A stretch of 64,000 nucleotides of DNA, taken from the NCBI GenBank assembly GCA_017550525.1, contig JAFZOU010000011.1, forward strand, positions 42,719 through 106,718, given 5' to 3'. Shown piece after piece: positions 1 through 64,000 of the stretch (the first letter of the stretch is position 1; the number at the start of each line of letters is the position of its first letter). The position numbers and the translations under genes were made by a program. The notes under the pieces are model-generated. The model saw only the letters and a program-made list of their open reading frames with translations, was not told the origin of the DNA and searched no databases. The stretch comes from Bacteroidales bacterium (GTDB taxonomy: Bacteria; Bacteroidota; Bacteroidia; Bacteroidales; UBA932).

Positions 1-156
1 GGAAAGGGAGGCATCGCCTATCCTCACCGCAGCGCCATCTGCCTTGAGACCCAGCACTATCCGGATTCTCCCAATAAGCCTGAGTGGCCTTCTGTGATTC
101 TGAGGCCCGGAGAAACCTATCACAGCCACTGCACGTACAGTTTCTCGGTTAGATGA
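1..156 (+). CDS. galM: aldose 1-epimerase (galactose mutarotase), C-terminal fragment; 5' end lies outside the window
   Basis: Frame 1 is open from base 1 to TGA at 154-156. The translation GKGGIAYPHRSAICLETQHYPDSPNKPEWPSVILRPGETYHSHCTYSFSVR resembles the conserved C-terminus of aldose 1-epimerases. It is absent from the ORF track because it has no start in the window. The stop overlaps the menA ATG (ATGA). Confidence 0.7.
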   Translation, partial: GKGGIAYPHRSAICLETQHYPDSPNKPEWPSVILRPGETYHSHCTYSFSVR

Positions 157-1061
157 AAGCGTCGGCAGCAATAAAATCAATGCGCCTGAGGACCCTTCCG
201 CTCTCTATGGCGGGGGTGCTCCTGGGCATTCTTCTGGCGGTGGCCGACTGGAAGGTAGACATCTACGTGGCCATCCTCATAGTGCTCACCACTGTGAGCC
301 TGCAGATCCTCTCCAATCTCTCCAATGAACTTGGAGACGTGCTCCGGGGAACTGACACTGCAGACCGTAAGGGTCCGGAATACGGCCTTAACGGCGGCGG
401 AATGACCATTGGGGAGATAAAGGTGCTGATAGGGGTGTTCGTGGGCCTTTGCATTGTCTTTGGAACGGCTATGACATGGCGTGCTTTTGGTACGGTTCTG
501 GACCTCACGCCAATTATGGTGCTGGTGCTGGGCGCCGCGGCAATTGCAGGGGCAATGAAGTACACCCTGGGGCACAATCCTTATGGCTACAGGGCAAAGG
601 GAGATATCTATGTTTTCCTGTTTTTTGGCCTTGTAGCGGTGCTGGGGGCATATTTTGTGTGCACCAAGGGGCTTGGCCTCCACTGGAAACTGCTCCTTCC
701 CGCCGCCGGCATAGGTTGTTTCAGCGTCGGCGTTCTCAATGTCAATAACATCCGTGACATGGAGACGGACCGCGCCACCCGCACCACTGTTGCCATAAAA
801 CTTGGTGAGCGCAAGGCAAAGATCTACCAGAGCGTTCTTATCGGCCTTGGATGGGCGTGTATGACTACATACTGCCTCCTGTGCTGGCCCTCCTGGTGGC
901 ACTGGATGTGGGCCCTCACGCTTCCTCTCTACATCCTTCATCTTAGGGGCGTCTGGACCCACTCCGGCAAGGCCCTTGACCCTATGCTTCCGCTGCTGGT
1001 GATGTCCACCTTCGCCCTGAGTCTTCTTATGGGCATTGGGTTCTGTGTATACCTCCTATAA
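153..1061 (+). CDS. menA: 1,4-dihydroxy-2-naphthoate polyprenyltransferase (UbiA family, menaquinone biosynthesis)
   Basis: 302-aa polytopic membrane protein. It has UbiA-type motifs (NELGDVLRGTD, NNIRDMETDRATRTTVAIKLGERKAKIYQ) typical of MenA. Confidence 0.85.
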   Translation: MKASAAIKSMRLRTLPLSMAGVLLGILLAVADWKVDIYVAILIVLTTVSLQILSNLSNELGDVLRGTDTADRKGPEYGLNGGGMTIGEIKVLIGVFVGLCIVFGTAMTWRAFGTVLDLTPIMVLVLGAAAIAGAMKYTLGHNPYGYRAKGDIYVFLFFGLVAVLGAYFVCTKGLGLHWKLLLPAAGIGCFSVGVLNVNNIRDMETDRATRTTVAIKLGERKAKIYQSVLIGLGWACMTTYCLLCWPSWWHWMWALTLPLYILHLRGVWTHSGKALDPMLPLLVMSTFALSLLMGIGFCVYLL

Positions 1062-1071
1062 AAGCGGTCTC

Positions 1072-1150
1072 GCGCACGTTTTAGGGCCTTTTTTGTGCTT
1101 CAACTCGTCATTTTGCCCAGTTGGCGCACGTTTTAGGGGGTAAAACGTGC
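1072..1150 (+). repeat. direct 15-nt duplication plus a perfect 10-bp hairpin in the menA/Sel1 spacer
   Basis: GCGCACGTTTTAGGG occurs at 1072-1086 and 1124-1138. The second copy extends into GCACGTTTTA-GGGGG-TAAAACGTGC (1126-1150), followed by a T-run at 1160-1166 and a TAtcTTTG -7 box at 1170-1177. Confidence 0.6.
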
Positions 1151-1193
1151 TTGAAGGGATTTTTTTCCGTATCTTTGGGAAAATCTTGCGCTT

Positions 1194-2786
1194 ATGGACT
1201 TACTTGACGCCCTGAAAAAAAAGAGCAGCGGCCCGGAAAAAGCCAGCCCGGGAAAAGCGGAGCAATTGTTTGAACAGTACCTTCAGGCCCGTGAGGAGGG
1301 ATACCCGGATTTCCTTGAATATGTCAAAGATAGTATGGAGCTTGGGTATGTCCCCGCAATAGGAGAGTACGGCAATATCCTTATGCTGGGAGTGGTGGAC
1401 GATGACGGCAACGCCATCCTGGAAGAGGACCATGAAACCGGATTTGAATATGAGCTCAAGGCCGCAGATGAGGGCTACCTGCCGTCCATGGTACGCGTAG
1501 GACTCCATTATTTCCAGGGCTGCGGAACAGAGGCCGATATTGACGAGGCCACCCGCTACTGGGAGATGGCGGCCGAACAGGGCGCCCCGGAAGCCAAGCT
1601 CAAGCTGGCCGAGCTGTACATCATGGGAATAGGCGAAGACCAGGATTACGACGAAGGCCTCCGCCTTCTGGACGAGGCTATAAAGGAACTTCCGGAAACG
1701 CCAGACGAGGAACATTATCTCAACGACCCGGAATGGAACCTTGGAGAAGCCAGGTTCTGGAAGGGAATGCTATATTACTATGGCCTGGGGCAGGCGCTGA
1801 ACCGCTACAGTGCAATGGTGCTTTTCAAGCAGGCCCAGAAGGGATTTCCCGTGGCCGATAATGTTGTTAATGACGGAGAAGACCCCCATGAAGCCCTGGA
1901 AGGCTACGACTACCCCTACGACCAGCAGTCTTGGTGGGACATTTACGGCGCCCCGGATGAGGAGGAAGAGGAATTCCCCTATGCCGAGGAAGAGGAAAAG
2001 TATGAGGAATGGAGTGAAGAAGAGATAGAACTTGCCCACGCTGCCCTGATGGGAGACATCCCCTCACTTGTAGAGATTGGCAATAAGATTCTGGAGTGGG
2101 ACGGATACATGCCCCTTCTGGACATCGCCATCATTGATGACCCGGAATATGACCGGCTCTACGAGGAAGGCTATGAGCACTGGCGCAATGAGGAATATAT
2201 GGAAGCTGCCGATTCATTCTTTACGCCCGCATGCAACGGCAACACGGACGCCATGAACATGATAGGCAGGTGTTGGTACGAGCAATGGAACAGCGAAAAC
2301 GGAGAAATTGATGAATGCTTGCCAAAAGCCTTTGAATGGTTCCTCAAGGGTGCCTGCAACCTGGATGAAAACGCAATGTATCATCTGGGAGAGGCCTATT
2401 ACCTGGGCCAGGTTCCCAATGAGGACGGAGAACTTGACTTCGAGTCAAACTATGAAGCCGCCGCATACTGGTTCAGGCAGGCCGCATACCAATGGGAACA
2501 CGTTAATCGCAAAAGATGCCACGCCGACGCCGCCAATTATCTTGGCACCATGTATGCCGATGGCCTGATAGACGGCCGCAAAGATCCCGAAAAGGCCGTA
2601 GAGTGCTACAAACGCGCCACGGAGCTGAGTGACAGGACGCTGGCTTGGTACAATCTTGGAATGGCATATGCGTTTGGAAACGGCGTTCCAAAGAACCGGG
2701 ACAAGGCCATCGAGTGCCTCAGGCATGCGGCCAAGTTTGACGACAAAGCAAAGGAAGTGTTAAAACAATTAGGTATCAGGTACTGA
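1194..2786 (+). CDS. Sel1-like (TPR-family) repeat protein with an acidic central region
   Basis: 530 aa with repeated Sel1-type units ([22 protein letters not shown]; [28 protein letters not shown]). It contains a Glu-rich stretch and no obvious signal peptide. Confidence 0.7.
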
Positions 2787-3445
2787 TGATTATCACAGCT
2801 CAAAACATAGCCAAATCGTTCGGGCAGCTGCAGGTCCTCAAAGGCGTGGACTTCCAGGCCGACGAGGCCGAGGTAGTGGCCATAATGGGAGCCTCAGGAG
2901 CAGGCAAATCAACCCTACTGCAGATACTGGGAACGCTGTCTACCCCGGACGGCGGCAGCATCACTATAGACGGCACGGATGTACTCAAGCTGAATTCCAA
3001 AGCTTTGGCCGATTTCCGCAACCGCCGCATAGGCTTTGTATTCCAGGCCCATCACCTGCTGCCGGAATTCACGGCCCTGGAGAACGTGATGATACCCGCC
3101 CTGATTGGCGGAAAAAGCAGCCGAGAAGCCCGTGAAAGGGCCACAGAGCTGCTTAAAACCGTAGGTCTTGAAGGCCGATTGGACCACAAGCCGTCTGAAC
3201 TATCTGGCGGAGAACTCTCCCGCGTAGCCATTGCCCGCGCCCTGGAAAACTCCCCCGCCATCCTTTTTGCCGACGAGCCCACAGGAAACCTTGATTCCCG
3301 CACAAAGGAGGAAATTCACTCCCTATTCTTTGACCTCCGCAAACAATTAGGCCAAACCATTGTCATAGTTACCCACGACCCTGGCCTGGCCTCACTGTGT
3401 GACCGTACCTGCTATATGCAGGACGGTTTGATTATTTCCGCTTAA
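2786..3445 (+). CDS. ABC transporter ATP-binding protein (LolD/MacB-type ATPase)
   Basis: Walker [13 protein letters not shown] signature [15 protein letters not shown] and Walker [13 protein letters not shown] are present. The start overlaps the upstream stop (TGATG). Confidence 0.85.
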
Positions 3446-4385
3446 GCACCTTCTTGGCAGCTTCTGCAATATGTGCGGCGTCAATGCCGTACGCTTCCAT
3501 CAGCGCAGCCGGAGTTCCGGACTGACCGAACTTGTCGGCACCGTTCACAAACTCCATAGGAGTGGGCCTGTTCAAAGCAAGCACGCCGGAGATGGCCTCA
3601 CCAAGGCCGCCGGCCATGTTGTGCTCCTCTGCCACTACCACTGCGCCGGTCTTTGCGGCGGAGGCAATCACTGCCTTCTCGTCCAGAGGCTTGATGGTGG
3701 CTATGTCAATGACATCGGCCTTAATTCCCTCTGCCTCAAGCGCTTCCGCGGCCAGCAGGGCCTCCCATACGGTATGGCCTGTGGCAAAGATGGAAACGTC
3801 TGAACCTTCGTTCAGGACGATTGCCTTGCCGATTACAAAAGGCTCATCCTCCGGCGTGAAGTTGGGCACGGAAGGACGGCCAAAGCGGAGGTAAACCGGG
3901 CCGTCGTACTTGGCTGCAGCGATGGTTGCCTGCACCGTCTGGTTGAAGTCGCAAGGGTTGAGGACCACCATTCCGGGAAGGGCCCTCATGAGGGCGATGT
4001 CCTCCATTGTCTGGTGGGTGGCGCCGTCTTCTCCAAGGGTGATGCCCGCGTGTGAAGAGGCAATCTTTACGTTTGTGCAGCCGTAGGCCACTTCCTGACG
4101 GATCTGGTCATATACTCGGCCTGTAACAAACTCTGCGAATGAGCCGATGAAAGGAACTTTTCCGGTGATTGCAAGGCCGGCGGCTACGCCAACCATATTG
4201 GCCTCGGCAATGCCGCACTGGATGAACCTCTCCGGGAATTCCGCCGCAAAGGCGTCCATCTTGAGGGAGCCCTTGAGGTCTGCGGTGAGAGCCACAACGT
4301 TTGAATCGGCCTGACCGGCCTTCAGAAGACCCACGCCAAAACCGCTGCGGGTGTCTTTCTTTCCTGTGTCTGTGTATTTTTTCAT
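3432..4385 (-). CDS. transketolase, C-terminal (pyrimidine-binding) subunit of a split transketolase
   Basis: Motifs [19 protein letters not shown] and [17 protein letters not shown] are present. I chose the ATG at 4385 ([10 protein letters not shown]), which lies 1 nt after the upstream subunit's TAG, rather than the track start at 4412. Confidence 0.9.
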
Positions 4386-4386
4386 A

Positions 4387-5238
4387 CTAAAAGTCTCCAA
4401 GAGGGGTTTCACCTAACTGTTTGAGGGCATCTTCCAGCTGTTCCGGCTTGGGAACTGAGCCATGCCACTTGTGGGTGCCGGCCATAAAGTCTACGCCGTG
4501 GCCCATCTCGCTCTTCCACAGGATCATTGTGGGAACGCCGCTGCCCTTGCCGGCCTTTGCAAGTTCATAGGCCTGCAGGATTGCGTCAAAGTCATGTCCA
4601 TCGGCCACAATCACTCTCCATCCCCAGGACTCCCACTTTGAGGCAAGGTCTCCGATGCCGGATACCTCTTCCGTGGGTCCGTCAATCTGCTTTCCGTTCC
4701 AGTCGGTCATGGCAATGAGGTTGTCCAGCTTGTGGAAAACCGCAAACATGCCAGCTTCCCAGATCTGGCCCTCCTCTGATTCGCCGTCTCCGCAGAGGCA
4801 GAAGACAAAATTGTCATCCTTGTCCAGTTTTTTGCCAAGTGCAAGGCCGGCTGCAGCGCTGAGGCCCTGGCCCAGGGAACCGGATGCCTGGAACACGCCG
4901 GGAAGGTTCTTGCGCACTGAGGGGTGGCCCTGAAGGCGGGTTCCCATCTGGCGGAAAGTGGCAAGTTCACTCACCGGGAAATAGCCCGAGCGTGACAGGA
5001 CGGAATAGTAAACCGGAGTCATGTGACCGGCGCTGAGGATGAACATGTCCTGGCCTTTTCCGTCACGGGTCCACTTTGCCGGATCATGCTTCATCTCATT
5101 GAAATACAGGGCCGTAAGGATGTCTGTGGATGACATCGATCCGCCCGGATGACCGGATTTTGCAAGGCACACCATACGCAGGATATCCCTGCGCACCTGC
5201 GTTGCAATGGTTTTAAGATCTTCTTTAGTTTTAGCCAT
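4387..5238 (-). CDS. transketolase, N-terminal (TPP-binding) subunit of a split transketolase
   Basis: 283 aa. Motifs SGHPGGSMSSTDILTALYF and CLCGDGESEEGQIWEA match the TPP-binding region. Confidence 0.9.
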   Translation of the reverse strand: MAKTKEDLKTIATQVRRDILRMVCLAKSGHPGGSMSSTDILTALYFNEMKHDPAKWTRDGKGQDMFILSAGHMTPVYYSVLSRSGYFPVSELATFRQMGTRLQGHPSVRKNLPGVFQASGSLGQGLSAAAGLALGKKLDKDDNFVFCLCGDGESEEGQIWEAGMFAVFHKLDNLIAMTDWNGKQIDGPTEEVSGIGDLASKWESWGWRVIVADGHDFDAILQAYELAKAGKGSGVPTMILWKSEMGHGVDFMAGTHKWHGSVPKPEQLEDALKQLGETPLGDF

Positions 5239-5248
5239 ATATCTATGA

Positions 5249-6676
5249 TTATTTGTGTTCTCTCCAGAATTTGGTCATTTCCTCAAGGGTCTTGCCCTTT
5301 GTTTCAGGGACAAGGCGCCATACAAAGACGGCCGCTATGAGACAGATTACACCGTAAAGCGCATAGGCAAAGAAGGGGCTGCGGGTGTACATGGGCACAA
5401 AAGTACTGGACACGATAAAGTTGAACACCCACTGGAAGGCCACTGCGGCTGCGGTTGCACGGCTGCGGATGGTGTTGGGGAAGAGTTCTGCTATGTAAAC
5501 CCAGCAGATGGGGCCCCAGCTGAACATGAAGCAGGCGCTGTAGAGCATGATGCTCACAACTGGCACAAGGGCCGGCATTGTGTAAACATTGCTGAGAGCC
5601 ACTCCAAAAGCGCCCACTGCCATACCCAGGGAACCCGTGATAAGGAGGGGCTTACGGCCCAGTTTCTCAACGGTAAACACCGCCACAAGGGTGAAGGTGA
5701 TGTTGATTACACCCATAAGGACCGTCTGGAACATAGGGTCACCCATTCCCATGGACTCAAAGATACGCGGCGCAAAATACAGCACTGCATTTATGCCGAT
5801 AATCTGCTGGAACACGGACAGCATACATCCGATGAACACAACCAGGAAACCAAAAGCAAAGAGTTTGTCGTGTTTGCGCTTGGCCTCTGCGTTCACGGTG
5901 GACTTGATATTTGCAAGGATTTCCCTGGCGCGGGCTTCACCGTTAATGTTGGAAAGCACGGTTAGAGCCTTCTCCTCATGGCCGTGGATAGCAAGGTAAC
6001 GCGGCGTTTCCGGAACCAGCAGGATAAGGAGTGCAAACAGCCCGGCGGGAACGGCCTCTGATACAAACATCACCCTCCAGCCAATGGCATTGGTCCAGGC
6101 AACAACGTTAGGGTCAGACGCGTGGGAACGCACAATGAGGAAGTTCACAAAGTACACAACCAGCTGACCAAAAATGATGGCAAACTGGTTCCATGACACA
6201 AGCCTTCCCCTCTTTGAAGCCGGCGCAACCTCTGCGATATACATAGGGCACAGGGCCGATGCCAGTCCCACGCCTATTCCTCCCAGTATGCGGTAGCCGT
6301 TGAATGCCGCCAGAAGGCCCTTGCAGGCAACTCCCTTCTCAAAGAAGAGGAATTCCGGATTGTAGGAGCCCAGGGCGCTCAGGAGGAAAAGGATACCCGC
6401 CACAAAGAGGGTCTTCTTCCTGCCAAGGTAAAGGGCTAATCGGCCCGAAATAATTGCACCGATAATACAGCCGATGAGGGCGCTGGATGTTGTGAATCCG
6501 TGGAGGGCGTCCGTGTAGTCAAAATCCGCCGCACCGCGGAAAAACGCCTGCAGACCCTTCTCTGCGCCTGAAATGACTGCGGTGTCATATCCAAAGAGGA
6601 GACCGCCGATGACGGCCACCAGCACGATGGCAATGAGGTAGGCGTAACTCCCCTTTTGCCTGTAACTATTTTGCAT
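5249..6676 (-). CDS. xylE: MFS sugar porter, D-xylose:proton symporter-like
   Basis: 12-TM sugar-porter signatures are present (GRKKTL, PETPRYL, PESKGKTLEE-like C-terminus). It lies directly downstream of xylA. I chose the start ATG at 6676 (MQNSYRQKG). The track's longer start at 6811 would run about 145 nt into xylA. Confidence 0.85.
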   Translation of the reverse strand: MQNSYRQKGSYAYLIAIVLVAVIGGLLFGYDTAVISGAEKGLQAFFRGAADFDYTDALHGFTTSSALIGCIIGAIISGRLALYLGRKKTLFVAGILFLLSALGSYNPEFLFFEKGVACKGLLAAFNGYRILGGIGVGLASALCPMYIAEVAPASKRGRLVSWNQFAIIFGQLVVYFVNFLIVRSHASDPNVVAWTNAIGWRVMFVSEAVPAGLFALLILLVPETPRYLAIHGHEEKALTVLSNINGEARAREILANIKSTVNAEAKRKHDKLFAFGFLVVFIGCMLSVFQQIIGINAVLYFAPRIFESMGMGDPMFQTVLMGVINITFTLVAVFTVEKLGRKPLLITGSLGMAVGAFGVALSNVYTMPALVPVVSIMLYSACFMFSWGPICWVYIAELFPNTIRSRATAAAVAFQWVFNFIVSSTFVPMYTRSPFFAYALYGVICLIAAVFVWRLVPETKGKTLEEMTKFWREHK

Positions 6677-7982
6677 AGAGTGAGAGGAGGGTTTCGTAAA
6701 GTTCCTGTTTTCCGGAAGCAGCAACGGGCTCACCGGCTTTCTTTGCATAGTCATAAAGCTCCTCAAGGGAAGCCTTCCCTTCCTCGAACTTCTTTCCAAG
6801 GCCGCTGTCAAAGCTTGCGTAGCGCTCCTTCACCATTGCAGGGATGGGGCTCTTTTCAAGCACTGCGGCAGCATTGAGGAGGGCGTGGGCGATGGTGTCC
6901 ATGGCGCTCACGTGGGCGATGAAGATATCCTCGGGGTCAGTTGAGCTTCTGCGGAGCTTGGCGTCAAAATTGAAACCGCCGTTATGCAGGCCGCCGTTAC
7001 GGATAATCTGCATCATGGCCTGGGTGAGTTCAAGGTCGTCGATGGGGAACTGGTCAGTGTCCCAGCCGTTCTGGGCGTCTCCGCGGTTGGCGTCAACGCT
7101 GCCAAGGAAGCCGTTGTCCACGGCTACGGTGAGTTCATGCTCGAAGGTGTGGCCGGCAAGGGTTGCGTGGTTCACCTCTATATTCACCTTGAAGTCCTTT
7201 TCAAGGCCGTTGGCGCGAAGGAAGCCGATAACGGTCTCCGTATCTACGTCGTACTGGTGCTTGGTGGGCTCCATGGGCTTGGGTTCAATGAGGAAAGTGC
7301 CCTTGAAGCCGTTCTTACGGGCATAGTCGCGGGCCGCGGTGAGCATCTTTGCAAGGTGGTCCTTCTCCCTCTGCATCTGGGTGTTGAGAAGGGTGTAATA
7401 ACCCTCACGGCCACCCCAGAACACGTAGTTGGAGCCTCCAAGTTTGATTGTGGCGTCAAGGGCGTTCTTAATCTGGACGGCCGCGCGGGCAACAATATCA
7501 AACTGAGGGTTGGTGGCGGCGCCGTTCATATAGCGCTTGTGACCAAAGACATTTGCGGTGCCCCAGAGATTCTTGATGCCGGTTTCCTTCATCTTCTCAA
7601 GGAGATAGTCCGTGATGTCCTTCATGCGGGCCTCATACTCCGCTATATCGTCGCAGTCCTCCACAAGGTCAATGTCATGGAAGCAGAAATACTCTATTCC
7701 AAGCTTCTGCATAAGCTCAAAGCCGGCATCGGCCTTTGCCTTGGCGCGGCAGTAGGGGCATTCTCCCTTGTCCCATTCATAAGAGCGGGTCTGGCCGCCA
7801 AAAGGGTCTCCGGATGCCTGGCCCAGGGTGTGCCACCAGGCCATTGCAAATTTGAGCCACTCTTTCATGGGTTTACCCATCACCATGCGCTCAGGCTCAT
7901 AATAATGGAAAGCAAGGGGATTGACGCTCTCCGGTCCTTCAAACTGGATTTTTCCTATTCCGGGAAAAAATTCTTTTGCCAT
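6666..7982 (-). CDS. xylA: xylose isomerase (class II)
   Basis: 438 aa. The N-terminus MAKEFFPGIGKIQFEG..NPLAFHYY, FAMAWWHT, FCFHD and the NHATLAGHTFEHE catalytic region are all characteristic. Confidence 0.95.
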   Translation of the reverse strand: MAKEFFPGIGKIQFEGPESVNPLAFHYYEPERMVMGKPMKEWLKFAMAWWHTLGQASGDPFGGQTRSYEWDKGECPYCRAKAKADAGFELMQKLGIEYFCFHDIDLVEDCDDIAEYEARMKDITDYLLEKMKETGIKNLWGTANVFGHKRYMNGAATNPQFDIVARAAVQIKNALDATIKLGGSNYVFWGGREGYYTLLNTQMQREKDHLAKMLTAARDYARKNGFKGTFLIEPKPMEPTKHQYDVDTETVIGFLRANGLEKDFKVNIEVNHATLAGHTFEHELTVAVDNGFLGSVDANRGDAQNGWDTDQFPIDDLELTQAMMQIIRNGGLHNGGFNFDAKLRRSSTDPEDIFIAHVSAMDTIAHALLNAAAVLEKSPIPAMVKERYASFDSGLGKKFEEGKASLEELYDYAKKAGEPVAASGKQELYETLLSLYAK

Positions 7983-7986
7983 TTTG

Positions 7987-9468
7987 TTATAGTGTTAAAT
8001 GTGATTTCCAACGCTGATATGCCACCCTGTAGAGGTCTTCATTACTGGGAGTTATCACTTCCAACCTCTCAAGGGTGGAGAATGCCTCACGGCTATCCTT
8101 ATATATGCCGGCGCCTATTCCTGCGCCCTTTGCGGCTCCAACGGATCCGTCCGTATTGTAAAGTTCAATGGTTGCTCCGGAAACGCCCGCAAGGGTGTCC
8201 CTGAAGATGGCGCTCTGGAACATATTGGCAAGACCGGCGTGAATCTTGTCCACCTTGAGGCCCATCTCCTGCATTATCTCAATTCCGTATTGGAAGGAGA
8301 ACACAATTCCTTCCTGGGCGGCCCTCAGGAGATGCTCCCTGCCGTGACGGTTGAAATTCACTCCGTGCACGCTGCAGCCGGTTTCCTTATTGCAGAGCAT
8401 CCTTTCCGCTCCGTTCCCGAAAGGAAGGATGGATACGCCTTCACTGCCGATAGGCGCCTTGGATGCCAGTTCATTCATCTGGACATATGAAAGGCCCTCC
8501 GGGGCAACGTTACGGCGCATCCAGGAGTTAAGGATGCCGGTACCATTGATGCAGAGAAGGACGCCAAGGCGGGGATCCTCAAAGCTATGGTTAACGTGCG
8601 CAAAGGTATTCACGCGTGACTGAGGGTCATAGTTAACCTCCCCTATTACACCGTAAACAACTCCTGAAGTGCCTGCCGTGGAGGCAATCTCCCCGGGATT
8701 GAAGACATTGAGGCTTAGGGCGTTGTTTGGCTGGTCTCCGGCACGGTAAGTGACGGGGATGCCTTCTTTGAGCCCAAGAGCCTTCGCTGCCTCTGCGGTA
8801 AGGTATCCCTGAATGCCGAACGTAGGTCTTCTCTGGGGAAGAATGGTCTCATCAAAGCCAAAATATTCCAGAAGTTCCTTTGAGGGAGCGTTTTCCCTGA
8901 AATCCCAGAAGATTCCTTCAGAAAGGCCGCTCACAGTGGTGCACACGCTTCCTGTAAGACGCATTGCGATGTAGTCTCCGGGAAGCATAATCTTCCATAT
9001 CCGTTCATACAGGGAGGGCTCGTTCTCCTTCACCCAGGCCAGCTTTGCAGCCGTGAAATTACCGGGAGAATTAAGAAGGTGCTCCAGGCAGAAATCCTGT
9101 CCCAGGGCCTCTGCGGCCGCATTTCCGTATGGAACAGCGCGGGAGTCGCACCATATTATGGATGGCCTCAGGACATTCATATCCTTGTCCACACACACAA
9201 GCCCGTGCATCTGATAGGATATGCCGATGGCCTTGACGTCACGGGCGCTTTCCCCTGCCTCTTGAAGCTGATGGAGGACATCGGCCGTAGCAAGGCGCAG
9301 GTTTCCCACCCACATTGCGGGATCCTGCTCTGCCCATCCGGGCTGTTTTGAAATAATGGGGGCTTCCTTTTCAGGATAGAATGCTGTGGCTATGCACTTA
9401 CCGGTAAGGGCGTCTACCACCGACGCCTTAACGGAAGAGCTGCCGATATCATAACCAAGCAGAAACAT
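7987..9468 (-). CDS. xylB: xylulokinase (FGGY carbohydrate kinase)
   Basis: 493 aa. It has the FGGY N-terminus LLGYDIGSSSVKASV and lies upstream of xylA in the same operon. Confidence 0.9.
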   Translation of the reverse strand: MFLLGYDIGSSSVKASVVDALTGKCIATAFYPEKEAPIISKQPGWAEQDPAMWVGNLRLATADVLHQLQEAGESARDVKAIGISYQMHGLVCVDKDMNVLRPSIIWCDSRAVPYGNAAAEALGQDFCLEHLLNSPGNFTAAKLAWVKENEPSLYERIWKIMLPGDYIAMRLTGSVCTTVSGLSEGIFWDFRENAPSKELLEYFGFDETILPQRRPTFGIQGYLTAEAAKALGLKEGIPVTYRAGDQPNNALSLNVFNPGEIASTAGTSGVVYGVIGEVNYDPQSRVNTFAHVNHSFEDPRLGVLLCINGTGILNSWMRRNVAPEGLSYVQMNELASKAPIGSEGVSILPFGNGAERMLCNKETGCSVHGVNFNRHGREHLLRAAQEGIVFSFQYGIEIMQEMGLKVDKIHAGLANMFQSAIFRDTLAGVSGATIELYNTDGSVGAAKGAGIGAGIYKDSREAFSTLERLEVITPSNEDLYRVAYQRWKSHLTL

Positions 9469-9471
9469 ATG

Positions 9472-9545
9472 TCGGGGTGATGTGACTCGAACACACGACC
9501 CTCTGGTCCCAAACCAGATGCGCTAGCCAACTGCGCCACACCCCG
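9472..9545 (-). tRNA. tRNA-Pro (anticodon UGG)
   Basis: The reverse complement reads CGGGGTG-TG-GCGC-AGTTGGCTA-GCGC-A-TCTGG-TTTGGGA-CCAGA-GGGTC-GTGTG-TTCGAGT-CACAT-CACCCCG-A. This is a full 74-nt cloverleaf with anticodon TGG. CCA is not encoded. Confidence 0.95.
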
Positions 9546-9555
9546 ATTAAGTATA

Positions 9556-9587
9556 CAAAGATACTCTTTTTTACCCGTTTCTCCAAA
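9556..9587 (-). promoter_or_regulatory. Bacteroidota-type promoter (-33 TTTG / -7 TAtcTTTG) upstream of tRNA-Pro
   Basis: On the minus strand, TTTG lies at 9587-9584 and TATCTTTG at 9563-9556, 20 nt apart. The -7 box ends 10 nt before the tRNA 5' end. Confidence 0.55.
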
Positions 9588-9595
9588 TGGAGCCA

Positions 9596-11251
9596 CTACC
9601 TTCCGCCACCGCCGAAGCCGCCGCCGGAGAAGCCGCCACCGCCGCCAAAGGAGGCGTGACCGCCGGTGCCGTTGATGTTGCCGGCCTTGGCTATGGCATT
9701 ACCGAATGAGCGGGTGCTCATATTGTTGGTCCAGAGAACCATGTAGGTGAAGCGGTCGGAATCCATGCCGGTGCTGCGGGCAACTTCCTCATAGATTGAC
9801 GGATACAGTTTCTTGAACTGCTTGGCAACTTTCTCCGCAATTCCAAAGAGCTGGGCAAACACCAGATAATCCTTCCAGAGGCCAACCTCGTTGGAGGCTC
9901 TTTCGCCGCTTAATGTGAAGTCCTTCAGGAAGTTACGGAACTCTATGAGATGACATGTCTGCTGCTGGCCTTCCGTGGTGCAGGTGCCTTCAGAGAGGAA
10001 GTAGCCCTTGTCACGGAACCAGGTTTTGCCGCGTGCGATGGCGCGTTCCGGCCAGGCCGTCATCTTCTTGTAGTTCTTGGTGGACCACTTCTCGAACTCG
10101 TTCTTCTCCAGGATCCTGTTGTCTCCGGCGGCGCTGAGGGCCCACTGGTAGAGGTCTTCCTCTACGTCGTCCATACTGGCGGTATCGGCCTCAAAGAGAA
10201 GATTCACGCGTTTATCCGACTTTGGATCCGGCTGCACCTTCAGTTTTCCGTCCATGATCCAGCGGAGGAAAAACGCTCCTATGATATTCTGAGCCGGGGT
10301 ATTATTACCAAAGCGGGCGCCTTTTGCAAGGGTATATTCTGCCGCAAAGAGGTTCCCGTCCAGGGGTATATCCCTGTACCAGCCGTCAATCTTGGTGCGT
10401 CCGAAGATGGACTTTTTCCACTTGTATCCAAGGGCCGATGCAATGGCAACGTATAATATAAGGAATATTCCGCCGATGAAGATAAGGGCAAAACCTATGA
10501 GGAACCACTTCTCTGCGGGATCGTCCTCTCCGTAAGAGCTGTCTTCCAGGGCCTTGTCGATGAGATCCTGTACGGGACCGCCTTTGATTACCTCAGGCTC
10601 AAAGATACCCTTTTCAAACTTCACGGCGGTTATGAGCTTTGAATTGTAGTCCATTGACTCCGAGGTTTCCGCCACAACCTTTCCGCCCTTGACGTTGATG
10701 TCTCCGTAGAAGCCGAAAGCCCATACGCGGGTGTTGTCGTAGGTCCACTGAGGGCAGTCAAAGGAAGGGCTGATAGTAACTTTCACGTGCTCCGGGGCAT
10801 CAGGCATGCCGGGATTCACGAACATGAAGTTGAAGGCATCGGCATCATCGTAAGCCTGTACAAGGCCGGTTAGGACAAAGGTGACCTCCCAGACATGAGG
10901 GCCGGTTTCTCCAAGGCCCCAGCAAAGTTCCACGCCGTTACGCTTACGCACGATGCCGCACTTCCCGGTTTTCCAACTGCGGGAACGGTCCACGTCCCAT
11001 TTGTCGCCAAGGCTTTGCATAGGAACGCCGTTGTCCTTGACGCTGAGGGAGCCGATGGTCATGGGGCCAAGGTTTTCCACAGGGATATACCACTCCGTGT
11101 TGTCTGAGGATACGCGCATGTCCCAGCGCTGGGTAACTACCGCGCTGCCGTCCTTGTTCACGGCAACGTTTATGTCAAGGTCACGGACCTCATGGGCAAA
11201 CGCCGCAGCGCAGAGCGCCGCGGCTGCAACAAGAGCAAAAAGCCGTTTCAT
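9596..11251 (-). CDS. DUF2207-family membrane protein with a Gly-rich C-terminal tail
   Basis: 551 aa with a signal peptide, a central TM segment and the C-terminus GGGGFSGGGFGGGGR. It lies immediately downstream of a LemA gene, which is the usual LemA-DUF2207 pairing. Confidence 0.7.
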   Translation of the reverse strand: MKRLFALVAAAALCAAAFAHEVRDLDINVAVNKDGSAVVTQRWDMRVSSDNTEWYIPVENLGPMTIGSLSVKDNGVPMQSLGDKWDVDRSRSWKTGKCGIVRKRNGVELCWGLGETGPHVWEVTFVLTGLVQAYDDADAFNFMFVNPGMPDAPEHVKVTISPSFDCPQWTYDNTRVWAFGFYGDINVKGGKVVAETSESMDYNSKLITAVKFEKGIFEPEVIKGGPVQDLIDKALEDSSYGEDDPAEKWFLIGFALIFIGGIFLILYVAIASALGYKWKKSIFGRTKIDGWYRDIPLDGNLFAAEYTLAKGARFGNNTPAQNIIGAFFLRWIMDGKLKVQPDPKSDKRVNLLFEADTASMDDVEEDLYQWALSAAGDNRILEKNEFEKWSTKNYKKMTAWPERAIARGKTWFRDKGYFLSEGTCTTEGQQQTCHLIEFRNFLKDFTLSGERASNEVGLWKDYLVFAQLFGIAEKVAKQFKKLYPSIYEEVARSTGMDSDRFTYMVLWTNNMSTRSFGNAIAKAGNINGTGGHASFGGGGGFSGGGFGGGGR

Positions 11252-11797
11252 CTAGATTTCCGGGTAATCTTTCTTGGAAACGTCGTCGGCAAGGTAATCA
11301 CGCTTTGCAAAGCCAAGGATTCCGGCCACCAGGGAGGTGGGGAATACGCGCACCTGCTGGTTGAAGCGGGTTACGGTGTCGTTGAAGGTCATGCGGGACA
11401 GGCGGACGTTTTCCTCATAGTCCTTGATGTCCTTCATTGTCTGCTGGTAGTTGGCGCTGGCCTTGAGATCCGGGTAAGCCTCTGCCACGGCGATGAGTTT
11501 GGCGCCGATTGCGGCAAGGGCTTCTTCGTTGGCGTTAATATCGGCCGCAGTGGGATTGGGAGAAGAGACAATCTTACGCTCCTTCACAATTTTCTCAAGG
11601 GTATCGGCCTCATAGGAAGCATATTCCCTGGTGAGTTTGATGAGGGCCTTCAGGGCATCGAAACGACTGATCTGCTGGACGTTGATCTGCTTCAAGGCAT
11701 TGTTGCAGAGTTCGTCGCTTTTCACAAGGCGGTTCTGAACGCCGATGATCCAGATTACAAGGACTGCCAGGACGGCAAGGATAATAGCTAAAGTCAT
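11252..11797 (-). CDS. lemA: LemA family protein
   Basis: It has an N-terminal TM helix (MTLAIILAVLAVLVIWIIGVQNRLV) followed by LemA-type helical repeats (YPDLKASANYQQ, FNDTVTRFNQ). I chose the start at ATG 11797. The track extension to 12022 has no support. Confidence 0.85.
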   Translation of the reverse strand: MTLAIILAVLAVLVIWIIGVQNRLVKSDELCNNALKQINVQQISRFDALKALIKLTREYASYEADTLEKIVKERKIVSSPNPTAADINANEEALAAIGAKLIAVAEAYPDLKASANYQQTMKDIKDYEENVRLSRMTFNDTVTRFNQQVRVFPTSLVAGILGFAKRDYLADDVSKKDYPEI

Positions 11798-11872
11798 AGT
11801 ACAGTTTATTTTATTATGCGAATATACAAAATTTGCATAAATTTGCGAATAGAATAAACGTTTATTACACAT

Positions 11873-12610
11873 ATGAAAACAAACCAGGAATTCAAGAATG
11901 CCGCCCTTGACGCACTTCGCGGCAATTGGGGAAAAGCCGTTGTGGCTACACTCGTCTATGTGCTTATCCTTTCTTTCATAACCGGCCCTACGGTTTATAG
12001 CACCACCCGGGTCCAGAAGCAACTGACCGATCTTGCCGCCACTTCTCCCACCGGATATCAGGCAGCAGCACTTATAACCTCCCCTGAATTCATCGCCCTC
12101 CAGAAAACGGCCACCCGCACCAGCGGTATCTCCACCCTGTTGCAGTTCCTGCTGGTCCTGCCCCTCTCCCTTGGCTTCCTGAATGCATTCCGGAAACTTC
12201 TTGTAGCCAGAGACAGCCAGATTCTATCCAACACTTTCCGTATCGGCTTCAGTAATTACTGGCACAAGGTATGGGGTATGCTCCTTATGACAATCATGGT
12301 ATTCCTGTGGTCCCTCCTTCTCATTATTCCCGGAATCATCAAGTGGTTCTCATATGCCATGACCCCCTTCATTCTGGAGGAGAACCCTGAACTTGGAGCC
12401 TCGGATGCCATTCACCGCAGCCGCATGATGATGCGCGGCCACAAGTTTGACCTCTTCTATCTGTACCTGAGCTTCATCGGCTGGTTCATCCTGTGCATCT
12501 TCACCGCCGGTATCGGTTTCCTGTGGCTTGGCCCTTACGTGGACACCGCCATCGCCGCCTTCTATGAGGAGGTCAAGGCCGATTACGCCCTCAACGGCGG
12601 CCTGGACTAA
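11873..12610 (+). CDS. DUF975-family integral membrane protein
   Basis: 245 aa. The N-terminus NQEFKNAALDALRGNWGKAV and the MMMRGHKFDLFYLYLSFIGW region are typical of DUF975. Confidence 0.65.
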   Translation: MKTNQEFKNAALDALRGNWGKAVVATLVYVLILSFITGPTVYSTTRVQKQLTDLAATSPTGYQAAALITSPEFIALQKTATRTSGISTLLQFLLVLPLSLGFLNAFRKLLVARDSQILSNTFRIGFSNYWHKVWGMLLMTIMVFLWSLLLIIPGIIKWFSYAMTPFILEENPELGASDAIHRSRMMMRGHKFDLFYLYLSFIGWFILCIFTAGIGFLWLGPYVDTAIAAFYEEVKADYALNGGLD

Positions 12611-12615
12611 TCCCT

Positions 12616-12753
12616 TTGCCGTGTTGACGGCTAAAACGCGTATAAGGCCGATTCCGGAGCCAACACGGCAAGGAAATCGGCCTTTTTCCGTGAAATTGCT
12701 GCCGTGTTGACGCAAAATCGCCGCTACAGGCAATCTGAGTGTCAACACGGCAA
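12616..12753 (+). repeat. REP/MITE-like structured intergenic repeat, copy A
   Basis: It has two inverted-repeat modules: TTGCCGTGTTG 12616-12626 with CAACACGGCAA 12661-12671, and GCCGTGTTGAC 12701-12711 with GTCAACACGGC 12741-12751. It also contains a terminator-like stem AAGGCCGATTCC 12644-12655 / GGAAATCGGCCTT 12672-12684 followed by TTT. By eye it is roughly 90 percent identical to copies B and C. Confidence 0.9.
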
Positions 12754-12756
12754 AAC

Positions 12757-13671
12757 CTACAGTACCAGGCATCGGCTTATCTGAGCATCGGACACGTGGA
12801 AATCGTATTTCAACTGGCGGGCGATGCGCATTTTCTGGGAATCAGTGAGCTGATACACGGAAGTGGCTCCGAACGGACGGCACAGTTCCCTGTCAATGAG
12901 CATACAGACATCCAGATCCTGGAGGCGTGTCCTGTCGAAGTTCCTGCCGTACTCATTCTTAAGCATCTGGGCCACGGTGTTTTCATCGGCCTGTTCTATG
13001 TCGGAAATAGTCAGCGGTGCTCCGGTATTGTCTTTCAGTTGTTCCTTCAGCCAGGAGTCGTCGGACAGGCGGTTCATCTGATAGAGGTAGTTCCTTGGGG
13101 TGCTGAAAAACTGTTCCGCCCGCCTGAGTTCCATAAAACTGCGGCGGACAAACACACCGCGCTCGTTCATCTGAAATGAATCCGGGAATTCGGCGTGCCG
13201 TGGGAGATTGCTGGAAATATCACTTCTTGACATAGGCACGGCCTCATCCCCGCATAGTCCTATATCCTGCGCGAACATATCCCTTACACTGCAGAAAAGA
13301 TAGCCGAATGCTGTAGGGGCGGCTCCGTGGTGAAGACCGTTCCTAAGTATATAGGACAGCATTGTCAGTATATGGTACAGTCCCAGTACTATAGCCACAA
13401 AGGTATACTTCTGCCCAAATCTCCCCCTGCGGCCGTACTTGGTGTTGAAGTACTTGGTGTAGGACATCCTTTCCCGTCGGGCAAACTCTGACGGATTATC
13501 CGTGAACACTCCCTGATGCACGTGAGTGGACATCTCGGCATCGGCAAGTATTTCCGTTCCGGTGGAGAATGACTGAAGTGCCATCAGGTTTACAAATACA
13601 TCGTGGTCTTCCCGGTCCCTGAACATAACCTCGTCGTGGGAAGTAAAACAGATATGGTAGGTCTCCTTCAT
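12757..13671 (-). CDS. IS200-like HUH/Y1 transposase homologue (RAYT-like, COG1943-type) with a C-terminal HTH-like tail
   Basis: 304 aa. The N-terminal block YHICFTSHDEVMF.DREDHDVF, a HUH-like motif STHVHQG and a Tyr-rich block SYTKYFNTKYGRRGRFGQ (candidate catalytic Tyr) fit the Y1 transposase fold. The C-terminus QLTDSQKMRIARQLKYDFHVSDAQISRCL looks like an HTH. The stop lies 3 nt from repeat copy A. Confidence 0.65.
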   Translation of the reverse strand: MKETYHICFTSHDEVMFRDREDHDVFVNLMALQSFSTGTEILADAEMSTHVHQGVFTDNPSEFARRERMSYTKYFNTKYGRRGRFGQKYTFVAIVLGLYHILTMLSYILRNGLHHGAAPTAFGYLFCSVRDMFAQDIGLCGDEAVPMSRSDISSNLPRHAEFPDSFQMNERGVFVRRSFMELRRAEQFFSTPRNYLYQMNRLSDDSWLKEQLKDNTGAPLTISDIEQADENTVAQMLKNEYGRNFDRTRLQDLDVCMLIDRELCRPFGATSVYQLTDSQKMRIARQLKYDFHVSDAQISRCLVL

Positions 13672-13819
13672 GGCGGCAAGTTACTGCACCGAAGGCGTTC
13701 TATCAAGGGGGTGCTCATAACTTGTGTTGTTTCACGTGAAATATTTTACGTTTTTTGTGATTTTGGTGGGAAAGACCATGTTTTTTGCTAAATTTGAAGT
13801 GTTTATAAGACGTGTCCAT

Positions 13820-14428
13820 ATGAAAAAACTGCTTCTCATATCGCTTGCGGCCTGCGCATTAATGGCCTGCAACCAGCCGGCACAGAAGAATCCCGGCGCT
13901 TCTTTTGACGAAGTACTCACCACCCGCCGCAGCGTCCGCGCCTATGACGCATCAAAGACTATCTCGGAATCGGAGGTCCGCGAACTCCTTCTTGCCACTC
14001 AGGAGGCCCCGTCCTGGGCCAACCAGGAACCCAGCAAGTATTATGTAGCTGTTGGCGGAGAAAAGCACGCCGCCCTCCTTGAGATGATAGGCGGCAACAA
14101 GGACAGGGTTGCCAATGCCCCCGTACTCATTGTCTCCACATATGAAAAGGGCAAGTCCGGCTTCTTCCGCGGAACGGCCACCAATGAGATAGAGGACGGC
14201 TGGGGCGCCTATGACAACGGACTCAGCAACGCCTACCTTATTCTCAAGGCCAGGGCTATGGGCTTTGACACGCTCATAATGGGGATGCGTGACAGCGACG
14301 CCATCCGCGCCTGCCTGGATATCCCGGAGAATGAAGCCATTATGGCCGTGATAGCCCTTGGGTACCGCGCGCAGGAGCCATCCAGGCCGCAGAGAAGACC
14401 TCTTGATGACGTAGTGCGATTCTTCTGA
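13820..14428 (+). CDS. nitroreductase-family protein with a lipoprotein-type signal peptide
   Basis: Signal peptide MKKLLLISLAACALMACNQ, followed by nitroreductase motifs (TRRSVRAYD, AYLILKARAMGFDT). I chose the start at ATG 13820 rather than the track start at 13724. Confidence 0.8.
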   Translation: MKKLLLISLAACALMACNQPAQKNPGASFDEVLTTRRSVRAYDASKTISESEVRELLLATQEAPSWANQEPSKYYVAVGGEKHAALLEMIGGNKDRVANAPVLIVSTYEKGKSGFFRGTATNEIEDGWGAYDNGLSNAYLILKARAMGFDTLIMGMRDSDAIRACLDIPENEAIMAVIALGYRAQEPSRPQRRPLDDVVRFF

Positions 14429-14439
14429 CGGCGTTCGCC

Positions 14440-14577
14440 GTGCCGTGTTGACGGCTAAAACGCGTAAAAGGCCGATTCCGGAGCCAACACGGCAAGGAAA
14501 TCGGCCTTTTTCCGGAAAATCGCTGCCGTGTTGACACAAAAACGCCTCTACAAGCAATCTGAGTGTCGACACGGCAA
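14440..14577 (+). repeat. REP/MITE-like structured intergenic repeat, copy B
   Basis: It has the same architecture and orientation as copy A. It starts 12 nt after the nitroreductase stop and ends about 30 nt before the next gene's ATG. Confidence 0.9.
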
Positions 14578-14607
14578 ACTGTCCGGAAAAATACCTATCT
14601 TTACACC

Positions 14608-15567
14608 ATGTTCAAAGTTGGAATAATCGGTGCCGGGCACATCGCAGAGAAGGCGGCCCGCACGCTTCAGGCAATGGAAGATATGACCTGCATTGCCATC
14701 GGTTCACGTTCTGAGGAGAAGGCTCTGGCCTTTGCCGGGCGCTTTGACATTCCCCGGGCATACGGGTCATACGCTGCACTGCTGGAGGACCCTGATATAG
14801 ACCTTGTGTATATAGCCGTACCGCACTCATGCCACTTTGGAGTGACACGTGACGCCATCCTTGCCGGGAAGCCCTGCCTTGTGGAGAAGTCCTTTATGCT
14901 CAATGCCACAGAAGCGGCAGAAATCATTGCCCTGGCCCGTGAGAAAGGCGTTTTTGTGGGAGAAGCCATATGGCCGCGGTATATGCCGGTAAGGGAGATC
15001 GGCCGTAAACTTTTGGAGTCCGGCATCATTGGAGAACCCCGTATGGTCCAGGCCACCCTGGCTTACAATGTGTCCGACAAAGAGCGCATCATTAGTCCGG
15101 AACTTGGCGGAGGCGCCCTTCTGGATCTTGGAGTTTATCTTCTGAACTTTGTGAGAATGTACTTTGATGCACCGGTCTCACAGATTAACACCACCTGCGT
15201 CAAGGCCCCTAGCGGGGTAGATGCATCCGAGCAGGTTACAATGGTTCTTTCCGATGGCACCCTGGCTTCTCTGGACTGCTCTGCCTGGTGCCAGGGAGGC
15301 AACGAGGCCGTCATAGCCGGCACCACCGGCTACCTTGTCTTTGACGATCTTATCAATCCCAAGACCGTTAACGTTTGCCGTAAACGCCATATAGTGGAGA
15401 AGACCGTAGCCGTGCCTGATCAGATTACCGGCTTCGAGTATCAGTTCCGTGCCTGCCGGGATGCAATTGCAGCCGGATCCCTGGAGCCATCGGCTATGCC
15501 CCACGCAGAAATCCTATACATTATGCATCTTATGGACCGCCTCCGCGCGGAATGGGGTACGGCATAG
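14608..15567 (+). CDS. Gfo/Idh/MocA-family NAD(P)-dependent oxidoreductase
   Basis: Rossmann N-terminus MFKVGIIGAGHIAEK and the EKSF motif (PCLVEKSFMLN) are present. I chose ATG 14608, because the track's GTG at 14563 lies inside repeat copy B. Confidence 0.85.
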   Translation: MFKVGIIGAGHIAEKAARTLQAMEDMTCIAIGSRSEEKALAFAGRFDIPRAYGSYAALLEDPDIDLVYIAVPHSCHFGVTRDAILAGKPCLVEKSFMLNATEAAEIIALAREKGVFVGEAIWPRYMPVREIGRKLLESGIIGEPRMVQATLAYNVSDKERIISPELGGGALLDLGVYLLNFVRMYFDAPVSQINTTCVKAPSGVDASEQVTMVLSDGTLASLDCSAWCQGGNEAVIAGTTGYLVFDDLINPKTVNVCRKRHIVEKTVAVPDQITGFEYQFRACRDAIAAGSLEPSAMPHAEILYIMHLMDRLRAEWGTA

Positions 15568-15574
15568 TGCCTTC

Positions 15575-15662
15575 GTGGACCTGGCCCAGCCGCTTTGTGG
15601 ACTTGGTATGGCCCATGTGTGGACCTGGTCCAACCCCTGCGTGGACCTGGTCCAGGGCATGC
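15575..15662. repeat. 22-bp x4 tandem repeat carrying the palindrome TGGACC-T-GGTCCA
   Basis: Units start at 15575, 15597, 15619 and 15641 (GTGGACCTGGCCCA, GTGGACTTGGTATG, GTGGACCTGGTCCA, GTGGACCTGGTCCA). The period is exactly 22 bp. Confidence 0.85.
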
Positions 15663-15694
15663 GGCAGTGTGCAACGACGTGCGACAGCGGCCAC

Positions 15695-15832
15695 CGGCCG
15701 TGTTGACGGCTATAACGCGTATAAGGCCGATTCCAGTGCCAACACGGCAAGGAAATGGGCCTTTTTCCGCCAAAACGCTGCCGTGTTGACGCAAAAACGC
15801 CGCCACAGGCAATCTGAGTGTCAACACGGCAA
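15695..15832 (+). repeat. REP/MITE-like structured intergenic repeat, copy C
   Basis: It has the same architecture and orientation as copies A and B. It lies in the convergent spacer between the oxidoreductase and uvrA. Confidence 0.9.
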
Positions 15833-15981
15833 GCACGGAGGCTTATCGGCCGGTGCCCTTCGGACGGCATAGCCGCCCGTGGCTTCGTGAACGGGAGGGG
15901 CCCAGAGGCCGTGCTATGCACGGACGCATGGGAGGGATAGGGCCGAAGGTCCGTACCGGTCCGAAGTGCACTGGCCGAAAC

Positions 15982-18732
15982 CTACAGAACGTCCTTGAGG
16001 TACGGGCCGGTGACGGAGGCGGGGTCTGAGGCAAGCTGTTCCGGGGTGCCCTGGGCAACTATCCAGCCACCGCGACGGCCGCCTTCCGGTCCCATGTCAA
16101 AGAGGTAGTCGACACTCTTGAGCACATCCAGATTGTGCTCTATTATGATGATGGTATTTCCTGCTTCCACAAGCCTCTGGAGTACTCCAAGAAGCACTTT
16201 TATATCCTCAAAGTGAAGGCCGGTAGTGGGCTCGTCAAGAATATACAGGGTATTCCCCGTGGAAGGGCGTGAGAGCTCTGCGGCCAGTTTCATGCGCTGG
16301 CTCTCACCGCCGGAAAGGGTGATGGCGCTCTGGCCAAGGCGCACATACCCAAGGCCCACATCCATCATGGCCTTCAGTTTTGCGGCAATCTTGGGAACGG
16401 GCTTGAAGAACTCGTAGGCCTCGGAAATGGACATTTCCAGGACGTCGTTGATGTTCTTTCCCTTATACCTCACGGCCAGGGTATCCTCATTGTAGCGCCT
16501 TCCGCCGCAGGTTTCGCAAGGAACGTGCACGGACGGCAGGAAGTTCATCTCAATGACCTTGATGCCGGCGCCCTTGCATTCCTCGCATCGGCCTCCGGGG
16601 ACGTTGAAGGAGAATCGGCCGGCCTTATATCCGCGAACTTTGGCGTCCGGCGTTTCCTCAAAGAGGGTACGTATGTCATTGAACACGCCCGTGAAAGTTG
16701 CCGGATTTGAGCGGGGCGTACGGCCGATAGGGCTCTGGTCTATCTCTATGAGCTTGTCTATATTCTCTATGCCTTCGATGGACGCGTACGGAAGAGGACG
16801 CTCCTTGGAGCGGTAGAACTTCTGCTTCAGGATGGGCATGAGGGTCTCGTTCACAAGGGAACTCTTACCGGAACCGGAAAGGCCTGCAACACCAATGAGG
16901 CAACCAAGCGGGAAACTCACATCCACGCTCTTGAGGTTATTGCCCGTTGCGCCGCGGAGAGTAAGATATTTGCCGTTTCCAGGCCTCCTGGCCGCCGGAA
17001 CATCAATTCTGCGCTTCCCCCGCAGATAATCAAGCGTAAGGGACTTGCCCTTTTTCAGAAGTTCCTTCAACGGCCCGTTCAGGCATATCCTGCCGCCGTT
17101 TTCTCCGGCACCAGGGCCCACATCCACAAGCCAGTCGGCGCTCATCATGGTCTCTGCGTCGTGTTCCACAACCATCACGGAATTGCCCTCGTCCCGCAGT
17201 GCCTTCAGTGACGCTATGAGCTTACGGTTATCCTTCTGATGAAGGCCGATAGAAGGCTCGTCAAGTATATACAGCACATTCACCAGCTTGGAGCCTATCT
17301 GGGTTGCCAGGCGGATGCGCTGGCTCTCACCTCCGGAAAGGGACCCTGTGGGGCGGTCCAGCGACAGATAGTCAAGGCCCACGTCCAGCATGAACCGAAC
17401 GCGCTCACGGAGCTCCTTGAGGATGTCCCTGGACACATTCAGTTCCTTCTGGTTAAAGCCTTCCGGAATCTTTTCCAGCCATGCGGAAAGTTCAGAAATC
17501 TCCATTGCAGAGACCTCTGAAATGGTTTTTCCGTCCACCCTGAAGCACATTGCCTCCTTGTTGAGACGGGTGCCGCCGCACACGGGGCACACCACGGTGT
17601 CCTCAATATTCTCAATGACTCCGCCCCAGGTTTCCATCTCCGTGAGATTCCCCTCTCCTACGCGGAAAAGGTCCTCGGAGCCATACACAAGAAGGCTCAC
17701 TACCTCGTCAGGCAGGGTGCCGATGGGATCGTACAGGCTGAACCCGTATTTACGGGCAATGGCGCGTATTATATCGAACTTTCGGTTTTCACGGACCTTT
17801 CCCAGGGGCACTATGCCGCCATCGGCCACGCTCCTGGAGCGGTCCGGAATGATTGTGTCTATGTTCACGTCCACAATGGTCCCCAGGCCCTTGCAGTGAG
17901 GGCAGTACCCCTGCGGGGAGTTGAAGGAGAAACTATGGGGCTGCGGCTCCTGGAGGGAAAGCCCGCTCTGAGGGTCTACAAGGTGCTTGGAATAGTGGGA
18001 AATCTCTCCGCTTTCAACGTCAAGGATTGCTACGGAGCCCTTTCCAAGGCCGATAGCCTTCCCCACCGAGTCCCTCACCCGGCGGTCGTCCCCCGCCTCA
18101 GGTATAAGGCGGTCCACTACCAGTTCAATGAAGTGCGGCTTATAGCGGTCAAGGGCCATCTCCGGCACGACGTCCTGGATTTCACCGTCTATACGGACCT
18201 CCATATAACCGCGCTTTCGGAGCTGTTCAAACAGTTCACGGTAATGTCCTTTTCGGCCCCTGACAAGCGGTGCCAGAAGATAGCATTTCCGGCCCGCGAA
18301 CTTGTTCATTATGAGGTCTACAATCTGGGAATCGTTGTAGCGGACCATCTCAAGGCCGGTTTCCGGGGAAATGGCCCTGGAGCCTTTGGCATATAGTAGC
18401 CTAAGGAAGTCATAAATCTCAGTGATTGTGCCAACCGTGGAGCGGGGATTGTTCCCGGTGGTTTTCTGTTCTATGGCAATGATGGGACTGAGGCCTGTAA
18501 TTTCCTCAACCTCCGGCTTTTCCAGTATGCCCATAAAATGTTTGGCATACGTGGAGAGGGTGTCCATATAGCGGCGCTGGCCCTCTGCGTAAAGAGTATC
18601 GAAGGCCAGAGAGCTCTTGCCGCTGCCACTGAGCCCGGTAACCACCACAAACTGCCCGCGGGGGATGTCTACATCTATCCCCTGCAGGTTGTTTGCCCTT
18701 GCTCCGCGAATCTCAATGAAGTCTTTTGCCAT
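15982..18732 (-). CDS. uvrA: excinuclease ABC subunit A
   Basis: Two ABC ATPase modules (GLSGSGKSSLAFDT; GLSGSGKSSLVNET; LSGGESQRIRLA; LSGGESQRMKLA) and Zn-finger Cys pairs are present. I prefer ATG 18732 (MAKDFIEIRGAR) over the TTG at 18741. Confidence 0.95.
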   Translation of the reverse strand: MAKDFIEIRGARANNLQGIDVDIPRGQFVVVTGLSGSGKSSLAFDTLYAEGQRRYMDTLSTYAKHFMGILEKPEVEEITGLSPIIAIEQKTTGNNPRSTVGTITEIYDFLRLLYAKGSRAISPETGLEMVRYNDSQIVDLIMNKFAGRKCYLLAPLVRGRKGHYRELFEQLRKRGYMEVRIDGEIQDVVPEMALDRYKPHFIELVVDRLIPEAGDDRRVRDSVGKAIGLGKGSVAILDVESGEISHYSKHLVDPQSGLSLQEPQPHSFSFNSPQGYCPHCKGLGTIVDVNIDTIIPDRSRSVADGGIVPLGKVRENRKFDIIRAIARKYGFSLYDPIGTLPDEVVSLLVYGSEDLFRVGEGNLTEMETWGGVIENIEDTVVCPVCGGTRLNKEAMCFRVDGKTISEVSAMEISELSAWLEKIPEGFNQKELNVSRDILKELRERVRFMLDVGLDYLSLDRPTGSLSGGESQRIRLATQIGSKLVNVLYILDEPSIGLHQKDNRKLIASLKALRDEGNSVMVVEHDAETMMSADWLVDVGPGAGENGGRICLNGPLKELLKKGKSLTLDYLRGKRRIDVPAARRPGNGKYLTLRGATGNNLKSVDVSFPLGCLIGVAGLSGSGKSSLVNETLMPILKQKFYRSKERPLPYASIEGIENIDKLIEIDQSPIGRTPRSNPATFTGVFNDIRTLFEETPDAKVRGYKAGRFSFNVPGGRCEECKGAGIKVIEMNFLPSVHVPCETCGGRRYNEDTLAVRYKGKNINDVLEMSISEAYEFFKPVPKIAAKLKAMMDVGLGYVRLGQSAITLSGGESQRMKLAAELSRPSTGNTLYILDEPTTGLHFEDIKVLLGVLQRLVEAGNTIIIIEHNLDVLKSVDYLFDMGPEGGRRGGWIVAQGTPEQLASDPASVTGPYLKDVL

Positions 18733-18768
18733 AGACAGCAAAGATACTCAAAAAAACTGGTATCTCCG

Positions 18769-19218
18769 CTATCTTGCCCTTGTGCCCTTGAACCGCGTGG
18801 GGTATTCCCCAAAATTGAGGCTGAAGGAGAGGCTGCTTCCCTTCAAAGTGCCGCTAAGTGACGTGACATTGTACTTTGGATACTCTCCTCCAAGGGCCAG
18901 TGGGACGACATTGTTGCAGGAAAAGGATACTCCTTCACTCTCTTTTTCCACCGCCACGGCAGGAATAGTCACATCTATACGCACCGGCATCTTGGGAACG
19001 AACTTAATCTTATAGATTATGATATCGGCCCGCCTCCCGTCTTCTGAAGGCAGGAAGGCAACCTTGATGTCGGGATTATCCACAACCCCTCCCTCATAAT
19101 CCACGGAAACGGTCCCTATGTAGAGATCCTGGGGAGGGATTTCATGCGGCTGGGGCGTCTTGTGACAGGAAACAAGGGCCAGGACGGCTATGAAAAGTAC
19201 TGAGAGTCTGTTTTTCAT
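18769..19218 (-). CDS. small lipoprotein, possibly calycin/lipocalin-like; function unknown
   Basis: 149 aa with lipobox LALVSC and a beta-rich sequence. It is translationally coupled to the upstream TonB-dependent receptor by a 4-nt overlap. Confidence 0.5.
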   Translation of the reverse strand: MKNRLSVLFIAVLALVSCHKTPQPHEIPPQDLYIGTVSVDYEGGVVDNPDIKVAFLPSEDGRRADIIIYKIKFVPKMPVRIDVTIPAVAVEKESEGVSFSCNNVVPLALGGEYPKYNVTSLSGTLKGSSLSFSLNFGEYPTRFKGTRAR

Positions 19219-21362
19219 AATATTGATACTTGTACGCCAAGGGTGAAGACCGCAGGCTTTGAAACCTGGAAGAATTCATTTCCCATCGATTTGAAATAGA
19301 ATGTGCGGAAGCGGGTGCCGGTAAGGTTCTCGCCGCGAAGATATACTTGGAAACGCCCAAAACGGACCCTTGCATCTGCGCCCAGGGTAACGTAGAACGG
19401 CTCTTCAAGGGTATTTGCCTCATTCCAGGCAATGGGGCCGATGCCTCTGACGTGCGCCTCCACCTCAAACCTGTTTCCGGAATATCCGGCCGATACGAAG
19501 AGAGTATGAGAGGGGCTGTAGGGGATACTGTTTCCGGAGTAATCGGCCTGGCCGTCGTTGAACTCGGTGAATCTGGCGTCATTCCAGCCCCACGATGCCC
19601 TCCCCATGAAACCTGCATTCTCATAGGACGCCTGCAGCTCCACGCCGTAACTACGGCTTCGGCCTGCATTCGTCATCATCCTGCCGGTGGTCATTCCGGG
19701 AGGGAAGACGGTGATCTGCTGGTTTACGGCATTAGCGTAAAACGCAGTTGCATCGGCCCTGAAATTCTCTCCGTGATAGCCAAACCCGGCCTCGAAATTC
19801 CACAGTTCCTCCGGCTGGTACTCCGTGTTGTCCGCAACGGCAGACACCGTGGGGCGGTCAAAGTACACGCCAAGATCGGCCATAAGCCCGTTCATCATTC
19901 GGTTCTGGAGGATGTCGGAGAAAATCTGGGTGTTGAAGCCTCCCGCGCGGTAGCCTTTTGCCACGGAGGCCGATAAAAGCCACTTCCCCGAAGGCGCAAA
20001 CTGAACCGCCAGTTTGGGAAGGATCTGGAGCCCGCCGTGGAAGAGATCTCCGGTATAAGTGTCCTCGAATGGCTTTGGAGAGGCCATAAAGGGCACCATA
20101 CGGTAGTGGAGCGCCGCAAAGCAGTCATACCCCATCCAGGCACCCTCATAGTCTATTCTGAGGCCGGCCGTGAATGTCCATCGGCCTACCGGAAACACGG
20201 ATTCGTGATAGAGGGCGGCGTTCCAGGAAAGGATGGAAAAGCGGCTGTCAACGGGGAAAGATGCATCCGGAATCTCCAGATAGCCGATATCATCCGGTAT
20301 GCCGCCGTTTGCATTGTCAAGGATGAGTTTCTCTATGCCGTCACGCTTGAAAAGCACCGGAGCGTCCATTCCGCATGCCTTGAAAAAGCCAAAGAACCCC
20401 GTCACGGGCTTCCAGTGGCTGAATCTTCGCGCCGGGCGGAGGAGGGCCTCAAAAGTCTGTGCGCCGCTAAGCTGCCTCTGCTGAAGGGTGAACACAGATT
20501 GAGGGGAATAGTCCTGGTCCATCCGCATATCATCGGCAAGGATTTGGGCCGATGTCATCAGGTCAAGCACGATATTCTCTTTCCTCAGCCTTGCCTTGAA
20601 GCCTTCCAGGACGGTGATTCGCCTGTATGAGCCTTCGTCGTTGTAGTTCACGGGCTGCACCTCACCGTCCTTCCATGCACCATAGGCAAAGCCTCCCTCG
20701 GAGGAAACGCCGGCCTGGAGGAGGTTCCCAAGGGTAAGGTCATCAAAAGCCTTTTCCCAGCGCCACCTGAGCTGGCCCCCGTCATAGGGATCGCACATCT
20801 TTCCGGTGTGAGTGTTGGGAAAAAAGCCGCTGGAATGCCTGTAGGCGGCGCTGAAGGAATGATTTCCATAACCGCCGGAGACCTGCGCCAGGGCGTGATG
20901 ACGGCTGCCATATTCAAGCGCCGCACGGAGTCCCTTATGGGCCGCTGTCCTTATTGAAAGGACCCCAGCAAGGGAGTTTCTCCCGTATGCCGTTCCCTGC
21001 GGCCCATGGAGGAAGCGGATGCTTTCCACATCAAGGTAGTCAAGGTCATAGCTGTTTTTGTCAAGGACCGGGAAGTCGTCTATATAAAGGCCGATAACAG
21101 GGTTTTCCATCCTGGAACCAAGCCCTCTTACATATATGGAGGATGTGAGGGACGCCCCATAGTCCGGAAGGTGGAGTCCGGGAACGATAGCCGCAACGCC
21201 CTTAGGATTATTTATGCCATACTGGCGGAGCTCATCGGCCTTGATGCCGCTCACCATCCCCGTCACCCGCATCTCGGTCTTACCTGCCACGGCAATGGCG
21301 GGAGCAAGCGTATCTGCAGGCGATCCTGCAAGGAGCATCATAGCTATGAGGGCTGTCAGCAT
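19215..21362 (-). CDS. TonB-dependent outer-membrane receptor (non-SusC type)
   Basis: About 715 aa with an N-terminal plug-like region (VRGLGSRMENPVIGLYIDDFP) and a C-terminal beta-barrel that ends in an aromatic-rich strand. I prefer ATG 21362 over GTG 21371. Confidence 0.85.
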   Translation of the reverse strand: MLTALIAMMLLAGSPADTLAPAIAVAGKTEMRVTGMVSGIKADELRQYGINNPKGVAAIVPGLHLPDYGASLTSSIYVRGLGSRMENPVIGLYIDDFPVLDKNSYDLDYLDVESIRFLHGPQGTAYGRNSLAGVLSIRTAAHKGLRAALEYGSRHHALAQVSGGYGNHSFSAAYRHSSGFFPNTHTGKMCDPYDGGQLRWRWEKAFDDLTLGNLLQAGVSSEGGFAYGAWKDGEVQPVNYNDEGSYRRITVLEGFKARLRKENIVLDLMTSAQILADDMRMDQDYSPQSVFTLQQRQLSGAQTFEALLRPARRFSHWKPVTGFFGFFKACGMDAPVLFKRDGIEKLILDNANGGIPDDIGYLEIPDASFPVDSRFSILSWNAALYHESVFPVGRWTFTAGLRIDYEGAWMGYDCFAALHYRMVPFMASPKPFEDTYTGDLFHGGLQILPKLAVQFAPSGKWLLSASVAKGYRAGGFNTQIFSDILQNRMMNGLMADLGVYFDRPTVSAVADNTEYQPEELWNFEAGFGYHGENFRADATAFYANAVNQQITVFPPGMTTGRMMTNAGRSRSYGVELQASYENAGFMGRASWGWNDARFTEFNDGQADYSGNSIPYSPSHTLFVSAGYSGNRFEVEAHVRGIGPIAWNEANTLEEPFYVTLGADARVRFGRFQVYLRGENLTGTRFRTFYFKSMGNEFFQVSKPAVFTLGVQVSIL

Positions 21363-21456
21363 AGTGGGCACAAAGATAGCGGCTATCCGCTTTAGATTTC
21401 AGCAGATAGCCACCGTCTGTTAGGACAATTTATGCCATTAGTCCCACCTGCGGGCC

Positions 21457-23133
21457 TCAGAGAGTCTGTCCTCCGATGAATTCCCTCATGATTGAAGTGG
21501 GAGGAATGGCATCTATCTCCTGTGGCTGGAGTGCCACTATGAAGTCCAGGAACTTCAAAAGGCGGCGAGCCTCGGAGAAAGCCGGAGAAGACGGCAGGAT
21601 GCGTCTCAGGAGGGGTTCCGCATAGTAGCGGAGCATCGGGAGCTCATACAGGAGGGCGGTGTTGAACTGGGCATCGGCATTCTCCTGGAAAGGGAAGATG
21701 TTCCGGCCCTCGCCACGGCGGACTGACGGCCAGCGGAGGATGGTGTCTTCCGGGGTGATTCCGCGTACGCGATTGTCACGCACCATGCGCCTCAGAAGCC
21801 TGTTATCCGTTGTGGAGATGCAGCAGTTCTCGTCCAGTTTCAGGGACGTCAGGGCCGATGCATATATGCGGAAAATGCGGCTCTGGTCCACTGAGGGCAC
21901 CATTGCGGGATCAAGTGCATGGATGCCTTCCATCACAAGTATGTCGTTCTCCTCAAGGTGCATCATATTGCCCTCGAAGAAGGGACGTCCCTGCTTGAAA
22001 TCATAGCGGGGAATCTCAACTTCCTTGCCAGCAAGGAGGTCATTGAGGTGCCGCCCAAGGAGTTCCAGGTCCATGGCTTCAAGGGCCTCGAAGTCAAAGT
22101 TTCCGTCAGAGTCCACGGGCGTACGTTCACGCTCCACAAAGTAATTGTCCAGTTCTATCACCTTGGGATTGAGGCCCAGTACTTTGCACTGCTGGGCAAC
22201 CCTCAGCGATGAAGAAGTCTTTCCGCTGGAAGAAGGGCCTGCGATGAACACTATCTTCACATGGTCCCTCTGGGCATAAATACGGTCTGCCAACGCTCCG
22301 TAAGCCCTTTCCTGACGGGCTTCACACAGGTTTATCAGCTCCACCGCTCCGCCGCTCTGGAGGCGCCTGTTGAGGGCTCCTACGCTCACAACTCCCGTGG
22401 TCTTGCACCAATGGCCGTAATCCTTAAGGGTGGTGGTGAGTTTCATCTGCTTCTGGCGGGCGATAGTCTTTGTAATATCCTCATCGGAAGGATACATCAG
22501 GCAGAATCCATGATGGAACGGCATTAGGTCGAACACTTCCAGGTAGCTGGTGGAAGGCACCAGGGCGCCATAGAAGTTATCGGCCACCCCGTCAAGATAG
22601 TTTACCTTGCAGTAGAACTGACCCACCGTGCGTATTAGATCGGCCTTAAGTTCCTGATTCTGGGACTCGAAGAGTTCAATGGCCTCGTTTGCCGGCAGCA
22701 CCTTCATAGAGAACGGAAGGTCCTGGGCCACAAGGCGGCGCATCTCTTCGCGGAGGGCCATTATCTGCTCATCCGTTATACGCTCACCGCGAAGCTTACA
22801 GTAAAGGCCGCTGGGCAGGGAGTGGTTTATCTTGAACTTCCTGTCCGGGAAAAGGTTTCGCACAGCCCTCTGGGCCAGGAAACTCAGGGAACGTATATAC
22901 GTGCGGCGGCCGTCCGGGTGATTGAAGCCAACAAACTCTATGGAATGGGGGCTGAACACCTCATAGTCAAGGGATTTGAGCTTATGGTCACAGAGGGCGG
23001 CCAGCACCGGGTATTCCTTTCCGGTCTTGGGGTCCTTTACAGTTTTGGGGGCTATGGAGGCAAGGGGGCTCCCCACCTCCACGTTTATCTTCTCCCCGCT
23101 TGAGGCAAGCGTAATTGTAATCTGCTTCATCAT
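21457..23133 (-). CDS. uridine kinase/PRK-family nucleoside kinase fused to an N-terminal TGS-like domain
   Basis: P-loop IAGPSSSGKTSS sits in the central domain, and the architecture is typical of Bacteroidales TGS-Udk fusion proteins. The ATG at 23133 overlaps the GH97 stop (ATGA). Confidence 0.7.
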   Translation of the reverse strand: MMKQITITLASSGEKINVEVGSPLASIAPKTVKDPKTGKEYPVLAALCDHKLKSLDYEVFSPHSIEFVGFNHPDGRRTYIRSLSFLAQRAVRNLFPDRKFKINHSLPSGLYCKLRGERITDEQIMALREEMRRLVAQDLPFSMKVLPANEAIELFESQNQELKADLIRTVGQFYCKVNYLDGVADNFYGALVPSTSYLEVFDLMPFHHGFCLMYPSDEDITKTIARQKQMKLTTTLKDYGHWCKTTGVVSVGALNRRLQSGGAVELINLCEARQERAYGALADRIYAQRDHVKIVFIAGPSSSGKTSSSLRVAQQCKVLGLNPKVIELDNYFVERERTPVDSDGNFDFEALEAMDLELLGRHLNDLLAGKEVEIPRYDFKQGRPFFEGNMMHLEENDILVMEGIHALDPAMVPSVDQSRIFRIYASALTSLKLDENCCISTTDNRLLRRMVRDNRVRGITPEDTILRWPSVRRGEGRNIFPFQENADAQFNTALLYELPMLRYYAEPLLRRILPSSPAFSEARRLLKFLDFIVALQPQEIDAIPPTSIMREFIGGQTL

Positions 23134-25322
23134 TTTTCTCTTAGGCTCAGGCCGAATCCGCCGCTTCTTGCCATCCACACCTTGAGGGTGCTGTCGGCCG
23201 ACAGGAGATGGTGGCTTATTTCATATGCCTGGGGATTGGTCTCATAATCTGCGTCCGGAGCATCGGCATAAAGGGTAGCTTCATACACCACGCCTTTCTT
23301 CAGGAAGTCCAGCGGTATCTCTACCTCCTTGGCATCCTCTCCGGTGACGCCGCCAACAAACCACACATCCTTCTCCACTCCGCCGGGATGAGCGAAGTCA
23401 TATGCTCCGGAAGTGCCTTTGAGCCTGCCGGAATTTAGCGTCTTATAATTGGGATGGCGGGCCGTCACAATGTACTCTCCGGGCTCTGCCATGAGGTAGA
23501 TGCTCCTATCCCAGTCCACAGCCACGTCCTTAATGAACTGGAAGGCGTCCATGAAGCGGGAGTAGTTCTGGGGAAGGTCTGCGGCCATCTGGAGAGGGCT
23601 GTAGAAGGTTACGTAAAGGCCCAGCTGATTGCCGATGGTATGGCGCATCTTGCCGGTTTCCCCGGGAGCGGTGACGGACATATCCTGCTCGAAGATGCCG
23701 GGAGTGTAGTCCATGGGGCCGCCCTGCAGGCGTGTGAACGGGAGTATGGAGGTATGGCCGGGGTTGATGCCAGCACGGAATTCCGTTCCCATGGCGCTCT
23801 CGTTGCCAATCATATTGGGCCAGGTGCGGCAAAGGCCCGTAGGACGCACAGCCTCATGGGCATTCACCATGATGTGGTGCTTTGCTGCCTCTACAATGGC
23901 ATAGTGGTAGTGATTGATGAGAGGCTGGCTGTAGTGGTGCTCTCCGTAAGGGATGATATTACCCACGTAGCCGCTCTTCACGGCATCGTAGCCGTACTGG
24001 TTCATAAGGTTGTAGGCGGCTTCCATATGGCGCTCATAGTTCACTGTGGAAGATGAACTTTCATGGTGCATTATGAGGCGGATGCCTTTGCTGTGGGCAT
24101 ATTCATTCAGAGCCGGAAGGTCAAAATCCGGGTAAGGGGTGACAAAGTCAAAGACATAGTCCTTCTGGCAACCGAACCAGTCTTCCCATCCCTCGTTCCA
24201 GCCTTCAATAAGAAGACCGTCAAAGCCATTCTCCGCCGCAAAGTCAATGTACATGCGCACATTCTCATTGTTGGCACCATGCCGGCCGTGTGGCTTTGCA
24301 TGGGCATAATCAGTGACACCAAGCTGAACAGAGGGGAAATCGTTGGTATAAGACCAGTGCGTGCGGCCGGAAATCATCTCCCACCATACGCCCATATACT
24401 TTGTTGGATGTATCCAGGAGACGTCCTCTATGGCACACGGCTCATTGAGGTTGAGAATAAGACGGGAAGCCAGGACGTCCGTAGCCTTTTCACACACCTG
24501 TACGGTGCGCCAGGGGCTATTGCATGGAGCCTGGAGGCGGCCCTTCACGCCCTCCGCATCCGGGGTGAGAAGGGTGGAGAAAGTGAAGGTCTTGTCGTCC
24601 AGTTCAAGGTTAGTGGTGGGATAATCCAGGACCTCGGCCTCGTGGATGTTGATGTACAGTCCGTCATCCGTTTTCATTTGAAGGGCCGTCTGGACAGACA
24701 TGGCCGATGCAACCGTCTGGGAGGCGTTGTACGGACGCTCCTGGGCATTGTACCTCCTGATCTCTGACAGTTTTGAGCGGGTGTAGTTGTACTCCTGCGT
24801 GTCATAGTCTCCGGCAATCCACCAGGCGGTGTGGTTTCCGGTGAGGGCAAACTGAGTGATTTCATCGGCCACCTTGAAATAGGTGAGACTGTTCTCCATG
24901 GGGAACTCATAGCGGAAGCCTAGGCCGTCGTTGTAGAGGCGGAAGCGCACGTTCATGGCAACGCCGTCCTCCCTCTTCAACTTTACCAGCATCTCATTGC
25001 AATTGTTACGGATCTCCCTCTCCTCTCCCCAAACGGGCTCCCAGGTCTCATCAATGGTGCCGTGTCCGGAGCCGTCAAAGGTAAAGCCCTTGGTAAGGTC
25101 CATTCCACCTATGAGTTTGTAGCCAAGTTTTGAAGGCTTGATCACATCCTTTCCGTCAAAGGAAAGGGTATAGGCGGGGCTCCCGTCAGGATAAATGAGG
25201 AACTGAGCCTCAAGCCTTCCGTCAGGACTCTGGATGACATCGGCCTTATTGGGGGCGGGCGCCGTACATGATGCCATGATAACGGCACCGGCCAGCAGGA
25301 TTATGGCATTTAATTTTCTCAT
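23130..25322 (-). CDS. glycoside hydrolase family 97 alpha-glucosidase (SusB-like)
   Basis: 730 aa with lipoprotein signal IMASC. The N-terminus VIQSPDGRLEAQF...SFDGKDVIKPSKLG and its length are typical of GH97. Confidence 0.85.
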   Translation of the reverse strand: MRKLNAIILLAGAVIMASCTAPAPNKADVIQSPDGRLEAQFLIYPDGSPAYTLSFDGKDVIKPSKLGYKLIGGMDLTKGFTFDGSGHGTIDETWEPVWGEEREIRNNCNEMLVKLKREDGVAMNVRFRLYNDGLGFRYEFPMENSLTYFKVADEITQFALTGNHTAWWIAGDYDTQEYNYTRSKLSEIRRYNAQERPYNASQTVASAMSVQTALQMKTDDGLYINIHEAEVLDYPTTNLELDDKTFTFSTLLTPDAEGVKGRLQAPCNSPWRTVQVCEKATDVLASRLILNLNEPCAIEDVSWIHPTKYMGVWWEMISGRTHWSYTNDFPSVQLGVTDYAHAKPHGRHGANNENVRMYIDFAAENGFDGLLIEGWNEGWEDWFGCQKDYVFDFVTPYPDFDLPALNEYAHSKGIRLIMHHESSSSTVNYERHMEAAYNLMNQYGYDAVKSGYVGNIIPYGEHHYSQPLINHYHYAIVEAAKHHIMVNAHEAVRPTGLCRTWPNMIGNESAMGTEFRAGINPGHTSILPFTRLQGGPMDYTPGIFEQDMSVTAPGETGKMRHTIGNQLGLYVTFYSPLQMAADLPQNYSRFMDAFQFIKDVAVDWDRSIYLMAEPGEYIVTARHPNYKTLNSGRLKGTSGAYDFAHPGGVEKDVWFVGGVTGEDAKEVEIPLDFLKKGVVYEATLYADAPDADYETNPQAYEISHHLLSADSTLKVWMARSGGFGLSLREK

Positions 25323-25328
25323 TACTGC

Positions 25329-26741
25329 CTATTTGGTGAGAACGATATACTCTCCCGGGGCAAGGGTTATGTCGTACGGGGTCTTGATAACGTTACCGGT
25401 GAACACGTCCTTGTATTCTCCCTTCAGATTGAGAGTCATAGTGATAGGAGCGGCCTCGAGGTTCTTGAAAGGCTCCGCCACAACATCTCCCTGAGGACGG
25501 TTGTCGTTGGCATCGGCCTTGGCCTCGGGAGCCTCTGCGGGCACGGGAACGCCGAAGTTGGCAATCACAATCACCATATTACCCTTCACTTCCCTGTGGA
25601 AGGCCACCCAGCCTTCAGGGGCATCCCACCATACGATGTCTCCGCCTTTCTCACCGGCCTTCAGGGCAGGATTGTTATGCTTTAGGTCGCAGAGAGTCTT
25701 CCAGAAGGTGGTGTACTCGTTGGCGCTCCAGTCCGTGATGGGATCTTTCTCAAAGAATTCCAGACGGCGGGAAAGGCCGATCTCCTGGCCGGTATAGATG
25801 AGCGGCTGGCTACCCGGAAGGGTGAAGCAGAGCACGGCGCAGGCATTAGCAGCAGCGCCCTCGCGCTCGAACTCGGTGCCGCTCCAGGAGTTTTCATCGT
25901 GGTTGGAGGTGAAGGTGAGGCGGAAGGCCTCCTTGGGGAAGCGGGCTGCGTCACGGGCAACATACTCCTTGAGGTCATCCACGGTCTTGGCACCCTTTGC
26001 AAGGGAGTTCAGCAGGTGGTGGAGTTCCCAGGCATAGTTTGCATCAAAGGTTACAAGGGGATCGGCCAGATTGTCCCTCTCCGCCTCGGCAAGGAGGTAG
26101 ATGTCGGGGTAATCCTTATTCATCTTGGGGAGGATTCCGTACCAGAATTCTGCGGGAACCTCGCCGGCGGCATCGCAGCGGAAGCCGTCCACGCCCTTTT
26201 CAAGCCAGAAACGCATTGCGTCGTCCTGGGCCCACCAGACTTCCTCGTTCTCATAATTGAGGCTGCGGGTATCGGTCCAGTCATACTCCCAGATGGCGTT
26301 GCCTTCGGCGTCCCTCTCATAGAAATCGGCAGGCTTCTCCGTCATCCAGATGTGATCCGGGGCGGTTTGGTTGGCAACCCAGTCGAGGATTACCTTCAGG
26401 CCAAGTTCATGGGCGTTTGCAAGGAAGGCTTCAAAGTCCTCCATGGTGCCGAATTCCGGATTCACCTTCTTGTAGTCTGAGATAGCATAGTATGAGCCAA
26501 GGGTGCCCTTGCGGCCCTCCGTGCCAATTTCAAACATGGGCATGAGCCATACTACATCTACGCCAAGTTCCTTTAGACGGGGAAGCTGGGCGGCGGCCGC
26601 CGCAAAGGTTCCCTCCGGAGAGTACTGGCGGATGTTCATTTCATAGACAACGGAATCATAGGTCCATTCGGGGTGATACTGAACCTTGGGGGCGCAGGCT
26701 GCAAGTGCAAGCGCTGCAAAAGCGATGATAAACTTTTTCAT
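25329..26741 (-). CDS. GH13 alpha-amylase-family glycosidase (periplasmic/lipoprotein)
   Basis: GH13 conserved regions are present: VILDWVANQT, GVDGFRCDAAGEV, YLLAEAE and FTSNHDEN. Confidence 0.85.
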   Translation of the reverse strand: MKKFIIAFAALALAACAPKVQYHPEWTYDSVVYEMNIRQYSPEGTFAAAAAQLPRLKELGVDVVWLMPMFEIGTEGRKGTLGSYYAISDYKKVNPEFGTMEDFEAFLANAHELGLKVILDWVANQTAPDHIWMTEKPADFYERDAEGNAIWEYDWTDTRSLNYENEEVWWAQDDAMRFWLEKGVDGFRCDAAGEVPAEFWYGILPKMNKDYPDIYLLAEAERDNLADPLVTFDANYAWELHHLLNSLAKGAKTVDDLKEYVARDAARFPKEAFRLTFTSNHDENSWSGTEFEREGAAANACAVLCFTLPGSQPLIYTGQEIGLSRRLEFFEKDPITDWSANEYTTFWKTLCDLKHNNPALKAGEKGGDIVWWDAPEGWVAFHREVKGNMVIVIANFGVPVPAEAPEAKADANDNRPQGDVVAEPFKNLEAAPITMTLNLKGEYKDVFTGNVIKTPYDITLAPGEYIVLTK

Positions 26742-26750
26742 ATGTGGTTG

Positions 26751-28757
26751 TTACTGTTGAAATACTACTGATGAATTAGCACCTAATGTAAGATCTGAGC
26801 CCGATACGCTCACGCTGCCAAGGGAAACGACTATATCCGTAAGTGAGTCTTCCGGAAGGCTAATGGTTACGCCTGAGTTGGAGAGGTTATGAACCACCAG
26901 GGCTTTCTCGCCTGAGGAAGCAGTCATATACCAAGCCGCGATTGAATTAAACTGGGAATTGTCTTCATTGTAGACGGCGTGCTTACTCATCTTGCCCGTA
27001 GCAATTGCTCCACATTTATTACGGGCGCAAGTCCAGTCATAGTAGGTACGTATTAGGGAGCCCTCCTTTGCAGTCTGAGTTTTCACCGAGTACTCATCGG
27101 AAATGAGTGCCGAGTCATATCTGCCATTTAGGGGCTTCACTGCTGCATCAAAGATATTATCCCATATCATTGGAGCACGGACAAACTCATCCTTACCGCC
27201 GTCGTCATCGTCCTTTCCCCAGTAACCGAGTTCCTCTCCCTGATAGATATAGGGCTGGCCCTCTGCGCTCATGAGGATGGCTGCAGCCTGTTTGAGCTGA
27301 TCCTCATTCCCTTTCAGGATTGTTGCAGCACGGGTTTCGTCGTGATTGGTAAGTTTTGTAGCAGCTATGGCGCCACTGCTCACCTTTGCATATTCATTCC
27401 TGTACTCAATGAGGTCCTTGGCAAGATATCGGCCCGTCCTGTTAGGAAGAGCCCATTTGAGACGCTCCCAGAAGTCGAATTCAAAGCAGGCGGGAAGAGC
27501 CGCATAATATGGTGCCACGCTCTTGTAATCCATCCAAACCTCTGCCACCATATAGATGTCATCATTATGGCCGGCCTGATGGAAATAATCGTTACAGGTG
27601 TCATACCAATCCTTTAGGAATGCCGGATTCTCAGGGCCTGTAGGATTTGAATAAATATGCTTGACGGCATCCAGTCTTAATCCATCTATGCCCATGTCTA
27701 TCCATTTTTTCGCACTTCTGGCCATGGCTTTGAAGGGCGCAGACTGAGAAGCCGTACGCACATCCCCATAATTCAGGTCTGGCATCCAGCTTCCAAAATC
27801 TCCATAGAACTTCATCTGCAGGGGATTTCCGAAGAGAATATCCTGAGCGTCAGTGGAACTCAGGGCAAGCGGCTCACCCCAGACAACCACATTCTTGCCT
27901 TTTGGTGCGCCCCATTTTGTCCCGATGTCCCACGACGTGTCCGAAGTGCGTATCAAAATGCCCCACGGGGTAGAGATATCTGTGGTCAGTTCATATATTC
28001 CCTCTGTCTTTTCGTACATCCTGATTGCGACTCCGGGCTCTCCGGTCCATAGGAACATTTTTACCGATGTGTCCGTATTTGACGGCTGGGCCTTTTCCGT
28101 AGAAGGTTCCACCGTGAGGGTTTTCTCCTCTCCGCTGAAATCCACGGTGAAATGAAGACGGCCCTCATAGCCGATCTCTCCCACAGTCAGATCGTGCCAG
28201 ACTTTACTGTCATAGCTTTTTAGCATAGGGAATTTACCGGCAGCTATATCGGCCTGGGGGTTTGCAGAGATATGATACCAGGAGAAGGTCTCGGCTTCAG
28301 TTGATTTTTTGGCCTCCGTGAACCACTTGTTGCCCTTACCTGTATGGTTAAGGACATAGTCCATATACACCTTTATGCCTTTTGAATGGGCAGCATCTAT
28401 CAAGTTCTTGAAATCCTGTTCAGTACCAAAGGCCGGATCCAGAGACTCATAATCCTGGACATCATAACCGTGATATGAATCTGCGGGATGTGCCGGGGAA
28501 ATCCAGATAGCGCTTACGCCAAGGCCGTCCAGATAATTCAATTTGGATTTAATTCCGTTAAAATCTCCAACGCCGTCACCATTGCTGTCGGCAAATGTAT
28601 AGATAAGCAATTGGTAAGTTATATTTCCCTTTTTCTCTCCCTGGGAATATTGTGGAACCGTAAACTGATCCGGCTGTACCACGTCCGGGGCCGGACCTTT
28701 GGTGCAGGCAACCGTAATGAGCGCAGCCAGTGCGAAAAGAATGTGCAAGCGTTTCAT
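26751..28757 (-). CDS. GH13 alpha-amylase lipoprotein, SusG-like (with an inserted beta-rich, CBM-like segment)
   Basis: Lipobox ITVAC is present, with GH13 regions VYMDYVLNHTG, GIDGLRLDAVKHI, YMVAEVW and LTNHDETR. An insertion of about 120 aa between regions I and II resembles the CBM58 insertion of SusG; that resemblance is an inference. Confidence 0.8.
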   Translation of the reverse strand: MKRLHILFALAALITVACTKGPAPDVVQPDQFTVPQYSQGEKKGNITYQLLIYTFADSNGDGVGDFNGIKSKLNYLDGLGVSAIWISPAHPADSYHGYDVQDYESLDPAFGTEQDFKNLIDAAHSKGIKVYMDYVLNHTGKGNKWFTEAKKSTEAETFSWYHISANPQADIAAGKFPMLKSYDSKVWHDLTVGEIGYEGRLHFTVDFSGEEKTLTVEPSTEKAQPSNTDTSVKMFLWTGEPGVAIRMYEKTEGIYELTTDISTPWGILIRTSDTSWDIGTKWGAPKGKNVVVWGEPLALSSTDAQDILFGNPLQMKFYGDFGSWMPDLNYGDVRTASQSAPFKAMARSAKKWIDMGIDGLRLDAVKHIYSNPTGPENPAFLKDWYDTCNDYFHQAGHNDDIYMVAEVWMDYKSVAPYYAALPACFEFDFWERLKWALPNRTGRYLAKDLIEYRNEYAKVSSGAIAATKLTNHDETRAATILKGNEDQLKQAAAILMSAEGQPYIYQGEELGYWGKDDDDGGKDEFVRAPMIWDNIFDAAVKPLNGRYDSALISDEYSVKTQTAKEGSLIRTYYDWTCARNKCGAIATGKMSKHAVYNEDNSQFNSIAAWYMTASSGEKALVVHNLSNSGVTISLPEDSLTDIVVSLGSVSVSGSDLTLGANSSVVFQQ

Positions 28758-28796
28758 ATCTTGTGCTTTTAATTACAGGTTTAGCATACAATTATA

Positions 28797-28823
28797 ATAA
28801 AAAAGCGTTGGAAATCCAACGCC
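28797..28823 (-). terminator. rho-independent terminator of the lysS-pspC-trmH transcription unit
   Basis: On the minus strand, GCGTTGGA..TCCAACGC (28822-28805) is followed by TTTTTT (28804-28799). Confidence 0.7.
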
Positions 28824-28858
28824 TTCATTCTGTCCTGCCGAGTTTTTTGGATGGGCGG

Positions 28859-29680
28859 TCAAATCTGCCTCTGCCGCACTGCTTCAAAGAGAAGAATTGC
28901 GGCGCTCACAGATACGTTCAGGCTGTCAAGTCGTCCAAGCATGGGAATGCGGATATGGGCCGATGCAGCCTTCCGCCACTGGTCCGTAAGCCCCGTGGAT
29001 TCCGTGCCCATGACAAGGGCGGTTCCACGGCGCATATCCACGTCATAGTACAGGGATGAGTCCTGAAGCTGGGCCGTAAGTATCTGGATGCCACGGCCTT
29101 GAAGGAATGCAATTGCTTCCTCTGAGCTGCAGGCCACGGTAGGTACGGTAAACACCGCCCCTATGGAAGCCCTGATGAGGTTGGGGTTGTATAGGTCAGT
29201 GATGGGGTCGCATATGAGAACGGCATCGGCCCCGGCGGCATCTGCGCTGCGGAGCACCGCACCAAGGTTTCCAGGCTTTTCCACGGACTCCAGCACCATG
29301 ATGAGCGGATTCTCCGGAAGGTTGAGATCACTGAGCGTAAGTTCCCTGTACTCTACTTCTGCAATGATGCCCTCAGTGGATTCACGGTACGCCACCTTGC
29401 GGTAAAGGGATTCCGGGATTTCGATGATAAGAGATTCTTCGCTACGCTCAGAATGACAGAGGGAAAGCTCAGAATGACAGGGGGGAAAGTCTTTGCCGGC
29501 AATCTCAGGACACACGAAAAGCGTCCTCACAGAATACCCTGCTTCCAGGCAGTGCTCAAGTTCACGCCGGCCCTCTACCACAAAAAGGCCCAGCTCCCGC
29601 CGCGCCTTGGATTTCTCCTGCAGCAGAAGGAGATTCCTGATCTTTGGATTGGATGCCGATGTTACGGTTTCCCGTCTCAT
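28859..29680 (-). CDS. SpoU/TrmH-family RNA 2'-O-methyltransferase
   Basis: SPOUT motifs are present: LESVEKPGNLGAVLRSADAAGA, ALVMGTESTGL and IPMLGRLDSLNVSVSAAILLFE. The N-terminal substrate-binding domain is interrupted by the segment CHSELSLCHSERSEES. Confidence 0.85.
   Translation of the reverse strand: MRRETVTSASNPKIRNLLLLQEKSKARRELGLFVVEGRRELEHCLEAGYSVRTLFVCPEIAGKDFPPCHSELSLCHSERSEESLIIEIPESLYRKVAYRESTEGIIAEVEYRELTLSDLNLPENPLIMVLESVEKPGNLGAVLRSADAAGADAVLICDPITDLYNPNLIRASIGAVFTVPTVACSSEEAIAFLQGRGIQILTAQLQDSSLYYDVDMRRGTALVMGTESTGLTDQWRKAASAHIRIPMLGRLDSLNVSVSAAILLFEAVRQRQI
29446..29487 (-). repeat. 21-nt x2 in-frame tandem duplication inside the trmH-like CDS
   Basis: The plus strand reads gctcagaatgacagagggaaa (29446-29466) followed by gctcagaatgacaggggggaa (29467-29487). 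On the coding strand this encodes ..CHSELSL CHSERSE.. Confidence 0.85.
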
Positions 29681-29859
29681 TACTCCTGAGGCGCTACTGC
29701 CCAGATGATAAGGTATGCCCAGAGTCCGAACCCGCCCCAGATAAGGGCGATGAGGAAAATTACGCGGACAACGGTCACATCTACATCAAGGTATTTGGCA
29801 ATACCGGAGCAAACTCCGGCAATCTTACGGTTCTGCCTGTCAAGGACTAACTTTTTCAT
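29680..29859 (-). CDS. PspC-domain small membrane protein (59 aa; below the ORF-track size cutoff)
   Basis: Translation: MKKLVLDRQNRKIAGVCSGIAKYLDVDVTVVRVIFLIALIWGGFGLWAYLIIWAVAPQE. This matches the PspC domain signature (R..+.IaGVCsGlA.Y...d...VR..f....). It starts 3 nt after the lysS stop, and its TAA shares one base with the trmH ATG. Confidence 0.8.
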   Translation of the reverse strand: MKKLVLDRQNRKIAGVCSGIAKYLDVDVTVVRVIFLIALIWGGFGLWAYLIIWAVAPQE

Positions 29860-29862
29860 ATC

Positions 29863-31377
29863 CTAGAATTTTTCTGGTCTCATCATGGGGAAGAACAGGA
29901 CATCCTGGATGCTGTCCTTTCCGGTCATGAACATTGTAAGGCGGTCTATGCCGATGCCGATACCGGAGGTTGGAGGCATACCGTACTCAAGGGCGCGGAC
30001 AAAGTCATAGTCAATGTACATGGCTTCGTCGTCGCCTTTGGACTTGAGGGCTGCCTGCTCCTCAAAGCGGTCAAGCTGGTCAATTGGGTCATTGAGCTCA
30101 GAGTAGGCGTTGGCAAGTTCCTTGCCGTTCACAAAGAGTTCAAAACGCTCCGTGAGCGTGTTGTCATGCCTGCAGCGCTTGGTAAGGGGGCTCATCTCCA
30201 CTGGATAGTCAATGACAAAGGTGGGCTGGATGAGTTTTTCCTCGCAGTACTGGCCGAAGATAGCGTCAATGAGCTTTCCTACGCCCATCTCCGGGCTCAC
30301 CTCAACATTCAGCTTCTTGCAGGTTTCACGTAGCTGGGCTTCGTCCATACCCTTCACATCAACGCCGGCGAATTCCTTGATGGCGTCAAGGATGGGCAGC
30401 CTGCGGAAAGGACCCTCGAAAGAGACCTCGTTGCCGCCGATGACCTTTTTAACGCCGCCGGTAGCCTCGGCCACCCTCTGGAGCATCTTCTCCGTGAATT
30501 CCATCATCCAGAGATAATCCTTGTAGGCGATGTACATCTCAACGCAGGTAAATTCCGGGTTATGGGTCTTGTCCATGCCTTCGTTGCGGAAGTTCTTTGC
30601 AAACTCATACACGCCGGCAAAGCCACCCACGATGAGACGTTTGAGGTACAACTCATTTGCAATACGCATGTACATGTCCACGTCAAGGGCGTTGTGGTGG
30701 GTGATGAAAGGACGGGCAGTTGCGCCGCCGGGAATGGCCTGGAGGATGGGGGTTTCAACCTCAAGGCAGCCCGCCTCGTTGAAGCACTCCCTCATTGTGT
30801 TGATAATGAGCGTGCGCTTCACGAAAGTCTCCTTCACCTGGGGATTAACCACAAGGTCCACGTACCTCTGGCGGTAGCGGAGCTCAGGGTCCTCGAAGCT
30901 GTCATGGACGGTTCCATCGGCATCAGTCTTCACGATGGGAAGCACGCGGAGGGATTTTGACAGCACTGTCAGTTCCTTTGCGTGAACGGAAAGCTGGCCG
31001 GTCTGGGTAAAGAAGGCAAAGCCCTTTATGCCGATAATGTCACCAATGTCAAGAAGTTTCTTGAACACGGTGTTGTACATGGTCTTATCCTCGCCGGGGC
31101 AGATCTCGTCACGCTTTACGTACACCTGGATACGGCCTGCGCTGTCCTGCAGCTCCATGAATGAAGCCGCGCCCATGATGCGGCGGCTCATGATGCGGCC
31201 GGCAATGCAGACATCCTGGAAATTGCCTTCCTCGGGCTTGAAGCCCTCTGCAATCTCCACCGTTGTGGTGTTTATAGGGTACAAGGGAGCCGGATAGGGA
31301 TTTATCCCAAGTTCACGAAGCTTTGCAAGCGATTCTCTTCTTCCGAGCTCCTGCTCATTGAGTTCATAGTATGCCAT
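29863..31377 (-). CDS. lysS: lysine--tRNA ligase (class II)
   Basis: 504 aa with class II aaRS motifs ([26 protein letters not shown]) and an OB-fold N-terminal domain. Confidence 0.95.
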
Positions 31378-31421
31378 ATGTCATAAATTAGTTTGCAAAG
31401 ATAGCAAAAAAGCGCGTAAAA

Positions 31422-33242
31422 TCAGCGGCACGGTTGAACAGGTTCCGTTTTAGAGAGGAGCCATTCGGCAACTTCTGCCGGGAGGCGGGGGCTCAGCACT
31501 TCATACACGTGGCGGTTGTAGGCGTTGAGCCAGGCAATTTCATCGGCCGATAACAGGGAAACATCCAGGCAGGACGTATCAAAGTGGCACAGCGTAAGCG
31601 GTTCAAAACCCAGCCAGGAGCCAAACTCATTGTCTCCCATGCGGCGTACAAGGATCAGGTTCTCATGGCGGACGCCGTGCATACCCTCACGGTAGATTCC
31701 GGGCTCGTCGGAAAGAATCATCCCCGGCAACAGAGCCTGGGAGTTGAAATTCTGGCGGATGTCCTGAGGGCCCTCGTGGACGCCAAGGAAAAAGCCCACA
31801 CCGTGCCCTGTTCCGTGGCCGAAGTTACGACGCGCCCGCCAGAGCGGTTCACGCGCCAGGGCGTCTATCTGGCAGCCGGCGGTACCGGCAGGGAAAACAG
31901 CCATTGCAAGGCCGATATGCCCCTTCAGCACAAGCGTATAATCTTCAATCTCAAGCGGCGTGCATGGCCCCAGGGGCACTGTACGCGTGATATCCGTGGT
32001 CCCAAAGAGGTACTGTCCGCCGGAATCCACAAGGTACAGGCCGCGGGCTTCAAGAAGGGAAGAACCCTCTACCGGGGTGATGTAATGCGGCAGTGCCGCG
32101 CCCTCGCCATAGGCCGATATCGTCTCAAAACTGTCCCCGCGGTAGCCGGGAATCTGAGCCCTCAACCGTCCAAGTTCACATGCCGCCTCCCACTCTGTCA
32201 CATGGCCTGCGTTGCCTGAAATCCAGTAGAGGAACTGCTCCATGGCAAGGCCGTCCTCAATGTGCGCCTCCCTCATCCCCTCTATCTCCGTGGCATTCTT
32301 CACGGCCTTCCAAAGCGGGATGGGAGAGATTGTTTCAACCACCTCGGGGAGGAGGTCTCCGTCATCAATGGCATCCCTTAAGGCATAGTTTATTCCGGAA
32401 GGATCCACACATATCTTATCAACGCCGTCAAGCCGCAGCGATGCAAGGGTAAAATCAACGTCAGAATAGTCCCTAATGGATATTCCATCGGCCTCCAACT
32501 CTTCAAAACTAGCCTGGGTCTCAGGATCAGGATCCTCAAAGGCGTCCTTCCTAACAAACCACTGGACCTCCTCCAGGGACACAAGCACATACGATATCAC
32601 AAAAGGGTTGTAGTCAATGTCCTGCCCGCGCACATTGAGGAGCCAGGCGATCTCATCAAGGGCGGTGAGAAGGATTGCATCGGCCCCCTGAAGGACCAGC
32701 CACTTGCGGAGACGGCCGATCTTTGCCTCCCGGCTCTCCCCCACAAGGTCCTCCCCAAGGGTGATGATGGGCGTTGACGGAATGGCCGGCCTGTCCTGCC
32801 ACAGCGGGCCGATAACATCCGGCACAGGCACAATTATGGCCGATGGAACAGCCTCCTCCAGCTCCCGAACCGCCCCAACGCTCTGGCACAGGGCATCCAC
32901 CGCTATTGCGGGCTCATCCAGACCAAGGGACGCAATCCACTGAGGGATTGGGACCTGCTCCGGAACGCGCATCTTGTGGAGTTCAATGCCGGTTCCTTGA
33001 AGCTGCCGGTTTGCCTGAATAAAGTAGCGGGTATCCGTCCACAGGCCGGCGTGGTCCATTGTTATCACAATGTCCCCGGCTTCCCCGGTAAAACCGGAAA
33101 GCCATGCCACCTGCTGCCAGCGCGGCGCAATGTATTCGCTCCCGTGAGGGTCCGTTCCCGTAAGGATAAGGATATCCCAGCCGTTTGAGCGCATCAGCGC
33201 CCTTGCAGCCTCCACCCTTTCCCTGTAAATATTCCCGTCCAT
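31422..33242 (-). CDS. Xaa-Pro aminopeptidase (M24B, three-domain type)
   Basis: 606 aa with M24 metal-ligand motifs (LVDSGGQY..GTTDITRT, GHGTGHGVGFFLGVHEGP, LSDEPGIY, VRHENL). Confidence 0.85.
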   Translation of the reverse strand: MDGNIYRERVEAARALMRSNGWDILILTGTDPHGSEYIAPRWQQVAWLSGFTGEAGDIVITMDHAGLWTDTRYFIQANRQLQGTGIELHKMRVPEQVPIPQWIASLGLDEPAIAVDALCQSVGAVRELEEAVPSAIIVPVPDVIGPLWQDRPAIPSTPIITLGEDLVGESREAKIGRLRKWLVLQGADAILLTALDEIAWLLNVRGQDIDYNPFVISYVLVSLEEVQWFVRKDAFEDPDPETQASFEELEADGISIRDYSDVDFTLASLRLDGVDKICVDPSGINYALRDAIDDGDLLPEVVETISPIPLWKAVKNATEIEGMREAHIEDGLAMEQFLYWISGNAGHVTEWEAACELGRLRAQIPGYRGDSFETISAYGEGAALPHYITPVEGSSLLEARGLYLVDSGGQYLFGTTDITRTVPLGPCTPLEIEDYTLVLKGHIGLAMAVFPAGTAGCQIDALAREPLWRARRNFGHGTGHGVGFFLGVHEGPQDIRQNFNSQALLPGMILSDEPGIYREGMHGVRHENLILVRRMGDNEFGSWLGFEPLTLCHFDTSCLDVSLLSADEIAWLNAYNRHVYEVLSPRLPAEVAEWLLSKTEPVQPCR

Positions 33243-33340
33243 ATTTGAACCGATTTTTCACAAATATAACGTTTTTATGTTAATGCACAGGCAAGATATA
33301 GCTTTTGGCAAGCTAATACCAATTGGAGAGCACTAATAGT

Positions 33341-33371
33341 TTTGGGGAATAGGAATTAATCATTATCTTTG
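33341..33371 (+). promoter_or_regulatory. Bacteroidota-type promoter (-33 TTTG, -7 TAtcTTTG)
   Basis: TTTG lies at 33341-33344 and TATCTTTG at 33364-33371, 19 nt apart, inside an AT-rich region. Confidence 0.5.
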
Positions 33372-33377
33372 CATTGT

Positions 33378-33458
33378 CATTTAATAGTCTTGCCGCTTCG
33401 GCGGAGTTGAAGCTATCCTCATAAGGCATTTCAGCCCTCACTGAAATGCCTTTATTCT
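33378..33458 (+). ncRNA. candidate small RNA or structured 5' leader (unclassified)
   Basis: It lies downstream of the promoter. It contains a CCGC-TTCG-GCGG tetraloop hairpin (33393-33404). It also has a perfect 12-bp hairpin AAGGCATTTCAG-ccctca-CTGAAATGCCTT (33423-33452) followed by TATTCT. There is no ORF. Confidence 0.35.
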
Positions 33459-33533
33459 AAGATAATTCTTATAGGGGCCAAGGAGTACTGCTACACCTTC
33501 CTGTAATTCTTTTACAAGCTTCAACTACAAATT

Positions 33534-33701
33534 ATGACAAAGAATATTCACATCAAGGTGAGTCTGGACTTAGAGTTTGAGGCTCCCAAACTTGTCAGAG
33601 TGAAAGCACACCGTCGTTTTCAAAATGGCAAGGTTGTGAAGGTTCGTTCGCACTACCGCCGCGTTGAGGGACGCAGGGTAGTTGCCGAGCGGGTCTTCTG
33701 A
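33534..33701 (+). CDS. hypothetical 55-aa highly basic protein (below the ORF-track cutoff)
   Basis: Translation: MTKNIHIKVSLDLEFEAPKLVRVKAHRRFQNGKVVKVRSHYRRVEGRRVVAERVF. An ATG-to-TGA ORF is followed 31 nt later by a strong terminator. It contains the internal repeat V+VKAHRR / VKVRSHYRR. I recognise no family. Confidence 0.4.
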   Translation: MTKNIHIKVSLDLEFEAPKLVRVKAHRRFQNGKVVKVRSHYRRVEGRRVVAERVF

Positions 33702-33732
33702 TAAGAACTTCCTATTCGACCAAAGGCCCCGG

Positions 33733-33758
33733 GGGAGAGTTTTGACTCTCCCTTTTTT
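33733..33758 (+). terminator. rho-independent terminator
   Basis: GGGAGAGT-tttg-ACTCTCCC is followed by TTTTTT (33753-33758). Confidence 0.75.
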
Positions 33759-34021
33759 ACGGCACAGGACACAGTGAAAGCTAAACGGCTGTATATCAAT
33801 CGATTACACGATTCTTTGGTATTACCGGCAATACCAAATACTTTTATAACTAACTATCAGTCAGCATATTAAGCCCCACTGCATCGGCATTACAAAAGAG
33901 GGGGAGGGCATAAAATATGGGGTGGGGACGAAGGAAGATGGTCTGATATTTGTTTTTGGACGGCTTTCATAGAAATTTCCGTTTTTTTATGTAAGTTTGT
34001 ACAAATTAACATTGAACTATT

Positions 34022-34936
34022 ATGGCAAACGAAGATCCCCTTGAGAGAATCGAACGCGAAGAGCGTGAACGTAAAGAGAAGAAAGGTCCCCGCACGGTCA
34101 TGACCATCCTGGCCTGCGTTGCGGCAGCCCTGGCCCTTGTTCTGGGCTATATGCTCTATCAGAGGAGCACACTTGTGAAAGCCCTGGAAGGTGAAAAGAC
34201 AGAGCTTGCACAGCAGATGAAGGACCTCCAGTCAGACTTCTCACAGTTAAGTTCAGACTATGACTCCATCAACAGCCAGCTGGACACCTCCCGTGAGCAG
34301 GTTGCAATGCTCATTGAGAAGCTCAACAAGACGGAAGCCACCAACCGCGCAAAGATCCGTCAGTATGAGAAGGAGCTTGGTACCCTCCGTACCATCATGA
34401 AGGGCTACATCGTCCAGATTGACTCCCTCAACACCCTCAACAAGAAACTCACGGCAGATGCAGCAGCAGCACGCCGTGAAGCAGCAGAGGCCCGCTCCGC
34501 CAATGAGGAACTCACCGCACAGGTGGAAGACCTCTCCAGCAAGGTGAGCGCCGGAAAGGTGCTCAAGGCACGTGCAATCTCCCTCACCGGATACTACAGC
34601 AACAACAAGCCCGGAGACCGCCACAGCCGTGTAGACTATTTGGTTGCAGGCCTCACCCTTGTAGAGAATTCCCTGGCCGACCGCGGCCCGCTCCGCGTCT
34701 ATGTACGCGTCAAGGATCCGGAGGGCATCCTCCTTATGAACAATGAGTCCACAGAGTTCTCCGTGAAGGGTGAAGTCCTTCAGGCCACCGCTTCCCGTGA
34801 GGTGGACTATGAGGGCGCAGAGGTAGACCTCTCCATCTACGTCAATGACATAGAAGAATTTGTAAAGGGCGTCTACACCCTGGAAGTGTACACGGAAAAG
34901 AGCCTTCTTGGCAAGGCCGAATGCATGCTCCGCTAG
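34022..34936 (+). CDS. hypothetical membrane-anchored coiled-coil protein
   Basis: 304 aa. It has a charged N-terminus, one TM helix (VMTILACVAAALALVLGYMLY), a long heptad-like Q/E/L-rich region and a C-terminal beta-rich domain. Confidence 0.6.
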   Translation: MANEDPLERIEREERERKEKKGPRTVMTILACVAAALALVLGYMLYQRSTLVKALEGEKTELAQQMKDLQSDFSQLSSDYDSINSQLDTSREQVAMLIEKLNKTEATNRAKIRQYEKELGTLRTIMKGYIVQIDSLNTLNKKLTADAAAARREAAEARSANEELTAQVEDLSSKVSAGKVLKARAISLTGYYSNNKPGDRHSRVDYLVAGLTLVENSLADRGPLRVYVRVKDPEGILLMNNESTEFSVKGEVLQATASREVDYEGAEVDLSIYVNDIEEFVKGVYTLEVYTEKSLLGKAECMLR

Positions 34937-34937
34937 T

Positions 34938-36014
34938 ATGATCTACATCCACGTCCCTTTCTGCAAGAGCTTTTGCACTTACTGCGATTTCTTCCGTGAA
35001 ATTCCGCAGGAAGGAGCCTTTGACACATACACAAAGCTGGTGTGTGAGGAAATAAAAAGCCGCAGCAAGGAGATGGATAATACCCTTCACACTTTGTATT
35101 TTGGCGGCGGAACGCCATCCGTGCTTCCGCTGTCAAATCTTACAAAGATCCTCCTTGCCCTTGAGGAATGCGGGCACGGCGGCCCCTACACGGAGTTCAC
35201 CATGGAAGTGAACCCTGAGGACATTGTGGAGAAGGGTCTCCCCTACCTCCAGAGCCTCAGGATGCTCGGGTGCAACCGCATAAGTATCGGCCTGCAGTCC
35301 CTGGACAATGACCTTCTCAGGTGGATGAACCGCCGGCACAATGCAGAACACGCAGTGAAGGCCGTCCGGATGGCAAAGGAAGCGGGGTTTGAGAACATCA
35401 GCGTAGACCTTATCTTCGGGCTTTCAAACCTCACGGATGAATGTTGGGAGCGAACCATAGACGACACCCTTGAACTCAGGCCGGAGCACATCTCCTGCTA
35501 CCAGCTCACCGTAGAAGGGGACAGCGTCCTGGCTCACAGGCTGGAGGCCGGGGAGTATGAGGAGGCATCGGACGACCAATGCGCCAGGCAGTACAATCTC
35601 CTCTGCCACAAACTTCACGCGGCGGGGTACAACCACTATGAGATTTCCAACTTCGCAAAACCCGGGTTTGAAGCCAAGCACAACGGTGGCTACTGGCAGC
35701 GGAGACCGTATGTGGGGCTTGGTCCGTCGGCCCACTCCTTCAGCGGAAGGGGCCGTAGCTGGAACAGCAATGACATTTCCGGCTATACCCGCACGGAGGA
35801 ATCCCTCAGCGTTGAGGATGAGATAGTGGAAACCCTAATGCTGAGCCTCCGCACCACCCACGGCGCAGATGCAGAGTTTCTGGAGGCCAACTGCAAGGCG
35901 GCCGATATCCAGCGCCTCATAGGGGAAGGGGCCCTCACTAAGGTTGGCCGGCGCTACCGCATCCCTGAAAGCAGATTTTTTGTAAGTGACCAGATAATCA
36001 GGGAACTGATATGA
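34938..36014 (+). CDS. hemW: radical SAM heme chaperone HemW (HemN-like, oxygen-independent coproporphyrinogen oxidase family)
   Basis: The CxxxCxxC motif (HVPFCKSFCTYCDF) and the GGGTPS motif (YFGGGTPSVL) are present. I chose ATG 34938, which lies 1 nt after the upstream TAG. Confidence 0.85.
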   Translation: MIYIHVPFCKSFCTYCDFFREIPQEGAFDTYTKLVCEEIKSRSKEMDNTLHTLYFGGGTPSVLPLSNLTKILLALEECGHGGPYTEFTMEVNPEDIVEKGLPYLQSLRMLGCNRISIGLQSLDNDLLRWMNRRHNAEHAVKAVRMAKEAGFENISVDLIFGLSNLTDECWERTIDDTLELRPEHISCYQLTVEGDSVLAHRLEAGEYEEASDDQCARQYNLLCHKLHAAGYNHYEISNFAKPGFEAKHNGGYWQRRPYVGLGPSAHSFSGRGRSWNSNDISGYTRTEESLSVEDEIVETLMLSLRTTHGADAEFLEANCKAADIQRLIGEGALTKVGRRYRIPESRFFVSDQIIRELI

Positions 36015-36484
36015 CGTATTTAAGAAGAGCTGTAAAATATTTTATCCAGATAACCATCATCTTTGTTCTCATCATCGGGATCCTCATGCTCTCCGGCATG
36101 GTTTCCAAGGACGTTGCCGTGGCTTTCCGCAGTGGCTGGAAATCCATCTGGATGATCCTTGGGCTGTTTGCCGCAATGAGTCTGGCATATCCCTTCTTTG
36201 GTTATGGGAAGCGTAAGGTCCATGCAAACGGAGACCCGGCCCCCATGTGGGAAAAGATTGATGAAGCCATGGAAGCAAGGGGGTATGTCTTTTCCGGAAA
36301 CACGGAAAACGGTGGCCGGAAGTATCATCTGGCCAGTCCCGTGAACAGGGTCTCGCGCCTGTGGGAGGACACCCTCACCGTAGAATCAGTACTTGGCGGC
36401 TTTGAGATAGAGGGCCTGGTAAGGGACCTTTCAAGGGTTGTAATGACAATTGACCGTAAAATAAATGACTATGGAGACCGATAA
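36011..36484 (+). CDS. hypothetical membrane protein
   Basis: 157 aa with two predicted N-terminal TM helices. A 4-nt overlap with hemW suggests translational coupling. Confidence 0.5.
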   Translation: MTYLRRAVKYFIQITIIFVLIIGILMLSGMVSKDVAVAFRSGWKSIWMILGLFAAMSLAYPFFGYGKRKVHANGDPAPMWEKIDEAMEARGYVFSGNTENGGRKYHLASPVNRVSRLWEDTLTVESVLGGFEIEGLVRDLSRVVMTIDRKINDYGDR

Positions 36485-36698
36485 ACAAAGCTTCAAGACA
36501 GTGGCCACCTTCACGGACAAGGTCATGGCCGATATGTGCGTCGCAATGCTTGGGGACAACGGCATCCCTGCCGGAGTCTTCGGAGCAGACTCCTCATACC
36601 CGTCCCTCGGCTATTCCAGGCCGATAGAAGTAAAAGTAAACGAGTGTGACTACGAGGCCGCTATGAGCATTTTGGCAGCCTCGGACAAGGCGGAGTAG
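36465..36698 (+). CDS. DUF2007-domain protein (putative signal-transduction-like small protein)
   Basis: 77 aa. The pattern VATFTDKVMADMCVAMLGDNGIPAGV...VKVNECDYEAAMSIL fits DUF2007. Confidence 0.6.
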   Translation: MTMETDKQSFKTVATFTDKVMADMCVAMLGDNGIPAGVFGADSSYPSLGYSRPIEVKVNECDYEAAMSILAASDKAE

Positions 36699-37252
36699 AA
36701 CTCCTCCCCAAAGGCATCTGTAAGCGGCCCGCGAAGGAACTGGTATACCCTGATTCCTTCGCGGCGCCCTTTTTCATAGGCGTCCTTGCAGATATGCCAT
36801 CGGTGAAGGTTCAGGCCCACCCTTCCACCGCCAAGGTCCACCACACGGATGGGATAGAGTGAACAGGAGATGGGCTTACGGAAGGTCCCAAGGCCCTTGC
36901 AGAACTGGCGTTCGATGGCGCAGAAGCAGTTTCCATCGGCATCAAAATGACAATAGGCACATTCCTCGGAACCAGGTACAACAGGCGTTACAAGATCTCC
37001 GTCACGGTCTATTTCAAAGAAGCCCTTGGCATCTACCGCCGCCCGGCCTTTTTCCGTCATGAGCGGGGAGTAGATCTCATAGTTGGCCTCCAGCGGCTCC
37101 AGCTCCTCTTCCTTAAGGGGCGCCCCGCTGTCTCCAATGATGCAGCAGCAACCCTTGCACACAGGATAATCGCAGGCAAAAAACTCCAGAATGACATCCT
37201 CTGAAACAAGGACATCCCCTATCTCTATTATGGTACCAAAGGCGCTGCTCAT
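36650..37252 (-). CDS. DUF3109-family Cys-rich protein
   Basis: 200 aa. The N-terminus IIEIGDVLVSEDVILEFFACDYPVCKGCCC and further Cys clusters are typical of Bacteroidota DUF3109. Confidence 0.7.
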   Translation of the reverse strand: MSSAFGTIIEIGDVLVSEDVILEFFACDYPVCKGCCCIIGDSGAPLKEEELEPLEANYEIYSPLMTEKGRAAVDAKGFFEIDRDGDLVTPVVPGSEECAYCHFDADGNCFCAIERQFCKGLGTFRKPISCSLYPIRVVDLGGGRVGLNLHRWHICKDAYEKGRREGIRVYQFLRGPLTDAFGEEFYSALSEAAKMLIAAS

Positions 37253-39735
37253 TCAACAATGTATTCTACTGCTCCGCCGGACGCAATGGAAGCAAGGAAG
37301 CCTCGCACCTTATCCGGGGTAATTGCCTGTATGCTTTCTGCATACCTGGAGTTCATATCCTTATTGAGGGCATAACGCACCTGCTGGGCCATAGTGAAAC
37401 CTTCAGGAGTGGAAAGACGAGCCTTGACGCTCTCTGACAGGCCGTTTTTCCAGGCCTGGACATCGGCCTGGGAAGGAAGCCGTTTGCCTGCCTTCGAGAT
37501 GGCCGCCCTCACCGCCGTTATGGCCTTGTCAACATCGGGCTCGGCGACATCCGCGGGAAGTCCTTGGGCCGGTACCGGGAAGCAGGAAATCTCCATGTAG
37601 AAGCGCTCCTGAGGCTGGGTCATGGGGCCTACGGAAACATCGGCCGTAAATCCATATGGTGCAAGTTCCCATATCAGGGACTGCTTCATGGCTTCTGCCG
37701 CAACGGTTGAAAGATAGAAGTTGTCCGATGTCACCGCCATGGGGGCCTCCATCACAACATGGATGCCGCGGGGGCCTTTGTCCCCGCTTACGGTGACGGT
37801 ACCATTACGTTGCTTGAATTCCACCGGACGGCGCGGGGTGGTGCCTTTCAGGATGCCGAAACCTCCAAGATACCTCCCAAGAATGCGTTTTACCACACCG
37901 GTCTCAAGGTCTCCGGATATGATGAGTACACCGTCGTTGAAACGGGCAAAGCGGTCTGCGAAATAGGCATCGGCCTTGATCTGGGTCTGGGTTGTGAGTG
38001 CCCCGGGACGTTCAGAATAACGGAAACCGGGATGCAGCTGTGCATAGATCATATCCACCGGTGATGGCTCCCTAAGCTCCTGAGCGGCACTGTAGCGGAG
38101 GAACTCCTCCCTGTTCATCTCACGCTCATTGCATATTGCAAGGAGGGCTTTCATGAGGAAAGCCAGCTTTCCGGACGGTGCGCTACCGCTGACAATAAGG
38201 CTGTTAAGATGGACATCGGCCTTCATTGAAAGACCGTTTACTTCAAGCATATCCCTGAAAACAGGCGCAGGTATACCTCCTACGTCGTAAAGCTCCAGCA
38301 TAGGGCCGATATGCCCGCCTTCACCTTCCTGAAGATCCGGGATCTGGGAAAGACCGCCGCCAAGCACCAGGGAATAATTGAACATCCTGGAGCCCTTTAT
38401 CTCTTTGTAGATGACTTTGATGCCGTTTGAGAAAGTCCATACGGTGCCGCCTGAAACGGGCTCCGGTTTCTCTTTCTGGATGCGCACCCTGGAAGGGGTG
38501 AAATCTATGCCGGCAGAATCCGCGCCATGCCAGGTATAATCCTCCTCATAAGGCACAGCAAGGCCGTTTTTGTAGTGGGCTTTATATACCATCAGGGCTT
38601 CGGCGGGGTCAAGAGTATCCCTTGCTGAAAGCTCCAGGGTAAGGTTGTCCTCCCCCGCCAGAAGGGCCGATGCAAACTTATTGAAAAGTCTTGTCTCAGT
38701 CTCTTCAGGAACATTTTTGCGAGCAAAGAGGCGTACGCGCTCACTTGCCGGGGCAAGGTTGGCCCCAAATAGGAAATTGGCTATGCAGGAGGCTATCTTG
38801 TCTTCCACTGCAGCCGCCTCCTTCAGGAGCACGGGCCTCAGAACCTCCTTGGCATCCGTGAATTCCTTTACGCTCACGCCTGTGGAATCCATTGATGCAA
38901 TAGTGCGCGCCATAACCCTCAGGGCACTGAATTCCTGGCCGTGGGCTATACTTGCTGTCACAGTGTATCTCTCATCCCCTCTGTAATCACAACTTCTAAG
39001 GGAATCAAATGTTATGGAACTGCAGGTAACTCCTTCGCGGGCAAAATCCTTCTCCAGACGATTCTTCAGAAGTACCATGAATTCCAGGCCGAAGATATCT
39101 GTGACAAGGGCCTGGGCAGTATTCATGAAAATGTCAGGAATGCGGTTTCCGGCATATGTGACGGCTATGGATCCGGGGCCGATCTTAAAATCAAGCGCCA
39201 CCGGTTGGTTTGGATTCCAATTATAAGCCGGCTCCGGCTGCGGGGCATTTAATTTCTGGACAAGAAGGGAGAAAAGGTCCATCTTCTTCTTCAGCTCCGC
39301 GGCCGGCTCCACGTCTCCGGAAACGATGATGGCCTGCGGGGCGCTGCTCTCCGCCATCTTGTAGAAGGTATAAAGCAGCATTGAGTCAAGGATTTCCTTT
39401 TTATAGAACGGGACATCCCTGAAAGTATATACGGTGGAGCCCTCCTTTTCTGTCAGAAAACCTTCTCTGGACGGCCCTACACCCATCCTGGCAAGAAATG
39501 CCGATGACAGCCCGGAGCGTTTTTCCGCCGTGAGGGAATCACCTTTCTGGACCAGGGCTATCGAGGCGTATCCCTTCTTGACTGGGGCCTTTACTATATA
39601 ATATGAGGCATCACAGCCAAGTTTTCCCATCTCTATGGACGGATCTACCTGGAGCGGCGGGAGCTGCTGGGCTGGCACAGTTATTGCGAAACAAAGCCCG
39701 GCAAGTACCGTAAATATGCTTTTGCGTATATTCAC
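37249..39735 (-). CDS. hypothetical secreted 828-aa protein (possibly M16/insulinase-like fold; no HxxEH motif seen)
   Basis: It has the signal peptide MNIRKSIFTVLAGLCFAITVPAQQ. The size and two-lobed composition are reminiscent of pitrilysin-like proteins, but I found no zinc-binding motif. Confidence 0.45.
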   Translation of the reverse strand: MNIRKSIFTVLAGLCFAITVPAQQLPPLQVDPSIEMGKLGCDASYYIVKAPVKKGYASIALVQKGDSLTAEKRSGLSSAFLARMGVGPSREGFLTEKEGSTVYTFRDVPFYKKEILDSMLLYTFYKMAESSAPQAIIVSGDVEPAAELKKKMDLFSLLVQKLNAPQPEPAYNWNPNQPVALDFKIGPGSIAVTYAGNRIPDIFMNTAQALVTDIFGLEFMVLLKNRLEKDFAREGVTCSSITFDSLRSCDYRGDERYTVTASIAHGQEFSALRVMARTIASMDSTGVSVKEFTDAKEVLRPVLLKEAAAVEDKIASCIANFLFGANLAPASERVRLFARKNVPEETETRLFNKFASALLAGEDNLTLELSARDTLDPAEALMVYKAHYKNGLAVPYEEDYTWHGADSAGIDFTPSRVRIQKEKPEPVSGGTVWTFSNGIKVIYKEIKGSRMFNYSLVLGGGLSQIPDLQEGEGGHIGPMLELYDVGGIPAPVFRDMLEVNGLSMKADVHLNSLIVSGSAPSGKLAFLMKALLAICNEREMNREEFLRYSAAQELREPSPVDMIYAQLHPGFRYSERPGALTTQTQIKADAYFADRFARFNDGVLIISGDLETGVVKRILGRYLGGFGILKGTTPRRPVEFKQRNGTVTVSGDKGPRGIHVVMEAPMAVTSDNFYLSTVAAEAMKQSLIWELAPYGFTADVSVGPMTQPQERFYMEISCFPVPAQGLPADVAEPDVDKAITAVRAAISKAGKRLPSQADVQAWKNGLSESVKARLSTPEGFTMAQQVRYALNKDMNSRYAESIQAITPDKVRGFLASIASGGAVEYIVE

Positions 39736-39809
39736 GCTGCAAAGTTAAGATTAAAATTGCTATATTTGCAACTTGCACGCCAAGAGAAAACAAATTAAAC
39801 AGTAATGAT

Positions 39810-40742
39810 ATGAAAAAGTTTTTAGTAGTGTTCGCAGCTTTGAGCCTCGCTTTCAGCGCCATGGCTCAGGACTTTAATGAAGCGGTTGAGACTTTTAACC
39901 AGGCCGCTCAGGCAGAGACCAAGGCAGAGGCCCTCAAACTTTTCAAGCAGGCTTACACCCAGTTCGTAGCTTGCGGTGAAGAGGCTGAAGCTCAGGAAAA
40001 GGTAGATGAACTGAAGGACATCATCCCCGCTTATTCCGTAGCGGTTGCCAAGGAGAGCATTGCCTCCAAGGATTATGAGGCTGCCATCGTGGCCCTTGAG
40101 GCCGCCGCAGCAGACTGCGCAGAGTTCGGTGCAGAGGAGAAGGCCGCAGAAGTAAATGATCTCTTCGGTCTCACCTATAAGGCATCGGCCAAGAAGGCCC
40201 TTGCCGCAAAGGATGCAGCCACCGCTTTTGCCAACCTCAAAAAGAGCGTAGAGTTTACCCCTCAGGATGGAGAGGCTCAGTTCCTCCTTGGCCGTATCCT
40301 CCTCAGCTCCGGCAAAATCGATGAGGCAAAGGCCGCATTCGAGATTGCTTCCGCCAACGGTAAAGAGGCCGATGTAAAGAAGCAGCTTTTCAACTACTAC
40401 TATAACAATGGTCAGAAGGCCCAGCAGGCCAAGAAGTATGCCGAGGCAGTAGAGGACTACAAGGCAGCCCTTGAAATCAATCCGGAACCTGAGAAGGCAG
40501 CCATCTTCTTCAAGATGGGTATCAGCTACGGTGCACTTGGCAAGAAGGCAGAACAGAACGAGGCCCTCAAGAAGTACTGCGCCCTTGACGCAGCTGCCGC
40601 CGCCAACGACGACATCCTCCTCACCATCGCCCAGAACGCCGTGGCCCTGAAGGACGCCGAAACCGCCAAGGAATTCTATGGCAAGCTTGCTTCCAGCAAG
40701 AACGAAGCCTACGCCAAAGAGGCCAAGAACTACCTGAAATAG
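39810..40742 (+). CDS. secreted TPR-repeat protein
   Basis: It has the signal peptide MKKFLVVFAALSLAFSAMAQ, followed by Ala/Lys/Glu-rich TPR-like helical repeats. Confidence 0.65.
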   Translation: MKKFLVVFAALSLAFSAMAQDFNEAVETFNQAAQAETKAEALKLFKQAYTQFVACGEEAEAQEKVDELKDIIPAYSVAVAKESIASKDYEAAIVALEAAAADCAEFGAEEKAAEVNDLFGLTYKASAKKALAAKDAATAFANLKKSVEFTPQDGEAQFLLGRILLSSGKIDEAKAAFEIASANGKEADVKKQLFNYYYNNGQKAQQAKKYAEAVEDYKAALEINPEPEKAAIFFKMGISYGALGKKAEQNEALKKYCALDAAAAANDDILLTIAQNAVALKDAETAKEFYGKLASSKNEAYAKEAKNYLK

Positions 40743-40750
40743 GTAGTCTT

Positions 40751-41212
40751 ATGCTCCGCCCTGCAAATCCAAAAGACCTCCCCGCCGTTAACCGGCTTCT
40801 AGGGGAGGTCCTTTGTGTACATAACGGTATCCGTCCGGACCTTTTCCGGCCGGAGGGCAAAAAGTATACGGATGCTGAACTTCTTAAACTTTTCTCCGAC
40901 CCGGACACCCCCGTATACGTATATGAGAAGGACGGAGAGGTTCTGGGATATGTCTTCTTGGAGATCCAGCATCATGACAGCGGAAGCCTGCAGGCACTTT
41001 CCTCCTTGTACATAGACGACCTTTGTGTGGACAGCGCCCACCGTGGTGAAGGAATCGGCAGGATCTTATATGAAAGAGCCCTGGAAATTGCCAGGGAAAG
41101 AGGCTGCCACAACGTGACCCTCCACGTCTGGGAAGGAAATGATGAGGCCCGGGCTTTCTATGAACATCTTGGGATGAAGCCTCAGTTCACATCAATGGAA
41201 ACAATATTATGA
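40751..41212 (+). CDS. GNAT-family N-acetyltransferase
   Basis: The acetyl-CoA binding motif VDSAHRGEGIGRILYERALEIARERG is present, with a C-terminal A..FYE..GM. Confidence 0.85.
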   Translation: MLRPANPKDLPAVNRLLGEVLCVHNGIRPDLFRPEGKKYTDAELLKLFSDPDTPVYVYEKDGEVLGYVFLEIQHHDSGSLQALSSLYIDDLCVDSAHRGEGIGRILYERALEIARERGCHNVTLHVWEGNDEARAFYEHLGMKPQFTSMETIL

Positions 41213-42330
41213 AAAAGACCGTTCTTGCACTCATCGGCCTTACAGCCGCAATGACCATTCATGCACAAGAATACAGGCTCCTTGTGGGAACCTACACGGA
41301 AAAATCTTCCGCCGAAGGTGTGTACCTCTATTCGTTTGATTCAAAACATGCCGACGCCACCCTTCTTGACATGGCCCCAAGCGGCAATCCGTCGTTTGTC
41401 ATCACTAACCCGGAACAGACCAGGGTGTACTGCGTGAACGAGTTCAACGACGGACGTCAGGGGGTGAGTTCCTTTATCCTTGAGGGAAATACCCTGAAAG
41501 GCCTTGACAGCGCCGTTATTCCAAAGGACCAGGTAGACGGAGAAGACCCCTGCAACCTCCTGTATACCGGAGAAACAATTATAAGTTCCAACTACACCGG
41601 CGGATCCGTTACGGCCTTCGCCCTCAATGAAGACGGCGGCTTCATAGGAATGTCTCAGTACTTCTCCTGCAACGCCGAGTATACGCAGGTCATAACCGGA
41701 CTCTCTTTAGGGGAAACCCCGGCCCATATGCATTGCGCGGTAACTTCTCCGGACGGCAAGTATATTTTTGTGACAAACCTTGGGATGGACTGCATACACC
41801 GTTTTGTCCGCACGGAAGGCATACATCCCCTTGGGAATTCAACCGTTGCGTGGAAAAATGGAGGCCCACTGGTCAAGTTCGGCCCCAGGCATATGGTTTT
41901 CAGCCAGGACGGCAAGTACGCCTACCTTCTCTGCGAACTGGGAGACAAACTGGTGGTTTTTGAGTATGACAACGGAGAACTTGCTCCCATCCAGACTCTC
42001 ACCGCCTACAAGGGCAAGGGACACGGAAGTGCCGATATCCACATCTCCCCGGACGGCCGTTTCCTCTATACCAGCCACAGGCTGAAGGAAGACGGTATTG
42101 CCATCTTCTCAATCAACCAGGCCACTGGGAAAGTGAAAAAAGCAGGTTATCAGCCCACCGGGCGCCACCCAAGGAATTTTGCCATCACCCCTGACGGGAA
42201 CTGGCTCCTGTGTGCCTGCAGGGACGATAACCGAATAGAAATCTATTCAATAGATAAAAAAACCGGAACACTCACTTCTTCTGGCAAGGCCATTGAAGTG
42301 GGTGCTCCGGTGTGCGTACAGATTCTTTAG
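41209..42330 (+). CDS. lactonase, 7-bladed beta-propeller family (6-phosphogluconolactonase-like)
   Basis: 373 aa with a signal peptide. The N-terminus LLVGTYTE....GVYLYSF and repeated propeller blades (HISPDGRFLYTSHR, AITPDGNWLLCACRDDN) are present. Confidence 0.8.
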   Translation: MKKTVLALIGLTAAMTIHAQEYRLLVGTYTEKSSAEGVYLYSFDSKHADATLLDMAPSGNPSFVITNPEQTRVYCVNEFNDGRQGVSSFILEGNTLKGLDSAVIPKDQVDGEDPCNLLYTGETIISSNYTGGSVTAFALNEDGGFIGMSQYFSCNAEYTQVITGLSLGETPAHMHCAVTSPDGKYIFVTNLGMDCIHRFVRTEGIHPLGNSTVAWKNGGPLVKFGPRHMVFSQDGKYAYLLCELGDKLVVFEYDNGELAPIQTLTAYKGKGHGSADIHISPDGRFLYTSHRLKEDGIAIFSINQATGKVKKAGYQPTGRHPRNFAITPDGNWLLCACRDDNRIEIYSIDKKTGTLTSSGKAIEVGAPVCVQIL

Positions 42331-42821
42331 TCCCTGCCGGAGTAGGAGGTGGACTTGAAGTCCTTGACCCACACCTGACGCTCAATGGGCTCATCCAGGG
42401 AAATCATGGTATCCGTGGACTGGATGTAGGGGATCTTCTGAATGGTGTTCAGAAGGACCTCCATAAGGTGATCATTGTCCAGGCAGTAGAGCTTTGCAAG
42501 GATGGCAAAACGGCCGGTAATGAAATGGCACTCCACAATTTCCGGAATTTTCTTAAGATTTGAAATCACCTCCGGATATTTGGTGGATTCACTGAGGGAT
42601 ATGCTTACAAATGCGCAGATATTGAGACCCAGGGCCTGGGGCTTGACCAGAAGGCGTGAGCCGGTAATTACACCATTTGCTTCCAACCTCTTGACTCTCT
42701 GGTGAATAGCCGCACCGGAGACGCCGCATTCACGGGCAATCTCAAGGAAAGGCATACGGGCATTCTTTACCAGGAAGGAAAGTATTTTCTGGTCTATCTC
42801 ATCAATGTGATACTTGGCCAT
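42327..42821 (-). CDS. Lrp/AsnC-family transcriptional regulator
   Basis: It has an N-terminal HTH (IDQKILSFLVKNARMPFLEIARECGVSGAAIHQRVKRLE) and a C-terminal RAM/AsnC domain. Confidence 0.9.
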   Translation of the reverse strand: MAKYHIDEIDQKILSFLVKNARMPFLEIARECGVSGAAIHQRVKRLEANGVITGSRLLVKPQALGLNICAFVSISLSESTKYPEVISNLKKIPEIVECHFITGRFAILAKLYCLDNDHLMEVLLNTIQKIPYIQSTDTMISLDEPIERQVWVKDFKSTSYSGRD

Positions 42822-42860
42822 AACTTACACTTTTTAACTAACTGAGGGCAAATATACAAA

Positions 42861-45170
42861 TTATTTTGCTTTTTTACCTCCCCTCACAAACTTTTTTGTT
42901 GGAGGGGCACTGGCTATAATTGCCTGACAGTCAGCAAGCGTAAGAGAAGCGGCATCTTTTCCGCGGGGAATCTTATAATTTGAATCTCCCTGTTTTATGT
43001 ACGGGCCGTAACGTCCGTTGATGACTTTGACGTCACCAAAATCGGCCAGAATCTCCTGGGCGGGTTTCTCTGCGGGAGTTTCATTGATGAGGGCCTCGCA
43101 CTCCTCCAAGGTTATTGTGAGGGGGTCTTTGCCGCGGGGCAGCTTAACATTTCTCACTCCGTACTTGAGATAGGGGCCGAACTTGCCGCGTGTGGCAATG
43201 ACATCAAGGCCGGAGATCTTTCCTACGGTGCGGGGAAGTTCCAGAAGTCTCAGGGCATCGGAGAGAGTAATGGTCTCTATGAGCTGGTCTTTCCCAAGGG
43301 ACGCACTCTGACGATTCTCTCCGTCTCCCTTCTGGACATAAGCGCCGAATTTTCCAAAGGTTGCAGTGACAACCTGGCCGTCTGGCGCAATGCCAAGCTC
43401 GCGCGTTACGCGGCTGTAGCCTTTCTCCTGCAGAACCTTCTCCACATTATTGTGGAAAGGACGATAGAATGCGCCAATTGTGGAGCTCCAGTCCTTCTTT
43501 CCATCGGCAATCTTATCGAAGTCTTCCTCCACGTTGGCGGTGAAGTCATAGTCCAGGACATCGGCAAAATTATCCACAAGGAAATCCGTCACAATAAGGC
43601 CGATTTCCTGAGGCAGGAGTTTACCTTTTTCTGCGCCCACAACCTCTTTCTTGGTTGTTTCCTTGATGGTAGTACCCCTGAGCGTAAGGTTCTTCACCTC
43701 ATATGCGGTTCCGGGCTTGTCTCCCTTGACGGCATATCCGCGGCCACGTGTAAGGGTATCAACGGTTGCGGCATAAGTTGACGGGCGGCCGATTCCAAGT
43801 TCCTCCAGCTTCTTCACCAGCGTTACCTCCGAGTAGCGCGGCGGCGGAGCGGTGAACTTTGAGAGGGCATAGATGCCATGCTCCGTCAGGGCATCACCCT
43901 CGCTCAGGGACGGGAGCATGACCTCTACATCTACGGGGACTTCGTCGTCCCTGCCTTCCATATATACCTTCATGAATCCGTCAAAGAGAAGCTCCGCGCT
44001 CTGAAGGCCATATAGCTCAGGCCTGCGGTCCTGCTCTATGGTGATGGAAGTGTTCAGGACTTTGCTTGCCGCCATCTGGGAGGCGATAGTGCGCTTCCAG
44101 ATAAGTTCATAAAGCGCTTTCTCCTGAGGAGTTCCATCTATCCAGGCCGATCCGATATAGGTGGGACGGATAGCCTCATGGGCTTCCTGGGCTCCCTTTG
44201 ACTTGGTTTGGTACTGGCGGGTATTGAGATACTCCGGGCCATAGCAGTCAAGGATATATTTCTTTGCGGCGCCAAGGGCCAGGGATGAGAGGTTGGTGGA
44301 ATCAGTTCTCATATAGGTAATGAGACCTCTCTCATACAGGGCCTGAGCTATGCGCATTGTGGTAGCCACGGGGAAACGGAGTTTCCGGCCGGCCTCCTGC
44401 TGAAGGGTGGAGGTGGTGAAAGGCGGAGCGGGATAGCGTTCACCTTCCTTCTTATCTATGGAAGCAATCCTGTAATTTGCGCCGATACTCTGCTCCAGGA
44501 AAGCCCTGGCCTCAGACTCGGACGCAAATTTGGTGTCAAGTGTAGCCTTGAGGCCGATCTTTGAACCCACGGGGCGGAATTCCGCCTCTATCCTGTAGAA
44601 GGGTTCCGGCTTGAAGGCCATAATCTCCTTCTCACGGTCTACAATAAGGCGGAGGGCAACGCTCTGCACACGGCCGGCCGACAGCTTTGGCTGAATCTTC
44701 TTCCAGAGAATGGGAGAGAGTTCAAATCCCACCAGGCGGTCCAGGACACGGCGTGCCTGCTGGGCATCTACAAGGTGCATGTCTATGTCACGCGGGTGCT
44801 CAATGGCCTCAAGGATGGCCGGCTTTGTGATCTCATGGAAAACGATGCGGCGGGTCTTGGCCTTGGGGAGTTCCAGAGTCTGGGTAAGGTGCCAGGAAAT
44901 AGCCTCTCCCTCGCGGTCTTCATCGGAAGCAAGCCAGATAGTGGAAGCGGCATCGGCAAGCTTGCGAAGATCTGCGACAACCTTCTTTTTATCGGCCGGG
45001 ATGACATACTCCGGCTTGAAGCCGTTCTGAACGTCTACGCCAAGCTTATGTTCTTCCAGGTCCCTGACATGGCCGATTGACGCCTTTACCAGGAAATCCG
45101 TTCCCAGATACTTCTGGATGGTCTTCACCTTTCCGGGAGACTCTACGATGACTAGATTTTTGCCGCTCAT
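42861..45170 (-). CDS. topA: DNA topoisomerase I (type IA)
   Basis: The TOPRIM N-terminus LVIVESPGKVKTIQKYLG, the active-site region GLITYMRTDST and C-terminal repeats (GKFGPYLKYG, GRYGPYIKQG) are present. I prefer ATG 45170. Confidence 0.95.
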   Translation of the reverse strand: MSGKNLVIVESPGKVKTIQKYLGTDFLVKASIGHVRDLEEHKLGVDVQNGFKPEYVIPADKKKVVADLRKLADAASTIWLASDEDREGEAISWHLTQTLELPKAKTRRIVFHEITKPAILEAIEHPRDIDMHLVDAQQARRVLDRLVGFELSPILWKKIQPKLSAGRVQSVALRLIVDREKEIMAFKPEPFYRIEAEFRPVGSKIGLKATLDTKFASESEARAFLEQSIGANYRIASIDKKEGERYPAPPFTTSTLQQEAGRKLRFPVATTMRIAQALYERGLITYMRTDSTNLSSLALGAAKKYILDCYGPEYLNTRQYQTKSKGAQEAHEAIRPTYIGSAWIDGTPQEKALYELIWKRTIASQMAASKVLNTSITIEQDRRPELYGLQSAELLFDGFMKVYMEGRDDEVPVDVEVMLPSLSEGDALTEHGIYALSKFTAPPPRYSEVTLVKKLEELGIGRPSTYAATVDTLTRGRGYAVKGDKPGTAYEVKNLTLRGTTIKETTKKEVVGAEKGKLLPQEIGLIVTDFLVDNFADVLDYDFTANVEEDFDKIADGKKDWSSTIGAFYRPFHNNVEKVLQEKGYSRVTRELGIAPDGQVVTATFGKFGAYVQKGDGENRQSASLGKDQLIETITLSDALRLLELPRTVGKISGLDVIATRGKFGPYLKYGVRNVKLPRGKDPLTITLEECEALINETPAEKPAQEILADFGDVKVINGRYGPYIKQGDSNYKIPRGKDAASLTLADCQAIIASAPPTKKFVRGGKKAK

Positions 45171-45297
45171 ATCCTTCAAATTTTTATGCAAAGTAAAGCA
45201 CAATCTGGGCAATTTTCCAAATTTTCTGATTAATTTTGTAAATCCTTATTTAGGCAAGACCTAAGGTCTTGTGCGGGAGAAATTTTTTTGCTTGAAT

Positions 45298-47619
45298 ATG
45301 ACAGATCAGAATAAGAAGAAGTTCACCAGATGGTTCTGGATCATTATCACCGCTCCGGTGGTGGCAATCATCGGCCTGCTTTGCATAGTTTGGGCTTTTG
45401 CCGACATCCCTTCCCTGGAAGAGCTTGAGAACCCTGATTCCAAGCTTGCAACCCAGGTCATAGCGGAAGAAGGAGAGATCCTTACCACTTATCATATAGA
45501 GAACCGCACGTTCGTGAGCTACGACGAACTTGCCCCCTCGCTGGTCCAGGCTGCCGTCGCCACTGAAGACAAACGTTTCTATAAGCACTCCGGAGTGGAC
45601 CTCCAGTCCCTCGGCCGCGTTCTGTTCAAGACCCTCCTTTCCAGGGACTCCTCCCAGGGAGGCGGATCCACAATAACCCAGCAGCTTGCAAAGACCCTCT
45701 ATCCTCGCGGAGAGCGCGTGGGCAAGGTAAAGATGATATGGATTAAATTAAAGGAGTGGATCACCGCTATCAAGCTGGAGCGCAACTACACCAAGGAAGA
45801 GATAGTTGACATGTACCTCAACGCAATCTTCTTCGGGTCCAACTCTTACGGAATATCATCGGCCGCAAACCAGTTCTTCGGGAAAAAGCCCTCAGAACTC
45901 CTCACCCAGGAAAGCGCCGTGCTGGTGGGAATGGTGAACAAACCAACCCGCTACAACCCCGCCATCAACCCGGATAACGCCCTCAAGCGTCGTAACCTTG
46001 TGCTGGACCGCATGAGGGAGATGAAATACCTCACCAAGGCGGAATGCGACTCCCTCCAGGCCCTCCCCATAGAGCTTCACGCCCGTCAGGGAGACCGTAC
46101 CACCGGAGTGGGCCCCTATTTCAGGGATATGCTGAGGCGTACCTTATCGGCCAAAGAGCCCAAACGCTCCTCCTATTATATGATAGAGGATTACAGGGCC
46201 GATTCCCTCCTCTGGGCCGATGACCCCCTTTACGGCTGGCTTAACAAGAACTCCAAGAGCGACGGAACGCCCTATGACTTGGACAGTGACGGCCTGAGGA
46301 TATACACAACCATCAATTACAAGATGCAGAAATACGCGGAAGAAGCAATCGCAGAGCATCTTGGAAAGGACCTCCAGAAAGCCTTTGACAGGGAACTGAA
46401 GTACCGCAGGAATCCTCCTTTCATGGCCGATACTGAAAAATCCGTCATCGAGACCACCATGAAGCAGGCCCGCCGCTGGAGCGACCGAACCCGCATGATG
46501 AAGGCTTCGGGCGCCACGGACGCAGAGATTGAGGCTTCCTTCAATGAGCCCGTAAAGATGAGGGTGTTCACCTGGGACAAAACCGGCTACAGGGACACCG
46601 TAATGACGCCTAATGATTCCATCCGTTACTATAAGTCATTCTTCCGCGCGGCATTTATGGCCATAGAGCCGGGAACTGGCTATATCAAGGCTTATGTGGG
46701 CGGCCCGGATTACCGCTATTTCAAGTACGACAACGTCCGTCAGGGCAAACGTCAGGTTGGTTCAACCGTGAAGCCCTTCATCTATACCCAGGCCATGGAG
46801 TCCGGCATGACTCCCTGTGACCAGGTCCTCAACTCCCCGGTCGTGATTGTCATAAACAAGGACGGAGACACATGGTCTCCACAGGACCCTCACGCAGACG
46901 GTACCATGGTGGATCTCACCTGGGGCCTTGCGCACAGCTCCAACTCAGTATCGGCCTATCTCATGAAGCAGCTGGGCGCAGAGTCCATGGTGTCCATGAT
47001 GAGAAAGATGGGCATTTCCGGATTCATTGACCCCGTGGTGTCACTTTGCGTAGGCGCCGCAGACCTTTCAGTGTATGATATGGTCACCGCGTACAACACC
47101 TTCCCTTCTGGAGGCGTATACACCAATCCCATGTTTGTGACGCGCATTGAGGACAGCGAAGGAAACATCCTGGGGCAGTTCTCTACCCGTAAGCATGAGG
47201 CCCTTTCGCAGCGCGCCACAGGAGAGATGCTCACCATGATGAGGGCTGTGGTGGACCACGGCACCGGTGTAAGGCTGCGTCTCAAGTACGGCCTCAAGGG
47301 AGAGATAGCAGGTAAGACCGGTACCACCAACGACAACTCCGACGGCTGGTTCATAGGCTACACTCCCCGTATCACTGCCGGAATATGGGTTGGCTGCGAA
47401 GACCGCTACGTGCGCTTTGCAAACAACAGTCTGGGACAGGGTGCCAACATGGCCCTTCCCATTTGGGGGCTTTGGATGAAAAAAGTACTGAAGGACGGCA
47501 CCCTGGGCATATCTGAGGAAGATGTTTTCCCGGATGAACTGAAGGGCTACTGGTGCACGCCCGCCACTGAAGAGCAGACCCCGGAAAAAGAAGATCTTGA
47601 AAATTATTACTTCGAATAA
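45298..47619 (+). CDS. mrcA: penicillin-binding protein 1A (bifunctional glycosyltransferase/transpeptidase)
   Basis: The GT51 motifs EDKRFYKHSGVD and GGSTITQQLAK are present, with the transpeptidase motifs STVKP, SSN and KTGTT. I prefer ATG 45298. Confidence 0.9.
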   Translation: MTDQNKKKFTRWFWIIITAPVVAIIGLLCIVWAFADIPSLEELENPDSKLATQVIAEEGEILTTYHIENRTFVSYDELAPSLVQAAVATEDKRFYKHSGVDLQSLGRVLFKTLLSRDSSQGGGSTITQQLAKTLYPRGERVGKVKMIWIKLKEWITAIKLERNYTKEEIVDMYLNAIFFGSNSYGISSAANQFFGKKPSELLTQESAVLVGMVNKPTRYNPAINPDNALKRRNLVLDRMREMKYLTKAECDSLQALPIELHARQGDRTTGVGPYFRDMLRRTLSAKEPKRSSYYMIEDYRADSLLWADDPLYGWLNKNSKSDGTPYDLDSDGLRIYTTINYKMQKYAEEAIAEHLGKDLQKAFDRELKYRRNPPFMADTEKSVIETTMKQARRWSDRTRMMKASGATDAEIEASFNEPVKMRVFTWDKTGYRDTVMTPNDSIRYYKSFFRAAFMAIEPGTGYIKAYVGGPDYRYFKYDNVRQGKRQVGSTVKPFIYTQAMESGMTPCDQVLNSPVVIVINKDGDTWSPQDPHADGTMVDLTWGLAHSSNSVSAYLMKQLGAESMVSMMRKMGISGFIDPVVSLCVGAADLSVYDMVTAYNTFPSGGVYTNPMFVTRIEDSEGNILGQFSTRKHEALSQRATGEMLTMMRAVVDHGTGVRLRLKYGLKGEIAGKTGTTNDNSDGWFIGYTPRITAGIWVGCEDRYVRFANNSLGQGANMALPIWGLWMKKVLKDGTLGISEEDVFPDELKGYWCTPATEEQTPEKEDLENYYFE

Positions 47620-48638
47620 TGGCAAATTATAAGTCAATTGCAGTTATTTACGGTTCAGACTCCTCAGAGTGGGAGGTCTCCTGCCGCAGCGGAGAGTTCA
47701 TCGCCTCCCGTATAGACGAGTTCAAGTATGACGTCTATGAAATCCTGGCACGCTTTGGAAAGTGGAAGCTGGTTGCCATGCGCAAGGCCAATTCCATGCG
47801 CATACCCTTCCCTGAAGGAGCACAGCCAGAGATTGACAAGACGGATTTTTCCGTAATGGTACTTGGAGAGAAGGTCCAGCTGGACTTTGCATATATCATG
47901 CAGCACGGCGCTCCCGGTGAGACCGGCCTCCTGCAGGGCTACCTTGAGATGCTGGGAATTCCCCACTCCACCTGCAGCGCCTTTGTAACAAGCGTGGCCT
48001 TTGACAAATATTCCTGCAAAAGGTATATCCAGGATGCAGATTACGTGAAGTTCGCTCCTGACTGTGTGATCCGCCGTGGAGAGGATGTCCATAATTTCTG
48101 CAAGATGGTTTCGGAAAGGCTCCGTTTCCCCGTGTTTGTAAAGCCTACGGACAACGGCTCCAGCTTTGGCATTTCCAAAGTGACCAAACCGGAGGACCTT
48201 CCGTCGGCCATAGGTTTTGCCTTCTCAGAGGGCCGCACCGTAATGGTAGAACAGGGCATCCCCTGTCAGCATGAACTCACATGCGCCGTTTACGCAGACG
48301 GTTCTGAGGTCAAGGCCCTTCCCGTCATTGAGATCATCTCCCAAACCGGATGGTTTGACTATGATGCAAAGTATAACGGCCTCAGCAGCGAGGTCTGCCC
48401 CGCAGAGATTCCGGAAGAGCTTTCCGTCCAAGTCCAGGAGATATCCAAACGCATCTATCAGCACCTTGGATGCAAGGGACTTGTGAGGATAGACTATATA
48501 TCGGCCCCAGACGGAATCTATTTCCTTGAGGTGAACATAATTCCCGGCATGACCAACGCCTCCCTTGTGCCCAAGATGGTGCGCGCCGCCGGAATGGACA
48601 TGACCTACTTCCTGTCTAAGATCATAGACAACGCCTGA
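47619..48638 (+). CDS. ddl: D-alanine--D-alanine ligase
   Basis: ATP-grasp fold. Motifs IAVIYGSDSSEWEVS, GAPGETGLLQGYLEMLGIP and EVNIIPGMT are present. Confidence 0.9.
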   Translation: MANYKSIAVIYGSDSSEWEVSCRSGEFIASRIDEFKYDVYEILARFGKWKLVAMRKANSMRIPFPEGAQPEIDKTDFSVMVLGEKVQLDFAYIMQHGAPGETGLLQGYLEMLGIPHSTCSAFVTSVAFDKYSCKRYIQDADYVKFAPDCVIRRGEDVHNFCKMVSERLRFPVFVKPTDNGSSFGISKVTKPEDLPSAIGFAFSEGRTVMVEQGIPCQHELTCAVYADGSEVKALPVIEIISQTGWFDYDAKYNGLSSEVCPAEIPEELSVQVQEISKRIYQHLGCKGLVRIDYISAPDGIYFLEVNIIPGMTNASLVPKMVRAAGMDMTYFLSKIIDNA

Positions 48639-49540
48639 TGCTCCTTGCCGATTTCATCAAGAAGGGCGTAGCTGCCCTTGAGCCCCTGTATCCCACCGCC
48701 GAAGCCCACAGCATTGTGATGATGCTCTGTGAGAGCCTGCTTGGGACAAAGAGTTATACGCATATAGTGGAGCCCAAGTACGATATAGACCGTAAGGCGG
48801 AGCAGCCTCTGGCCGAGGCTATGCTGCGTCTCCAGGCTGGTGAGCCCATCCAGTATGTGATAGGCCGATCCGATTTCTGCGGCCGCTCTTTCAAGGTGAA
48901 CAGGAACGTTCTCATCCCACGCCCGGAAACCGAGCTGCTGGTGAGGGAGGCCATAAAGATTGCCGGCCGCATCCAGCGTATGAGAATCCCTTACGGCAAA
49001 AGCGCAGAACCCGTGCGCGTGCTGGATCTGTGCACCGGTTCCGGCAACATCGCCTGGTCAGTGGCACTGGGAGTTCCCGGCGCACGCGTAGTGGGCGTGG
49101 ACATCTCTGAACCCGCCCTGGACGCAGCCAGAAGCCAGAATTTCTCTGCCGACCTTAAGGCCACCGGCGCCCTCGCCCCCACTTTTGTGGCGGCCGATAT
49201 CCTGGATACGGAACAGGAGTTCAACTATGGTTCCTTTGACCTTGTCCTGTCAAATCCTCCCTACATCATGGAGAAGGAGCGCGCGCTCCTCAGGAAGAAC
49301 GTGGTGGACTATGAACCGGCATCGGCCCTCTTTGTCCCTGACGACGATCCCCTCCTTTTCTACCGCGCCGTTGCGCGGTGGTCGGAACGCTTCCTGTCGC
49401 CGGAAGGAAAGGGCCTTACTGAGATAAACGAGGTCCTTCCCAAAGAGACCGTGGCGGTTTTCCGGGATTCCGGATTTGGGGAAATTGACGTAGTTAAGGA
49501 CTTTTTTGACAAAAATCGTTTCGTTTTCTATATGAAATAG
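48638..49540 (+). CDS. prmC: peptide chain release factor N5-glutamine methyltransferase
   Basis: The SAM motif VLDLCTGSGNIA, the NPPY motif (LVLSNPPYI) and IPRPETE are present. Confidence 0.9.
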   Translation: MLLADFIKKGVAALEPLYPTAEAHSIVMMLCESLLGTKSYTHIVEPKYDIDRKAEQPLAEAMLRLQAGEPIQYVIGRSDFCGRSFKVNRNVLIPRPETELLVREAIKIAGRIQRMRIPYGKSAEPVRVLDLCTGSGNIAWSVALGVPGARVVGVDISEPALDAARSQNFSADLKATGALAPTFVAADILDTEQEFNYGSFDLVLSNPPYIMEKERALLRKNVVDYEPASALFVPDDDPLLFYRAVARWSERFLSPEGKGLTEINEVLPKETVAVFRDSGFGEIDVVKDFFDKNRFVFYMK

Positions 49541-49569
49541 GCATCTGAGATATCCCAGATGCCTTTTTT
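49540..49569 (+). terminator. rho-independent terminator after prmC
   Basis: GGCATCTG (49540-49547) pairs with CAGATGCC (49556-49563), followed by TTTTTT. Confidence 0.7.
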
Positions 49570-49657
49570 CCGTTTCATCCGTTTCACTATTTTTGAAACG
49601 GATAACTCTTCTCACCTTTGTATCCGGAGCCGGGCTTTAATCCGGATATGAAGTGCT

Positions 49658-50806
49658 ATGAAAAAATATTTGCTTATTGTGACCATGGCTACTGCCGTCA
49701 TCTGCAGTTGCCATAAAACCGATTTTACACCTGACACCGCCCGCGAGGAAGCTCCGCGGTACGTTGCGCTTGAAGACGTGGCGAAGATCTTTGCCGGATT
49801 GCCTATCGGCGTGGAGCAGATGACCGAGGTGCACGACGCCGCATCGGGGAGCGCCGTCAACGGCTACGACGAGGAATACCTTATGAAATACCTTTTTGAG
49901 GCACCTGGAACAGGCGTTGGGGATGTGCCTTCCAAGGCAAGGGAGTATTCAAGGCCACTGAGGGACCTTCTTGTGGAAGCCCTTTCTACAAAGGCCGATA
50001 CAGATGGCGTCCAGTGGCTGGACTCCCTGATGGTATCCGACGTCCAGATATACTGGCCGTTCAGCGATTTCTGGAATGGGACGTCCCTGCCGGTTATCAC
50101 ATTTGACCCCGGGGATCTTGCCACCAGTAACGTCGGCTATGCCCTTAAAGCCGACGGCTCCTACGACAAGGTGCTTGTGGATGAGCAGATGGCCCGCGAA
50201 AGGCCCGTGTGGGTGATGAACCGGAACTCGGATGCGGAGTACAAGTCCCTTGAGATGAGGCGTAGGGAAGACCCCTCCTGGGGAAACGGCGGCGGAGACA
50301 TCATTGTAAGGCCTTCCACCAAGGCCCAGGCCGATATAAAAACCCTGATTCTGCGCTCTTTCACCGTAAGCCGCCAGTACGACAGCTGGTTCGCCGGCGC
50401 GGCTGAATTCTTTGTAAAAGTAGGAAGCATAGAGAATTTCAAGGCATCCACAGAGGCTGAATTAAGACTGTATACTCCCTCCATCACGGATTTTATGGTT
50501 GTAGTGAGACGAAAGCAGGTGGGGCAGGAGATTCCCTTCAACGCCGTACTTATCTCCGAGTGGACAAAGGCCCTTAGCAACTGCGCCTTTATGATAATAG
50601 AGGATGACGGCGGATACCGTACAACCTGGAAGGCAAATGCCATGGTAAAGGTGAGTTCAAAGAGCTACGGCATTGAACTGGAACTGCCCCTGAACTCCCG
50701 CGATGACATTGTGTGGCGCGGTTCCCTCACCCGCAGCTACATAGAAAAGTACAGCGGAGAACTGGGCCATTTTGGCGACATAGACCTTGTCCTGGAACTG
50801 ATTTGA
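49658..50806 (+). CDS. hypothetical lipoprotein
   Basis: 382 aa with lipobox AVICSC. I recognise no family. Confidence 0.55.
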   Translation: MKKYLLIVTMATAVICSCHKTDFTPDTAREEAPRYVALEDVAKIFAGLPIGVEQMTEVHDAASGSAVNGYDEEYLMKYLFEAPGTGVGDVPSKAREYSRPLRDLLVEALSTKADTDGVQWLDSLMVSDVQIYWPFSDFWNGTSLPVITFDPGDLATSNVGYALKADGSYDKVLVDEQMARERPVWVMNRNSDAEYKSLEMRRREDPSWGNGGGDIIVRPSTKAQADIKTLILRSFTVSRQYDSWFAGAAEFFVKVGSIENFKASTEAELRLYTPSITDFMVVVRRKQVGQEIPFNAVLISEWTKALSNCAFMIIEDDGGYRTTWKANAMVKVSSKSYGIELELPLNSRDDIVWRGSLTRSYIEKYSGELGHFGDIDLVLELI

Positions 50807-50848
50807 TGTCTTTTATTTGGAAAACAATAGAATTTTAGTTACTTTTGC

Positions 50849-51040
50849 ATGAGTAAAAAGGTTAAAGAGGTTATCCTTCTGCTGGAAATAAACGGATGGC
50901 ACCATTCAAGAACTCGCGGAAGCCATAAAATCTTCACTAAACCAGGGGCTCCAAGATCTATCCCGATAGCAGGTAAAGAAAGTGATGATATGGCAGAAGG
51001 AACATACAGAAGAATTCTCAGAGAAGCAGGTCTGGATTAA
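50849..51040 (+). CDS. hicA: type II toxin HicA (mRNA interferase)
   Basis: 63 aa. GWHHSRTRGSHKIFTKPG is the HicA/YcfA signature. Confidence 0.85.
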   Translation: MSKKVKEVILLLEINGWHHSRTRGSHKIFTKPGAPRSIPIAGKESDDMAEGTYRRILREAGLD

Positions 51041-51051
51041 AAACTGATAAT

Positions 51052-51459
51052 ATGATGAGAACATTACACGCAGTTATTGAACGGGCAGAGCACAATTACT
51101 CTGCATATGTTGAAGAAGTTGATGGAGTTGGTGGAGTTGGAAGTACTCTGGATGAGGTAAAAAAAAGCCTTGAAGAGGGACTAATAGTCCTAAAAGATGA
51201 TTGTTTGGAGTTTGGGTATGAAGTCCCTGAGGCCCTTGTAGATGACTACAAACTGGTTTTCAGGATGGATACCAAGTCCTTTCTTCAGATGTACTGTAAA
51301 ATTTTTACCAAATCTGCACTGGAGCGTCTCACCGGCATAAACCAAAAGCAGTTATGGCACTATGCCAACGGCTTGTCCAAACCACGCCCTGCACAGGTAA
51401 AAAAGATAGAACGGGCCCTGCATCAGTTAGGAGAAGAACTGATTTCCCTGGAACTATGA
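51052..51459 (+). CDS. hicB: type II antitoxin HicB with a C-terminal HTH
   Basis: The HicB-like N-terminus (LHAVIERAEHNYSAYVEEVDG..GSTLDEVKKSLEEGL) and a C-terminal XRE-like HTH (LERLTGINQKQLWHYANG) are present. It starts 11 nt after hicA. Confidence 0.8.
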   Translation: MMRTLHAVIERAEHNYSAYVEEVDGVGGVGSTLDEVKKSLEEGLIVLKDDCLEFGYEVPEALVDDYKLVFRMDTKSFLQMYCKIFTKSALERLTGINQKQLWHYANGLSKPRPAQVKKIERALHQLGEELISLEL

Positions 51460-51493
51460 GTAGCGTAGCCCTGCCTCTTACCGTTATTACAAA

Positions 51494-51525
51494 TTTGGAT
51501 ATTCGTAATAACTTTTCTATCTTTG
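51494..51525 (+). promoter_or_regulatory. Bacteroidota-type promoter for vapBC
   Basis: TTTG lies at 51494-51497 and TATCTTTG at 51518-51525, 20 nt apart. The ATG is 20 nt downstream. Confidence 0.5.
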
Positions 51526-51545
51526 CCATAGCAAATGAATACGCT

Positions 51546-51854
51546 ATGACAACCAAACTCATCAATATCGGAAACAGCAGAGGGATTGTCATTCCTGCAA
51601 AGCTTCTCAAGAAGTATAAGGTGGATGACAACGCATCAGTATCACTTGAAGAAGAAAACGGCAGGATTTATCTTAAGTTCTCATCGGCCGAGGAAGAACC
51701 CTACACCGGGCCTTACACCGGCCCGTTCAAGGCCCTTGCGCCCTTCAAGGATATGGAAGACCCCTGGGGAGGGGAAGACGCCGTTGAGTATGTCAGAAAA
51801 CTCAGGGATGACAGCAATGCAGAGCCAAGAATAATAGATTGGGGAGACTTATAG
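51546..51854 (+). CDS. AbrB/MazE/SpoVT-family antitoxin (VapB-like)
   Basis: KLINIGNSRGIVIPAKLLKKYKV is the looped-hinge-helix (SpoVT/AbrB) motif. I chose ATG 51546. The gene lies directly upstream of a PIN toxin. Confidence 0.8.
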   Translation: MTTKLINIGNSRGIVIPAKLLKKYKVDDNASVSLEEENGRIYLKFSSAEEEPYTGPYTGPFKALAPFKDMEDPWGGEDAVEYVRKLRDDSNAEPRIIDWGDL

Positions 51855-51855
51855 T

Positions 51856-52248
51856 ATGTATTTACTTGATACAGATATACTGATTTTCACAAAAAGAGGG
51901 AGGCATGGAATTCAAAAGCGCATCAATGATGCCGGGATTTCCAATTGTGTCATTTCTGAAATCAGTTTGGCAGAATTATATGTCGGCGCATTTAAAAATG
52001 CCAATTTAAGAACACTTGAGATGGTCAAAGTCCTGGAGGACACTTTTACAGTTGTTCCTATCACTCCCGCGCTGAAAGATTTTGGAAAAATCAAGGCACA
52101 TCTGGAGTTGACCGGTCAAGTCCTGGACAAAATGGATATTTTCATAGCTGCTACCGCTATGGCTGGCGACTATACCCTTGTCACCCACAACACAAAAAAT
52201 TTCTCCCGCATACTGGGGCTGAAACTTGAAGACTGGACAGAGGAATGA
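51856..52248 (+). CDS. vapC: PIN-domain toxin VapC
   Basis: 130 aa with PIN acidic residues in LLDTDIL, SEISLAEL and DIFIAATA, plus LVTHNTKNF. Confidence 0.85.
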   Translation: MYLLDTDILIFTKRGRHGIQKRINDAGISNCVISEISLAELYVGAFKNANLRTLEMVKVLEDTFTVVPITPALKDFGKIKAHLELTGQVLDKMDIFIAATAMAGDYTLVTHNTKNFSRILGLKLEDWTEE

Positions 52249-54056
52249 CAGCGCTTGAACTACTTGCACCGGCACGTACGGCCGATATTGGGAAAGCCGC
52301 CATTGACTGCGGCGCAGATGCCGTGTACATTGCCGGGCCGGCATTCGGGGCCCGCGCGGCAGCGGGAAACAGCGTTGAGGATATCCGTGACCTCTGCACC
52401 TATGCCCACCGCTATGGAGCAAGGATATTTGTTACGGTAAACACCATTATCTATGAAGAGGAATTGGAGGAGGCCCGTAAACTTGTCCAGGACCTTGCAG
52501 AGGCAGGCGCAGATGCCCTCATTGTGCAGGACCCGGCTGTCATAGAGATGGCCCGCGGCACCGGAATGGCCCTTCACGCCTCCACCCAGTGCGCCATCAG
52601 GACGCCGGAAAAAGCCAAATTTGTGGAAAGCCTGGGATACGGGAGGATTGTGCTTGAACGCCAGCTTTCGCTGGGCCAGGTCCGCACCATACGGGAGGCG
52701 GTATCGTCCGAAATTGAATTCTTTGTGCACGGAGCCCTCTGCGTTTGCTACAGCGGGCAGTGCTACCTTTCAGAATATCTTACCGGAAGAAGCGCAAACC
52801 GTGGGGAATGCGCCCAGGCCTGCCGAAGCCGCTATGACCTCCTTGACGGAAGCGGCAAGGTCCTCATGAGGGACAAGGCCCTCCTTTCGCTGAAGGACTA
52901 CAACCTTCTTCACCGTCTTGAGGATCTGGCCAGTGCAGGAGTATGCTCCTTCAAGATTGAAGGCCGCCTCAAGAGCGAATCCTACGTGAGAAACGTTGTG
53001 ACTACATACAATCAGGCCTTGAATGATCTTATCGCAAAATATCCCGGGAAGTACTCCAGGGCATCTTTCGGACACGTAAGCGGCGGCGTAGTCCCTGACC
53101 TTGAGAAGACTTTCAACCGAGGATACACGGAACTCTTCATTGACGGCACCCGCGGCAAATGGTCATCGATGGATGTCCCCACCCACCTTGGAGAGTACGT
53201 TGGAGAAGTTTCCCGCATCACAAGGGACGGGATAGTCTTAAGTTCATCGGCCCTTGACCTTTCCAACGGAGACGGCTTTGCCTTTGTCAGCGGCAACGAT
53301 ATTGTTGGTTTCCGGGCCGATGTAGCGGAAGGTCTTACCATCCGCTGCCGCGTCCCGGAAGAACTCCGCGAGGGGACAAAACTGTACCGCAACATAAGCG
53401 CCAAATTCCAGAAACGCCTGGAGGCCGCCGCCCCGGTTAGGGAAATAGGCGTAGCGCTGAAAGTCAGCGTCCAGGCCGGTTCACTGACCGCTTCAGCAGT
53501 GTCTGAGGACGGCCGTGAGGTAAGCCGCCGCTTTGATCTGGAGGGGGCTGAACCCGCCAGGGACAAGGCCAGGATGCTGGATATCATCCGCGGTCAGCTT
53601 TCCAAACGGAGCGCCCACTACTCCTTTGAGGTAAAGGATATTGATGCCGATACCACCGTCCCCTTCCTGGCCGCATCCTTCCTCAACGGTATAAGGCGTG
53701 AAATGGCCAAGGAACTGGATGGAATGCCAGTTAAGGCCAATCCCCTTATGATGGGAGCAGTCACTTTAGAATCGGCCCCAAAAGAACTGTCCTACAAAGC
53801 CAATGTGGCAAACTCCATTGACAGGGCCATCTATGCCCAAAGGGGCACTGAGAAGATGGAGGACGCCTATGAGATCTCTCACAGGCCCGGCGCAGAACTT
53901 ATGAGAAGCAAATACTGCGTGCGTTATGAACTGGGGCTGTGCCCCAAACAGGGTAAAAATAAACCGGAGCCCCTGTACCTTCTCAATGCCGGCAAGAGAC
54001 TCCGTCTCACTTTTCACTGCTCAGAGTGCGAGATGACCGTTACAGCAGAGCGTTAG
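52245..54056 (+). CDS. peptidase U32 family protein (collagenase-like; family now linked to RNA hydroxylation/ubiquinone-type chemistry)
   Basis: 603 aa. The N-terminus ELLAPARTADIGKAAIDCGADAVYI and the U32 signature E.FVHGALCVCYSGQCYLS are present. The start overlaps the vapC stop (ATGA). Confidence 0.85.
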   Translation: MTALELLAPARTADIGKAAIDCGADAVYIAGPAFGARAAAGNSVEDIRDLCTYAHRYGARIFVTVNTIIYEEELEEARKLVQDLAEAGADALIVQDPAVIEMARGTGMALHASTQCAIRTPEKAKFVESLGYGRIVLERQLSLGQVRTIREAVSSEIEFFVHGALCVCYSGQCYLSEYLTGRSANRGECAQACRSRYDLLDGSGKVLMRDKALLSLKDYNLLHRLEDLASAGVCSFKIEGRLKSESYVRNVVTTYNQALNDLIAKYPGKYSRASFGHVSGGVVPDLEKTFNRGYTELFIDGTRGKWSSMDVPTHLGEYVGEVSRITRDGIVLSSSALDLSNGDGFAFVSGNDIVGFRADVAEGLTIRCRVPEELREGTKLYRNISAKFQKRLEAAAPVREIGVALKVSVQAGSLTASAVSEDGREVSRRFDLEGAEPARDKARMLDIIRGQLSKRSAHYSFEVKDIDADTTVPFLAASFLNGIRREMAKELDGMPVKANPLMMGAVTLESAPKELSYKANVANSIDRAIYAQRGTEKMEDAYEISHRPGAELMRSKYCVRYELGLCPKQGKNKPEPLYLLNAGKRLRLTFHCSECEMTVTAER

Positions 54057-54726
54057 CCAGCGTAAGGTCCTCAGGGGTGGTTATCTTGATATTGTAGCGT
54101 TCCCCTTCAGTGAAAGTAAGGCGTATTCCGTAGCGCTCCGCCACGGAGGCGTCATCCGTGAAAAGGGTGTCGTACCCCTGGGTATAGGCTTTCTTAAGGC
54201 GCTCGCTCCAGAAAATCTGGGGCGTCTGGGCCCCGAAGAAGCGGCTCCGGTCCACCTCCTCACCGGAAGAGACCAGTTTTCCGGAAGAGTCCTTGTCCAG
54301 GACCTTCAGGGTGTCCGTTACGGGCATAACGGGAATGAGGGCCTCTACTGTATCGGCCTCATCAAACAGCCTTTTTATTGTAGTGGCCGATATAAGCGGC
54401 CTCACGCCGTCATGCACCGCCACAATGGCACCGTCAGGCACATACGCCAGGGCGTTTTTCACGGAATGGAAACGGGTGAATCCGCCCTTCACAAGACGTT
54501 GCGGGCAGGTGAAATTTTCCTTTATGCAGTACTGGCGCCAGGTGGTGACATTGGCCTCCGGAAGCACGGTAATTATATGGAGGTCAGGGACTGCCGCCAT
54601 AAACTTTTCAATGGTTATGCGGAGGATGGGTTTACCCCCCAGTTCAAGGAACTGCTTGGGAACGGCGGTACCCATTCTGGTGCCCACGCCGCCTGCCGTA
54701 ACTATGAGGTATTTTTTTCTCTCCAT
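54040..54726 (-). CDS. ispD: 2-C-methyl-D-erythritol 4-phosphate cytidylyltransferase
   Basis: VTAGGVGTRMG..VPKQFL is the IspD N-terminal motif. The protein is 228 aa. Confidence 0.9.
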   Translation of the reverse strand: MERKKYLIVTAGGVGTRMGTAVPKQFLELGGKPILRITIEKFMAAVPDLHIITVLPEANVTTWRQYCIKENFTCPQRLVKGGFTRFHSVKNALAYVPDGAIVAVHDGVRPLISATTIKRLFDEADTVEALIPVMPVTDTLKVLDKDSSGKLVSSGEEVDRSRFFGAQTPQIFWSERLKKAYTQGYDTLFTDDASVAERYGIRLTFTEGERYNIKITTPEDLTLANALL

Positions 54727-54804
54727 AGCGCAAATACTTTACGCAAATCTAAACAATTTTTAGTAACTTTGAAAGTTAATCGCAAATAGACCTTTACATA
54801 GCAT

Positions 54805-55830
54805 ATGGCTTTCAGTTTTTTAAATCAGGAACTGGCAATAGACCTTGGAACCGCCAACACCGTCATCTTCCAGAATGACCAGATTGTGCTGGACGAACCC
54901 TCCATCGTCGCTATTGACAACCAAACCGGAAAATGCATCGCGCTTGGCCAGAAAGCCAAACTGATGCACGAGAAAACAAACCCCGGAATCAAAACCGTAC
55001 GCCCTCTCCGTGACGGCGTCATCGCAGACTTCAATGCGGCGGAAATGATGATCCGCGGCTTCATAAAGCAGGTGAATTCCCGTCACCGCAGCCTCTTTGC
55101 CCCCAACATCAAACTGGTTGTGGGCATCCCTTCAGGCTCCACTGAGGTTGAGATCAGGGCCGTCCGTGACTCCTCAGAGCACGCCGGTGGCCGTGACGTA
55201 TACCTCATCTATGAGCCCATGGCCGCGGCGCTTGGTATCGGCCTTGACGTAGAAGCACCTAAGGGAAACATGGTTGTAGATATCGGAGGCGGCACCACGG
55301 AGATTGCCGTCATCTCCCTTGGCGGCATCGTCCAGCAGGAATCCATCCGCGTTGCCGGTGACGTCTTTACGGCCGATATCCAGAATTACCTGAGGCAGCA
55401 GCACGTCATTAAGGTTGGTGAAACCACCGCAGAGAGAATCAAGATTGCCGTTGGAGCAGTCATTCCCCAGCTCCCCGGTGAGGAGCCGGAGCCTTTTGTG
55501 GTACGCGGCCCCAACCTCATGACCGGCCACCCCGCAGAGGCCATCATCCCCTATCAGGAAATTGCCCACTGCCTGGACAAATCCATCGCCCGTCTTGAGG
55601 CCGCCATCCAGCAGGTCCTGGAGCAGACTCCCCCGGAGCTCTACTCGGACATTGTGGAAAACGGCATCTTCCTAAGCGGCGGCGGCGCCCTTCTCCGCGG
55701 CCTGGACAAGAGACTCTCCGACAAAGTGAACATCCCGTTCCATGTGGCGGAGGATCCCCTGAAGGCAGTTGCCCGCGGCACCTGCATAGCCCTCAAGAAC
55801 ACAGACAACTACTCCTTCCTCATGAGATAA
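54805..55830 (+). CDS. mreB: rod shape-determining protein MreB
   Basis: Actin-like ATPase. Motifs IDLGTANTVIF, VVDIGGGTTEIAVISLGG and GIFLSGGGALLRGLD are present. Confidence 0.95.
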   Translation: MAFSFLNQELAIDLGTANTVIFQNDQIVLDEPSIVAIDNQTGKCIALGQKAKLMHEKTNPGIKTVRPLRDGVIADFNAAEMMIRGFIKQVNSRHRSLFAPNIKLVVGIPSGSTEVEIRAVRDSSEHAGGRDVYLIYEPMAAALGIGLDVEAPKGNMVVDIGGGTTEIAVISLGGIVQQESIRVAGDVFTADIQNYLRQQHVIKVGETTAERIKIAVGAVIPQLPGEEPEPFVVRGPNLMTGHPAEAIIPYQEIAHCLDKSIARLEAAIQQVLEQTPPELYSDIVENGIFLSGGGALLRGLDKRLSDKVNIPFHVAEDPLKAVARGTCIALKNTDNYSFLMR

Positions 55831-55833
55831 AGG

Positions 55834-56643
55834 ATGCCAAGACGCAGTGCCCTTCCCGGAATAGTGAACTTCGCGGTCTTCATTTTACTGGAGATCGCGT
55901 CGCTGTATCTCATAACCCACAGTTCAGAGCTTCAGAAAACCTGGATTGCGGGCGCGGGAAACGCCGTCAAGGGTGCCGTCTGGGGCAGTTCTGAAAAGGT
56001 AAGGAACTTCTTCTCCCTTCGCGGGACCAACGAGCAGCTCTCCCAGGAAAATTACCTTCTGGAGAAAGAGGTTATCCGTCTCAGGGAGCAGCTCCGGCTT
56101 GCCAAGGCCGATACCGTGAAGCTTGGGAAACTTCCCGGCTACACCACCCTTCCCGCAGAGGTTGTGAAGATGAGCCGCTCAAAGCAGCACAACTACATCA
56201 TTGTGAACAAGGGCTATGAAGACGGCGTGCAGGAGAAATCCGGCATAGTCACCCGTGAAGGCGTAGTGGGTATAATAGACGCCGTAAGCGCCCATTTCTC
56301 CTACGCCCTCTCATTCCAGAATGCCGATATCTCCATTAGCGCCCGCCTTGGCTCCGAGGGCGGCAGCGGCCTCCTTATTTGGGACGGCAAGAGCTCGGAC
56401 GGCGCCATCCTGAAGGAGATTCCCCTTCAGTACAAGTACAGCCCCGGAGACACCATCTATACCAGCGGCCACTCCCTGGTGTTTCCACCGGACATTCCGC
56501 TTGGAACCGCCGGCAAGGCAAAGATAGTGAACGGGTCCACCAATGAGATCCAGGTAACCCTGTTCCAGGAGTTCAAGGCCCTGCGCTACGTGACCATAGT
56601 TCACAACGATTCACTTAACGAAGTGGAGGAGTTTCTGAAATGA
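55834..56643 (+). CDS. mreC: rod shape-determining protein MreC
   Basis: It has an N-terminal TM helix, a coiled coil (LSQENYLLEKEVIRLREQL) and a beta domain. It sits between mreB and mreD. Confidence 0.85.
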   Translation: MPRRSALPGIVNFAVFILLEIASLYLITHSSELQKTWIAGAGNAVKGAVWGSSEKVRNFFSLRGTNEQLSQENYLLEKEVIRLREQLRLAKADTVKLGKLPGYTTLPAEVVKMSRSKQHNYIIVNKGYEDGVQEKSGIVTREGVVGIIDAVSAHFSYALSFQNADISISARLGSEGGSGLLIWDGKSSDGAILKEIPLQYKYSPGDTIYTSGHSLVFPPDIPLGTAGKAKIVNGSTNEIQVTLFQEFKALRYVTIVHNDSLNEVEEFLK

Positions 56644-57149
56644 AAAAAGGATTCTGGATAGCATACGTGCTTCTTTTCATTGCCCAGCTTCTCCTGTGCA
56701 ACTACTTTGTGTTCACCCCCTGGATGATGGCAACCCTCCTCCCGGCAATGGTACTTTGCATACCGCTTAACATAGGCACCACCGGGGCAATGATCATTGC
56801 CTGCCTCACAGGCCTCGGGGTGGATTTCCTGGCCGAGGGAATCATCGGCCTCAATGCGCTTGCGCTTGTTCCCGTTGCCTTTGCACGCAAAAAGATCATC
56901 TCCATGTTGTTCGGGCAGGACCTCATCACAAGGGAAAAGCCTTTTACCATCCGCCGAAACGGCCTTACGGCTGTCCTAATGGCCCTTTTCATAAGCCTCA
57001 CCATCTTCCTTGTCATATACATTTGGGCCGATTCAGCCGGTACCCGCAGCTTTGGATTCAACGCCGCGCGCTTTGGCGCATCTCTGGCCGTGAGTATGGT
57101 TTTCTGCGTCCTGTCCGTGAGAGTCCTCACTCCTTCCGATTCCAGGTAA
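56640..57149 (+). CDS. mreD: rod shape-determining protein MreD
   Basis: 169-aa polytopic membrane protein in the mreBCD position. Confidence 0.7.
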   Translation: MKKGFWIAYVLLFIAQLLLCNYFVFTPWMMATLLPAMVLCIPLNIGTTGAMIIACLTGLGVDFLAEGIIGLNALALVPVAFARKKIISMLFGQDLITREKPFTIRRNGLTAVLMALFISLTIFLVIYIWADSAGTRSFGFNAARFGASLAVSMVFCVLSVRVLTPSDSR

Positions 57150-57150
57150 A

Positions 57151-58989
57151 ATGGAGCCGGGAAAGCGTCATATCCCGCTGCTCATCGGCCTTGCGATAGC
57201 CGCCCTTGTCCTGCTTGGAAAGATCTTTTCCTTGCAGGTGATTGACCGTTACAAGGAAGACGCAGACCGTAATTCCACCGTCTATGAGACCATCTACCCC
57301 ACCCGCGGCATCATCTATGACCGTAACGGAAATATCCTGGTCGGGAATAAGGTGGCGTACGACATCCTTGTGAGCCCGCGTGAGGTCCAGGCATTTGACA
57401 CCGTGGCTCTTGCCACCGTCCTTGACGTTACGCCGGAATTCATCCGCGGAAAACTTCAGGAATACCAGCGCCGACGCAGTTCAATAGGCTTCCAGAGTGT
57501 CACTATGATGAGAATGGTCCCCGCCGAAACCTATATGCGCTTTGATGAGGTAAAATACCGCTTCCCGGGCTTCAAGGGCCAGGTGAGAGGCGTGCGGGAC
57601 TACCCCTTCAACGCCGGCGGAAACCTCCTTGGATATGTCTCCGAGGTAAACCAGGCCTACATTGACCGGCATCCGGACGAATACCGCAGCGGAGACTACG
57701 CGGGGATGACCGGCATCGAGGCCGCCCGCGAAAAGGAACTCCGCGGAGAGAAGGGCTACCACATCTACCTCCGCAACTCCCGTAACCAGATAGAGCAGCC
57801 CTACAAGGACGGCGCGGAGGACAAGGAAGCCATTCCGGGACACGATATCGTGACCACCATTGACGCCCACCTCCAACAGTATGGGCAGGAACTGATGCAG
57901 AACAAGGTGGGCTCCATTGTGGCCATTGAGCCGTCCACCGGAGAGATTCTGGCGCTGGTGTCCTCGCCCGGTATAGATGTTTCGCAGCTTGCCGATATCG
58001 GCCGTCACTGGGAGGAAATTTCCTCCAATCCTTATAAACCCATGTACAACAGGGCCGTGCAGGCGTCCTACCCTCCGGGTTCTGTGTTCAAGCTGGTGAA
58101 CGGGCTTATCGGCCTTGAGGAAGGCGTCCTGAGGCCGGAAATGACTTATCCCTGCCACCAGGGCTATCATTTTGGCGCAGGGCACAAACTTGGCTGCCAC
58201 GCCCACAAGAGCCCCCTCAACATGGAGGAGTCCATCATGATGAGCTGCAACGCCTACTACTGCTACGTGCTCAAGAATATCCTTGATAACCGCAAGTTCA
58301 ACAACGTGGCGGATGGTATGGACCATTGGAGGGAGATGGTGATGAGTTTCGGGTTCGGCCGTAAACTCGGGAGCGATTTCCCGGCGGAACTCTCCGGCAG
58401 CATCCCCTCCTCAAAAACATACAACAGGGCCTACGGTAAGGGCCGATGGAACTCCACCACGGTGATTTCCCTGTCTATCGGCCAGGGAGAAATCCTTGCA
58501 ACGCCTATGCATCTTGCAAACCTCTGCGCAACCATTGCAAACAGGGGCTACTACTATATTCCGCACATTGTGAAGGAGTCTGAGGGTGTGCCGCTTGACC
58601 AAAGGTTCAAGGAAAGGCAGTACACCATGGTCGATACGCTGCAGTTCCCCAAAGTCATAAAGGGAATGTGGAGGGCCGTGAATTCCGGCCCGGGAATGGG
58701 CGGCACGGCGTGGATAGCGCACGTGGATTCGCTTGAGATATGCGGAAAGACCGGCACTGCGCAGAATCCACGCGGCGCGGATAACTCCGTGTTCATATGC
58801 TTTGCGCCTATGGACAATCCCAAGATTGCCATTGCGGCGTACGTGGAGAATGGCGGCTTCGGGGCCACTTATGCGGCTCCCATGGCTTCCCTTATGGCAG
58901 AAAAATATCTAACCGGTTCGGTTTCCCGTCCCGTGCTTGAAAAGCGTATGAAGGAGGCCGACTTAATGGCAAGGGTGAAGCATGATTGA
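57151..58989 (+). CDS. mrdA: penicillin-binding protein 2 (elongasome transpeptidase)
   Basis: The transpeptidase motifs SVFK (PPGSVFK), SCN (MMSCN) and KTGTA are present. It lies in the mre/mrd cluster. Confidence 0.9.
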   Translation: MEPGKRHIPLLIGLAIAALVLLGKIFSLQVIDRYKEDADRNSTVYETIYPTRGIIYDRNGNILVGNKVAYDILVSPREVQAFDTVALATVLDVTPEFIRGKLQEYQRRRSSIGFQSVTMMRMVPAETYMRFDEVKYRFPGFKGQVRGVRDYPFNAGGNLLGYVSEVNQAYIDRHPDEYRSGDYAGMTGIEAAREKELRGEKGYHIYLRNSRNQIEQPYKDGAEDKEAIPGHDIVTTIDAHLQQYGQELMQNKVGSIVAIEPSTGEILALVSSPGIDVSQLADIGRHWEEISSNPYKPMYNRAVQASYPPGSVFKLVNGLIGLEEGVLRPEMTYPCHQGYHFGAGHKLGCHAHKSPLNMEESIMMSCNAYYCYVLKNILDNRKFNNVADGMDHWREMVMSFGFGRKLGSDFPAELSGSIPSSKTYNRAYGKGRWNSTTVISLSIGQGEILATPMHLANLCATIANRGYYYIPHIVKESEGVPLDQRFKERQYTMVDTLQFPKVIKGMWRAVNSGPGMGGTAWIAHVDSLEICGKTGTAQNPRGADNSVFICFAPMDNPKIAIAAYVENGGFGATYAAPMASLMAEKYLTGSVSRPVLEKRMKEADLMARVKHD

Positions 58990-60511
58990 CGGAAGTTCAT
59001 CACGTAGAGGTCTCCGTCAGACTGTTGACTGGTGGATCATAATCGTATACCTTGCCCTTGTAGTAATAGGCTGGGTGAACATCTATGCCGCCACGCATAC
59101 CGCCGGGGCCGGTTCAATGCTGGACTGGGGTTCCCGCGCGGGTAAACAGTTTGTGTGGATACTCACATCCTTCGGCCTAGCTGCGCTTATCCTCTGGGTG
59201 CTGCCGCCGCAACTGTGGGAGGGCGGCGCGCCGGTGTTCTACGCCTTTGTGCTGGGGCTTCTGGTGCTGGTGATATTCGTTTCATCAGACGTGAAGGGCT
59301 CCCATTCCTGGTTTGACCTTGGGCCCATCCGCTTCCAGCCGGCTGAGATATCAAAGATAACTACGTCGCTGCTGCTGTCGCTTGTCATGAGCCAGCAGTG
59401 GTTCAAGATGGGGCGGCCCAGGGACTTTCTCATCGCTGCGGCAATTATCGGCCTTCCCATGCTTGTGATTGTGGCGGAAAGCGAGACCGGCAGCGCCCTG
59501 GTGTACGCCGGATTCATCTTTGTGCTTTACAGGGAGGGCCTTTCCGGATGGTGGCTGGCGGCTATCGGCCTTATTGTCCTTCTGTTTGTGGGGACGCTTA
59601 CCGCGGGGGCCTACACCACGCTTCTAATAATGATTGGGATACTGGTTCTTAGCTGTACGCTCAGTGAGCCGTCCCGCCTTAAGAACAGGCTTCTGATCGG
59701 CGGCGGATTTGTACTCCTGATGGCACTGTTCCCTCTTCTTCTTGGATGGGTGGGAGACCTTGTGCAGGGAGAGATGGACAAGCTGGCGCTTCGCCCCTGG
59801 GTGCCTCAGGCCGATGAAACGGAAGACTATTTCTGGGGCTTCATCCTGAAGATCAAGCCCGTGTGGGTGCTCATTGGCCTATCTTTTGCCGCGCTGCCGC
59901 TCCTTCTCTGGCATGCGTATAAGATCAAGGACAAGTTCCTGGCGCTCTGCTGCGGAGTGTTCATCGCAGGTGTAGTGATGGTTTTCTCCACTGACTTTGT
60001 GTTCCAGAACGTGCTGCAGCCGCACCAGAGGGGAAGGATAGAGGTGCTCCTGGGGCTTAAGGAAGACCTTGCCGGAGTTGGCTACAACGTGAACCAGAGT
60101 AAGATTGCAATTGGTTCCGGCGGGCTCCTTGGAAAAGGATTCCTGAAGGGTACTCAAACAACTTTTGGCTTTGTTCCGGAGCAATCCACGGACTTTATCT
60201 TCTGCACCGTGGGAGAGGAGTGGGGCTTCCTTGGATGCCTCATAGTGATAAGTCTTTATGTGTGGCTCATTGCAAGGCTCATCATAGATGCTGAGCGCTG
60301 CCGGGGCAAGTTCACCCGCATCTACGGATACTGCGTTGCAGCCTGCATCTTTATGCACCTTTTCATAAATGTGGGTATGACAGTAGGGCTTATGCCGGTT
60401 ATCGGCATCCCTCTTCCGCTGCTAAGTTACGGAGGGTCTTCCCTCTGGGCATTCACTATACTGATATTCATCTTTTTGGCACTTTACAGAAATGAGAAAA
60501 AATACTTCTAA
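58982..60511 (+). CDS. rodA: rod shape-determining protein RodA (SEDS family peptidoglycan polymerase)
   Basis: The FtsW/RodA/SpoVE motifs are present (QPAEISKITT, PEQSTDFIF, GLMPVIGIPLPLLSYGGSS). At 509 aa it is longer than proteobacterial RodA, because of a central insertion. Confidence 0.9.
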   Translation: MIDGSSSRRGLRQTVDWWIIIVYLALVVIGWVNIYAATHTAGAGSMLDWGSRAGKQFVWILTSFGLAALILWVLPPQLWEGGAPVFYAFVLGLLVLVIFVSSDVKGSHSWFDLGPIRFQPAEISKITTSLLLSLVMSQQWFKMGRPRDFLIAAAIIGLPMLVIVAESETGSALVYAGFIFVLYREGLSGWWLAAIGLIVLLFVGTLTAGAYTTLLIMIGILVLSCTLSEPSRLKNRLLIGGGFVLLMALFPLLLGWVGDLVQGEMDKLALRPWVPQADETEDYFWGFILKIKPVWVLIGLSFAALPLLLWHAYKIKDKFLALCCGVFIAGVVMVFSTDFVFQNVLQPHQRGRIEVLLGLKEDLAGVGYNVNQSKIAIGSGGLLGKGFLKGTQTTFGFVPEQSTDFIFCTVGEEWGFLGCLIVISLYVWLIARLIIDAERCRGKFTRIYGYCVAACIFMHLFINVGMTVGLMPVIGIPLPLLSYGGSSLWAFTILIFIFLALYRNEKKYF

Positions 60512-61346
60512 ACCGCTCAGGATCCTTGTTACCGGAGCCAGCAGCGGAATTGGCTATGACGCCGCTGCTGAGCTTGCCCGCCTTGGTCACACCGTCTTTG
60601 CCGCCGCCCGCCGCGTGGCCCTAATGGAGCCTTTGAAGGAGTTCGGCGTCACCCCCGTGGCGCTGGATGTCACCTCCGAGGACTCCCTGAAAGCCTGTAT
60701 GGAGGTGGTGGGAGACCTTGACGTTCTTGTGAACAACGCCGGATACGGATACTTCGGCCCCATTGAGACGGTTCCTATGGAGGATGCCCGCCGGCAACTG
60801 GAGGTAAACCTCTTCGGCCTTGCACGCCTTTGCCAGATGGTCCTTCCCGGAATGCGCGCCAAGGGTTCCGGACGCATTGTGAACATCGGCTCCGTTGCCG
60901 GCAAGGCCGTACTGAACTTCGGCGGATGGTACAACGTGTCAAAGTTTGCCGTGGAGGCCTTCTCCGACGCCCTCCGTATGGAAATGAAGCCATTTGGCGT
61001 AAAGGTAGTGCTCATCGAGCCCGGTTCCATCAAGACCGGCTGGGGAGACATTGCGGCCGATCACCTTGCAGAGTGCACCCGGGGTACAGCATATGAGGAG
61101 GCCGGCGCCCGCGAAGCCGCAGCAATGCACAAGGTGTATTCACTGAGCGTGCTATCGGCCCCGTCCGTAGTCACCCGCTGCATAGTGCGCGCCGTCCTTA
61201 CCCGCCGCCCCCGCACCCGCTACCGCCCGGGCCTCGGCGCCTCCAACATAGTGTTCTGGCACGCCGTGCTCCCGGACCGCTGGTGGGACGCCATCAACCG
61301 CCAGCTGGCCAGCCCCCGCGTGGGAAAGATTGCCGCAAAGCTGTAG
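60492..61346 (+). CDS. short-chain dehydrogenase/reductase (SDR) family oxidoreductase
   Basis: The TGASSGIG cofactor motif, NNAG and the catalytic Y..SK (YNVSKFAVEAF) are present. Confidence 0.9.
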   Translation: MRKNTSKPLRILVTGASSGIGYDAAAELARLGHTVFAAARRVALMEPLKEFGVTPVALDVTSEDSLKACMEVVGDLDVLVNNAGYGYFGPIETVPMEDARRQLEVNLFGLARLCQMVLPGMRAKGSGRIVNIGSVAGKAVLNFGGWYNVSKFAVEAFSDALRMEMKPFGVKVVLIEPGSIKTGWGDIAADHLAECTRGTAYEEAGAREAAAMHKVYSLSVLSAPSVVTRCIVRAVLTRRPRTRYRPGLGASNIVFWHAVLPDRWWDAINRQLASPRVGKIAAKL

Positions 61347-61439
61347 GGTCAGACTTCCTCATCCTCGGGTGCACCTGCAAGTGCACCCGACTTTGCGTAA
61401 TCCGCCGACTTTCACCCACTTACGCGCCAGGCTCATTTA

Positions 61440-61584
61440 GGCCGATTGCCGTGTTGACAGCCAAACCACCTTCTACGGCCACTTTCATTGCCGACACGGC
61501 AACAAAATCGGCCTTTTCCCCGGAAAACGCAGCCATGTTGACACTAAAAACCCAATTCTGAGCCATCTAACCGTCAACACGGCC
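61440..61584 (+). repeat. REP/MITE-like structured intergenic repeat, divergent copy D
   Basis: GGCCGATTGCCGTGTTGAC ... CCGACACGGCAACAAAATCGGCCTTTT ... GCCATGTTGAC ... GTCAACACGGC. It has the same module order and orientation as copies A to C, but more substitutions. Confidence 0.75.
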
Positions 61585-61613
61585 AGCGCTATGGATAATT
61601 CCATTTTATTTAC

Positions 61614-61621
61614 TATCTTTG
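61614..61621 (+). promoter_or_regulatory. -7 promoter box TAtcTTTG upstream of tRNA-Leu
   Basis: TATCTTTG lies 14 nt upstream of the tRNA 5' end. I saw no clear -33 TTTG. Confidence 0.45.
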
Positions 61622-61635
61622 CAGTCCCACATTTT

Positions 61636-61933
61636 GCCTTGGTGGTGGAATGGTAGACACGAGGGACTTAGACACAATTGAGTGCTCTCTCTGAAAAGAG
61701 AGATGCAGAATGCCGTAAATTCAAGGAAACCATAACGGGTAACGCCGATGGCAATCTTGAGCCAAGCCTTTGAGAGAAGGAAGGTGCAGAGACTAGACAC
61801 GGCACACCTAAAGAGCATAGCTCCAAGGTGAAGGAATAGTCCAGACCACAAACAGAAATGGTGGCGAAAGCCATAGTGGTAAGAAAATCCCTTGGCCCGA
61901 AACGGCCGTGCGGGTTCGATTCCCGCCCGAGGC
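61636..61933 (+). tRNA. tRNA-Leu (anticodon UAA), split by a group I intron (exons 61636-61669 and 61883-61933)
   Basis: The joined exons give an 85-nt class II tRNA. Its parts are acceptor GCCTTGG/CCGAGGC (one G-U), D arm GTG-GAATGGTAGA-CAC, anticodon stem AGGGA/TCCCT, loop CTTAAAA, a long variable arm (GGCC..GGCC), T arm GCGGG-TTCGATT-CCCGC and discriminator A. Confidence 0.9.
61670..61882 (+). ncRNA. group I self-splicing intron (IC3-like), 213 nt, no internal ORF
   Basis: It is inserted between U34 and A35. P1 pairs ACTT with GAGT (61680-61683), giving U-G at the splice site. Also present are P2 CTCTCT-GAAA-AGAGAG, P3 TGCCG/CGGCA, the core string GGAAGGTGCAGAGACTAGAC, P7 GACTA/TAGTC, P8 CACCT..AGGTG, P9 TGGC-GAAA-GCCA and a terminal G at 61882. 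Confidence 0.85.
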
Positions 61934-61935
61934 AC

Positions 61936-61964
61936 TAAGGATGTCATTCTATGGCATCCTTTTT
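61936..61964 (+). terminator. rho-independent terminator after tRNA-Leu
   Basis: AAGGATG (61936-61942) pairs with CATCCTT (61954-61960), followed by TTT. Confidence 0.6.
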
Positions 61965-62100
61965 CTGTTAAATGCGCCATAGAGTATCTTATAATGGCAT
62001 TTTGGTGAAGACATAAAAAGGCACCGAAAGCATTATAAAGACGAAAATGTTTCCCTAAAATTGGGAAACCATTCTTATCTTTGCAACGGAGGATAACATT

Positions 62101-62439
62101 ATGGCTACACGGAAAAGAATCACAAAAGCACCAACAGATAATCCAGAAGATATTGTTCGGAAACAACGTAGGAAGTAAATTTCCTTTAATCTGGAGGTTC
62201 GAGACGCAAATAAACACGGCACTTTCCCGATATACTTACGTGTTACTGAGGACAGGATTCATCGGCGATATAAATCCTCTATTGAGCTTGCTAGAAGAAT
62301 TGACTGGAACACCTACTCCCAAGATATTGGGCCCACAACCGTTGAAACCTACAAGGAACGCATCAAAGACAAGTTTGGCCTGGACACAGTCATCCAATGT
62401 GTAGCCGCAGCCGTAGCCAAAGGCATTGTGAGCGTATAG
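62101..62439 (+). pseudogene. remnant of a Bacteroidota tyrosine integrase (N-terminal arm-type DNA-binding domain only; in-frame TAA; catalytic domain missing)
   Basis: A TAtcTTTG box lies at 62076-62083. Frame 1 reads MATRKRITKAPTDNPEDIVRKQRRK, then TAA (62176-62178). It continues in the same frame as ISFNLEVRDANKHGTFPIYLRVTEDRIHRRYKSSIELARRIDWN..., ending at TAG 62437-62439. The second part resembles the conserved N-terminal domain of Bacteroides integrases. It lies about 170 nt 3' of a tRNA gene. Confidence 0.5.
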
Positions 62440-62493
62440 TGAGTTGTTAATCTAAATGAAAAGTAATATATTTGTAATCTAACCCACATTCTT

Positions 62494-64000
62494 ATGAAAA
62501 GCACGAGCATACTCCTTGCAGCAGTGGTCTGCATTTTTACCTTTGGGGCTTGTAATAATAAAGACGGCCATGGTGGCGGCGGTTCCGGCAGTAACGTCAA
62601 GGTGATATCATCAAATGTCACCGGCGGAAACTTCTCCGGCGCAAAGGCCCTTGCAGTTGCATCAAAATCCACTTCTGCAAAAAGCATAACCAAGGCAGGC
62701 ACAGAGGGGGAAGATATGCTTTACAAACTCTCTGAAGACAATACCTTCATTGAGGTAACATATAACTTCCGTGTAGAGGTTGAGGGAGAGGATTCGGAGA
62801 CTGTAAGCCAGCAGGTCCAGGCCAGCATGCGTATCAGTCCCAATTTCATCTTTGCCGTGGGTGAGAAATGGCTCTGGCTTGCAAACTGCTTCCTTTATAT
62901 CCCCGGCTTTGACCAGATGGAAGGCGGCAAGGCAAAAGATATCCTGAACAAGGTAAGGGATGATTTCAATGACAAATACCGCGCAGCACACGGGGCTCAC
63001 TTCCTCATCAGGAAAAGCGACGGTGCCATGTTCAACTGGGGACAGGACGGCGGCGCTCCCTTTGCGATGCCGGACGGTTACAACCCTCCCACCATGCTTA
63101 ACGGGTGGTTCCACGCCGTTGGAGACAATCTTTACGTAAGAGAGGGCGGTTTCAACTTGAACAAGGAACAAGGCTCACCTACTGGACGTGTGGTCAAGAT
63201 AAGCGCAGGCTCAAATGCCCTCAACTATACGGAAGTCGTCCCCGCATCGGAGAATGTTTCACGCATAGTTCCCGGAGACGGAGTAATAGGCGTAATTAAG
63301 ATTGAACAGGTTAACGGCAAGTACTACCCCATCCCGTTCATCCTGTTCCCCAATTCTTCCAAACTTGTCCAGTTGACAACCAAAGAGCAAGATCCGGAGC
63401 ACACCCGCTGGTCCATTATCTCTGTTGAGAACTCATTATACGCCGTAAGGAATTACCAGCGCGGAGACTCCGGAGAAGGTTCCAACACAATAGGCCTGTA
63501 TAAGATTGATTATTCGGGAGAAACCGCCTCCGTTGGAGACAGGGTTATTGAAACTGCTGTCCGCGGTATAGGCTGGGACGACGACAAATTTATGATTGGC
63601 GCAGTATCTTCCAAGGAAACCTTCTCCTTTATGGAAGACGGAAATCCCGCGCGCCTTTACACAATATATCCTCTGAACAATGTAGTTGCCCAGCGTGACC
63701 TGCCGGCGCATTATGACGCCAATTATAACTCCTACATAGACGGCGTTGCCTGCTGCGGCGCCACAGAACAGGGATTCTATGTTTGCGACCTGTCAAAGGA
63801 CGCCGCGCAGTGGGTAGCCCTGGACTGGAGCGCTGCATCAGAGTACCAGTCCCAGGTGACACGGTTAACCCCGGATCATTTTGAGGCCGCCTTTATGGCG
63901 CTCCGCTACCTTGGACAGACCTCAGACGGAAAGAACCTCACCTTCTGGGCGCCCGTAACCGGAAAATCGGCAGGAAAACTGGCTCTGATGACAGACCCGG
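62494..64000 (+). CDS. hypothetical lipoprotein, 5' part (more than 500 codons; continues beyond the window); not in the ORF track
   Basis: ATG at 62494 is preceded by TAtaTTTG (62467-62474). Frame 1 is open to base 64000. It has a signal peptide and lipobox MKSTSILLAAVVCIFTFGACNN followed by a Gly-rich linker. I recognise no family. Confidence 0.7.
   Translation, partial: MKSTSILLAAVVCIFTFGACNNKDGHGGGGSGSNVKVISSNVTGGNFSGAKALAVASKSTSAKSITKAGTEGEDMLYKLSEDNTFIEVTYNFRVEVEGEDSETVSQQVQASMRISPNFIFAVGEKWLWLANCFLYIPGFDQMEGGKAKDILNKVRDDFNDKYRAAHGAHFLIRKSDGAMFNWGQDGGAPFAMPDGYNPPTMLNGWFHAVGDNLYVREGGFNLNKEQGSPTGRVVKISAGSNALNYTEVVPASENVSRIVPGDGVIGVIKIEQVNGKYYPIPFILFPNSSKLVQLTTKEQDPEHTRWSIISVENSLYAVRNYQRGDSGEGSNTIGLYKIDYSGETASVGDRVIETAVRGIGWDDDKFMIGAVSSKETFSFMEDGNPARLYTIYPLNNVVAQRDLPAHYDANYNSYIDGVACCGATEQGFYVCDLSKDAAQWVALDWSAASEYQSQVTRLTPDHFEAAFMALRYLGQTSDGKNLTFWAPVTGKSAGKLALMTDP

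Follow-up and report, generated by a model that had tools for sequence, protein, structure and literature searches.

The 64,000-nucleotide stretch of Bacteroidales DNA analysed here (GCA_017550525.1, JAFZOU010000011.1:42719-106718), referred to as the window, carries four copies of an intergenic repeat, each a dimer of hairpin units. Copy 1 (12617–12754, plus strand; unit 1 hairpin 12618–12669, unit 2 hairpin 12701–12751) is placed between the stop codon of a DUF975 gene (12610) and that of a minus-strand gene (12757). Copy 2 (14441–14578, plus strand) lies 12 nt 3' of the stop codon of a nitroreductase gene, with a Gfo/Idh/MocA gene directly downstream, and copy 3 (15696–15833, plus strand) lies between the convergent Gfo/Idh/MocA and UvrA-like genes. 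The diverged copy 4 (61448–61583, plus strand) is 3' of an SDR gene and 5' of a tRNA-Leu gene that a group I intron interrupts. The distance from stop codon to element is 6–12 nt for copies 1 and 2, about 100 nt for copy 4 and 128 nt for copy 3. The preliminary description of this DNA had reported three near-identical 138-bp copies and a diverged fourth, intergenic and in a single orientation, each 3' of a plus-strand gene. All of this holds. Copies 1–3 share 91–93% pairwise identity over 138 nt in a repeat search of the window, copy 4 aligns to the others at 78% identity over a 73-nt core, all four are on the plus strand, and Pfam confirmed the upstream DUF975, nitroreductase, Gfo/Idh/MocA and SDR genes.

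The 11-mer GCCGTGTTGAC, with at most one mismatch, occurs 16 times on both strands of the window, against 0.83 expected, a count reached by none of 100 shuffles. Fifteen of these 16 matches fall within the four elements. Each element has four such boxes in the order +,−,+,− at a spacing of ~41 bp, a pattern that bears out the earlier reading of two hairpin modules built from one 11-mer and its reverse complement. The arrangement is real and not an assembly artefact, since it recurs at 99.99% identity in three independent contigs from ENA metagenomes; no element variation was seen among strain-level contigs identical to the window.

Two other features of the window were noted. Within the 919-aa UvrA-like gene, direct repeats at 16203–16319 and 17229–17342, ~1,025 bp apart, are the two halves of an ordinary ABC ATPase. 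Downstream of copy 4, the tRNA-Leu(UAA) gene (61630–61935) is split after U34, which we take to be the classical intron position of cyanobacteria and plastids. The intron (61660–61864) matches Rfam RF00028 at 54.6 bits, and the split tRNA was not called by ARAGORN. In two related MAGs (loci L027 and L038) the intron has an extra 517 bp with a 188-aa ORF bearing HNH endonuclease motifs, which is absent in the window and in L008.

The basic unit of the repeat is a ~52-nt hairpin with a G+C-rich stem of 11–14 bp (TGCCGTGTTGAC/GTCAACACGGCA) and a loop of ~30 nt (26–31 nt as measured), repeated every 82 bp. Either strand of the element folds much better than shuffled sequences (z about −6.5). The minimum-energy fold contains the 14-bp unit 2 hairpin, a central hairpin and, at box 1, a minor one. 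The central hairpin, AAGGCCGATTCC...GGAAATCGGCC (12644–12692, plus strand), is followed by TTTTT and, in the direction of the upstream gene, resembles a terminator. It and the unit 1 stem are mutually exclusive, because box 2 sits in the central loop. A simple terminator scan of the window did not call the elements because the loop of the central hairpin is longer than 8 nt. An Rfam covariance search of the elements gave nothing at the gathering score and, at E up to 1, a lone spurious 18.9-bit miRNA match. We also compared the two loops of each dimer for direct or inverted (REPIN-like) similarity. In the window, the direct reading gave 18–19 matches, equal to the 95th percentile of shuffles, and the inverted reading 15–16, at or just under the shuffle median; for the dimer of L068, the same comparison, an ambiguous test, favoured the inverted reading.

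The hairpin units are accompanied by other conserved parts. A 13-nt palindrome, TGGACCTGGTCCA, is present in three copies ~22–44 bp apart at 15576–15654. It recurs in seven further loci (L003, L013, L014, L026, L039, L053 and L054) as two or three tandem copies, usually directly beside hairpin elements, and from this placement it may be the accessory module of a mosaic, as in bacterial interspersed mosaic elements (BIMEs). In loci L065 and L066, a different conserved left part of ~50 bp accompanies the dimer.

To define the family more widely, we scanned 185,579 genomes, one per bacterial or archaeal species, with the two-box pattern GCCGTGTTGAC-N25-35-GYCRACACGGC. The scan returned 61 loci, 51 of which are in 10 rumen or gut Bacteroidales metagenome-assembled genomes (MAGs), among them RUG478, RUG722, RUG784, RGIG9187, RGIG3360 and Tb.RUG.384. 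The remaining matches were isolated, in unrelated taxa and slightly above a rough estimate of a handful by chance. The motif is thus not confined to one genome, and the repeats form a dispersed family in the intergenic DNA of one clade of rumen Bacteroidales. Each MAG has at least 6–13 sites, a lower bound because the scan required exact boxes and the MAGs are incomplete.

In the related MAGs, the module occurs singly, as dimers and in head-to-tail arrays of up to six units with a strict period of 82–83 bp (93 bp in one lineage). Clusters uncut by a locus end comprise 12 monomers, 36 dimers and five with 3–6 units. The unit is therefore the hairpin module with its 82-bp period, and the 138-bp element, originally taken as the unit, is a dimer. 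Some sites are stable: four related MAGs carry an element at the position equivalent to copy 4, and several other sites are likewise kept at orthologous positions in relatives. Others turn over, as with copy 3, which is absent from the orthologous site in Tb.RUG.384. This presence/absence polymorphism, which the preliminary description had proposed to look for, means that the repeats are not a fixed 3' UTR feature of all relatives.

The minus-strand ORF at 12757–13671, which ends 3 bp from copy 1 and was overlooked in the first reading of the window, encodes a divergent Y1 HUH (RAYT-like) protein of 304 aa. An early guess that it was a LysR-type regulator was wrong. Pfam, NCBIfam and PDB sequence searches with the protein gave no match even at E up to 10, and all of its 395 homologues, of ~304 aa, are unannotated. 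The HUH motif is H50-V-H52 (THVH) and the catalytic motif Y107-I-L-R-N111 (YILRNG); a helical C-terminal extension of ~190 aa follows. In an alignment of 44 homologues, H50, H52 and Y107 are invariant and N111 is conserved in at least 90%. The tyrosine motif is of the Y-x-x-x-N type, as in the RAYT class, and not the Y-x-x-x-Q of IS200, and is followed by G, not P.

The AlphaFold model of the protein (pLDDT 87.4, pTM 0.88) places HVH on a strand (50–57), with Y107 and N111 on a helix (98–109/111). In a Foldseek comparison with the PDB, the top 30 matches were all IS200/IS605 TnpA proteins (ISDra2, IS608 and Sulfolobus) or the E. coli RAYT–REP complex 4er8, at probability 1.0, target TM 0.51–0.63 and E from 9e-4 to 1.5e-2; unrelated folds appeared only from rank 31. 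A profile search of 1.84 billion representatives recovered 1,784 clusters (50% identity) at E up to 0.001. For ten distant members of the family, the best Pfam match was PF01797 (Y1_Tnp) in every case, above the gathering threshold in two. Since the window protein itself misses PF01797, this homology is only transitive. Together, the fold matches, the invariant motifs and the distant PF01797 matches place the protein, as judged from its sequence and predicted structure, on a far branch of the Y1 HUH superfamily. By homology, H50, H52 and N111 would hold the metal ion and Tyr107 would form the phosphotyrosine. The C-terminal 180 aa folded alone gave a poor model (pLDDT 68, pTM 0.34), whose best Foldseek match, DnaA at E = 2, is non-significant and serves as a lead only.

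The gene and the repeats are closely coupled. Searching the element-selected loci by tblastn yielded three homologues of the HUH protein. Those in L036 and L058 have elements on both flanks, L058 with arrays of six and seven units. In L030, an element abuts the stop codon and the next copy lies past the neighbouring nitroreductase gene, as in the window. We then considered loci selected by the protein only (L062, L063, L065/66, L067, L068, L075, L076 and L077; 62–70% protein identity). In all eight, an element of the same architecture starts −11 to +70 nt from the stop codon; four of the eight have an upstream element too, and further copies lie within a few kilobases. This clustering around the HUH gene, seen in the same form among homologues elsewhere, accounts for the striking local density, three copies in 3.2 kb, remarked on when the repeats were first described. 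A very distant family member, L073, on a short contig, has repeated inverted motifs upstream. No MAG has more than one copy of the HUH gene among the fetched loci. In the fetched loci of five MAGs with 6–13 element sites, no HUH gene was found; the gene may have been lost, the MAGs may be incomplete, or the repeats flanking the gene may deviate from the exact scan pattern.

In two of these lineages, the HUH gene adjoins restriction-modification functions: Eco57I/MmeI-type genes in L062 (3657–5787) and an EcoRI methylase with GmrSD/HNH in L063 (1312–3644). Such neighbours in two distant lineages suggest that the HUH gene tends to sit in variable regions of the genome.

The repeats of different lineages share a paired stem foot, (T)GCCG/CGGC(A), whereas the upper stem is lineage-specific. 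Seven variants were found (GTGTTGAC, GCGTTGAC, GCGTTTAC, GCCTCGAC, GCGATTGC, GCGTTTGC and GCCAATCC), and a change in one arm of the upper stem is always mirrored in the other. We quantified this covariation in 40 units from nine sources, the window and the eight loci. Of the stem cells, 90.9% pair, compared to 25–49% with a slid partner. Changes on both sides occur in eight of 14 stem pairs and in 60 cells versus 23 in shuffles; these cells are non-independent, and at least six stem switches are needed to account for them. Among the six central stem positions, five show double-sided changes only, and the sixth also has three G–U cells. The covariation fits a hairpin read on single-stranded DNA, and would also fit a single dimeric double-strand binder reading both arms. 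Protein and stem variant show no co-phylogenetic signal: the identity matrix of the lineages (62–70%) is star-like, and identities do not track stem type.

The region around the HUH gene is extensively rearranged among relatives. We compared window positions 5248–18723 with loci L014, L017, L029, L030, L040, L042 and L054, and at 84–94% DNA identity the relatives are collinear with the window only between elements. Five blocks can be distinguished: A (5248–9588), which ends with tRNA-Pro; B (9593–12753); C (12757–14436), which holds the HUH and nitroreductase genes; D, the Gfo/Idh/MocA gene; and E, the UvrA-like gene. With el standing for an element and B' for inverted B, the window reads A B el C el D el E, Tb.RUG.384 reads A el B' el D E, RUG722 reads A el B' el E and RGIG3360 reads A el B unit E. 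RUG478 reads A el B' el D el ... C el E, with the join between its stretches L014 and L030 unseen. Blocks are thus inverted, swapped or absent in these four relatives, and in the junction sequences every breakpoint falls within an element or at its border. Block C has different neighbours in the window and in RUG478, and is missing from the region in Tb.RUG.384, RUG722 and RGIG3360.

Filled and empty sites were also compared. The stop-codon end of the DUF2207 gene (9589–9592) is without an element in the window and carries a repeat dimer in four related MAGs, in RGIG3360 at the same tRNA-Pro–promoter junction and in the other three in rearranged contexts. Comparison of the filled site in L042 with the empty site of the window showed no target-site duplication. 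Loci L065 and L066, with 97% DNA identity and an identical HUH protein, show three differences. The HUH gene is followed by a monomer in one and a dimer in the other, a 3.7-kb inversion has inverted elements at both ends, and two convergent genes, overlapping in one strain, are separated in the other by an insertion of ~200 bp with a dimer. This insertion, too, lacks a target-site duplication.

The absence of target-site duplications at these two filled/empty pairs argues against a MITE mobilised by a DDE transposase. Of the likenesses first proposed, to REP/BIME or to MITE-like elements, the REP side is the one supported. A related possibility is that the boxes act as double-stranded terminal inverted repeats, read either by the C-terminal part of the HUH protein, in the manner of TIRYT/TIRtron systems, or by a DDE transposase. 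The arms are indeed 11–14 bp inverted repeats ~30 bp apart, and box spacings of 41 and 82–83 bp would bring each box to about the same side of the helix as the one before. Long RAYT relatives of subclass 2.1 (TIRYT), with a C-terminal HTH, are flanked by terminal inverted repeats, some of which make up repeat families (PMC6006769, PMC3733652), and DnaA is the best, if non-significant, fold match of the C-terminal part. However, no DDE transposase is encoded within 10 kb on either side, ten family members gave no Bac_DnaA_C, HTH_23, HTH_28 or other HTH Pfam match, and there is no TIRYT consensus GGGGWSAS. An intact N-terminal HUH domain with invariant catalytic residues argues for single-strand cleavage chemistry. 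We consider double-stranded recognition of the boxes quite improbable.

The gene–repeat–gene–repeat layout in a single orientation, together with repeat-bounded blocks that change order and orientation among relatives, is also what an integron-like or CRISPR-like array would show, with the repeats as attC-type sites or CRISPR repeats. This is extremely unlikely and is largely refuted. As read from the sequence, the boxes differ from the R''/R' cores of attC sites, RYYYAAC and GTTRRRY, neither an integrase nor a cas gene is encoded within 10 kb on either side, and tandem arrays of units without genes exist. Because the putative spacers are conserved from copy to copy, they are not those of a CRISPR array.

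Could the enzyme have lost its role in mobility? In that case, the HUH protein would be fully domesticated, with a replication- or nucleoid-linked binding function, and the repeats would spread only by slippage and homologous recombination. The gene is apparently single-copy and strongly conserved, its family of 1,784 clusters is large, the repeats number just tens per genome, and most of the rearrangements are the expected products of recombination between repeats. Against this, insertions into repeat-free sites, between the convergent genes of L066 and, in relatives, after the DUF2207 gene, call for a transposition-like step, and the catalytic tyrosine and HUH residues are invariant. Full domestication is, in our judgement, very unlikely. 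Ordinary RecA recombination between repeats could nonetheless give the rearrangements with no role of the enzyme, which weighs on any explanation that invokes one. At the other extreme, the family of ~300-aa HUH proteins and its repeats could act across the Bacteroidales as a recombination system for entire gene blocks as well as for the repeats. The enzyme would excise such blocks, the one with the HUH gene and a passenger nitroreductase gene included, and re-insert them, in either orientation, at resident elements. If true, it would do with an HUH enzyme and single-stranded DNA what integrons do when they shuffle cassettes; we think it unlikely.

The orientation of the repeats follows that of the genes. 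Full-length copies lie 3' of a co-oriented gene at ~9–10 independent sites, including both members of convergent pairs 3 kb apart. As both members of such close pairs fit, gene direction accounts for the orientation better than replication direction does. The hairpin and T-run lie on the sense strand of the upstream gene; T-run polarity follows the genes in L068 as well, although the intrinsic orientation of the element is opposite there. Bacteroidetes-type −7 promoter motifs (TAnnTTTG, for example TATCTTTG) occur directly beside element sites, in the window at 9546–9592 and 14579–14610. These motifs precede tRNA-Pro, tRNA-Leu and the Gfo/Idh/MocA gene; an element thus often stands between a terminator side and the promoter that follows.

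These observations could mean that the elements are simply transcription terminators or 3'-UTR RNA structures, kept, and perhaps spread, for ending or stabilising the upstream mRNA, with the HUH gene an incidental neighbour. The independent sites just 3' of co-oriented stop codons, the TTTTT after the central hairpin on that strand and the polarity in L068 all agree with such a role. It would leave unexplained the tandem arrays of 4–6 units, the constant match between lineage-specific stems and the copies on the flanks of the HUH gene, and the association with that gene in eight of eight loci; moreover, no Rfam family matches and the simple terminator scan calls no element. As the whole explanation, termination is distinctly improbable. 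A terminator role is compatible with REP/RAYT-like repeats as a secondary, co-opted function, and we infer that copies are retained when they terminate or stabilise the upstream transcript.

REP/RAYT systems are known from Proteobacteria, and REP or REPIN elements with their RAYT (TnpA_REP) protein reportedly constitute REPtrons (Nunvar 2010; Bertels & Rainey 2011; Ton-Hoang 2012; Quentin 2018). The window system shares with REPtrons short intergenic palindromic repeats that occur as singles, dimers and clusters, and one Y1 HUH gene with cognate repeats on its flanks and a tyrosine motif of the Y-x-x-x-N type. Also in common are a repeat variant for each gene lineage, the lack of target-site duplication and the presence of repeats at rearrangement breakpoints. 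It differs in its protein, which has 304 aa instead of ~150–200, is undetected by PF01797 and has the motifs THVH and YILRNG in place of [ND]HxH and Y-x-x-x-NP. Its repeats lack the GTAG tag and have loops of ~30 nt compared to the reported 2–20 nt. The strict 82-bp array period, the tens of copies per genome and the rumen Bacteroidales host are further differences.

In E. coli BIMEs, palindromic units alternate in orientation within mosaic clusters that have conserved linkers and accessory motifs. The present repeats resemble them in all of these respects, with a variable number of units and adjoining accessory motifs, but the unit sequences are unrelated, BIME units are much shorter (~35–40 bp) and the phylum is another. 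With IS200/IS605 elements such as IS608 and ISDra2, the system shares the fold of the catalytic domain and hairpin ends that are recognised on single-stranded DNA. Unlike those elements, the window gene is outside any discrete multi-copy insertion sequence and has no tnpB, and its tyrosine motif has N, not Q; genes of its type are apparently single-copy and divergent between genomes.

Published signatures set the system apart from the described subclasses. Canonical REPs have an unpaired GT[AG]G or CGTC at the foot of a 5–13 bp stem with a 2–20 nt loop (PMC3733652). Units of the window type have no GTAG or CGTC; their foot is the paired TGCCG/CGGCA and their loops are 26–31 nt. The survey of Y1 proteins by Quentin (2018, PMC6006769) started from PF01797 at E < 0.01, reports Y-x-x-x-N-P as the common signature of class 2, and assigns subclasses 1.2, 2.4 and 2.6 to Bacteroidetes, the last with 'atypical secondary structures'. 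Subclass 2.6 (RAYT group 5 of Bertels) is, like the window family, a Bacteroidetes family. Its proteins, however, have ~179 aa and the signatures NH[LIV]H, WQ and YIH[QN]NP (PMC6006769); the window protein carries none of these signatures. Subclass 2.1 (TIRYT/TIRtrons, RAYT group 1) is similar in its long Y1 proteins with a C-terminal, helical HTH-like extension (PMC3733652, PMC6006769) and in flanking inverted repeats, which in certain species make up families of moderate abundance, as dimers or clusters. It is distinguished by the motifs NHVH and YIELNP, by GGGGWSAS and by Bac_DnaA_C, HTH_23 or HTH_28 matches, none of the latter two being found here; in addition, most subclass 2.1 genes have no nearby repeats, whereas eight of eight have them here. 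Among the literature joining REPIN, RAYT and Bacteroid*, the works listed were these two surveys (PMC6006769 and PMC3733652). We therefore class the system as REP/RAYT-like in its working; its protein fits none of the described subclass signatures.

Taken together, the repeats are probably REP-like, non-coding hairpin elements tied to the dedicated Y1 HUH enzyme encoded at 12757–13671 on the minus strand. From its homology, the 304-aa protein most likely recognises and spreads them. On this view, repeat and protein are a Bacteroidales version of REP/RAYT systems, with a new, Pfam-invisible protein family and atypical repeats. Several points temper this explanation. Binding, cleavage and mobilisation are deduced from homology, the protein fails PF01797 directly and has no class 2 'NP' after its tyrosine motif, the repeats have no GTAG or CGTC tag and loops longer than those of typical REPs, and the five MAGs noted above have many sites and no HUH gene in their fetched loci.

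A possible sequence of events can be proposed. In single-stranded DNA, for example the lagging-strand template at a replication fork, the hairpins would be bound by the HUH protein, which would nick and rejoin the strand through the Tyr107 intermediate, with metal at H50, H52 and N111. Units could in this way be excised, inserted or duplicated without target-site duplication. The dispersed copies would then serve as recombination substrates, and the gene blocks between them could be inverted or relocated, block C with the HUH and nitroreductase genes among them. Copies whose hairpin and T-run point with the upstream gene would be retained, probably as terminators or 3'-end stabilisers.

What is new here is a large unannotated HUH family in Bacteroidales together with an atypical, lineage-specific hairpin repeat at rearrangement hotspots, with mobilisation of the repeat by the enzyme presumed. 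The finding gives a testable function and a name to many Bacteroidales 'hypothetical proteins' missed by Pfam, NCBIfam and PDB sequence searches, and extends REP/RAYT-type systems to gut and rumen Bacteroidales. The repeat architecture, a long-loop hairpin with a strict 82-bp period and no GTAG tag, would escape existing REP finders. For studies of the hairpin specificity of HUH enzymes, the seven stem variants found in nature and their respective proteins offer a ready set. Finally, the repeats are the breakpoints of frequent inversions and block shuffling in close strains, which bears on MAG assembly, synteny-based annotation and the genome plasticity of these bacteria.

Follow-up and report, generated by a model that had tools for sequence, protein, structure and literature searches.

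A RAYT-like Y1 HUH protein gene and its adjoining double-hairpin repeat: a probable REPtron-like unit in Bacteroidales

The pairing of a RAYT protein with its REP (or REPIN) sequences is the best-studied case of a domesticated transposase living for a long time with its own non-autonomous repeats; to our knowledge, nearly all of its characterisation comes from Proteobacteria and Cyanobacteria. The Bacteroidetes are covered by no more than a short remark on 'atypical secondary structures' (PMC6006769). Does a partnership of this kind exist in the Bacteroidales? The question is raised by a stretch of 64 kb (the window) from a contig of a Bacteroidales bacterium (UBA932), in which a gene on the minus strand ends a few nucleotides away from a hairpin-forming repeat. 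An initial annotation had read the two as a candidate RAYT-REP system. Our analysis supports this reading, with corrections: it is probable that the product of the gene is a class-2 Y1 HUH endonuclease (domesticated, single-copy and distantly RAYT/TnpA_REP-like), that the adjoining element of about 135 nt is its substrate, and that the two make up a REPtron-like unit.

The open reading frame lies where the initial annotation had placed it and encodes a protein of 304 amino acids, beginning MKETYHICFTSHDEVMF (the coordinates of all features are collected in the table). Its stop codon occupies positions 12757-12759 and the outer arm of repeat copy A ends at 12753/12754, which agrees with the distance of 3 nt given previously. 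The neighbours of the gene encode a nitroreductase and a DUF975 protein; when the flanking genes were checked, neither TnpB nor any IS-type gene was found beside it, as had been claimed. A sequence search gave at least 395 homologues, none of which, among the matches listed, carries an informative name ('hypothetical protein' wherever a name is given). The family forms at least 376 clusters at 50% identity (E<=1e-10), hosted by uncultured rumen and gut Bacteroidales, and is matched by 1670 cluster representatives at E<=1e-3. The window protein itself has no match at E<=10 in Pfam, PF01797 included, or in NCBIfam, REP_Tyr_transpos (NF047646) included, and none in a PDB sequence search made with this protein alone. 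It has no match in PADLOC or PHROG either, and for this reason we rejected the idea of a defence-system or phage protein.

The N-terminal domain nevertheless has the fold of a Y1 HUH nuclease, with its catalytic residues conserved. In the AF2 model (pLDDT 85.9, pTM 0.86), strands at residues 3-10, 40-46, 50-57 and 89-95 and helices at residues 20-37, 60-79 and 97-113 follow one another in the order beta-alpha-beta-beta-alpha-beta-alpha, a four-stranded sheet with helices, which is the order of the Y1 superfamily. The best Foldseek match is 4er8_A, the E. coli TnpA_REP in complex with a REP hairpin (target TM 0.66), followed by the IS200, IS608 and ISDra2 transposases; all of the top 26 matches are Y1 transposases. 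The comparison with Y1_Tnp and RAYT profiles, proposed by the initial annotation, fails for the window protein alone; with its family, it succeeds for Y1_Tnp. PF01797 is matched weakly, at E<=0.1, by 25 of 42 family members, and two of ten distant relatives pass the Pfam gathering threshold of 23 (with 26.8 and 24.2 bits). Searched against 5.8 billion sequences, the profile of the N-domain finds PF01797 proteins at E-values of 1e-10 to 1e-6, and hhalign aligns it with one of them, P0284, with a probability of 98% (E 1.8e-13). These bridging proteins (P0281-P0285) match NCBIfam REP_Tyr_transpos at 23-47 bits, which is below the cutoff of 80.

The segment STHVH, described as HUH-like from the start, is present, as is SYTKYFNTKYGRRGRF. 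The residues H50-V-H52, carried by strand beta3, are unchanged in all of 42 sequences, whose identity goes down to 25%, and align with PEHMH of 4ER8 and PNHFH of P0284. The catalytic tyrosine had been placed in another helix, at Y71 (SYTKYFN): a conserved, predicted catalytic tyrosine does exist, but it is Y107. We rejected Y71 because it is not invariant in the wider family; its segment aligns with the helix-C motif SYTKYFNxKY of class-2 proteins, and Y107 with their catalytic tyrosine. Y107 does not vary down to 25% identity, H114 and H115 are invariant as well, and N111 is kept in at least 90% of the sequences. The motif reads YILRNG in the window protein and YVLRNP in the family consensus, that is the class-2 type Y-[IV]-x-x-N-P (class-2 motifs as defined in PMC6006769), and it aligns with VDYIYINPVKHG of E. 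coli TnpA_REP (the Y and N of YIYINP in 4ER8) and with SSYVNLN of P0284. A loss of the HUH or tyrosine residues in alignment, named beforehand as an observation that would speak against the reading, is not seen, and the 304-aa protein is presumably an active enzyme.

Beyond this domain, the picture given initially has to be modified. The layout had been described as that of a single-domain transposase, yet the Y1 fold covers only residues 1 to about 125, and residues 126-304 form an additional domain, in which D252, C256 and R300 are invariant. Modelled alone, this domain reaches a pLDDT of 69.7; a fold search of the PDB gave no match better than E=3.8, and Pfam, NCBIfam, PADLOC and PHROG gave no match at all. 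The HTH-like tail that had been proposed finds no support in Pfam, NCBIfam or the fold searches. Nor does a tail resembling DnaA domain IV, as DnaA (2hcb) appears only at E=7.8.

Table. Position of the gene, of its domains and motifs, and of the repeat copies in the window
Feature	Position	Strand	Basis
304-aa Y1 HUH (RAYT-like) protein gene	12757..13671	-	ORF list; stop codon within range
Y1 HUH nuclease domain, residues 1-125	13297..13671	-	AF2 model, Foldseek, hhalign
HUH motif H50-V-H52	13516..13524	-	translation; invariant in family alignments
Tyr motif S-Y107-ILR-N111-GLHHG, predicted catalytic Tyr and polar residue at +4	13324..13356	-	translation
Family-specific helical C-terminal domain of ~180 aa, residues 126-304	12760..13296	-	conserved across family
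Repeat copy A, four-arm double hairpin, 3 nt past gene stop	12617..12754	+	folding, arm counts
Repeat copy B, identity to A 93%; flanked by the nitroreductase and GFO/IDH/MocA genes	14441..14578	+	
Repeat copy C, identity to A 91%; flanked by the convergent genes GFO/IDH/MocA and uvrA	15696..15833	+	
Repeat copy D, diverged (identity ~72-78%), 48 nt upstream of a tRNA-Leu gene	61446..61587	+	

The repeat noticed initially is real: the window contains four copies of about 138 nt, all in the same orientation. The element, of about 135-138 nt, consists of four alternating arms of 12-14 bp spaced by about 41 nt, which form two hairpins with loops of about 31 nt containing the motif AAATCGSC; the foot of the stem is TT-GCCG in the close clade, and other feet are found in distant clades. 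The core arm GCCGTGTTGAC occurs 16 times with at most one mismatch, against 0.83 expected, and none of 100 shuffles reaches 16. The element also folds much more stably than its shuffles (z = -5.2 as DNA, -7.4 as RNA). Copy A has a counterpart at the same position in the orthologous loci L007, L009 and L011, and the close relative L102 has no element at the site of copy C. All four copies are intergenic, three of them lying directly 3' of a plus-strand gene, and the element contains a hairpin GGCCGATT...AATCGGCC followed by TTTTT. A simple terminator scan did not call the elements; Rfam gave no match at the gathering threshold, and at E<=1 only matches at chance level (for instance DUF2693-FD, 18.7 vs 44.5 bits), so that neither a known RNA family nor a terminator identity is supported. 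We also considered a REPIN-like inverted doublet for the window element and found no support for it, the two halves of the element aligning slightly better as direct repeats (20/33 identities in the loops, vs 16/32 when inverted). The orientation of the loops differs between species, where the arrangements F-R, R-R and F-F are all met.

The association between gene and repeat extends far beyond the window. In a set of 80 related loci, taken from about 76 species-representative genomes and representing the closer relatives of the window protein, a repeat that recurs within its locus begins no more than 150 nt past the stop codon in 65 loci, and one lies within 350 nt upstream of the gene in 38. 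Repeats are present on both flanks in 32 loci, so that their reported presence on one side only is correct for this window and incorrect for the family. These flanking copies are 82-100% identical, and their pairs are direct in 23 cases, inverted in 4 and ambiguous in 5. The first arm even overlaps the stop codon of the gene in several loci. In 52 of the 80 loci the gene is followed by the four-arm architecture, which is met in 38 of 4137 background windows (0.9%); the repeat is thus enriched about 70-fold beside this gene family, and this holds even after complete turnover of the arm sequence. Closer than 1 kb to the gene, the density of elements is 8.0 per 10 kb, and at 3-10 kb it has dropped to 0.06-0.31. 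Away from the gene it is about 0.18 per 10 kb (about one element per ~57 kb), which would extrapolate to perhaps tens per genome; a metagenome scan for the repeat returned six stretches.

The arms vary by lineage (GCCGTGTTGAC, GCCGCCTCGAC, GCCGCGAATCC, ACCGTCCGAC and GCCRTACTTG), and double compensatory changes are seen in 12 of 16 stem pairs. The covariation score of the stems is 0.379, vs 0.169 in shuffles (none of 500 reaches 0.379) and at most 0.096 when the pairing is slid, the arms having been chosen for complementarity and the score being one that cannot tell apart a hairpin on single-stranded DNA, an RNA structure and a palindromic double-stranded site. Three genomes with two paralogues (L048/L095, L038/L091 and L020/L073) have a distinct repeat beside each divergent paralogue; a fourth (L089/L092), whose elements did not resolve, is left out of this count. 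At gene loci in about 76 genomes, gene and repeat occur together, in line with the check proposed initially, and we conclude that the adjacency is tight and conserved, with arms that are specific to lineage and paralogue and that change in a compensatory way.

A single copy per genome, expected for a RAYT, is the rule here as well, since the 80 loci come from about 76 genomes and include no near-identical duplicates. About 72 of the 76 genomes have one copy and four have two loci, each pair being made of divergent paralogues (35-65% identical), counts that are subject to the incompleteness of MAGs and to a pattern scan limited to closer relatives. The locus is constant across all contigs of a species, the GC content of the gene is that of its surroundings, and no homologue was found in plasmid and phage collections. 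In sum, the gene behaves as a chromosomal one, present essentially once per genome and at a position that is constant in each species. Species at 70% identity or less carry it in different genomic surroundings.

Among close strains, the modules near the gene have changed places. The window, L019, L100 and L102 represent four strains whose DNA is 88-92% identical, and they display four distinct orders and orientations of three modules, namely the GFO/IDH/MocA oxidoreductase, the nitroreductase with the Y1 gene, and DUF975-LemA-DUF2207. The breakpoints fall at, or within about 20 nt of, copies of the element, which are clustered within about 3 kb of the gene. The junctions at window positions 9590/9593 and 15588-15978 differ between strains, with extra sequence and rearrangements in several steps, and a clean pair of filled and empty sites for one element was not obtained there. 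That the Y1 enzyme with its C-terminal domain could, beyond propagating a selfish repeat, drive a local, cassette-like shuffling of the host genes bracketed by elements seems to us unlikely; were the rearrangements enzyme-mediated, the Bacteroidales of gut and rumen would possess a system of gene rearrangement based on REPs, and the protein is a candidate for driving local rearrangements of the genome in this ecologically important clade.

How would such a protein act on its element? Reasoning from homology with known Y1 enzymes, we expect binding, cleavage and mobility. The arms of 12-14 bp would form hairpins on single-stranded DNA, and the N-terminal domain would bind them; H50 and H52, together with N111, would hold a divalent metal, and Y107 would cut and rejoin the strand through a 5'-phosphotyrosine intermediate. 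In this way elements could be copied, moved or homogenised, preferentially near the gene. The C-terminal domain probably adds recognition of the long loops and of the linker, or contacts a host factor. Several observations count against this explanation. The window protein stays below the Pfam and NCBIfam thresholds; the tetranucleotide GTAG/CGTC of canonical REPs was not seen in the elements, whose length of about 135 nt is not the canonical 20-40 nt; the number of copies away from the gene is modest, far below that of classical REP families; and the flanking copies are mostly direct, vs flanking REPs described in the literature as inverted.

The whole arrangement of repeat, gene and repeat could instead be an autonomous IS200-like insertion sequence, selfish rather than domesticated, of which the elements of about 135 nt would be the ends and the solo repeats MITE-like derivatives that it mobilises. 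The loci with repeats on both sides recall this situation, especially as the flanking copies, 82-100% identical, mostly have the same orientation, like the ends of IS200/IS605 on one strand, and the variable context between species and the rearranged modules between strains would also fit a mobile unit. Yet we hold this improbable: nearly all genomes have one copy, the rare second copies are divergent paralogues with another repeat, the locus is constant in every contig of a species, plasmid and phage collections lack the gene, no TnpB accompanies it, the tyrosine motif is the YxxxN of class-2 RAYTs and not the YxxxQ of IS200, and the window itself has a copy on only one flank. It can also be imagined that the gene is a REP-targeting mobile element, like those insertion sequences that insert into REPs, which landed beside a pre-existing host repeat, the adjacency reflecting its target preference and not a relation of enzyme and cognate substrate. 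The tight, sometimes overlapping junction between stop codon and arm and the complete elements on both sides in many loci are compatible with such landings, but an insertion into a repeat should leave split halves and not two full elements, the gene is single-copy and fixed within species, and the invasion of an abundant host repeat would produce the opposite of the observed pattern, in which repeats are densest near the gene and sparse elsewhere. We regard this as very improbable.

The repeats might also be primarily cis-regulatory or structural (bidirectional terminators, mRNA-stabilising 3' hairpins or protein-binding palindromes) and be spread and maintained by recombination or gene conversion, the protein using the adjoining copy for its own regulation only, or ignoring the repeats. 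Their intergenic position, mostly right after the 3' end of a gene, and the hairpin followed by a run of T have this flavour, and breakpoints of synteny at the copies fit plain homologous recombination. Such a role does not account for the strong enrichment beside one gene family in about 76 genomes, maintained through the turnover of the arms, for the fact that each paralogue has a repeat of its own, or for the invariance of the nuclease residues; in addition, the terminator scan and Rfam were silent. Hence we consider it decidedly unlikely, and retain as probable the domesticated Y1 endonuclease acting on its own element.

It is thus well supported that a REPtron-like partnership of gene and repeat extends to a highly diverged protein subfamily and to an unusual double-hairpin repeat. 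A large family, 'hypothetical' in Pfam, NCBIfam and genome annotation, keeps the catalytic residues and brings a new domain of 180 amino acids, and the annotation of hundreds of MAG proteins can be corrected. The adjacency of gene and repeat has outlived a complete turnover of the repeat sequence, and the covariation found in the loci offers natural material for working out the way in which hairpins are read by Y1 enzymes.

Finally, we compared the system with those already known. IS200-type elements are multi-copy, have a YxxxQ motif and about 130-150 amino acids, and are often accompanied by TnpB. The TnpA of IS200, IS608 and ISDra2 has the same fold, and many of our loci resemble these elements in that subterminal hairpins flank the gene on either side and point the same way; in contrast to IS200/IS605, the gene is here single-copy, with N at +4, and has neither an adjoining TnpB nor a plasmid or phage homologue. 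The E. coli TnpA_REP (PDB 4ER8; Ton-Hoang 2012; Messing 2012, PMC3479197) has in common with our protein the Y1 HUH fold, the HUH motif and Y-x-x-x-N, and its REPtron likewise consists of a single-copy chromosomal gene with hairpin repeats flanking it and elsewhere in the genome. It has however 165 amino acids, vs 304 here with the additional C-terminal domain of about 180; the context of the HUH motif is STHVH in our family, and the conserved W-Q/E motif is absent. Compared with E. coli REPs, our element is long (about 135 nt), with four arms, loops of about 31 nt and no GTAG foot, and compared with the E. coli REPtron, its copies would number tens rather than hundreds (by extrapolation) and are mostly direct when they flank the gene.

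Closer in taxonomy is TnpA_Y1 subclass 2.6 (Bertels RAYT group 5), found in Bacteroidetes, where 'atypical secondary structures' lie beside its genes (Quentin et al. 2018, PMC6006769), and with which our family has in common the phylum, the class-2 type tyrosine motif, a low copy number and recurring non-canonical flanking hairpins. Its published motifs are NH[LIV]H, WQ and YIH[QN]NP, and the median of its protein lengths is 179 aa (PMC6006769); by this motif table, on which the comparison is made, our family differs in having STHVH, GRFGQKY instead of WQ, YILRNG/YVLRNP and 304 aa, and the window protein differs in escaping PF01797. The nearest sequence relatives outside the family are the subclass 2.1-like PF01797 proteins P0281-P0285 (E 1e-10 to 1e-6), of about 215-221 aa, with motifs PNHFH ... 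SYTKYFNxKYxRxGxLFQG ... SxYVNLN. They have the helix SYTKYFNxKY in common with the family, but have additional residues inserted after helix A and before the HUH strand, and lack the C-terminal domain; subclass 2.1 is reported to have no association with REPs (Quentin et al., PMC6006769). The REPIN-RAYT systems of Pseudomonas (Bertels & Rainey 2011, PMC3116915) differ in that the units of the window element are much longer and form a direct tandem more than an inverted doublet, with a loop orientation that flips between species. They nevertheless offer a similar organisation: two hairpin-forming units in each non-autonomous element, and one single-copy Y1 gene for each repeat family, of which several pairs may coexist in a genome.

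The 304-aa ORF proposed by the initial annotation is real and begins with MKETYHICFTSHDEVMF. Taken alone, its product, the Y1 protein, has no match in Pfam, NCBIfam, PDB sequences, PADLOC or PHROGs. In a collection clustered at 90% identity it has at least 395 homologues; among the matches listed, none is assigned to a Pfam family and the only name given is "hypothetical protein". A library clustered at 50% identity gave 1670 representatives at E<=1e-3, including 376 at E<=1e-10. The Y1 protein is a member of a large unannotated family.

AlphaFold gave a confident model (pLDDT 85.9, pTM 0.86), with residues 1-113 folded as beta-alpha-beta-beta-alpha-beta-alpha. Its top PDB match by Foldseek is 4er8_A (target TM 0.66), the E. 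coli REP-associated tyrosine transposase in complex with a REP hairpin, followed by the IS200, IS608 and ISDra2 transposases. The sequence evidence agrees with this structural match to Y1 transposases. The Pfam check that had been suggested (Y1_Tnp, PF01797) is negative for the window protein itself and gives weak matches for 25 of 42 diverse family members, two of which exceed the gathering score. When 5.8 billion sequences were searched with a profile built from the first 128 residues, proteins annotated with PF01797 came up at E 1e-10 to 1e-6. These match the NCBIfam "REP-associated tyrosine transposase" with a score under its cutoff, and hhalign against one of them gave 98% probability (E 1.8e-13), with the HUH and Tyr motifs in register. 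When the family profile is aligned to 4ER8, STHVH falls on PEHMH and SYVLRNPLHHG on VDYIYINPVKHG.

Residues H50, H52, Y107, H114, H115, Y124, D252, C256 and R300 are invariant in sequences down to 25% identity, and N111 is kept in at least 90% of family sequences. Because of this invariance and of the alignments to 4ER8 and to the PF01797 protein, the predicted catalytic tyrosine is Y107 (13351-13353), with N111 at +4, and not Y71 (SYTKYFN), the earlier choice; Y71 is not invariant and belongs to a helix motif, SYTKYFNxKY, common to subclass-2.1-like proteins. On the established basis of catalysis by IS608 TnpA and E. coli TnpA_REP, H50, H52 and N111 would bind the metal while Y107 would attack single-stranded hairpin DNA, on which a 5'-phosphotyrosine intermediate would form. 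Y107 and N111 make up the class-2 "YxxxN(P)" signature, whereas IS200 has YxxxQ (motif table in PMC6006769). The layout is not single-domain as had been described: residues 126-304 make an additional conserved helical domain. The "HTH-like tail" is without support, since this domain modelled alone has lower confidence (pLDDT 69.7) and finds nothing in the PDB below E=3.8.

Features of the window: the Y1 gene, the repeat copies and the intron-bearing tRNA gene
Feature	Position	Strand	Remarks
Y1 ORF	12757-13671	-	304 aa
Repeat copy A	12617-12754		about 138 nt; outer arm 3 nt from the Y1 stop codon (12757-12759)
Repeat copy B	14441-14578		93% identical
Repeat copy C	15696-15833		91% identical
Repeat copy D	61446-61587		diverged; ends 48 nt upstream of the tRNA-Leu(UAA) gene
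tRNA-Leu(UAA) gene with group I intron	61636-61935	+	intron 214 nt

The four repeat copies share one orientation and are placed as first described, copy A next to the stop codon and further hairpin-forming copies nearby. The arm GCCGTGTTGAC occurs 16 times in the window at up to one mismatch, against 0.83 expected. Each copy has four arms alternating + - + - with a spacing of about 41 nt, hence two hairpins of 12-14 bp with loops of about 30 nt; the loops hold a semi-conserved AAATCGSC motif in either possible orientation. Its folding is far more stable than that of its shuffles (z = -5.2 as DNA, -7.4 as RNA). Rfam matches DUF2693-FD RNA, a motif of Bacteroidetes, weakly at 12618-12669 (+) (18.7 bits, under the gathering 44.5; E=0.096), which we judge to be chance. 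Between the GFO stop codon and copy C (15575-15655) lie about four tandem occurrences of another motif, GTGGACCTGG(Y)CC, which includes the palindrome GGACC(N)GGTCC; one copy of it forms nearly the whole 40-nt spacer between convergent genes in the related locus L102.

The intron beside copy D lies between anticodon-loop positions 34 and 35, the site also occupied by the tRNA-Leu intron of cyanobacteria and plastids. It matches Rfam RF00028 with 54.6 bits at 61660-61864; the gene is missed by default ARAGORN and detected by ARAGORN -i. Our literature search found no report tying a tRNA-Leu group I intron to Bacteroidetes.

In orthologous loci the layout is constant and the repeat sequence varies. 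Locus L007 (83% protein identity) has one copy 3 nt past the stop and another upstream; L009 (70%) has copies directly past the stop and 92 nt ahead of the start codon; L011-L016 (64%) have the two-hairpin architecture past the stop with arms GCCGCCTCGACA, and two more copies with these arms inside the same 21-kb locus. Our survey of species-representative genomes gave 80 loci in about 76 genomes. Almost all of these are MAGs of uncultured Bacteroidales from rumen, gut or faeces (Candidatus Cryptobacteroides, Muribaculaceae, Bacteroidaceae). Homologues L093 and L098 come from short contigs that had been assigned to 'Faecalibacillus sp.' and to an unclassified 'bacterium'; contamination in MAG binning is the most likely cause, not an occurrence of the family beyond Bacteroidales.

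Self-comparison of each locus picked out repeats with at least one further copy in that locus. Such a repeat begins no more than 150 nt past the stop in 65 of the 80 loci, lies up to 350 nt upstream of the gene in 38, and is present on both sides in 32; the one-sidedness noted at first is thus true of this window and not of those 32 loci. Where the gene has a copy on each flank, the pair is direct in 23 loci, inverted in 4 loci and ambiguous in 5 loci, with 82-100% identity between the two. The explicit four-arm architecture is present within 230 nt past the stop in 52/80 loci and no more than 400 nt upstream in 28/78, against 38 of the 4137 remaining 255-nt windows in these loci (0.9%), in keeping with the expected co-occurrence of gene and repeat. 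The first arm starts -18 to +12 nt from the stop codon end in 31 of the 52; in L032, L039, L047, L054 and L095 the TGA stop lies within it (GCCGCGTTGAcac), CDS and element overlapping by about 10 nt. Element density per 10 kb is 8.0 below 1 kb from the gene, drops to 1.0-1.65 between 1 and 3 kb, and is 0.06-0.31 between 3 and 10 kb. At a distance from the gene there is about one element per 57 kb, hence, by rough extrapolation, tens per genome.

Arm sequences are lineage-specific: GCCGTGTTGAC, GCCGCGTTTAC, GCCGCGAATCC, GCCGCCTCGGC, GCCGCCTCGAC, GCCACGTTGAC and TCCGCGTTGCG in the closer clade; ACCGTCCGAC, GCCRTACTTG, CCACAGAATG and others in relatives at 36-42% identity. In an alignment of 44 stems, real loops being replaced by GAAA, 85% of cells pair and 12 of 16 pairs change on both sides. 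The covariation score, for arms that had been picked for complementarity, is 0.379 against 0.169 shuffled (0/500 reach it) and at most 0.096 in slid controls, and is compatible alike with a ssDNA hairpin, an RNA hairpin or a palindromic dsDNA site. Four genomes hold two divergent paralogues (L048/L095, L038/L091, L020/L073, L089/L092), each with a different repeat beside it in the first three, which resembles the multiple RAYT/REPIN pairs of Pseudomonas (PMC3116915).

The TnpA_REP-like fold, the HUH/Tyr conservation and the adjacency of the repeat across loci uphold the RAYT-REP reading: we have here, quite probably, a domesticated class-2 Y1 HUH endonuclease with its cognate, locally clustered double-hairpin repeat, a REPtron-like system. 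An autonomous IS200-like element with MITE-like derivatives seems unlikely to us. The gene is single-copy in nearly all of the roughly 76 genomes, as had been anticipated, and has no near-identical duplicates. The same locus is found in every contig of a species (8 for the window protein, 23 for its homologue P0093), no homologue appears in the plasmid and phage collections searched, and gene composition is unremarkable. Genes for a nitroreductase and for a DUF975 protein lie next to it, and TnpB is indeed missing. That the repeats are regulatory or structural elements unconnected with the enzyme is still less probable, and we give very little credence to the Y1 gene being a REP-targeting element. 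Each of the three is less likely than the REPtron-like reading.

Local synteny (uvrA, nitroreductase, GFO/IDH/MocA, DUF975-LemA-DUF2207) is held at 83-97% identity and gone at 70%. Across 9590-15980, the window and loci L019, L100 and L102 (88-92% DNA identity) show three modules, {GFO/IDH/MocA}, {nitroreductase + Y1 gene} and {DUF975-LemA-DUF2207}, in four orders or orientations, with breakpoints at element copies or within about 20 nt. L100 has a [repeat + GFO] module at the site equivalent to 9590/9593; L102 lacks the nitroreductase + Y1 module at this place. Either recombination between homologous copies or events mediated by the enzyme could account for these rearrangements; the strains compared yielded no clean pair of filled and empty sites for a single element. 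Upstream of uvrA, the window's species has a segment of about 2.7 kb (18724-21463; TonB-dependent receptor and 149-aa ORF by comparison with L001) that its close relatives L019, L100 and L102 lack there. In two other species the Y1 gene adjoins restriction-modification or defence genes, probably by coincidence: EcoRI-type methylase and GmrSD/HNH in L011-L016 (7312-9644), Eco57I/MmeI-type and T5orf172 in L017 (4914-9787).

This gene-repeat system is of specialist interest and not categorically new. Our literature search found no description of REP-type repeats in Bacteroidales. RAYT-like genes flanked by "atypical secondary structures" were already noted in Bacteroidetes; they form subclass 2.6, with a median of 179 aa and motifs NH[LIV]H / WQ / YIH[QN]NP (PMC6006769). 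Unlike them, the Y1 family has STHVH, no WQ, and YILRNG/YVLRNP; its window member escapes Pfam and NCBIfam and reaches 304 aa with a new C-terminal domain. The repeat of this family, a tandem double hairpin of 135 nt, has neither a GTAG nor a CGTC tag.

What the first reader, a model, noticed from the sequence alone, without database searches (positions are those of the whole stretch)
61636..61933. tRNA-Leu(UAA) gene interrupted by an ORF-less group I intron at the classic U34/A35 site
**Exons.** Exon 1 (61636-61669) ends ...AGGGACTT and exon 2 (61883-61933) begins AAAATCCCT.... Joined, they give a canonical 85-nt class II tRNA-Leu with anticodon loop CUUAAAA (anticodon UAA).

**Intron.** The 213 nt between the exons show the hallmarks of a group I ribozyme:
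- The 5' splice site follows a U that can form the U-G pair of P1 (ACTT with GAGT at 61680-61683).
- P2 and P9 hairpins are capped by GAAA tetraloops.
- P3 is TGCCG/CGGCA, P7 is GACTA/TAGTC and P8 is CACCT..AGGTG.
- The intron ends in G (61882).
- The strings TCAAGGAAACC, GGCAATCTTGAGCCAAGCC and GGAAGGTGCAGAGACTAGAC..CACCTAAAG closely resemble, from memory, the catalytic core of the Azoarcus tRNA-Ile and Anabaena tRNA-Leu IC3 introns.

**Why it matters.** The insertion site is the one known for the cyanobacterial/plastid tRNA-Leu(UAA) intron, yet the host here is Bacteroidota-like. The element has no homing endonuclease. Gene callers would easily miss it: the ORF track shows only a spurious 203-aa antisense ORF across it. 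If this is the only tRNA-Leu(UAA) copy, splicing would be essential for decoding UUA/UUG. I cannot tell from the sequence alone whether this lineage's intron has been described.
Basis: partly seen in the sequence, partly recalled or inferred. Interest (0 to 1): 0.85.

Follow-up and report, generated by a model that had tools for sequence, protein, structure and literature searches.

The report
Self-splicing intron inside a leucine tRNA
A gut-type Bacteroidales bacterium carries its tRNA-Leu(UAA) gene split by a small, well-conserved group I self-splicing intron; this is real, but it is one ordinary member of a large family found in many bacterial phyla and phages that standard annotation mostly misses.

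Summary
Exon 1 is 61636-61669, the intron is 61670-61883 (214 nt, ending in G at 61883) and exon 2 is 61884-61934. Joined in silico, the exons give an 85-nt class II tRNA-Leu(UAA). ARAGORN finds the gene only when introns are allowed. Rfam RF00028 scores 54.6 bits (threshold 50, E 4e-11).

All proposed helices are present. P2, P3, P4, P5a, P6, P8 and P9 show compensatory changes in 21 Bacteroidota and 118 cross-phylum homologues. The L2 and L9 GAAA loops, the U·G at the 5' splice site and the P7 strands are invariant.

The gene has its own Bacteroidota promoter box and a terminator, and lies downstream of mreC-PBP2-rodA. That linkage is conserved in relatives with and without the intron.

One capped scan found the same-site intron in at least 120 GTDB species (Alphaproteobacteria, Acidobacteriota, Beta- and Gammaproteobacteria, 21 Bacteroidota). 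A second scan found it in 94 viral contigs.

Verdict: a functional homing-endonuclease-less IC3-type intron, a new member of a known kind. I found no published description for Bacteroidota. Splicing is inferred, not shown.

The parts
61614..61621 (+). Bacteroidota-type -7 promoter box TATCTTTG (consensus TAnnTTTG), 14 nt upstream of the tRNA 5' end
   Evidence: Sequence. A TA(T/C)(C/A)TTTG box lies within 50 nt upstream in 13 of 14 Bacteroidales copies, window included. The consensus itself is from established knowledge of Bacteroides promoters. The sigma-70 scan found no + strand promoter here.
61636..61669 (+). Exon 1 of tRNA-Leu(UAA): acceptor 5' strand, D arm, anticodon stem 5' strand, C32 U33 U34
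   Evidence: ARAGORN with intron detection and on the spliced sequence. Acceptor, D and anticodon stems are 96-100% paired across 118 homologues with compensatory changes.
61670..61883 (+). Group I intron, 214 nt, no ORF, ends in omega-G at 61883
   Evidence: RF00028 scores 54.6 bits, E 4.1e-11, over 61660-61864. ARAGORN reports i(35,214). Stop codons occur in all three + frames.
61666..61683 (+). P1: ACTTAG (61666-61671) paired with internal guide TTGAGT (61678-61683); U34 (61669)·G (61680) wobble at the 5' splice site
   Evidence: The U·G pair is present in 118/118 homologues although the guide strand was not part of the search pattern. P1 is 96.7% paired.
61684..61706 (+). P2 hairpin with GAAA tetraloop L2 (61693-61696)
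   Evidence: 5 of 9 pairs change on both sides among 21 Bacteroidota, and the GAAA loop is invariant there. The helix is 91% paired in 118 sequences.
61711..61715 (+). P3 5' strand TGCCG (pairs with 61800-61804 CGGCA)
   Evidence: 100% paired in 118 sequences, with 3-6 pair types at every position. 3 of 5 pairs change on both sides in Bacteroidota.
61721..61760 (+). P4 (61721-26 with 61755-60), J4/5 AAA, and P5-P5a (61730-61751), which has a tetraloop-receptor-like CCWUAAC/GAUGG internal loop
   Evidence: P4 is 99% paired, with AU to GC double changes at two positions. The middle pair of P5a (61737/61746) switches G-C to A-U in Bacteroidales. The receptor role is inferred by analogy with Azoarcus, from memory.
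61761..61785 (+). P6-P6a
   Evidence: P6 is 100% and P6a 96% paired in 118 sequences, with compensatory changes.
61789..61795 (+). P7 5' strand GAGACTA (guanosine-binding helix; pairs with 61837-61842 TAGTCC; A at 61790 bulged)
   Evidence: The helix is invariant in all 118 sequences. The 5' strand was fixed by the search pattern, the 3' strand was not. It forms a pseudoknot with P3, as in all group I introns.
61800..61804 (+). P3 3' strand CGGCA
   Evidence: See the P3 5' strand entry.
61805..61830 (+). P8 (CACC/GGTG outer stem, receptor-like CCUAAAG/CAAGG internal loop, inner hairpin GAGC-ATA-GCTC)
   Evidence: The outer stem is 99.8% paired in 118 sequences, with AU to GC, CG to GC and CG to UA changes. 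All three inner-hairpin pairs change on both sides in Bacteroidota.
61837..61842 (+). P7 3' strand TAGTCC, preceded by J8/7 AAGGAA (61831-61836)
   Evidence: Identical in 118/118.
61846..61879 (+). P9 (CCAC/GTGG outer stem, inner hairpin with GAAA tetraloop L9 at 61866-61869)
   Evidence: Compensatory C-G to U-A changes occur in both stems and the GAAA loop is invariant among 21 Bacteroidota. The stems are 92-93% paired in 118 sequences.
61884..61934 (+). Exon 2 of tRNA-Leu(UAA): A35 A36, anticodon stem 3' strand, long variable arm, T arm, acceptor 3' strand, discriminator A; CCA not encoded
   Evidence: The variable and T stems are 99-100% paired with compensatory changes.
61937..61966 (+). 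Intrinsic-terminator-like hairpin followed by a T run
   Evidence: 11-pair stem, then TTTCTGTT. Comparable hairpin plus T-run sequences follow the gene in many relatives.

Best explanation
This is a functional, chromosomal tRNA-Leu(UAA) gene of an uncultured gut or rumen-type Bacteroidales bacterium. It is interrupted between U34 and A35 by a 214-nt IC3-type group I intron with no homing endonuclease.

**Proposed mechanism**
1. The gene is transcribed from its own Bacteroidota promoter box to the terminator at 61937-61966.
2. The intron folds into the P1-P9 core. P3 and P7 form the pseudoknot, and the L2 and L9 GAAA loops dock on receptor-like loops in P8 and P5.
3. A free guanosine bound in P7 attacks the phosphodiester after U34, which lies in the U·G pair of P1.
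4. The terminal G (61883) then occupies the same site, and the 3'-OH of U34 attacks after it. This joins the exons and releases the intron.
5. RNase P, 3' trimming and CCA addition give the 85-nt tRNA that reads the rare UUA and UUG codons.

**Shown:** gene anatomy, ribozyme secondary structure under purifying selection, conserved chromosomal context.

**Inferred:** transcription, the splicing chemistry, autonomy from proteins, and that this is the working tRNA-Leu(UAA) gene of the genome.

**History:** the intron has most likely been inherited vertically within this Bacteroidales clade and lost precisely in some lineages.
For: **The element is a group I intron in a tRNA-Leu(UAA) gene**
- RF00028 gives 54.6 bits against a threshold of 50, E 4.1e-11.
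- ARAGORN calls tRNA-Leu(taa) i(35,214), and the spliced product is a canonical tRNA-Leu.

**Covariation supports the structure**
- In 21 Bacteroidota, 96.9% of cells pair, against 35-42% when partners are slid. 33 pairs change on both sides, and 0 of 500 shuffles reach the observed values.
- In 118 sequences from several phyla, P3 and P6 are 100% paired, P4 99% and P8 99.8%, all with multiple pair types. The guide G opposite U34 is 118/118.

**Purifying selection**
- The tRNA plus intron is 83-94% identical to 14 Bacteroidales species. The adjacent protein-coding DNA is only 65-72% identical.
- The exon stems also covary, so the tRNA is under selection and must be spliced.

**Expression signals and context**
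- A promoter box is conserved in 13 of 14 copies, and a terminator follows the gene.
- The gene sits in the housekeeping context mreC-PBP2-rodA-SDR, syntenic in L206, L175, L133, L160 and L135.
- Intronless alleles occupy the same rodA-linked locus in L387, L418, L355 and L401, so this is the orthologue of the ordinary gene.
- UUA and UUG codons are used (39 and 53 of about 1,937 Leu codons).

**Descent**
- In a neighbour-joining tree built on intron columns only, Bacteroidales plus the window form a pure clade of 14, and all 21 Bacteroidota form a pure clade.
Against: - There are no RNA data, so splicing is inferred.
- The RF00028 score is only 4.6 bits above threshold.
- P7 and P1 cannot show covariation in my sample. 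The pattern fixed the P7 5' strand, the splice-site U and the terminal G.
- P10 is at most 2 bp in the window.
- The P8 receptor-like loop reads CAAGG where most relatives have (C/T)ATGG. This could weaken the L2 docking.
- I could not check the rest of the genome for a second, intronless tRNA-Leu(UAA).
- Intronless relatives L418 and L387 (PBP2 71% identical) are closer to the window than intron-bearing L160, L175 and L133 (64-66%). Presence is therefore patchy, and several gains cannot be excluded.
Confidence: 0.85

Rival explanations
1. The intron is genuine but needs a host protein (a chaperone or maturase-like factor) to splice in the cell, so it is not autonomous.
For: The Bartonella paper, citing the Hausner review, says some group I introns need protein cofactors in vitro and that all are presumed to need them to some extent in vivo (PMC7717549). 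P10 is very short, and the window's P8 receptor-like loop deviates from most relatives.
Against: The core, both GAAA tetraloops and their receptor-like loops are all present and conserved. Small IC3 tRNA introns (Azoarcus, Anabaena; from memory) and the alphaproteobacterial tRNA-Arg intron (PMC7717549) self-splice in vitro. No intron-encoded or adjacent candidate factor is present.
Confidence: 0.15
2. The locus is a decaying pseudogene: an inactivated intron has killed this tRNA copy and another gene supplies tRNA-Leu(UAA).
For: The rest of the genome could not be inspected. Intronless alleles with the same 30-nt junction sequence are abundant in metagenomes.
Against: Intron and exons are far better conserved than the flanking genes (83-94% against 65-72%), with compensatory changes in both ribozyme and tRNA helices. 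Promoter box and terminator are retained. The intronless alleles that could be placed sit at the same rodA-linked locus in other organisms, not at a second locus.
Confidence: 0.04
3. The intron, or the whole intron-bearing gene, was acquired recently by horizontal transfer, for example from a phage tRNA array, rather than inherited.
For: The same kind of intron-bearing tRNA-Leu(UAA) occurs in phage tRNA arrays and on plasmids. Presence is patchy among close relatives. Alpha-, Gammaproteobacteria and Acidobacteriota are intermixed in the intron tree.
Against: There is no homing endonuclease. The locus is conserved and syntenic across species whose flanking genes have diverged to 65-72% nucleotide identity. 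The Bacteroidales introns form a clade, and the copy with the closest flanking genes (L206) is also among the closest introns. The best viral match is only 74.7% identical.
Confidence: 0.1
4. The intron is kept because it does something for the host. It might gate the supply of a rare-codon tRNA through guanosine- or Mg2+-dependent splicing, or protect the anticodon-loop DNA or RNA from integrases or anticodon nucleases.
For: It has been retained for a long time without an endonuclease, in several phyla. The tRNA serves rare codons.
Against: There is no direct evidence. Precise loss appears to be tolerated in close relatives, which fits a neutral or slightly costly passenger.
Confidence: 0.05

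Closest known systems
Cyanobacterial and plastid tRNA-Leu(UAA) (trnL) group I intron, e.g. Anabaena PCC 7120 (IC3)
   Same: Same host gene and same insertion point between U34 and A35. This is established knowledge; PMC4476775, seen, describes the gene and its distribution. It has the same compact architecture without an ORF, the same AAUUGAG guide sequence and the shared core strings GGCAAUCYUGAGCCAAGCC and GGAAGGUGCAGAGACU (alignment to a recalled sequence).
   Different: The host is Bacteroidales, not cyanobacteria or plastids. P7 reads GACUAGAC rather than GACUCGAC. P6 is short, and the intron is 214 nt against about 249 nt. Core identity to the recalled Anabaena sequence is only about 74%, no higher than to other IC3 introns, so orthology is not established.
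Azoarcus sp. BH72 tRNA-Ile(CAU) intron (IC3; crystal structure 1U6B, from memory)
   Same: Both are about 200 nt. Both have P2 and P9 capped by GAAA, receptor-type loops in P8 and P5, an identical AGAGACUAGAC...GGCA P7/P3 strand, and a similar J8/7 and P7 3' strand (recalled sequence).
   Different: The host tRNA and exon context differ. Core identity is about 71%. Azoarcus is GC-rich, whereas this intron is 47% GC.
Alphaproteobacterial tRNA-Arg(CCU) intron (Agrobacterium; BbgpI of Bartonella bacilliformis, PMC7717549)
   Same: A small bacterial group I intron in a tRNA anticodon loop, with the host tRNA gene left unannotated by standard tools. It was shown to splice in vivo and to self-splice in vitro.
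   Different: The tRNA and insertion site differ. It was not compared at sequence level here.
[quoted passage not shown]
   Same: It is a precedent for the trnL-site intron outside cyanobacteria.
   Different: The phylum differs. I could not retrieve its sequence, so similarity is untested.

Membership tests
Group I intron (Rfam RF00028) | Covariance-model score at or above the curated gathering threshold | tested here: met
   54.6 bits against 50, E 4.1e-11, full model 1-253. Only 8 of 14 Bacteroidales homologues and none of 6 Chitinophagales-type ones pass, so the family sits at the threshold.
Group I intron (Rfam RF00028) | P1 with a U·G wobble at the 5' splice site and an intron-terminal G | tested here: met
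   U34 (61669)·G (61680) and a terminal G at 61883. The guide G is 118/118 in homologues.
Group I intron (Rfam RF00028) | Conserved core helices P3-P8 with the P3/P7 pseudoknot and the P4-P6 domain | tested here: met
   All helices are present in the window. P3, P4, P6 and P8 are 99-100% paired with compensatory changes. P7 is invariant, which says nothing for or against the pairing.
Group I intron (Rfam RF00028) | Guanosine-dependent two-step self-splicing | not testable with these tools
   Needs in vitro transcription with GTP, or RNA data.
IC3 subgroup (small bacterial and plastid tRNA introns) | Compact core with P2 and P9 but no P5abc, P2.1 or P7.1/7.2 extensions; inserted in a tRNA anticodon loop | tested here: met
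   The 214 nt are fully accounted for by P1-P9. Insertion is in the anticodon loop. PMC11835236 notes that P5(a-d) is absent from IC3.
IC3 subgroup (small bacterial and plastid tRNA introns) | L2 and L9 GNRA tetraloops with receptors in P8 and P5 | tested here: inconclusive
   The GAAA loops are invariant. The internal loops CCUAAAG/CAAGG (P8) and CCAUAAC/GAUGG (P5) resemble the 11-nt receptor CCUAAG/UAUGG (recalled), but they are not identical and docking cannot be tested.
IC3 subgroup (small bacterial and plastid tRNA introns) | Best score with a subgroup-specific covariance model | not testable with these tools
   Only the general RF00028 model is on hand. The subgroup models of Nawrocki 2018 or Selles Vidal 2025 are not.
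trnL (tRNA-Leu UAA) intron lineage of cyanobacteria and plastids | Host gene tRNA-Leu(UAA) and insertion between U34 and A35 | tested here: met
   and the same in 118 of 120 homologous loci (the other two are cut by contig ends).
trnL (tRNA-Leu UAA) intron lineage of cyanobacteria and plastids | Closer in sequence or phylogeny to cyanobacterial trnL introns than to IC3 introns of other tRNAs | tested here: inconclusive
   Core identity is 73.6% to recalled Anabaena and 70.6% to recalled Azoarcus. The references are recalled sequences, and no real cyanobacterial set could be fetched.
Class II tRNA-Leu | Cloverleaf with a long variable arm, UAA anticodon and discriminator A73 | tested here: met
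   ARAGORN on the spliced sequence. All five stems are 96-100% paired in homologues.
Mobile group I intron with a homing endonuclease | Intron-encoded endonuclease ORF | tested here: not met
   Stop codons occur in all three + frames of the 214 nt. The antisense ORF has no Pfam match.

The most novel reading that the evidence does not exclude
The U34/A35 tRNA-Leu(UAA) intron is not a cyanobacterial and plastid speciality. It is a largely undescribed, pan-bacterial family found in Alphaproteobacteria, Acidobacteriota, Beta- and Gammaproteobacteria and Bacteroidota, and also carried in phage tRNA arrays and on plasmids. It persists vertically without an endonuclease, is lost precisely in some lineages, and is systematically missed by annotation. 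If so, the 'ancient cyanobacterial intron' story and many apparent gaps in bacterial tRNA sets need revisiting, with phage tRNA islands as a plausible vehicle of spread.
Probability: 0.4. Interest if true: 0.6.

Novelty: new member of a known kind. Interest (0 to 1): 0.4.

Why it matters
**For this genome.** A real tRNA gene, the decoder of UUA, is invisible to default tRNA finders. In public assemblies of the same locus a spurious 203-aa antisense ORF is called in its place. Any tRNA census or codon-capacity inference for this organism would be wrong.

**For the field.**
- The single instance is unremarkable. The scans it prompted show that the classic trnL-site intron occurs in at least 120 non-cyanobacterial species representatives and in 94 viral contigs.
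- About half of the close homologues fall below Rfam's threshold.
- In Bacteroidales the intron has stayed at one syntenic locus while neighbouring genes diverged strongly, and sister lineages are intronless.
- This gives a usable natural system for studying how a group I intron without a homing endonuclease persists and is lost. It also bears on the long debate over whether the tRNA-Leu intron is ancient or laterally spread.

Tried and rejected
- **Default ARAGORN and the sigma-70 scan.** ARAGORN finds no tRNA here; intron mode was needed. The sigma-70 promoter scan found nothing on the + strand, which is expected for a Bacteroidota promoter.
- **Core-only DNA pattern.** This motif is generic to many phage group I introns, so I added the exon ends before using the single genome scan.
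- **Antisense 203-aa ORF and other flank ORFs.** The antisense ORF has no Pfam family and overlies a conserved structured RNA. I rejected it as a gene.
- **Homing endonuclease.** None is present.
- **Literature.** Six full-text searches for group I introns in tRNA genes of Bacteroidota, Bacteroidales or other non-cyanobacterial hosts found no description. The 2002 gamma-proteobacterium paper and the Paquin and Rudi J Bacteriol papers are not held, so they are cited from memory only.
- **Recalled reference sequences.** Comparison with recalled Anabaena and Azoarcus sequences could not tell which known intron is closer (about 71-74% for both). I treat it as a lead only.
- **Covariance model.** I did not build one. 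The MAFFT alignment with a hand-specified structure already gave clear counts, and a 300-position model would probably exceed the calibration limit.
- **Sole copy.** I could not test whether this is the only tRNA-Leu(UAA) gene.

Full report
**1. The observation**

- Exon 1 is 61636-61669 and ends GGGACTT.
- The 3' boundary is off by one. The G that ends the intron is at 61883, so the intron is 61670-61883 (214 nt) and exon 2 is 61884-61934.
- Joining 61636-61669 to 61884-61934 gives an 85-nt sequence that ARAGORN calls tRNA-Leu(taa), with a long variable arm and discriminator A.
- On the unspliced DNA, default ARAGORN finds nothing at this locus. With intron detection it reports tRNA-Leu(taa) i(35,214).
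- Rfam's Intron_gpI model matches 61660-61864 over its full length at 54.6 bits (threshold 50, E 4.1e-11).
- The precursor folds to -105 kcal/mol, z = -4.36 against 200 shuffles. The minimum-energy structure recovers the tRNA acceptor, D, variable and T stems and P2, P3, P4, P5, P6a, P8 and P9.

**2. Anatomy**

In window coordinates:

| Element | Coordinates | Sequence or note |
|---|---|---|
| P1 | 61666-71 with 61678-83 | ACTTAG with TTGAGT; U34·G at the splice site |
| P2 | 61684-61706 | L2 GAAA at 61693-96 |
| P3 | 61711-15 with 61800-04 | TGCCG with CGGCA |
| P4 | 61721-26 with 61755-60 | |
| P5-P5a | 61730-51 | |
| P6-P6a | 61761-85 | |
| P7 | 61789-95 with 61837-42 | GAGACTA with TAGTCC; crosses P3 as the usual pseudoknot |
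| P8 | 61805-30 | |
| P9 | 61846-79 | L9 GAAA at 61866-69 |
| Terminal G | 61883 | |

- Every proposed pair is a standard pair.
- All three + frames of the intron contain stops, so there is no endonuclease gene.
- The internal loops of P8 and P5 resemble the 11-nt GAAA receptor. That comparison is recalled, not tested.

**3. Expression signals and context**

- A TATCTTTG box matching the Bacteroidota -7 consensus TAnnTTTG (established knowledge) lies at 61614-61621. A hairpin plus T run follows the gene at 61937-61966.
- CCA is not encoded.
- Upstream lie MreC, a 169-aa ORF, PBP2, RodA and a short-chain dehydrogenase. This is a housekeeping cell-shape operon, not a mobile element.
- The 203-aa antisense ORF over the tRNA has no Pfam match. 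It is nonetheless the gene called at this position in public assemblies that carry the identical PBP2.

**4. Relatives**

- 118 of the 120 splice in silico to tRNA-Leu(UAA). The other two are cut by contig ends.
- The hosts are Alphaproteobacteria (about half), Acidobacteriota, Burkholderiales and other Betaproteobacteria, Gammaproteobacteria, and 21 Bacteroidota.
- The closest relatives are 14 rumen, hindgut or human-gut Bacteroidales MAGs at 82-94% identity over the whole precursor. Seven Chitinophagales-type sequences follow at about 70-72%.

*Viral scan.* The same pattern found 94 IMG/VR contigs, of which 90 are complete and all splice to tRNA-Leu(UAA).

*GenBank phage and PLSDB plasmid searches.* Unannotated near-full-length matches occur in two records of a 735-kb uncultured phage and in Bradyrhizobium plasmids.

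**5. Structure under selection**

*21 Bacteroidota sequences.* My structure gives 96.9% paired cells, against 35-42% when the 3' partners are slid by 1-3 columns. 33 pairs change on both sides, and no shuffle of 500 reaches the observed covariation.

*118 sequences (MAFFT in script).*
- P3 and P6 are 100% paired, P4 99%, P8 99.8%, and P9 and P9a 92-93%, each with several pair types per position.
- The tRNA stems covary as well.
- P7 never varies. Its 5' strand was fixed by the search pattern, but its 3' strand and the guide G opposite U34 were not, and both are 118/118.

*Conservation relative to flanks.* Against the Bacteroidales relatives the tRNA-plus-intron segment is 83-94% identical. The neighbouring PBP2 and rodA DNA is 65-72% identical. 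This is the signature of a functional RNA, not a decaying insertion.

**6. History**

- Five intron-bearing relatives keep the PBP2-rodA linkage to the tRNA, with 0-3 kb of variable DNA between rodA and the tRNA.
- In a neighbour-joining tree of intron columns only, the window plus Bacteroidales form a pure clade of 14, the other Bacteroidota a pure clade of 7, and the two together a pure clade of 21. Alphaproteobacteria, Acidobacteriota and Gammaproteobacteria are intermixed. The tree rests on about 200 columns and is of low resolution.
- Four of those contigs carry the intronless gene at the same rodA-linked locus (L387, L418, L355, L401). Two of them (PBP2 about 71% identical to the window) are closer to the window than three intron-bearing relatives (64-66%).
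- The simplest reading is vertical descent at one locus with occasional precise loss. Repeated gain is not excluded.
- It also follows that the window's gene is the orthologue of the ordinary tRNA-Leu(UAA) gene rather than an extra copy.
- UUA and UUG are rare but used: 39 and 53 of about 1,937 Leu codons in long open frames.

**7. Comparison with what is known**

- The architecture and insertion site are those of the IC3 tRNA introns.
- The site is the classic one of the cyanobacterial and plastid trnL intron (established knowledge; PMC4476775).
- Reviews and surveys in the library describe bacterial tRNA group I introns only for a few tRNAs and lineages. One counts four different tRNA genes (PMC1995217). 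Others are PMC3984707, and tRNAscan-SE 2.0, which notes that the program was not designed to detect these introns (PMC8450103).
- The tRNA-Arg intron of Bartonella was likewise in an unannotated tRNA gene and was shown to self-splice (PMC7717549).
- From memory, a trnL-site intron in a gamma-proteobacterium was published in 2002. I could not retrieve that paper.
- None of my searches found a description for Bacteroidota or Bacteroidales.
- Identity of core columns to recalled Anabaena (73.6%) and Azoarcus (70.6%) sequences does not discriminate between them. Membership of the group I family and IC3-type architecture are met. Orthology with the cyanobacterial intron is open.

**8. Verdict**

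The element is almost certainly a working self-splicing intron in a working tRNA gene. It is a new member of a known kind, and it is far less exceptional than supposed, because the same-site intron is common across bacterial phyla. The wider, poorly documented distribution, the phage-borne copies and the annotation gap (only 8 of 20 close homologues pass Rfam's threshold) are the more interesting by-products.

Noticed in passing
L265:6143-6429 (-); also L270:9370-9667, L305:4444-4731, L260:5360-5647, L267:7172-7464, L294:4080-4372: On IMG/VR viral contigs the intron-bearing tRNA-Leu(UAA) sits co-oriented inside dense tRNA arrays (15-25 other tRNAs within 14 kb or less). In L265 it lies between tRNA-Phe and tRNA-Thr. 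A 2014 review (PMC3984707) stated that all phage group I introns then known were in protein-coding genes. These arrays could be a vehicle for spreading the intron.
   Followed up: partly
LR756501.1:190254-190528 and LR756503.1 (735-kb uncultured phage); plasmids CP094621.1:160682-160961, NZ_CP094524.1:6509-6753 (Bradyrhizobium): Near full-length matches (85-96% of the precursor, about 70% identity) to the intron-bearing tRNA-Leu occur in two records of a huge uncultured phage and in 316-kb Bradyrhizobium plasmids. None has an annotated feature at the match (the phage records carry no annotation at all).
   Followed up: no
L238, L231, L239, L175, L190, L201, L226, L188, L200, L173, L159, L161: Rfam RF00028 at its gathering threshold misses 6 of 14 Bacteroidales and all 6 Chitinophagales-type homologues, although they align and covary with the window's intron. 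The hits that pass score only 50-58 bits. Rfam-based annotation therefore under-reports this family.
   Followed up: partly
window 61606-62217 (-); L429:7456-7839, L430:6163-6546: The 203-aa antisense ORF across the tRNA and intron is called as a gene in public metagenome assemblies that carry the identical PBP2. It has no Pfam family and overlaps a conserved structured RNA, so it is almost certainly a false gene call.
   Followed up: yes
L200:3238-3541 and flanks (MAG labelled Flavobacterium sp. R.bin.25): Its intron, the upstream terminator hairpin and a neighbouring 73-nt tRNA are almost the same as in the Chitinophagales and Sediminibacterium loci (L226, L188, L173). Intron identity within that group is about 95-99%. 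This suggests a mis-binned contig or a recent transfer.
   Followed up: no
window 60511-61636, compared with L175, L160, L206, L133, L135, L418: The spacer between rodA and the tRNA-Leu gene ranges from under 100 nt (L175, L418) to about 3 kb and holds different genes in different relatives. In the window it holds a short-chain dehydrogenase. This looks like a variable insertion spot beside a conserved tRNA.
   Followed up: partly
window 62076-62083 and 62049-62069: A second TATCTTTG promoter box lies just before an ATG at about 62102 (small ORF, no Pfam match). It is preceded by a symmetrical hairpin, GTTTCCCTAAAATTGGGAAAC, that the scan flags as terminator-like on both strands.
   Followed up: no
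window 61826 (P8 3' strand, CAAGG): The window has A where most Bacteroidota relatives have T (some C; L188 also has A), inside the receptor-like loop of P8 expected to dock the L2 GAAA loop. It might slightly weaken that tertiary contact.
   Followed up: no
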